DNA of 19,493 bases from Candidatus Bipolaricaulia bacterium (GCA_046758705.1 JBHIAT010000058.1:1-19493), one strand, 5' to 3'; shown: positions 1-19,493, counted from the stretch's first letter. Made by a program: numbers and translations. Notes: generated from the letters alone by a model not told the origin.

Positions 1-2535
1 CTTGCCGCTGTCACACGGGCAGGGGTCGTTCCTGCCGGGCTCATCCGGCACGCGAACCGGTTGCTGTTTGACCTGTCGCTTGGCCTCGGTCTGGGTCTCC
101 GCCATGACATCGACCGTGCCGTGTTGGTACTGGAGCTCCTGATCGAGGTCCCGGTCTTGGGCGTAGTCCGCCTGCGTCCCGATCTTCAGCCTCGGCTTGA
201 TGAGGTAGTTAACGATCTCTTCGCCGATCCGAGAGAGCATCTCCTGGAACAGGTTGAACGACTCCCGCTTGAACTCGACCAGCGGGTCGGTCCCGCCGTA
301 GGCCCGCCAGCCGATCCCCTCTTGCAGATCGTCGAGCGCGTACAGGTGTAGGCGCCAGTTCTCGTCGATGATCCTCAGGATCATCCAACGAGCCACCGGT
401 TCGAAGGCATCACCGAGGCGTTCCACCTGCCGGTGCCGGTTTTCTTCGAGAAAGTCGAAGAGTGCTTCCACAGCACTCTGGTAGTCGAGCTCGAGCAACT
501 GATCGACCTCAAACCGCCCGTTTTGGAACTTGGTCAGCTCAGTCCTCAAGCCCTCTAGGTCCCACTCCTCGGGGTAACGCTCCTCGGCGCCATAGATTCC
601 CATGAGGGTCTCGGCATAGCTCTCCAGGATGCCGTTCAGGTAATTTTCCAGATCGGCCTCCCCGGAGATGAACTGGTCGCGCAGGCCGTAGATCGCCTCT
701 CGCTGCTTGGCCATCACCTCGTCGAACTGGAGCAACTGTTTTCGGATCTGGAAGTTGCGGTCTTCGACCTTCTTTTGCGCGCGGCGGACGGCTCGGGTGA
801 GCAGATCGTGTTCGATCCGATCCCCCTCCTTCATCCCGAGCCGATCCATCACCCCCGCGATCCGATCGCCGCCGAACAGCCGGATGAGGTCGTCCTGGAG
901 CGAGACGAAGAACTGTGAGGAGCCGGGATCACCCTGCCGTCCCGCCCGGCCATGGAGCTGGTTATCGATGCGCCGACTCTCATGACGCTGGGCGCCGATG
1001 ACGTGTAGTCCGCCGAGCTCGGCGATCCTCTCGCCGAGTTGAATATCGGTGCCACGGCCGGCCATGTTGGTGGCGATGGTGATCGCGCCCCCCTGGCCCG
1101 CGTCTTTGATGATCTCGGCCTCCTGCTCGTGGTATTTAGCGTTCAGTACGTTATGTTTCAATCCCTGCTCGTCGAGCATTTGGCTCAGTCGCTCTGAATC
1201 TTCCACCGAGGTCGTCCCGACGAGCACCGGTCGGCCTACTCGGTGCAGCGCTTCGATCTCGCCGACGATCGCCTGATATTTGCCCGCCTCGGTTCGGAAG
1301 ATCACATCCGGAAAGCTGTCTCGGATCAACGGCCTGTTAGTCGGGATGACGACGACACCCAATCCGTAGATCTCCTTGAACTCCTCCTCCTCGGTCGCCG
1401 CCGTGCCGGTCATCCCCGCGATCCCGTCGTAGAGTTTGAAGTAATGCTGCAGAGTGATCTGAGCCAGGGTCTGGGATTCGCGGCGGATTTGCATCCCCTC
1501 CTTGGCCTCCAGCGCTTGGTGGAGCCCGTCGCTGTAGCGACGATCCTCCATCAACCGGCCGGTGAACTCGTCAATGATCACCACCCGGCCGTCCTTCACC
1601 AGATAGTCCCGATCTTTGTGGAACAGCCACTTGGCCCGGAGTGCGACATCGAAGTGGTGAAGCAACTCGACGTGCTCCGGCGCGTACAGGTTATCGACTC
1701 GCAACATCCCTTCGGCCTTCGCCACCCCGGCCTCGGTCAGTTGGACCCGTCGCGCCTTCTCGTCGATCTCGAAGTCGAGGTCTTTTTTGAACCGGTGAGC
1801 GAGGCTTGCAAACTGCTTGTACCGCTTCGCCGATTCACTCGTCGACCCGGAGATGATCAGCGGCGTCCTCGCCTCGTCGATGAGGATGTTATCGATCTCA
1901 TCGATGATCGCGTAATCGAGACTCGTCTGGACCTTCCCTTCAGAGAGGGTCGCCATGTTGTCACGCAGATAATCGAAACCGAACTGGTTGTTCGTCCCGT
2001 AGACGATATCCGCTTGGTAGGCGTCACGGCGCGCCTCGGGCCCTATCCCCTCCTGGAGCAGACCGACCTTAAGACCCAGGCTCTCGTAGATCGGCCCCAT
2101 CCAATCGCGGTCACGTCGGGCGAGGTAGTCGTTGACGGTGACGACATGGACGTTACCGACGAGCGCGTTCAGGTAAGCAGGCAGGGTGGCAACCAGCGTC
2201 TTCCCCTCGCCGGTGGCCATCTCCGCGATTCCCCCCTGGTGCAGGACGACCGCCCCGAGGATCTGAACATCGAACGGACGCATCTTCACCTGGCGTCGCG
2301 CGACTTCTCGGACGATGGCGAACGCCTCGGGCAGAAGCTCATCGGGGGTCTCCCCCTCGACCAGGCGCTCGCGAAACTCATCCGTCTTGGCGCGCAACGC
2401 GTCATCCGCCAGCGACTGGACCTGATCCTCTAAAGCGTTCACCTGCTCCAGATACGGTCTCAGTCGCTTCAGCTTCTGCTTGTTCGTCTGGCCGAACAGG
2501 CGATCGACCGCCCGTTTGAACCGATCAACGACCAT
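1..2535 (-). CDS. secA: Preprotein translocase subunit SecA (3' end truncated by window edge)
   Basis: Absent from the ORF track because it is open at the edge. Manual translation from ATG 2535 (SD GGGAGG 2545-2550) gives MVVDRFKRAVDRLFG..., MRPFDVQILG, AEMATGEGKT (Walker A), VVTVNDYLA, GFDYLRDNM, IIDEIDNILIDEARTPLIISG, ATNMAGRGTDI and a terminal SEC-C start GRNDPCPCDSGK at base 1. Confidence 0.98.
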   Translation of the reverse strand, partial: MVVDRFKRAVDRLFGQTNKQKLKRLRPYLEQVNALEDQVQSLADDALRAKTDEFRERLVEGETPDELLPEAFAIVREVARRQVKMRPFDVQILGAVVLHQGGIAEMATGEGKTLVATLPAYLNALVGNVHVVTVNDYLARRDRDWMGPIYESLGLKVGLLQEGIGPEARRDAYQADIVYGTNNQFGFDYLRDNMATLSEGKVQTSLDYAIIDEIDNILIDEARTPLIISGSTSESAKRYKQFASLAHRFKKDLDFEIDEKARRVQLTEAGVAKAEGMLRVDNLYAPEHVELLHHFDVALRAKWLFHKDRDYLVKDGRVVIIDEFTGRLMEDRRYSDGLHQALEAKEGMQIRRESQTLAQITLQHYFKLYDGIAGMTGTAATEEEEFKEIYGLGVVVIPTNRPLIRDSFPDVIFRTEAGKYQAIVGEIEALHRVGRPVLVGTTSVEDSERLSQMLDEQGLKHNVLNAKYHEQEAEIIKDAGQGGAITIATNMAGRGTDIQLGERIAELGGLHVIGAQRHESRRIDNQLHGRAGRQGDPGSSQFFVSLQDDLIRLFGGDRIAGVMDRLGMKEGDRIEHDLLTRAVRRAQKKVEDRNFQIRKQLLQFDEVMAKQREAIYGLRDQFISGEADLENYLNGILESYAETLMGIYGAEERYPEEWDLEGLRTELTKFQNGRFEVDQLLELDYQSAVEALFDFLEENRHRQVERLGDAFEPVARWMILRIIDENWRLHLYALDDLQEGIGWRAYGGTDPLVEFKRESFNLFQEMLSRIGEEIVNYLIKPRLKIGTQADYAQDRDLDQELQYQHGTVDVMAETQTEAKRQVKQQPVRVPDEPGRNDPCPCDSGK

Positions 2536-2561
2536 CAAGAAACGCCTCCCGATGCAGTTTT

Positions 2562-2591
2562 ATTATAATACAAGCAGGCAATACCTCTCAA
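2562..2591 (-). promoter_or_regulatory. Putative sigma70-type promoter for secA
   Basis: Minus strand TTGAGA (2586-2591), 18 nt spacer, TATAAT (2562-2567), just upstream of the secA SD. Confidence 0.6.
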
Positions 2592-2654
2592 CAGAGGAAG
2601 ACAACTTGAAAGTGAAGGTGCAGTGTGAAGGCGTGATCCGTCCCGTTCCCGGGC

Positions 2655-4970
2655 TCAGTCCTGCTCTTCGATCACCTTGAGAAAGACGTCCACGACCTGG
2701 GCATCGAACTGCAACCCGGCGTTCTTCCTCAGATCCTCGATGGCGATCTTGCGCGGCAGGGCCTCCCGGTAGGGCCGGGTGGAGGTCATCGCATCGTAGG
2801 CGTCGACAACGGCGATGATCCGCGCCTCTAAAGAGATCTCCTCCTCGGCCAAGCCCCGAGGGTAGCCGGTGCCGTCCCAGCGCTCCTGATGCTCCTCAAC
2901 GATGCGGGCCACCCGTCTCAACCGGTTGATTCCGCCGATGATCTCCCGACCGGTAGTCGGATGCCGTTTGACCTCCTGCCATTCCTCGTCGGTGAGTTCT
3001 CCTTCCTTACCCAGGATCGTATCAGAGACGCCGATCTTGCCAACGTCGTGGAGCAAGGCGGCATAGCGCAGCTGCTCGAGGCGCCCTTCGGGCAGCTCGA
3101 ACGCCACACCCACCTTGGTAGCCATCTCCGCCAGCCGACGGCAGTGGTCGTCGGTGTACTGATCCTTCTTCTCGATCGTCTTGGCAAGCGTCGTCACCGT
3201 TTGGATGATCAGGTCCTCCAGCTCGAGCCGGCGGCGGATGTTGATGATCGCCACCGCAATCTGGCCTGCGACCGTGGTCATCAGCTCCAGATCCTTCTTG
3301 GTAAACGCGTTCGGTTCCAGGCTCTCCACCTCCAGAACGCCGAGCAGCTCGTCGTTGATCTCAATGGGAACGGTCAGCTCCGAGCGGATCCCGACAAACC
3401 CTTCCACGTAGCGTGGGTCGTTCGTGACGTCGTTGACCAACACCGGCTCCCCGTGCTCAGCCACCCAGCCGGTGATGCCCTCGACCCCGATCTTGATCCG
3501 ATCACCGACCTGATAGCCGGAGATCTGCCCTTTCTCCAGGCCCTCGATGCTCTTGATCGTCAGGTAGTCACCATCCCGGAGCAGGATGGCGCCATAGTCG
3601 TAGACCAGCTCCCCCTTCAATCGCTGTAACACCTGATTGAACAGCGTTTCGGTGTCGCGGATCCGCGACATCTCCTGGCCGATCAGGTACGAGCGACCCA
3701 GTCGCTTCCGCTGTTCGGTCAGCTCCTTGATCTCTTCGAACCGGCTGATGGCTTTGTCCAGGTGAGCAGTCGCCTGTTTGGCGGTCTCCAGGTCGCGCGT
3801 GTCGAACGCACGCTTCCGGGAGCGGTTATCGATGTTCAAGTATCCGATCGTCCGTCCGTTGCTCTTGATAGGAAGGGAGAGGGACGACTTGGGCAACCCC
3901 ACCTGATCGAAGAGTGTAGCCAGCTCTTCCTGTTTGAAGGTTGCCTCAACGTCGTCGATGACCGCCGGCCCCCCCCCAAACTGGATCTCTTGGTAGGCCG
4001 CATCTCGCGGGATGCGGATCCGTTTCAACTGCTGCAAGTTCCAGCCAACCGCCGACTTGAACTCGAAGAACGACCCCTCGGGGCCCAGCATCATGACCGA
4101 TCCAGCCTCGGCATTGCGGATCACGTCGATGGTCTCCCGGAGGATCATGCTCAGGATCTCCTTCAGATCCATATCGCGGGTGATGGCGGTGATAAAGTTG
4201 CGCAGGTATTCGAGCTCCTGTTCCAACCGCTCCAGGTACTCGCGCTCGTCCTCCCCCTTGACGATCTTCTCCCCCACCTGGAGGAGGCGCCGGATCACGA
4301 CTTGCTGGACTTCTGAGACCTTGTCGACCGCCCGGGCGATCCGCACCCGATCCTCGATGGGGAGTTTGAACGTCTCCAACTCCTTGCCCCGGATCCTGCT
4401 GACGTCGATCGATAACTTCGGAACGCCCTCCGCCACCGGGCCTGCGAGCGGCAGGTAACACATCCGTACCTTGAGGATCTCCAGAATGCCGGGCTCCTCG
4501 ATGTTCAGCTCATCGGAGAGCTGCTGGACGGTGGGGAATTCGCCGTGCTCCTGAGACAGTGCCTCGATCGCCGACCTCACCCGCTTGTCCAACCCCTGGA
4601 CCCATCCCGGGAGGCCGACCAAACCTTGGATCGTCTGACTGATGGGTATCTCAAGCAGCCGATCCCGGTTTCGTTCCTCTTGGATTATCTCGCTTTCGAT
4701 CAGTCGAGTGGCATAGCTCCGGAAGTCGGCCTCCCCGGCGGGATCGTAGTGATAGAGAGCGTTCAACAGCCCCACGTAACCGACCTGCATCAGGTTCTCA
4801 AAGGATGTGCCACCATCCTCCGAAAAGCGTCTAACGATCTCCTCGATCAACCCGAGATGCTGGACGATGAGGGCCCTCTCTACTTCGGGGTCAGGGTGTG
4901 GGCTCTCCGCAAGGCGTCGGAGCAGTTGTTGATTGGCGTGTTCCTGGTCCTGGAGTTCAGTTCCCTCCAT
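2655..4970 (-). CDS. Sigma70 (SigB/SigF-like) region 2-3 domain fused to GAF-GAF-HD-GYP phosphodiesterase
   Basis: aa ~34-100 LIVQHLGLIEEIVRRF...ENLMQVGYVGLLNALYHYDP...FRSYATRLIESEI resembles sigma region 2. aa ~145-166 PTVQQLSDELNIEEPGILEIL resembles region 3. Two GAF domains follow (aa ~265-410 SLSLPIKSNGRTIGYLNIDNRSRKRAF; aa ~435-580 GITGWVAEHGEPVLVNDVTNDPRY...SELTVPI). HD-GYP at aa ~590-771 (YTDDHC, ALLHDVGK, HQERWDGTGYPRGL, VVDAYDAMTSTRPYR). Confidence 0.85.
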   Translation of the reverse strand: MEGTELQDQEHANQQLLRRLAESPHPDPEVERALIVQHLGLIEEIVRRFSEDGGTSFENLMQVGYVGLLNALYHYDPAGEADFRSYATRLIESEIIQEERNRDRLLEIPISQTIQGLVGLPGWVQGLDKRVRSAIEALSQEHGEFPTVQQLSDELNIEEPGILEILKVRMCYLPLAGPVAEGVPKLSIDVSRIRGKELETFKLPIEDRVRIARAVDKVSEVQQVVIRRLLQVGEKIVKGEDEREYLERLEQELEYLRNFITAITRDMDLKEILSMILRETIDVIRNAEAGSVMMLGPEGSFFEFKSAVGWNLQQLKRIRIPRDAAYQEIQFGGGPAVIDDVEATFKQEELATLFDQVGLPKSSLSLPIKSNGRTIGYLNIDNRSRKRAFDTRDLETAKQATAHLDKAISRFEEIKELTEQRKRLGRSYLIGQEMSRIRDTETLFNQVLQRLKGELVYDYGAILLRDGDYLTIKSIEGLEKGQISGYQVGDRIKIGVEGITGWVAEHGEPVLVNDVTNDPRYVEGFVGIRSELTVPIEINDELLGVLEVESLEPNAFTKKDLELMTTVAGQIAVAIINIRRRLELEDLIIQTVTTLAKTIEKKDQYTDDHCRRLAEMATKVGVAFELPEGRLEQLRYAALLHDVGKIGVSDTILGKEGELTDEEWQEVKRHPTTGREIIGGINRLRRVARIVEEHQERWDGTGYPRGLAEEEISLEARIIAVVDAYDAMTSTRPYREALPRKIAIEDLRKNAGLQFDAQVVDVFLKVIEEQD

Positions 4971-5018
4971 AAAATTGCCTTCCTATGGATTGAAAACCGA
5001 TGCAGCAGAGCTACCATG

Positions 5019-5047
5019 ATTATACCCAAAGTCGTGGTGCTCCTGAA
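5019..5047 (-). promoter_or_regulatory. Putative promoter for the sigma-GAF-HD-GYP gene
   Basis: Perfect -10 TATAAT on the minus strand (5019-5024). The -35 at 17 nt spacing is weak (TTCAGG, 5042-5047). Confidence 0.4.
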
Positions 5048-5077
5048 CTGAAAACCTGCCCTTGATCGTTCTCAACC

Positions 5078-5106
5078 TTTACAGTCCGTCCCCAAGCAGA
5101 TACAAT
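5078..5106 (+). promoter_or_regulatory. Putative sigma70-type promoter for the YprB-like exonuclease
   Basis: TTTACA (5078-5083), 17 nt spacer, TACAAT (5101-5106), 13 nt before ATG 5120. Confidence 0.6.
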
Positions 5107-5119
5107 TGGGAGAGCTGCC

Positions 5120-6193
5120 ATGGAAGAGCTTGAGGGGAGTTTGAGCCGGATCGCTGAACAGTTGAGAGCACGAACCGAGGCGCGGACACTCCGCGACCTG
5201 GAGACAGATGACGCCCCGAGCCCGTTTGCATTAGGGCGGATCTCCTACAATCAGTTTCGCCAAGCGATGGAGATGAAGCAGTTGCTGATCGAGGAGTTTG
5301 TCGATCGGCCGCTGAATCAGGTGTTTGAAGGGGAGTCGATCACCAACGAATACGGCAGCTGCTTTCATCTGCATGAGTTCAGATCGGGCGGGCTCGCGAT
5401 CAACCGCCGCCAGGACCCCAGAGACGCATTGTTGGCCGAGTTCAAGCTGCTTTACGGCATCGGGCCGGTGGTAGAGCAGTCGCTCAAGACGGAGGGCTAC
5501 CGGACCCTCGAGGATCTGACCGAACATCCGAGGTGGGGGAATGAGGCCCGGGAGCTCCTACACCAGATTCGACGGGGTGACCTGAGATGGCTCCAGCGTC
5601 GCATCGGCCGTTGGCTGTCGCTCTCCCACCCGCTGTCGTTGAAGCTCGCCGAAATGCTCCACTCAGACGATCTGTGCTTCTTCGACCTGGAGAGCATGGG
5701 GTTGTTCCAGCGGCCGATCATTCTGTTAGGGCTCGCCCAACCCCACGAATCGGGGTTCGAGATCCACCAGTATCTGGCCCGGAACATCACCGAGGAGTTG
5801 AGCGCATTGGTCGCGTTGACCGAGCATCTCAACCGGGCAGAGGCGTTGGTGAGTTATAACGGCCGGGCGTTCGACGTCCATTACGTCGAGGAGCGGCTCG
5901 CTTACTACGGGATTTACGACGCTCAGCGGATCTCCCGGCTCCCCCACTTCGACTTGCTCCACCACGCAAGGCGGACGTGGGACAGGCTGCCGAACTTCCG
6001 ATTGGAGACGGTGGAGTCGATCCTGCTCGGCGTGGAACGGACGATCGACCTGCCGAGCGCGCTCATCCCCGACTTTTACAACACCTACCTCGAGGAGCGG
6101 AACATCGGGCCGCTCATCCCGATCATCGAGCACAACCGACACGACCTCATCAGCCTCGCCGCCCTGTTCTCCCGACTCTGTGCTGAGTATTGA
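5120..6193 (+). CDS. YprB/MrfB-like RNase H-fold (DEDD) 3'-5' exonuclease with helix-hairpin-helix motif
   Basis: ExoI FFDLESMGL, ExoII LVSYNGRAFD, HFDLLHHARR, ExoIII IIEHNRHDLISL; HhH-like LLYGIGPVVEQSLKTEGYRTLEDL. Confidence 0.85.
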   Translation: MEELEGSLSRIAEQLRARTEARTLRDLETDDAPSPFALGRISYNQFRQAMEMKQLLIEEFVDRPLNQVFEGESITNEYGSCFHLHEFRSGGLAINRRQDPRDALLAEFKLLYGIGPVVEQSLKTEGYRTLEDLTEHPRWGNEARELLHQIRRGDLRWLQRRIGRWLSLSHPLSLKLAEMLHSDDLCFFDLESMGLFQRPIILLGLAQPHESGFEIHQYLARNITEELSALVALTEHLNRAEALVSYNGRAFDVHYVEERLAYYGIYDAQRISRLPHFDLLHHARRTWDRLPNFRLETVESILLGVERTIDLPSALIPDFYNTYLEERNIGPLIPIIEHNRHDLISLAALFSRLCAEY

Positions 6194-6640
6194 TCATGCT
6201 TCTTCTGCTTCTTCAAGTTGCTCCAGGATCTCTTTTGTTCGTTTTACCCGAATTTTCTCAGATAACTTGATCTGGTGATTCTCTAAGAAATCCTTATCTC
6301 CTGTCACCAGGATATCGATATCTCCCAGCATGGCCGCCGCCAAAATCGGGGTATCCTCCTCGTTGATCATCTCTTTCGCTTCGTCGAGATGTTTTTGATA
6401 CGCATCTTTTCCTTTGATCTCGATGCGGCCGGTGCTTAAGATCGTTAACAGCAGATCGAGTGCTTCTTCTCTCTGTCTCTCACTATATTTCTCCGAGATA
6501 TTCCGTTTCAGTTCCTCAAAGCTCATATCGGTGACCGCAAAATCCACCTCACCTGTCCCTGCCTTCTTCAGCAGATTCCGCTCGTTCCCCTCAAAGCCAA
6601 GCCCTGAGAAGAGCGTGTTAGTATCGAGCAGGATCTTCAT
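6194..6640 (-). CDS. PIN-domain (VapC-like) toxin, putative RNase
   Basis: N-terminal KILLDTNTLFSG, internal acidic residues (SFEELKRNI, EEDTPILAAA) and LVTGDKDFL. ATGA overlap with the upstream antitoxin gene. Confidence 0.9.
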   Translation of the reverse strand: MKILLDTNTLFSGLGFEGNERNLLKKAGTGEVDFAVTDMSFEELKRNISEKYSERQREEALDLLLTILSTGRIEIKGKDAYQKHLDEAKEMINEEDTPILAAAMLGDIDILVTGDKDFLENHQIKLSEKIRVKRTKEILEQLEEAEEA

Positions 6641-6894
6641 CGTTCTTGACCGAACATCTCCTGGTAAACTGTCTTCTTGCGGATTCGTTTCAACGCTTTA
6701 AAGGCTTCCTCTTTGTCGATACCCTCCTGTTCGGTGATCTCAGCGAACCGTTCCAGGGCCTCGAAGAACTCGGCTTTGCGAACGTAATCCCGAATTGCCT
6801 CCGAGCGGCTGGGATATTTACCCGCCTTCACCTGGGCATCGATCTTCTTTAATTGTTCCTGGGTGAGCCTGATCTGCACCGTCTCCATCGCCAT
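6637..6894 (-). CDS. Ribbon-helix-helix (CopG/Arc/MetJ-type) antitoxin
   Basis: METVQIRLTQEQLKKIDAQVKAGKYPSRSEAIRDYVR is an RHH signature. Start re-called at ATG 6894 with SD GGAGGG at 6901-6906; lies directly upstream of the PIN gene. Confidence 0.85.
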   Translation of the reverse strand: MAMETVQIRLTQEQLKKIDAQVKAGKYPSRSEAIRDYVRKAEFFEALERFAEITEQEGIDKEEAFKALKRIRKKTVYQEMFGQER

Positions 6895-6906
6895 AGAGAT
6901 CCCTCC

Positions 6907-6932
6907 GATTGTAATTCTATCCAATTACAATC
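6907..6932. promoter_or_regulatory. Perfect inverted repeat, likely antitoxin operator
   Basis: GATTGTAATT-ctatcc-AATTACAATC (10-bp arms) between the -10 element and the SD of the TA operon, covering the predicted transcription start. Confidence 0.75.
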
Positions 6933-6934
6933 TC

Positions 6935-6963
6935 AGTATACCTGGAAGAGGGAAACGAGTCAA
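6935..6963 (-). promoter_or_regulatory. Sigma70-type promoter of the TA operon
   Basis: TTGACT (6958-6963), 17 nt spacer, TATACT (6935-6940) on the minus strand. Confidence 0.8.
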
Positions 6964-7157
6964 GAGTTAGCCATCTCAATTAATCGAGATTATGATCGTT
7001 TATAGAGCATATGAACATTTTTTCGCATTATTTTGCCTTTTATCTCCGTTTAACTGAACTGAATAAGCTTTTAAACGTTTTTCATATCCTAAATCATTAG
7101 GTGGTCTGGATCACCCTTAACTATAAAGATTAGACTTGGGGACTGGGATTGAATGAT

Positions 7158-7186
7158 TTGACAACGTCGAAAAGAGCGGGTACAAT
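7158..7186 (+). promoter_or_regulatory. Sigma70-type promoter of the SNF2 ATPase operon
   Basis: TTGACA (7158-7163), 17 nt spacer, TACAAT (7181-7186). Confidence 0.8.
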
Positions 7187-7301
7187 GAGCTTAAGTTGAA
7201 GGATAGAGATGGGTTTTTGAGATAACGGCAGACCCGATAGGAAGCTAAATAGCTTCACTTTTTGCAAACGCAGACTTGGACAAAGAAGGAATTTTTGAAA
7301 A

Positions 7302-9407
7302 ATGAAGCTCGAAGCGGGCCAGCAGTTTCATGTCGAAATCGATCCCGAGTTCCTCGAGATCAGCCTGCTTCCCCTCAATCCTGTCCTCAACAAGCTTCTC
7401 GCCTCTCCGGACGAGGCGACACTGACCTTCGTCAATCCCTCGGGAGAGGCAATTTCATGTCGGCTGAACCGCCGTGAGGGGGTCATCAAGGGAGAGGGTC
7501 TGGGCGCGTTCTGGCCGGATCCCGGCTCGTGGGTTCAGATCACCGTCCTCGATCCCCAGGCGCCTCGCTTTCTCGTGGAATCGGTCCCGCTCGTTCGGTG
7601 GGAGAGCACGGAGGTGGACCCTGTGGACACAAACGGGTTGGCCGTTGAGCTGGACCTCTCGTCCGTCGAGGAGCTTCGGGAACGCTTGGTATCCGCTCAG
7701 TTCGACCCCGAGGTGTCCGTCTACCTACACGATCGTGCCCGCTACCTCTGTCTCACGCCGGGCTTTGAGACGCTGATCTCGCTGCCGGTGCTCCGGGTGG
7801 AGCCCTTCGACTATCAGCGGGAGACGGCCCGTCAGGTGACCCAACAGATGCGCGGTCGAGCTCTCCTCTGTGATGAGGTCGGGCTGGGAAAGACCATCGA
7901 GGCTGGGCTGATCCTGACCGAGTACATGATGCGGGGTCTGGTCAACAAGGCCCTCATCCTTACGCCCCCGTCGCTGGTGAGGCAGTGGAAGGAGGAGATG
8001 GAGAGCAAGTTCAACCTCGATTTCGTCCCCTATGACAGTGCCCGGTTTCAAGGGAGCCGGAACGGCTGGGAGACGTTCGACCGGGTCATCGCCTCGTTGT
8101 ACACGGCCAAACGGGAGCCCCACGCGACGAAGATCGAGAAGATTGCCTATGACCTTGTGATCGTGGACGAGGCCCACCACCTGAAAAACCGGCGGACTTT
8201 AAACTGGCGGTTCGTCAGCCGGCTCAAGAAGAAGTACATCCTGCTTTTGACAGCCACGCCGGTACAGAACGACCTCGAGGAGCTCTTTAACCTGATTACC
8301 CTGCTGCGACCGGGACAGCTTGAGACATCGAGATCGTTCAACAAGAAGTACCTGACCCGGGGTGATCGGCTCCGACCCCGGAACACTGACGAGCTGAGAC
8401 GTCTACTTCGCGGGGTGATGATTCGCCATAAACGGAGCGAGGTCGGGGTGGTCCTCCCCCCACGGCACGCCGAGATCATCGAGGTGGTCCCTACCGAGGA
8501 GGAGACAGCCTTCTACGGCCGGGTCACCAATCTCGTTCGAGACGAGTACCGGCGCGCCTCGGGCGGGGGGAGGAGCAAGGGCCTCAACCGGTTTGTGCTC
8601 AAGTTGTTACAGCGCGAGGCAGGCAGCAGCCTTCGGGCGGTTGTCCCCACCCTGAGGAAGCTCTGCGACGTCGAGAGCCTCCCGTTCCCGACCCGGGAGG
8701 CGTTCCGGGAGCTGATCGATTGGGCACAAGCGGTCGAAGAGACCACGAAAGCACGTGCCGTGGTGCAGCTTTTGGAGGGGCTGGGACCGGACGAAAAGGT
8801 CCTGCTGTTTACCGGCTTTCGCGAAACCCAGGAGTACCTGGCCGCTATCTTGGAGGAGGCCAACATCTCCTTTACCCGGTTTCACGGAGGTCTGCGCCGG
8901 GCTAAGAAGGAGAAGGCGATCGATGGCTTCCGCGACCGGGCGCGGGTGCTGCTGAGCACCGAATCGGGCGGCGAGGGGCGGAATCTCCAGTTCAGTCGCA
9001 TGATGATCAACTACGACCTCCCCTGGAACCCTATGCGGATCGAGCAACGTATCGGCCGCATCCATCGGATCGGTCAGGACCGCGAGGTCTACATTTACAA
9101 CCTCTCCGCGTCCAAAACCATCGAAGCCCACATCCTGTGGCTCCTCGATGCGAAGATTAACCTGTTCGAACTGGTCGTCGGGGAGCTGGACATGATCCTC
9201 GGAAACCTGCGTGATCGACGCGACTTCGAGGACATCGTTATGGAGATCTGGGCCCGGTGTCTGGACGAACGGGAACTAGAGAGTGAGATGGAGAGCTTCG
9301 GAGAGCAGCTGGTGGTCGCCCGCCGCCAATACGATCGAACGCAGGAGTACGATGACACGTTGTTCACAGAGCTGTTCCGCAGAGATCCCGACGGCGCAGG
9401 GAGATGA
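7302..9407 (+). CDS. SNF2/RapA-family SF2 helicase-like ATPase, YqhH-like, with extra N-terminal domain
   Basis: GRALLCDEVGLGKTIEAGL (motif I), LTPPSLVRQW, VIVDEAHHL (II), LLTATPVQN (III), LLSTESGGEGRNLQ (V), NYDLPWNPMRIEQRIGRIHRIGQ (VI). The C-terminal KINLFELVVGELDMIL is characteristic of Bacillus YqhH-like proteins. Confidence 0.9.
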   Translation: MKLEAGQQFHVEIDPEFLEISLLPLNPVLNKLLASPDEATLTFVNPSGEAISCRLNRREGVIKGEGLGAFWPDPGSWVQITVLDPQAPRFLVESVPLVRWESTEVDPVDTNGLAVELDLSSVEELRERLVSAQFDPEVSVYLHDRARYLCLTPGFETLISLPVLRVEPFDYQRETARQVTQQMRGRALLCDEVGLGKTIEAGLILTEYMMRGLVNKALILTPPSLVRQWKEEMESKFNLDFVPYDSARFQGSRNGWETFDRVIASLYTAKREPHATKIEKIAYDLVIVDEAHHLKNRRTLNWRFVSRLKKKYILLLTATPVQNDLEELFNLITLLRPGQLETSRSFNKKYLTRGDRLRPRNTDELRRLLRGVMIRHKRSEVGVVLPPRHAEIIEVVPTEEETAFYGRVTNLVRDEYRRASGGGRSKGLNRFVLKLLQREAGSSLRAVVPTLRKLCDVESLPFPTREAFRELIDWAQAVEETTKARAVVQLLEGLGPDEKVLLFTGFRETQEYLAAILEEANISFTRFHGGLRRAKKEKAIDGFRDRARVLLSTESGGEGRNLQFSRMMINYDLPWNPMRIEQRIGRIHRIGQDREVYIYNLSASKTIEAHILWLLDAKINLFELVVGELDMILGNLRDRRDFEDIVMEIWARCLDERELESEMESFGEQLVVARRQYDRTQEYDDTLFTELFRRDPDGAGR

Positions 9408-9416
9408 TCAGAACCG

Positions 9417-10508
9417 ATGCCGGTGCTCGGGAACGTCCCAGAGGCCGATCTCGACCTCGACCTGCAACGCTTTGTGATAGATTTCCTCAACTGGATCGGT
9501 GCCGAAGTGGAGGTGTCGGAGTACGCGTTGGTCGACGTGTTGATCCCGGAGGCGTATGCCGATCACTTCGACGGCCGGGAGATGTTACGGCTGGCCTTCG
9601 ATTCCGAGGTGGCAAGGGAGCACAAGGAGGCCCAGTTCATCACAGTTGGCAGTCCGCTGTTGGAGCGCATCGCTCGGCTCGCCCTTCGGCACGGACGCCT
9701 GTTGCAACGCTACCTTCTCGTTGACTACTTGGGACGGCCCTCCAACCTGTTGGAACGTGTTCGCGAGGTCTGCTCCTTTTATAAGTGCCGCTATCCGGTG
9801 GTCACGAACCGACAACAGGTTCACGACCATCCCTACCTGCTCTTCGAGTTCCTGGTGACCTTCGAGTCAGATGAGAAGACGGAGTTTGTACAGCCTGTCC
9901 TGGTTGACCTTCACTACGGACGCCTGGAGCAGGAACTCCTCCCGCATCTCGAGCACGCCATGTACGCGCCCAACCGGGAGGATCCCCTCCCGGTCGCAGA
10001 GGCGGTGTCGGCCGAGGAAGGCTACCGGCTGGCCATCGCACACCTGGGGGAGATCCTCAAGCCGAAGTTGTGGGAGTATGAACGGGAGCTGCAAGGCTAT
10101 AAAGCGGGGGAATTGGAGAAGACACACAGCTATTACAACGCCGTGGCTGAGGACCTGCGGGAGCGGATGGAACGTGCCGAGGCCGGGGATGACCCCCGGC
10201 GGAGAAGGCGGCTCGAGGAAAAGCTGGAGGCGAACGAAGCGGAACGGGTCCGCCGCCTCGAAGACATCGAGGCCAAGTTTTCGGTTCACGTCGCCGCCCG
10301 GCTCGATCGGGCGGTCTGTTACTTGATCCCTCGGCTCACCGTGGCACTCTCTGTGCAGCAGCGATCCTCACGGTATCGCGTACCGGTCATCTACAATCCC
10401 CTCTCCCGAGCGATCCTCCCGCCCCGGTGCACCCGGTGTGGGGCACTCCCCTCCTCGATCGATTTCGACGAAGCGAGACGGCCGATCTGCGCCCACCGGC
10501 ACCGCTGA
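9417..10508 (+). CDS. YqhG-like protein with C-terminal coiled coil and CxxC...CxH zinc-finger-like tail
   Basis: LQRFVIDFL, QFITVGSPLLERI and PYLLFEFLVTFESDEKTE resemble YqhG-family blocks. It lies 9 nt after the YqhH-like gene, the same order as B. subtilis yqhH-yqhG. Tail: CTRCG...ICAHRHR. Confidence 0.7.
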   Translation: MPVLGNVPEADLDLDLQRFVIDFLNWIGAEVEVSEYALVDVLIPEAYADHFDGREMLRLAFDSEVAREHKEAQFITVGSPLLERIARLALRHGRLLQRYLLVDYLGRPSNLLERVREVCSFYKCRYPVVTNRQQVHDHPYLLFEFLVTFESDEKTEFVQPVLVDLHYGRLEQELLPHLEHAMYAPNREDPLPVAEAVSAEEGYRLAIAHLGEILKPKLWEYERELQGYKAGELEKTHSYYNAVAEDLRERMERAEAGDDPRRRRRLEEKLEANEAERVRRLEDIEAKFSVHVAARLDRAVCYLIPRLTVALSVQQRSSRYRVPVIYNPLSRAILPPRCTRCGALPSSIDFDEARRPICAHRHR

Positions 10509-10577
10509 TTCTTATCCAAGGTCTCTGTCCAAATCCAGCGTGGTGCGCATATGAATTCACCTCGATCGAGCCATCGT

Positions 10578-10612
10578 TTGAATGAACGTAAGCTCCCTAT
10601 GTATCATAGGGA
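10578..10612 (+). promoter_or_regulatory. Putative xseA promoter with overlapping palindrome
   Basis: TTGAAT (10578-10583), 18 nt spacer, TATCAT (10602-10607). Perfect inverted repeat TCCCTATG-tat-CATAGGGA (10594-10612) covers the -10 and the SD. Confidence 0.45.
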
Positions 10613-10620
10613 CGAACAAC

Positions 10621-11928
10621 ATGGAGGATCTCTGGTCCCAATTCGATCAGGAAATCTATACGATCTCCCGGCTGAACCGGGAGGCACGGGAGCTGCTCGA
10701 ATCCCACCTCTCGCATCTCTGGATCGAAGGCGAGATCTCCAACTTCAAGCGGGCCGCCTCGGGACATATGTACTTCACCCTAAAGGACGAGAACTCGGAG
10801 ATCGACGCGGCGATGTTCTCCCACCTCAACAGTCGCCTCGATTTCGAGCCGGAGGACGGGATGAGCGTCCTGGCCTACGGCACGCTCACCATCTACGAGC
10901 CCCGCGGCCGGTACCAGATCGTGCTCCGGGAGATGCTGCCCGCGGGGGTTGGAAAGCTGCAGCTCCAGTTCGAGCAACTCAAGGCGAAACTCCAACAGGA
11001 GGGGTTGTTCGACGAGGCGCACAAGCGAGGGACTCCTCCGTCCCCTGAGCGGATTGGGATCGTCACCTCGGCAACCGGGGCGGCGGTGCGGGATATCGTC
11101 TCGATCCTCTCTCGGCGCTATCCACCGGTGGCGGTCTACCTGTTCCCGGTGCGGGTTCAGGGAGAGGGGGCCGCCGAGGAGATCGCCGCGGCGATCCGGT
11201 CGGCTAACCGCTACAGTGAGACTGTCGAGCCGATCGATCTGCTGATCGTCGGGCGGGGCGGCGGATCGCTGGAGGATCTATGGGCGTTCAACGAGGAGGT
11301 CGTCGCCCGGGCGATCTTTGACTCTAACGTGCCGATCATCTCGGCCGTCGGCCACGAGATCGACTTCACCATCGCCGACTTTGTCGCCGACCTGCGGGCT
11401 CCGACCCCGTCGGCAGCCGCTGAATGGGCCGTCCCCGATCGCAACGAGCTGATCACGCGGGTGAACGAGCTGCTCCTCGGGGCGATCCGCTCGCAACAGG
11501 GACGGGTCCAAGACCTGAGCCGGGAGCTCGACGTGCTGCTGAGCCGCTATGCGTTCCGCTATCCCCTGCGCCGAGTTCGGGAGGCCGATCAAACCCTGGA
11601 CCGTCTGACCGAGATGCTGATCCGTGCGATCGCCTCCCGATGGCGAGACCGGCGCGGCCGGTTCGAAAACCTGGTTCAGCGTCTGGAGCTCGCCAACCCG
11701 GCTGCGATCCTGAGACGCGGGTATGCGGTGGTCGAATCCGAGGCGACCGGGGCGATCGTCAAACGGATGGATCAGGTCGACATCGGGGATCGGGTGCGGG
11801 TCCGACTGCATCGAGGTGGACTGGTCTGTGAGGTCGAGGGGGTGATTGAAGCAGATGGATATCGAGGAGATCAAGGTGGAGCAGGGACTGACCCGGCTCG
11901 AAGAGATTGTGAACGCGCTGGAGAGTGA
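10621..11928 (+). CDS. xseA: Exodeoxyribonuclease VII large subunit
   Basis: WIEGEISNFKRAASGHMYFTLKD OB fold, RIGIVTSATGAAVRDI, VGRGGGSLEDLWAFNEE, ISAVGHEIDFTIADFVADLRAPTPSAAAE. Start re-called at ATG 10621 after SD AGGGA. Confidence 0.97.
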   Translation: MEDLWSQFDQEIYTISRLNREARELLESHLSHLWIEGEISNFKRAASGHMYFTLKDENSEIDAAMFSHLNSRLDFEPEDGMSVLAYGTLTIYEPRGRYQIVLREMLPAGVGKLQLQFEQLKAKLQQEGLFDEAHKRGTPPSPERIGIVTSATGAAVRDIVSILSRRYPPVAVYLFPVRVQGEGAAEEIAAAIRSANRYSETVEPIDLLIVGRGGGSLEDLWAFNEEVVARAIFDSNVPIISAVGHEIDFTIADFVADLRAPTPSAAAEWAVPDRNELITRVNELLLGAIRSQQGRVQDLSRELDVLLSRYAFRYPLRRVREADQTLDRLTEMLIRAIASRWRDRRGRFENLVQRLELANPAAILRRGYAVVESEATGAIVKRMDQVDIGDRVRVRLHRGGLVCEVEGVIEADGYRGDQGGAGTDPARRDCERAGE

Positions 11929-12079
11929 TGAGGTCTCGCTGGAAGAATCGCTGACGCTCTTTGAGGAAGGGGTGAAACTCGCCGACATGCTCAAGCGGAA
12001 GCTGAACGAGAGCGAGTTGAGGGTGAAGCAGGTGATGGAGGAGGCGGGATCCTTTGAGTGGAGGGATTTTGAAATCTAA
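11855..12079 (+). CDS. xseB: Exodeoxyribonuclease VII small subunit
   Basis: RLEEIVNALESDEVSLEESLTLFEEGVKLA...LNESELRV. Start is ATG 11855 or TTG 11846. Confidence 0.93.
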   Translation: MDIEEIKVEQGLTRLEEIVNALESDEVSLEESLTLFEEGVKLADMLKRKLNESELRVKQVMEEAGSFEWRDFEI

Positions 12080-12096
12080 GTTGAGGCCGGTATAAT
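12069..12096 (+). promoter_or_regulatory. Putative promoter for trxB
   Basis: TTGAAA (12069-12074), 16 nt spacer, TATAAT (12091-12096). Confidence 0.6.
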
Positions 12097-12153
12097 TACC
12101 TTGAACTTTCACATCCGTGATTGGAATCGACAACCGATGGAGGGCATGTGCAG

Positions 12154-13110
12154 ATGGATCATGATGTGATCATCCTGGGCGGCGGCCCGGCGGGCCTGGC
12201 AGCAGCGATCTATACCTCCAGGGCACAGCTGAGGACGCTGCTCTTGGAGAAGGAAATTCCCGGCGGCCAGCTTAACAAGACGACCGATGTGGAGAACTAT
12301 CCCGGTTTCGAGGAAGGGATCCAGGGCCCCGAGTTAATGTTACGGATGCGCAACCAAGCGGAGCGCTTCGGGACCGAGATCGAGCAGGAGGAGGTCGTCG
12401 ACGTCGAGCTGGATAGCTTCGAGAAGGTCGTGATCACCGACGTGGGGCGCCATACCGCCCCGTGCATCATCGTCGCCACCGGTGCCGGGCCGATCGAGCT
12501 GCTGGCCAAAGGGGCTCGGGAGTTTACAGGAAAAGGGCTGTCGTACTGCGCCACCTGCGATGGCTACTTCTTCCAGGGGGCGAAGCTCCTGGAGATCGGG
12601 GCTGGGGACTCCGGCTTCACCGAAGCGCTGTTCCTCACGCGATTCGCCGATGAGCTCCGCATCGTCGTCCGTCATTCCCAGGACGACCCACACGCGTTCC
12701 GGGCTAAGGACGGTCTCCTCCGGGAGAAGGTGATGAACCACGAGAAGATCGGGTTCATCTGGAACGCTGAGGTGGTCGAGATCAAGGGCGACGGCCATGT
12801 CTCATCGGTCGTCTTGAGGAACTTGGAGACCGGAGAAGAGTTCGAAGAGCCGGTGGGGGGAGTGTTCGTGAACATCGGTCATGCCCCGGCGACCGCGTTT
12901 CTCAACGGGAAGGTCGAGATGAACGAACGTGGCTACCTCCTCACCGATGAGCGGATGAGGACGAACATCCCGGGGATGTACGCCGCTGGCGATGCCCGGG
13001 CGCTCGCCGGGGAGTACGCGCAGGCAGTAATCGCCGCCGGTGACGGCTGCATCGCCGCCTTAGAGGTCGAAAAATATATCGAGGATCACCACGACCGGCT
13101 GGCGTCCTGA
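12154..13110 (+). CDS. trxB: Thioredoxin-disulfide reductase (low molecular weight type)
   Basis: DVIILGGGPAGLAAAIY (FAD site), VENYPGF, GLSYCATCDG (redox CxxC), TNIPGMYAAGD, QAVIAAGDG. Start re-called at ATG 12154 with SD GGAGGG 12139-12144. Confidence 0.93.
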   Translation: MDHDVIILGGGPAGLAAAIYTSRAQLRTLLLEKEIPGGQLNKTTDVENYPGFEEGIQGPELMLRMRNQAERFGTEIEQEEVVDVELDSFEKVVITDVGRHTAPCIIVATGAGPIELLAKGAREFTGKGLSYCATCDGYFFQGAKLLEIGAGDSGFTEALFLTRFADELRIVVRHSQDDPHAFRAKDGLLREKVMNHEKIGFIWNAEVVEIKGDGHVSSVVLRNLETGEEFEEPVGGVFVNIGHAPATAFLNGKVEMNERGYLLTDERMRTNIPGMYAAGDARALAGEYAQAVIAAGDGCIAALEVEKYIEDHHDRLAS

Positions 13111-13132
13111 TCGTTCACCATCTGCCCGCCGA

Positions 13133-13519
13133 TCAGGATCCGGTCTCGGCGATGATCACCACCTGGCTCCTATCTCCAAGGCCGCCGCTGTCCGTCACCC
13201 TCAGCTCCACGACGTATCTTCCCGGGATATCCGGGATGAACTGAGGGGTCGAGGAGTTGGCGTTAATGATGCCCGCCTGGCTGTCGCTCGGTTTCTCGAC
13301 CATGATCCATTGATAGTCTAGAAATTCGGTGTCCGGGTCCCCGGAACTGGTCCCGTCGAGCGTGACCATCGCTCCGACGGTCACCGTCCGATTCGGCCCC
13401 ACCGCCACAGCGATCGGCGCACGATTGCGGATGAGGAGGGAGGCGCAACCGGCTATCACCAACAGCACGGAGATGCCGACGACTGATAGGATCCAAATCT
13501 TTGTCCGCGTCTGCTTCAT
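13133..13519 (-). CDS. Putative lipoprotein with a single PKD/Ig-like domain
   Basis: Basic N-terminus, hydrophobic helix and lipobox IAG-C. NRAPIAVA...VTLDGTSSGDPD...YQW...PGRYVVELRVTD is PKD-like. ATG 13519 overlaps the rbfA stop (ATGA). Confidence 0.8.
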   Translation of the reverse strand: MKQTRTKIWILSVVGISVLLVIAGCASLLIRNRAPIAVAVGPNRTVTVGAMVTLDGTSSGDPDTEFLDYQWIMVEKPSDSQAGIINANSSTPQFIPDIPGRYVVELRVTDSGGLGDRSQVVIIAETGS

Positions 13520-13875
13520 GCTTCCCACTCTTCCTCTGCTTCCATCTCTTTCAGCAGTTGTTCAATCCGTCCCGCTCGTTCCACGGTCTCGTCGAGACGG
13601 AAGTCGAGTTCAGGGGTATGGCGCAGTGCGAGTCGGTCGGCCAACTCGCTCCTAAAGAAGCCGGCGTGCTCCCGGAATGCCGTCAGTGCTTCATCCCGTC
13701 CGGCTTCATCCCCCGGGATATGGAGATAGACCTTAGCGTGTCGCATGTCCCGGGAGAGCTCCACCCCCATGACCGTGACAAATCCGATTCTGGGATCCCG
13801 GGTCTCGAACTCGATGATCTGACTGAGTGCTCGCCGGATTTCCTCCTGTCTCTTCTTGAGGACCCGGTTGACCAT
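13516..13875 (-). CDS. rbfA: Ribosome-binding factor A
   Basis: EEIRRALSQII...RDPRIGFVTVMGVELSRDMRHAKVY...LRHTPELDFRLD. Start re-called at ATG 13875 after SD GGGTGA; downstream of infB. Confidence 0.95.
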   Translation of the reverse strand: MVNRVLKKRQEEIRRALSQIIEFETRDPRIGFVTVMGVELSRDMRHAKVYLHIPGDEAGRDEALTAFREHAGFFRSELADRLALRHTPELDFRLDETVERAGRIEQLLKEMEAEEEWEA

Positions 13876-13892
13876 GATCAGGATCACCCAGG

Positions 13893-14180
13893 CTAGACGA
13901 GTTCGATACGATAGCTCTCGATCAAAATCCGACCCCGATCCTCGTGTTCGACCCGGTTCACCAACTTTGCCAGAACGCGGTCGCTTACCCCACCATCGTT
14001 GGAGATGTGAGCAACCCCGATCTGAGCCCGCCTCCAATCGTCCTGATAGCCGAGTTCGGCCACCGAGACATTGTATTGCGACCTGATCCGCTCGATCAAC
14101 GGCTTGAGGATCGCCCGTTTCTCCTTGAGGGATCGTGGACTGTGGAGAGACAGCTCGAGTGTTAAGATACCGACCTTCAT
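13893..14180 (-). CDS. ylxP: DUF503 (YlxP-like) protein
   Basis: VGILTLEL...SLKEKRAILK...YNVSVAE...QDDWRRAQIGVA; conserved position between infB and rbfA. Confidence 0.88.
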   Translation of the reverse strand: MKVGILTLELSLHSPRSLKEKRAILKPLIERIRSQYNVSVAELGYQDDWRRAQIGVAHISNDGGVSDRVLAKLVNRVEHEDRGRILIESYRIELV

Positions 14181-14204
14181 GGCTCGGCTTGCGGATATGG
14201 GCCG

Positions 14205-15938
14205 CTACCCTTTGACCTCCGTGACGGTGTAAATCTCCAGTTGATCCCCGACCTTGATGTCATCGAAGTCGCCGATACGGATCCCGCATTCGCGTCCGCT
14301 CGCGACTTGCCGGACGTTCTCTTCATAACGCTTGAGGCTTGCGATCGTGCCCTCGAAGATCATCTCGCCATCCCGCAACACCCTCACCCCCGCGTTACGT
14401 TGGACCACTCCATCGCTGACATAGCAGCCGACCACCACACCGACGCCGGGGATGTTGAACAGGTGTCGCACTTCGACCTCACCGATCTTCTCCTCAACGT
14501 ACTTCGGTTGGACCAATCCGACCATCACTCGCTCGATCGCGTCGGTCAGTTCGTAGATCACCTCATAGACTTGCAGGGTCACCCGTTCCTGCTTCGCCCG
14601 GCTCTCTGCGTTGCGATCGACCCCGATCCGATATCCGATGACCGCCGACCGGTTTTGGGAGGCGGAGGCAAGCAGGATGTCGCTCTCAGTGATCGGGCCG
14701 ACACCTCTGTGGATGAACTCGAGGTTGACCTCCTGCACTTCAAGCTGGCTCAGTTCCCCCTCCAACGCCTCCAGAGAACCGGCTGTGTCCGCTTTGACCA
14801 CCAGATCGAGCTTCTCCCCCATCGCCGCTTCGAACAGCTCCTCCACGCTCTTCCTGGACTCCCGAAGCCGCTGACTCCGCTGTTCCTGCTGTCGGGCGTT
14901 CGCGATCCGCTTGGCCTCGGAGAGGCTCTCGATCACTGCGAACGGGACCCCAGCCGAGGGCACGTCCGAAAGGCCGAGGATCTCGACAGGGATCCCGGGG
15001 AGGACCCGTTTGACCCGGTCCCTCTGGTCGTTCAGGAGCGCCCGGATCCGGCCGTAGGCGGTCCCGGCGAGCAGGATGTCTCGTTCCTCGAGCGTCCCTT
15101 CCTTGACGATGACCGAGGCGATCGGCCCCCGGGTCGGATCGAGAGAGCCTTCGATGACGGTTCCGACGGCTTTCTTGCCCGGATCGGCCCGCAGATCCTC
15201 GAGCTCAGCGACGAGCAGGATCATCTCAAGCAACTCCTCGATGTTCTCCCCGGTGAGGGCCGAGATCGGGATGGTGATCGTCTCGCCCCCCCAGTCCTCG
15301 GGGGTGAGCTCCTCCTGGGTGAGCTGATTCATCACTCGGTCGAGGTCGGCGTTCCGTTTGTCGATCTTGTTGATCACCACGATTACCGGGACATCGGCCG
15401 CCCGGATGTGGTTGATCGCCTCCTTGGTTTGTGTCATGACGCCTTCATCAGCGGCAACGACCAAGACGGCGATGTCGGTCACCTGAGCGCCACGGGCACG
15501 CATGCGGGTGAACGCCTCATGTCCTGGCGTATCGATAAACGTGATCTGCTTGCCGTTGTAGGCAATCTGGTAGGCCCCGATCGCCTGAGTGATCCCGCCG
15601 GCCTCGCCCGCAGTCATATCGGTCTGCTTGATCGTCGACAGCAGGGTCGTCTTGCCGTGGTCGATATGGCCGAGCACCGCCACCACCGGCGGCCGGGGTT
15701 CTCCTTCCCGCTCCGGTTCGGGAACTTTGACCTTTGTCTTTGTCTTTGTCTCAGTTTGGGCTTCGTCCACCGTCTCGATCCCTCCGAACAGATCGATAAT
15801 CAGATGGTATGCCTCCTCGTCGAGGGTGTTCAAAGACGAAGTGATCTCTTCCAACCCCACCTCGTGGAGCTGGGCGATCATCTCCTCGGTCGATACCCCG
15901 AGCTCTTTGGCGACCTCATAGATCCGTTTTTTGGCCAC
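14205..15938 (-). CDS. infB: Translation initiation factor IF-2 (compact, 577 aa)
   Basis: IF2_[60 protein letters not shown]-terminal GRECGI. GTG start with SD AAGGA. Confidence 0.98.
15733..15750. repeat. Hexanucleotide tandem repeat (TTTGTC)x3 in the IF-2 N-terminal linker
   Basis: Directly visible; encodes the TKTKTK stretch. Confidence 0.6.
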
Positions 15939-16019
15939 ACCGACATCCTTCTCCCATATACGAGTGGGCTTGGAAAAACAACGATGGTATATAGGAACCT
16001 ATAGATCTTTTACACGATT

Positions 16020-16048
16020 AGTTTACTCGCTACTCTGAGGATCGTCAA
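16020..16048 (-). promoter_or_regulatory. Putative promoter for infB
   Basis: TTGACG (16043-16048), 17 nt spacer, TAAACT (16020-16025) on the minus strand. Confidence 0.65.
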
Positions 16049-16081
16049 GTGTAGGCTATCGCATTGATCTTTCGTGGCCGC

Positions 16082-16618
16082 TCAGTATTCGACCGTCGGT
16101 TCATCGCGTTCGGCGCGGCGGTTGACGACCCGGGCAAGGACGAACAACAGATCCGAAAGCCGGTTTAGGTATTTGATCACCTCGTCGTTAATCTCCTCCG
16201 ACTCGGCTAATCGGACGGTCATCCGTTCCGCCCGGCGGGCGACCGTCCGGGCGAGGTGGAGCAACGCCCCACCCGGGGTGCCTCCCGGCAGGATGAACTG
16301 GGAGAGCGGCTGAAGCTCCTGCTCGTAGCGATCGATCCACGCCTCCAGGGCGGCGACGTGGTCGGGCGTGATCTTAGGGCTCTCCCGGCGGCGATCGACG
16401 GTGGCGAGGTCCGCCCCCAGGATGAACAGTTCGTTCTGCAGCCTCCCGATCAGCTCTCCGACCTCCTGGTCATCGATTCGGGTGACGGCCACCCCCAACA
16501 GGGCGTTCAGTTCATCCACCGTGCCGTAAGCCTCTACTCGAGGTGAGCCCTTGCTCACCCGCCCGCCCCGGTACAGGCTGGTCTCACCCTGATCACCGGT
16601 TCTGGTGTAGATCTTCAT
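16082..16618 (-). CDS. pduO: PduO-type ATP:cob(I)alamin adenosyltransferase
   Basis: MKIYTRTGDQGETSL, EAYGTVDELNA, LQNELFILGADLA, FILPGG, ARTVARRAER, YLNRLSDLLFVLAR. Confidence 0.95.
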   Translation of the reverse strand: MKIYTRTGDQGETSLYRGGRVSKGSPRVEAYGTVDELNALLGVAVTRIDDQEVGELIGRLQNELFILGADLATVDRRRESPKITPDHVAALEAWIDRYEQELQPLSQFILPGGTPGGALLHLARTVARRAERMTVRLAESEEINDEVIKYLNRLSDLLFVLARVVNRRAERDEPTVEY

Positions 16619-17031
16619 CCGATTGAGACGGGTCGGAACCCTGGGACGACGACCCCGTCCACCTCGATCGGCTCCACGGCTGCGACGCGCATACCGACGG
16701 CGATCGTTTCGGCCGGCTCCCCAACCCCAACCAGGCGACCCATGACCCGTCCCCCCCCGTCCAGGTCCACGATGGCGACGGTGATCGACTCCTGATCTCC
16801 AAACCGCTCGGGCAGGACGTGGATGATCGTGTAGGTATAGAGCTCTCCGGTCGTTTCGAGCTCGGTCACCTTCAGATCACCGTTGCCGCAGTCCGGACAG
16901 GTCAACCGCGTGTTGACCATGATCCGGTCACAGTTTGAACACCGCAGCCCCAGCAGTTTCCCATCACGCAATGCCTGCTGGTATTCGTGCTGAGTGAGCG
17001 CTATCCGGCTCGCTGTTGTTTTCGTTTCCAT
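16615..17031 (-). CDS. DUF35-family Zn-ribbon/OB-fold protein (thiolase partner)
   Basis: GKLLGLRCSNC...CPDCG zinc ribbon followed by GELYTYTII...VAIVDLDGGGRVMGRL...VGMRV OB fold; directly downstream of a thiolase. Confidence 0.9.
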   Translation of the reverse strand: METKTTASRIALTQHEYQQALRDGKLLGLRCSNCDRIMVNTRLTCPDCGNGDLKVTELETTGELYTYTIIHVLPERFGDQESITVAIVDLDGGGRVMGRLVGVGEPAETIAVGMRVAAVEPIEVDGVVVPGFRPVSIG

Positions 17032-17036
17032 GTTCC

Positions 17037-18224
17037 TTATCGCTCCCTCCCTAGGATCGTGACGACGGTGGTGGCTGCATCTCCGCCGAGGTTATGGGCC
17101 AGGCCGATCTCGGCTCTGTCCACCTGACGCTCACCACAGCGTCCCAGAAGCTGGTCGGTCAACTCGACGATCTGGGCGGCCCCGGTGGCGCCGATCGGGT
17201 GGCCCTTGGCCTTCAGCCCGCCGGACGGGTTGACCGGGATCTCTCCGCCGAGCGCGGTGCGTCCTTCTTCGGCAGCCGGACCACCTGTGCCGATGTCAAA
17301 CAGCCCCAGCGCTTCGGTGGCGATGATCTCAGCCGAGGTAAAGCAGTCGTGGAGTTCGACCACGTCCACGTCCTGAGGTCCGAGCCCCGCCTGATCGTAG
17401 GCCTGCTGCGCCGCCCGCTCGGCCGCTGAGGTACGGGCGAGGTCGGCCTTGTCGTGGAGTGGGACGGTACCGCTCGCGTGACCGATCCCCAGGATCTTCA
17501 CCCGATCCCGATGAACGGCTCGAGCGACCTTCGCAGAGGCGAGCAGGACCGCCGCCGCTCCATCGCTGAACGGACAGCAGTCGAACAGCTTGAACGGTGA
17601 AGCGATGATCGGGCTGGCCAAGACTTGCTCAACGGTGATCTCTTTCCTGAAGTGAGCTTTTGGGTTGAGGACTCCATGATGATGGCTCTTCACGGCGACC
17701 GCTGCCATCTGCTCCTCGGTCGTTCCGTACTGATACATATGCCGGCAGGCCATCAGCGCGAACACCCCGGGGAAGGTGAGGCCGACCGGCTGCTCGTAGT
17801 GGGCATGTGCAGAGGTGGCGAACACCTGGGTCATTCCCCGGGAGTCCAGACCGGTCGCCTCGGTCGTCTTCTCCACCCCGGCGACGAGTACCAAGTCGTA
17901 GAACCCGCCGACGATCCCCATATAGGCGTGCTTGAGGGCATTGGATGAAGTGGCGCACGCATCCTCGAACCGGGTGGTGGGGACCTCGTCGAGACCTAGG
18001 GTCGAGGCACACAACGGTCCCATATGGGTCTGATGCTCGGAGAACCCTCCCAAGGCATTGCCCAAGTAGATCGCCTCGATCTCCTGCATGGAGACACCGG
18101 CATCGGTGACCGCCTCGAGCGTTGCCTCGGCCAACAGCTCTGGGCCCGGCTCCTCCAGGACGCCGAACTGGGTGATCCCAACGCCAATCACGTACACATC
18201 TCTATCGTTATCGCTCTTGGCCAT
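17037..18224 (-). CDS. Thiolase of the SCP-x/archaeal acetyl-CoA acyltransferase-like class
   Basis: EDACATSS (nucleophilic Cys), LFDCCPFSDGAAAV, VELHDCF, VNPSGGLKAKGHPIGATG, LAHNLGG. Confidence 0.92.
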   Translation of the reverse strand: MAKSDNDRDVYVIGVGITQFGVLEEPGPELLAEATLEAVTDAGVSMQEIEAIYLGNALGGFSEHQTHMGPLCASTLGLDEVPTTRFEDACATSSNALKHAYMGIVGGFYDLVLVAGVEKTTEATGLDSRGMTQVFATSAHAHYEQPVGLTFPGVFALMACRHMYQYGTTEEQMAAVAVKSHHHGVLNPKAHFRKEITVEQVLASPIIASPFKLFDCCPFSDGAAAVLLASAKVARAVHRDRVKILGIGHASGTVPLHDKADLARTSAAERAAQQAYDQAGLGPQDVDVVELHDCFTSAEIIATEALGLFDIGTGGPAAEEGRTALGGEIPVNPSGGLKAKGHPIGATGAAQIVELTDQLLGRCGERQVDRAEIGLAHNLGGDAATTVVTILGRER

Positions 18225-18264
18225 AGTGGCCTTCCGTGCTTGATCGTACTAAAGATCTAATATA

Positions 18265-19419
18265 CTAATAAGAGCCCTGATCGGCCAGTCGACGAAAGAT
18301 GACCAGCTTCTGAATCTCGCTTGTCCCCTCGAAGATCCGGTTGATCCGGGCATCTCGGTAGAAACGCTCGATCGGATACTCCGTCATGTAGCCCATCCCA
18401 CCATGGATTTGAACCGCTTTGTCGACGATGTCGTCGAGCATCTCCGAGGCGACCAGCTTGGTGATCGCCGACTCCCGGGTGAACGGTCGACCGCTGTCGT
18501 GGAGCCAGGCAGTGCGGTAGGTGAAGCTCTCCATCGCGTAGGTCTGAGCGGTCATCTCGGCGAGCATGAACTGGATCGCTTGATGCTGGGCGATCGGCCG
18601 ATCGAACTGTTCACGCTCCTGAGCAAAGGCAAGCGACAGGTTGATGAGCTCCTTGGCGGCACCGACACAGCCGGCCGCTAAGCCCAGCCGGCCGCGGTCG
18701 AGCACTTGCATCGCCGTCTTGAACCCGGCGCCCACCTCGCCGATGACGTTCTCGGCTGGCACCTCGACGTCCGTGAAGCTGAGTTGCGCCGATCGAGCGC
18801 CGCGGATCCCCATCTTCTCCTCGACCTGCTCCACTGCGAACCCGTCCATCTCCGATTCGACGACGAACGCGGTGATGCCGCCGCGTGCCCCCAGGGTCTT
18901 GTCGGTGACGGCGAAGACGACGATCACGTCGGCGATGTCCCCGTTGGTGATATAGATCTTGGTGCCGTTGAGAAGATAACTGCCATCGGTCTCTTCAGCG
19001 GTCGTCCGGAGCGCTCCCGCATCCGAGCCGGCCTCCGGCTCGGTGAGCGCGAACGCCCCGATCTTCTCCCCCCGGGCCATCGGTTTCAGATACCGCTGCT
19101 TCAGCTCCTCGCTCCCGTCCAGATAGATGCCGGTGCACGCCAGGCTCTCATGGGCTCCGACCATCACCGCCACCGATGAGCTGCCCCGCGTGAGCTCTTC
19201 GACGACAATGCAGTAGCCGATCTCCCCGAAGTCGCTGCCGCCGTACTCCTCGGGGAAGGTCACCCCGAAAACCCCGAGTTCTGCCAGGGCCTTGATCAAC
19301 GCCTCCGGAATGCGGGCCTCCTCATCGATCTGTCGCGCCAGTGGCTTGATCTCCTCCTCGACGAACGCGTGGACCGTACGGCGCAGCATCTTATGTTCTT
19401 CGTTGAACTCGAAGTCCAT
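18265..19419 (-). CDS. Acyl-CoA dehydrogenase (short/branched-chain-like)
   Basis: AFALTEPEAGSDA, LNGTKIYITNG, EKMGIRG, REQFDRPI, VQIHGGMGY, RDARINRIFEGTSEIQ. Start re-called at ATG 19419 with SD GGAGGTGA 19422-19429. Confidence 0.95.
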   Translation of the reverse strand: MDFEFNEEHKMLRRTVHAFVEEEIKPLARQIDEEARIPEALIKALAELGVFGVTFPEEYGGSDFGEIGYCIVVEELTRGSSSVAVMVGAHESLACTGIYLDGSEELKQRYLKPMARGEKIGAFALTEPEAGSDAGALRTTAEETDGSYLLNGTKIYITNGDIADVIVVFAVTDKTLGARGGITAFVVESEMDGFAVEQVEEKMGIRGARSAQLSFTDVEVPAENVIGEVGAGFKTAMQVLDRGRLGLAAGCVGAAKELINLSLAFAQEREQFDRPIAQHQAIQFMLAEMTAQTYAMESFTYRTAWLHDSGRPFTRESAITKLVASEMLDDIVDKAVQIHGGMGYMTEYPIERFYRDARINRIFEGTSEIQKLVIFRRLADQGSY

Positions 19420-19452
19420 GCTCACCTCCGTCTCCAACTGACCTATTTACTT

Positions 19453-19481
19453 AATTTACTTACATTATTATTATCGGTCAA
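19453..19481 (-). promoter_or_regulatory. Putative promoter of the acyl-CoA dehydrogenase operon
   Basis: TTGACC (19476-19481), 17 nt spacer, TAAATT (19453-19458) on the minus strand, in an AT-rich tract. Confidence 0.6.
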
Positions 19482-19493
19482 TACACCGGACTT

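Follow-up and report, generated by a model that had tools for sequence, protein, structure and literature searches.

A sigma-derived module at the N terminus of a predicted GAF-HD-GYP phosphodiesterase in Candidatus Bipolaricaulia

The window that we analyzed (the whole stretch of 19,493 nt) carries a gene, here called P0001, whose product joins a sigma-derived module without a region 4.2 helix-turn-helix (HTH) to two GAF domains and an HD-GYP domain. The reading that we favor, to which we assign a probability of roughly one half, is that P0001 is a GAF-regulated HD-GYP phosphodiesterase whose pseudo-sigma module would dock onto a sigma partner, either the RNA polymerase core or a sigma regulator.

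Domain layout of the fused protein

P0001 occupies window positions 2655 to 4970 on the minus strand as an unbroken frame of 771 aa plus stop that starts with ATG; the plus-strand frame over the same positions contains many stops. A Shine-Dalgarno-like AGGAAGG, read directly from the DNA (positions 4978 to 4984, minus strand), lies 7 nt 5' of the ATG. The neighboring genes are secA, an RNase H-like gene, and a PIN/RHH pair, and they give no functional hint. The sequence-only reading of this DNA had described one uninterrupted 771-aa frame, leaving its strand unnamed, with a sigma module at about aa 30 to 230, a helical linker, two GAF domains, and an HD-GYP domain; the frame was borne out, and Pfam and an AlphaFold2 model (pLDDT 87) gave the same layout. 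Its description of the first part as a sigma factor stood only in part. Homology to SigF-like sigmas extends over regions 2, 3, and 4.1, whereas the region 4.2 HTH is replaced, there is no region 4 match, and the net charge of regions 2.3 to 3.0 is 0.

All parts listed here lie on the minus strand. Sigma domain 2 (regions 2.1 to 2.4; aa 28 to 107; positions 4650 to 4889) is matched by Pfam Sigma70_r2 at aa 34 to 104 with 38.0 bits (cut-off, 24), so that the stretch singled out earlier for this check (aa 30 to 100) does carry the match. The domain spans aa 1 to 107 in the model with a pLDDT of about 90; its region 2.2 is well kept, and its -10-contact stretch is degenerate. An insertion of about 13 aa (aa 108 to 121; positions 4608 to 4649) follows between regions 2.4 and 3.0. 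It occurs in none of the eight aligned paralogs (alignment A1), and its pLDDT is below 50 at aa 110 to 118. Sigma domain 3 (regions 3.0 and 3.1; aa 122 to 172; positions 4455 to 4607) is modeled at aa 122 to 167 with a pLDDT of about 95, aligns with its counterparts in the paralogs, and scores 23.7 bits with Sigma70_r3 at aa 130 to 175, just under the cut-off of 25.3. After a region-3.2-like loop (aa 173 to 199; positions 4374 to 4454), which is as long as that of the true paralogs, differs from it in sequence, and is modeled with low confidence, alignment A1 identifies a remnant of region 4.1 (aa 200 to 237; positions 4260 to 4373; ETFKLPIEDRVRIARAV...). This remnant forms one long helix in the model (aa 205 to 236). 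The expected 4.2 HTH is absent after it, and neither Sigma70_r4 nor r4_2 of Pfam matched P0001 even at an E value of ≤1. A coiled-coil-like linker (aa 238 to 268; positions 4167 to 4259; DEREYLERLEQELEYLRNFITAI) comes next, with a model helix at aa 242 to 264; alignments show it to be common to P0001, its paralog P0002, and the paralog on contig C85.

The rest of the chain consists of GAF domain 1 (aa 269 to 390; positions 3801 to 4166), a connecting helix seen in the model (aa 391 to 437; positions 3660 to 3800), GAF domain 2 (aa 438 to 575; positions 3246 to 3659), a further helix (aa 576 to 594; positions 3189 to 3245; part of the model helix at aa 558 to 602), and the HD-GYP domain (aa 595 to 771; positions 2658 to 3188). 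Pfam matched GAF or GAF_2 in two stretches (the best at aa 438 to 575) and HD_5 at aa 595 to 759 with 138.8 bits (cut-off, 27.2), and the model places the GAF domains at aa 269 to 390 and aa 440 to 557 and HD-GYP at aa 603 to 770.

The catalytic half looks competent as a predicted phosphodiesterase. Both the HD dyad and the GYP motif are intact (HDVGK; EHQERWDGTGYP). P0001 reads HQE, with Gln for one His of the usual HHE...GYP, and this variant is common, being found in 22 of the 118 motif matches among the fetched relatives. The structural relatives of this half are PmGH of Persephonella marina (4MCW; E value, 4.9e-44; alignment over the C-terminal 280 residues of P0001) and V-cGAP3 (5Z7C; E value, 1.1e-40), and 4R8Z is also homologous. 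P0001 shares the GAF-HD-GYP arrangement with PmGH and V-cGAP3 as well as the HD and GYP motifs, but it differs from them in the HQE variant and in the N-terminal pseudo-sigma, which has no counterpart there. Judging from these relatives, c-di-GMP is most likely its substrate. Other HD-GYP paralogs of the genome carry an N-terminal Cupin, MASE9, GAF, or REC-PAS part, and the sigma-like part of P0001 therefore occupies the position of an input domain.

Origin and uneven decay of the sigma module

The module is a genuine sigma homologue but not a complete sigma. Its closest solved relative is sigma-F in complex with SpoIIAB (1L0O_C; E value, 2.2e-9), and a Foldseek search with the N-terminal model gave 54 matches at an E value of ≤1e-3, every listed one of which was a sigma chain, as was also the case for domain 3. 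The same genome encodes four complete SigF-like sigmas, to which the module is about 39 to 41% identical. With group 3 SigB/SigF/SigG sigmas such as the sigma-F of 1L0O it shares homologous regions 2, 3, and 4.1; it differs from them in the missing 4.2 HTH, in its degenerate -10-contact residues, in a SigB/F/G subfamily score of 68 bits (NCBIfam cut-off, 234.35), and in a sensor and enzyme part that adds some 500 residues. Alignment A1 shows the linker in place of the HTH that the true paralogs have (KTQKEVGDEIGYSQRHVSRLK). The four HTH-less paralogs have net charges of 0, 0, -2, and -1 over regions 2.3 to 3.0 (0 in P0001), compared with +2, +5, +7, and +6 for the four true paralogs, and the IRIP motif conserved in the latter reads LEIP in P0001 and KFSE in P0002. 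Identity between pseudo-sigma and true sigma is highest in region 2.2 (65%), followed by regions 4.1 (48%), 2.3 (42%), and 3.0 to 3.1 (41%), and lowest in regions 2.4 to 3.0 (25%) and 3.2 (22%); regions 1.2/2.1 are also poorly kept (29%). We had considered a shortened region 3.2 as a sign of lost function and rejected it, as a complete sigma in a metagenome locus (L125) is equally short and P0001 has the long form.

P0001 is one of four HTH-less paralogs in this genome, which have four different C termini. P0002 (1,276 aa) has the same domain order plus an extra GAF-GAF-GGDEF part with an intact RFGGDEF, and it is about 52% identical to P0001 (51% in BLASTP, 51.9% in tblastn, and 54% in alignment A2, with 99% of the query covered); the other two are shorter. 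Because the fusion is present in a paralog that has diverged this far, it is old and not a fresh, one-off deletion product, a possibility that the sequence-only reading had named. In a tree built on the columns of regions 2.1 to 4.1 only, the four form one clade with support of 99/95, a starred support that is lost once the longest branch (C48b) is omitted. The clade nests among SigF-like sigmas from relatives that bear the title Candidatus Bipolaricaulota. The pseudo-sigma appears to have branched off, in this lineage specifically, from the group 3 sigmas (SigF/SigB type) of the organism. Separately, some metagenomes hold HTH-less sigma-like proteins with a PilO/GspM-like tail, which may be related offshoots.

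The main alternative to a docking function is that the module is a partnerless vestige of an old fusion between a sigma gene and a GAF-HD-GYP gene, serving only as a helical N-terminal cap or dimerization element of an otherwise ordinary GAF-regulated phosphodiesterase. We regard this as possible, if doubtful. Fast evolution would fit it (the end branches of the HTH-less paralogs measure 0.56 to 0.96, versus a median of 0.22), as would the low Pfam r2 score (38 bits, versus 74 to 82 in the true paralogs), the degeneration of the DNA-contact features specific to sigmas, and the detection of the design in one genome only. That genome also has an HD-GYP gene immediately preceded by a sigma gene, a possible raw material for such a fusion. 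However, the module is still foldable in the model, with a pLDDT of about 90 to 95 in sigma domains 2 and 3; its sigma likeness has survived divergence of P0001 and P0002 to about 46% identity; and it has been retained in four paralogs with four different C termini. The decay is also uneven, as regions 2.2, 3.1, and 4.1 are kept while regions 2.4 to 3.0 and 3.2 are lost, which looks like selection on some surfaces. On this pattern of conservation, the module appears to be kept under selection.

With the 4.2 HTH and the basic -10-contact residues lost, we think that P0001 no longer selects promoters. Sigma-70 without region 4 can use extended -10 promoters, and a working sigma that recognizes promoters solely by their -10 or extended -10 element, its domain 4 replaced by GAF-HD-GYP as an appendage for regulation or c-di-GMP sensing, is conceivable on that ground. 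The r2 score above its cut-off, the retention of F83 and Y86 of the FxxYAT motif, a region 3.2 loop matching that of the true paralogs in length, and the complete sigmas fused to a c-di-GMP domain in Armatimonadota are compatible with it. We nevertheless consider it improbable, given the absence of region 4.2, the loss of positive charge in regions 2.3 to 3.0, the replacement of IRIP, and the insertion at the border of regions 2.4 and 3.0; moreover, the paralogs have altered these positions differently, as relaxed constraint predicts. Split, two-part sigmas exist (SigO-RsoA and T4 gp55/gp33), but the contigs of P0001 (C58), P0002 (C46), and the C85 paralog carry none of the genome's 27 Sigma70_r4 matches, and no gene there consists of region 4 only. 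Of three possibilities raised by the sequence-only reading (a GAF-gated sigma, a phosphodiesterase switched by core or anti-sigma binding, and an anti-sigma decoy), the GAF-gated sigma is accordingly the least likely, since the HTH is replaced, region 4 is unmatched, and regions 2.3 to 3.0 have no net charge.

Candidate partners and gene neighborhoods

In our favored reading, P0001 would be a cytoplasmic, GAF-regulated HD-GYP phosphodiesterase, most likely acting on c-di-GMP, and the retained sigma surfaces (regions 2.2, 3.1, and 4.1) would dock onto something that binds sigmas. Docking and GAF ligands could be relayed through a continuous series of helices (the 4.1 helix, linker, GAF, helix, GAF, and helix) and so switch the HD-GYP site, or docking might instead place a local c-di-GMP sink next to the partner. 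The intact frame, the domain make-up, the missing HTH, the conservation pattern, the paralog family, and the gene contexts are observations, whereas this activity, substrate, partner binding, and signaling route are our inference. Among the candidate partners, for which we can offer rough odds only, the beta' clamp helices of the RNA polymerase core come first, though tentatively; a regulator of the pilus-linked SigF-like paralogs is a further, somewhat doubtful candidate; and an RsbW-like anti-sigma seems unlikely.

The core-binding version can be stated more specifically. The pseudo-sigma would be a sigma mimic that sits on the RNA polymerase core via region 2.2 and the 4.1 helix, so that a c-di-GMP phosphodiesterase (in P0002, together with a cyclase) rides on free core or competes for it. 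We hold this version only tentatively. Region 2.2 is the most conserved stretch of any sigma and also forms the core of the fold, and its retention does not prove core binding. If the mimicry is real, the turnover of c-di-GMP would reflect where the sigma cycle stands, and in the other direction, sigma competition would be tuned by GAF ligands; sigma-derived domains would in that case represent an unrecognized class of targeting modules for signaling enzymes.

The sigma family is repeatedly tied to HD-GYP enzymes independently of P0001, and to pilus genes. On contig C48 of the same genome, a true SigF-like gene is followed after three bases by a REC-PAS-HD-GYP gene, and on contig C9, a GAF-GAF-HD-GYP gene is divergent to a sigma gene. 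In nine metagenome loci, a GAF-HD-GYP gene lies upstream of a tandem sigma pair; four of these loci were annotated with Pfam, which identified GAF-HD-GYP in two, T2SSF in three, the sigma-sigma pair in one, and DUF6982 in three. A T2SSE fragment lies upstream of the cluster in one of the four (L123). In many related loci, the sigma gene has T2SSE/T2SSF genes in its vicinity, which links the family to pili.

A special case of the docking reading is that P0001 is the target or decoy of an RsbW-type partner switch, in which an RsbW-like kinase would bind the pseudo-sigma and thereby either switch the phosphodiesterase or be titrated from true sigmas. SpoIIAB contacts sigma regions 2.1, 3.1, and 4.1. 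The genome does encode STAS, a single RsbW-like protein, and SpoIIE/PP2C in a row on contig C34, with no sigma gene in the cluster; regions 3.1 and 4.1 are retained in the module, and the nearest solved relative comes from the SpoIIAB complex. Against this, region 2.1 is poorly kept, the RsbW-like gene adjoins no sigma gene, and contig C58 has no HATPase_c_2 or STAS match. In addition, this is the only one of 121 genomes of the class in which an RsbW-like protein was found (no match in the 120 others), while the sigma family occurs in 61 of 184 genomes, including other genomes of the class without an RsbW-like protein. We therefore judge this special case to be quite unlikely. A six-frame search of the genome for the RsiG-type motif E(X)3S(X)2R(X)3Q(X)3D gave three chance-like matches, none of them in a plausible helical protein.

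Integrity, distribution, and known counterparts

Contigs assembled separately from three sequencing runs cross the domain junction of P0001 with no differences, joints, or indels, and thus without the stop or mis-assembly that might have been feared there. These contigs span positions 2874 to 5200 (X1), 2874 to 4811 (X2), and 4034 to 5200 (X3); all three runs come from one study and may be source samples. An assembly chimera or dead gene is therefore very improbable: the genome is a draft of 319 contigs and the run contigs break in a 44-nt stretch of doubled depth within the HD-GYP part (positions 2860 to 2903), but the frame is unbroken behind a good ribosome-binding site, the sigma/GAF junction lies inside single contigs of all three runs, and the same junction and linker recur in the diverged paralog P0002.

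We found the sigma-GAF-HD-GYP architecture in this genome only. A word-indexed protein search with the whole of P0001 gave 28 matches among 7,999 scored candidates, with PF04542 in P0001 and P0002 only; aa 1 to 265 gave 2 matches among 7,740 candidates, and the N terminus alone gave 1 among 2,883. These blanks are weak evidence of absence, since the N-terminus search missed 40%-identical paralogs in the same genome. In an exhaustive profile search, the best 150 of 206,006 matches were P0001, P0002, and 148 multi-GAF/HD-GYP proteins, and a fusion whose C-terminal half is only weakly similar would rank below these 150. Of 176 proteins that were fetched, 2 had the module according to a sigma HMM, and the ESM Atlas showed no cluster combining sigma with GAF or HD (among clusters of at least 50 members). 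In 40 relatives and in the full set of 183 further genomes from the phylum, sigma matches were confined to frames of 103 to 548 aa; the seven longest were fetched, and each has the sigma module at its C-terminal end with at most 21 aa beyond it. Nor did any of the 80 related genome loci or the 30 related metagenome loci hold the fusion. Searches of the openly accessible full-text literature found no paper that describes a fusion of sigma with HD-GYP or GGDEF, which agrees with the sequence-only statement that no characterized sigma/HD-GYP fusion was known. We thus found no published description of the design, although the HD-GYP enzyme class itself is well known.

A related fusion, a sigma joined to GGDEF in Armatimonadota, resembles P0001 in its broad SigF-like family, its C-terminal domain of a c-di-GMP family, and its relatives' link to pili, as it adjoins type IV pilus genes. 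It is otherwise a mirror image: there, a complete sigma (r2, r3, and r4) is joined to a dead GGDEF that keeps RxxD, whereas P0001 combines a crippled sigma with a live-looking enzyme and has no GGDEF. The Armatimonadota fusion and the HTH-less paralogs form separate clades (100/100 and 99/95, the latter with C48b included), so the two types of fusion arose independently. Other chains that combine a sigma-family module with a nonsigma domain are M. tuberculosis sigma-J, fused to SnoaL_2 (PMC5766207), and the MzaA sigma fusion of the MZA system (an NCBIfam name). Unlike P0001, both keep region 4, act as sigmas, and carry no cyclic-dinucleotide enzyme.

Functional parallels come from Streptomyces, where c-di-GMP controls the sigma-WhiG/anti-sigma RsiG pair (PMC7005675) and where the c-di-GMP phosphodiesterase RmdB was reported in 2026 to act by contact with the group 3 sigma-WhiG (PMC13232838). 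There, a c-di-GMP phosphodiesterase and a group 3 sigma are likewise linked physically, but the components are separate proteins, and the GGDEF domain of an EAL enzyme binds a complete sigma. In P0001, the coupling would be built into the chain, as a sigma-derived domain inside an HD-GYP enzyme. Cyanobacterial SigF reads the pilA1 promoter (PMC2532724) and in this respect resembles the family around P0001, which is also linked to pili through T2SSE/T2SSF.

Whereas c-di-GMP is known to reach sigmas via separate go-betweens (RsiG and RmdB), P0001 would couple the two from the opposite side, as an enzyme with a sigma-derived handle. Its design hints at c-di-GMP turnover that is tied physically to the transcription machinery or its regulators. 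If the handle binds the RNA polymerase core or a sigma regulator, second-messenger turnover could be localized at the transcription machinery, and sigma folds could find a second use as modules for protein docking. [quoted passage not shown]

The fusion gene and its surroundings

P0001 is encoded by one uninterrupted 771-aa frame (2655-4970), as the sequence-only reading had it; the frame is on the minus strand, with an ATG start and, read from the sequence, AGGAAGG 7 nt upstream on the same strand. The source genome (G000) is a draft (3.7 Mb, 319 contigs, 94% complete), and the window is the entire 19.5-kb contig C58. Misassembly at the sigma/GAF junction had been raised as a concern. We found the P0001 stretch in three runs of one hydrothermal-vent study, possibly the source samples themselves. 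Their separately built contigs covered 2874-5200 (run X1), 2874-4811 (X2), and 4034-5200 (X3), with no differing letters, indels, or joints. Because these clean contigs cross ~4100-4400, the junction is bridged three times, and an artifactual fusion is very improbable. The per-run contigs break only at 2860-2903, a 44-nt stretch of about double depth inside the HD-GYP coding part (runs X1 and X3) that is probably common to some paralogous HD-GYP gene.

The neighboring genes are secA, an RNase H-like gene, a PIN/RHH pair, a SNF2 helicase gene, xseA, rbfA, and infB; secA, downstream of the P0001 gene, is preceded by a promoter-like site of its own. These neighbors are uninformative on function, and the contexts of the wider sigma family are more telling. 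The GC content falls to 0.50 at 6001-7000 (versus ~0.60 elsewhere in the window), where the PIN-domain/ribbon-helix-helix toxin-antitoxin-like pair lies (6194-6924, minus strand). A 363-aa ORF after the helicase gene (9417-10508) has no Pfam family.

A sigma-derived module without the helix-turn-helix

In Pfam scans, the N terminus of P0001 matched Sigma70_r2 at aa 34-104 (38 bits; cutoff, 24), a match that had been proposed as a check. Sigma70_r3 followed at aa 130-175 (23.7 bits, under the cutoff of 25.3), then two GAF domains and HD_5 at aa 595-759 (138.8 bits). No Sigma70_r4 was found in P0001, even at an E value of ≤1. The nearest NCBIfam model for the N terminus was the SigB/F/G subfamily (68 bits versus a cutoff of 234), with the SigF model second best, covering aa 7-227. 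An AlphaFold2 model from a mixed 34-row alignment (pLDDT 87) gave confident sigma2 (1-107) and sigma3 (122-167) and low confidence in an insertion (110-118) and a loop (170-200). Long helices (205-236 and 242-264) lead into GAF1, followed by a further helix, GAF2, a helix, and HD-GYP; the Pfam and model orders thus match the layout first read (sigma module, helical linker, two GAF domains, HD-GYP). A model of the N terminus alone (pLDDT 75) had 54 Foldseek matches at an E value of ≤1e-3, all of those listed being sigma factor chains.

The sigma module was found many times in G000 by tblastn. Four complete SigF-like sigmas (255-286 aa; contigs C258, C112, C110, and C48) carry r2 (74-82 bits), r3, and r4. 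Five sigma-like ORFs have no r4 match: P0001; its 1,276-aa paralog P0002 on contig C46 (sigma-like, GAF, GAF, HD-GYP, GAF, GAF, GGDEF); a 387-aa frame cut by the edge of contig C85 (L006:2-1162, plus strand); and, on C48, a 289-aa gene and an r2-only ORF. When the sigma parts were aligned, the HTH-less proteins paralleled the true sigmas across regions 2, 3, and 4.1 (ETFKLPIEDR..IA...S..Q..VI). Downstream of region 4.1, where the true paralogs continue into the helix-turn-helix, the HTH-less proteins have a different sequence, which in P0001, P0002, and the C85 frame is a common linker (DEREYLE.LE.EL..LRNFITAI). The HTH-less paralogs have lost the IRIP motif of the true sigmas, and four of them have net charges of 0, 0, -2, and -1 over regions 2.3-3.0, where the true sigmas have +2, +5, +7, and +6.

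Identity between the two groups was highest in r2.2 (65%) and r4.1 (48%), followed by r2.3 (42%), r3.0-3.1 (41%), r1.2/2.1 (29%), r2.4-3.0 (25%), and r3.2 (22%). Sigma regions 2.2 and 4.1 make protein contacts (beta' clamp helices; beta flap or anti-sigmas), and regions 2.4/3.0 and 4.2 read DNA. Set against these roles, the pattern suggests that the sigma fold was retained for contacts with proteins and freed from DNA reading, and the N-terminal module would thus be a "pseudo-sigma." The original claim of a sigma factor module stands as to descent, with r2 above its cutoff. The module derives from a sigma factor, yet should not be classified as one, because the region 4.2 helix-turn-helix has been replaced and the curated NCBIfam score is missed.

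The sigma-like part of the C85 frame is 73% identical to that of P0002, and ~150 aa beyond the shared linker have no family match. On C48 (L004:1008-3010, minus strand), the r2-only ORF, a GAF-only ORF, and the 289-aa HTH-less gene succeed one another on the same strand; the first two share a frame, one stop codon apart, and the 289-aa gene overlaps by 13 nt. This trio may represent either a disrupted sigma-GAF fusion or its split form.

Origin, distribution, and gene contexts

P0001 and P0002 are collinear across all of P0001, with identities of 51% (BLASTP), 51.9% (tblastn), and 54% (in an alignment), and ~46% in the sigma part. Because they are collinear at ~52% identity, the fusion is older than their long divergence; a one-off event, which had been a worry, is countered by the same domain order in this diverged paralog of the same genome. 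In an IQ-TREE tree (53 of 129 rows, 180 profile columns, r2.1-r4.1 only), a single branch (99/95) set the four HTH-less paralogs apart from the other rows. These paralogs sat within a 20-row set (97/90) that included the four true G000 sigmas, its other 12 rows being sigmas whose records bear the title Candidatus Bipolaricaulota or "uncultured Thermotogae." The HTH-less paralogs are long branches, and P0001 fell in no starred set once the C48 paralog was removed; when P0001 stood by itself, its nearest neighbors were true sigmas of G000. A lineage-specific origin of the pseudo-sigma from the organism's own SigF-like family is robust.

Genome, profile, and locus searches did not find the sigma-GAF-HD-GYP architecture in a second genome. 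Sigma matches in 40 relatives and all 183 other genomes of the phylum lay in frames of ≤548 aa, and the seven longest relative frames fetched had the sigma module at the C-terminal end. Among 1.84 billion representatives, the 150 best profile matches were P0001, P0002, and 148 GAF/HD-GYP proteins, none of these 148 carrying a sigma module. The fusion was likewise absent from the 80 best genome loci and 30 metagenome loci. Word-indexed protein searches were also blank but count for little, as they missed even 40%-identical paralogs. In one family of the relatives, f3, sigma matches interrupted by a single in-frame TAG occur in several genomes (G022, G120, G136, G139, and G140), which may reflect upstream frames, broken genes, or recoding.

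Full-text literature searches outside subscription journals did not yield any account of sigma fused to HD-GYP or GGDEF, in agreement with the earlier statement that no characterized HD-GYP fusion of this kind is known. The closest published concept is Streptomyces RmdB, a phosphodiesterase that uses its GGDEF domain to bind sigma-WhiG and that displaces RsiG, the anti-sigma armed by c-di-GMP (PMC13232838; PMC7005675). The closest architecture joins a complete SigF-like sigma to a C-terminal GGDEF in Armatimonadota proteins of ~425-463 aa; it is a mirror image of P0001 and an independent clade in the tree (L056, L060, L061, L062, L066, L072, L073, L082, and L086; e.g., L060:2929-4203, plus strand). 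All five proteins scanned had r2, r3, r4, and GGDEF; the GGDEF signature is degenerate (GKESF, GEHGF, GQTGF, GNDGF), but an RxxD motif persists five residues before it. A near-full-length match (E ≤ 1e-50) occurs in 200 of the phylum's 301 genomes. T2SSF genes adjoin these fusions.

On C48 (L007:3330-5441, minus strand), a complete SigF-like sigma gene lies 3 bases (4656 to 4652) ahead of a REC-PAS-HD-GYP gene, making this pair a "split" counterpart of the P0001 fusion; KaiB-domain and GGDEF-EAL-REC genes are close by. On contig C9, a GAF-GAF-HD-GYP gene and a sigma gene are divergently oriented. By tblastn, a GAF-HD-GYP gene lies upstream of a tandem SigF-like sigma pair in nine metagenome loci with a GC content of ~0.33 (L104, L108, L113, L114, L119, L120, L121, L122, and L123; e.g., L123:3-6301, plus strand). 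Pfam annotation, covering four of the nine, confirmed the GAF-HD-GYP (371 aa) in both loci scanned for it (L122 and L123), the sigma pair in L123, a T2SSF platform gene in L104, L122, and L123, and two or three DUF6982 genes in L104, L114, and L123; upstream, L123 also has a fragment of a T2SSE ATPase gene. By gene content, these loci appear to be a pilus-type cluster with its own predicted phosphodiesterase and sigma pair.

Within 3 kb of the sigma gene, T2SSF occurred in 22/80 genome and 20/30 metagenome loci and T2SSE in 13/80 and 8/30. In G000, the C258 sigma gene is flanked by PilB-type ATPase and pilin genes, and an MshEN-domain ATPase gene lies near P0002. This context fits cyanobacterial group 3 SigF, which recognizes the pilA1 promoter (PMC2532724). 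Another, independent group of sigma-like proteins without the 4.2 helix-turn-helix (357-385 aa; L125:1865-2935, L127:2412-3566, L128:1607-2737, and L129:1636-2745, all plus strand) has a C-terminal domain weakly PilO/T2SS-M-like (E values of 0.002-0.003, under Pfam cutoffs); three of the four immediately precede a complete sigma gene, and T2SSE is close to all four.

The catalytic half and a proposed docking role

The last 280 residues of P0001 align with PmGH (4MCW; E = 4.9e-44), V-cGAP3 (5Z7C; E = 1.1e-40), and 4R8Z, and the HDVGK and EHQERWDGTGYP motifs are present. The HQE motif form occurs in 22 of 118 motif matches among fetched relatives and in three of seven in G000. By membership, the C-terminal part is a predicted HD-GYP enzyme with GAF sensors. 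The GGDEF-bearing C-terminal part of P0002 matches many G000 sites (tblastn), and Pfam confirmed GGDEF both in P0002 itself and in C110, C66, and C6 genes. Since GGDEF genes are present, c-di-GMP seems a likelier substrate than cGAMP. Other G000 HD-GYP paralogs carry input domains in front (N-terminal Cupin, MASE9, GAF, or REC-PAS), so the pseudo-sigma occupies the input-domain position.

We give a probability of about one-half to P0001 being a GAF-regulated predicted HD-GYP phosphodiesterase in which the pseudo-sigma acts as a docking module for a partner of sigma factors. Candidate partners would be the RNA polymerase core, some regulator of pilus-linked sigmas, or the single RsbW-like anti-sigma of G000. 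The signal might be relayed through the continuous helices to HD-GYP; alternatively, docking might place the enzyme as a local sink. That the sigma-like module is vestigial is distinctly less probable. We consider it unlikely that P0001 still works as a sigma and recognizes just -10 elements. Equally doubtful is a target or decoy of RsbW, a special case of docking: the switch on contig C34 (L008:4480-8660, plus strand; STAS, isoamylase, STAS, RsbW-like kinase, SpoIIE/PP2C phosphatase) lacks an adjoining sigma gene, and no RsbW-like protein was found in the 120 other genomes of the class (1/121, G000).

P0001 belongs to an established class of enzymes but bears a new input or targeting module of sigma origin, seen to date in a single lineage. 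The design is a real surprise and a readily testable one, although its function is inferred and the evidence comes from one metagenome-assembled genome.
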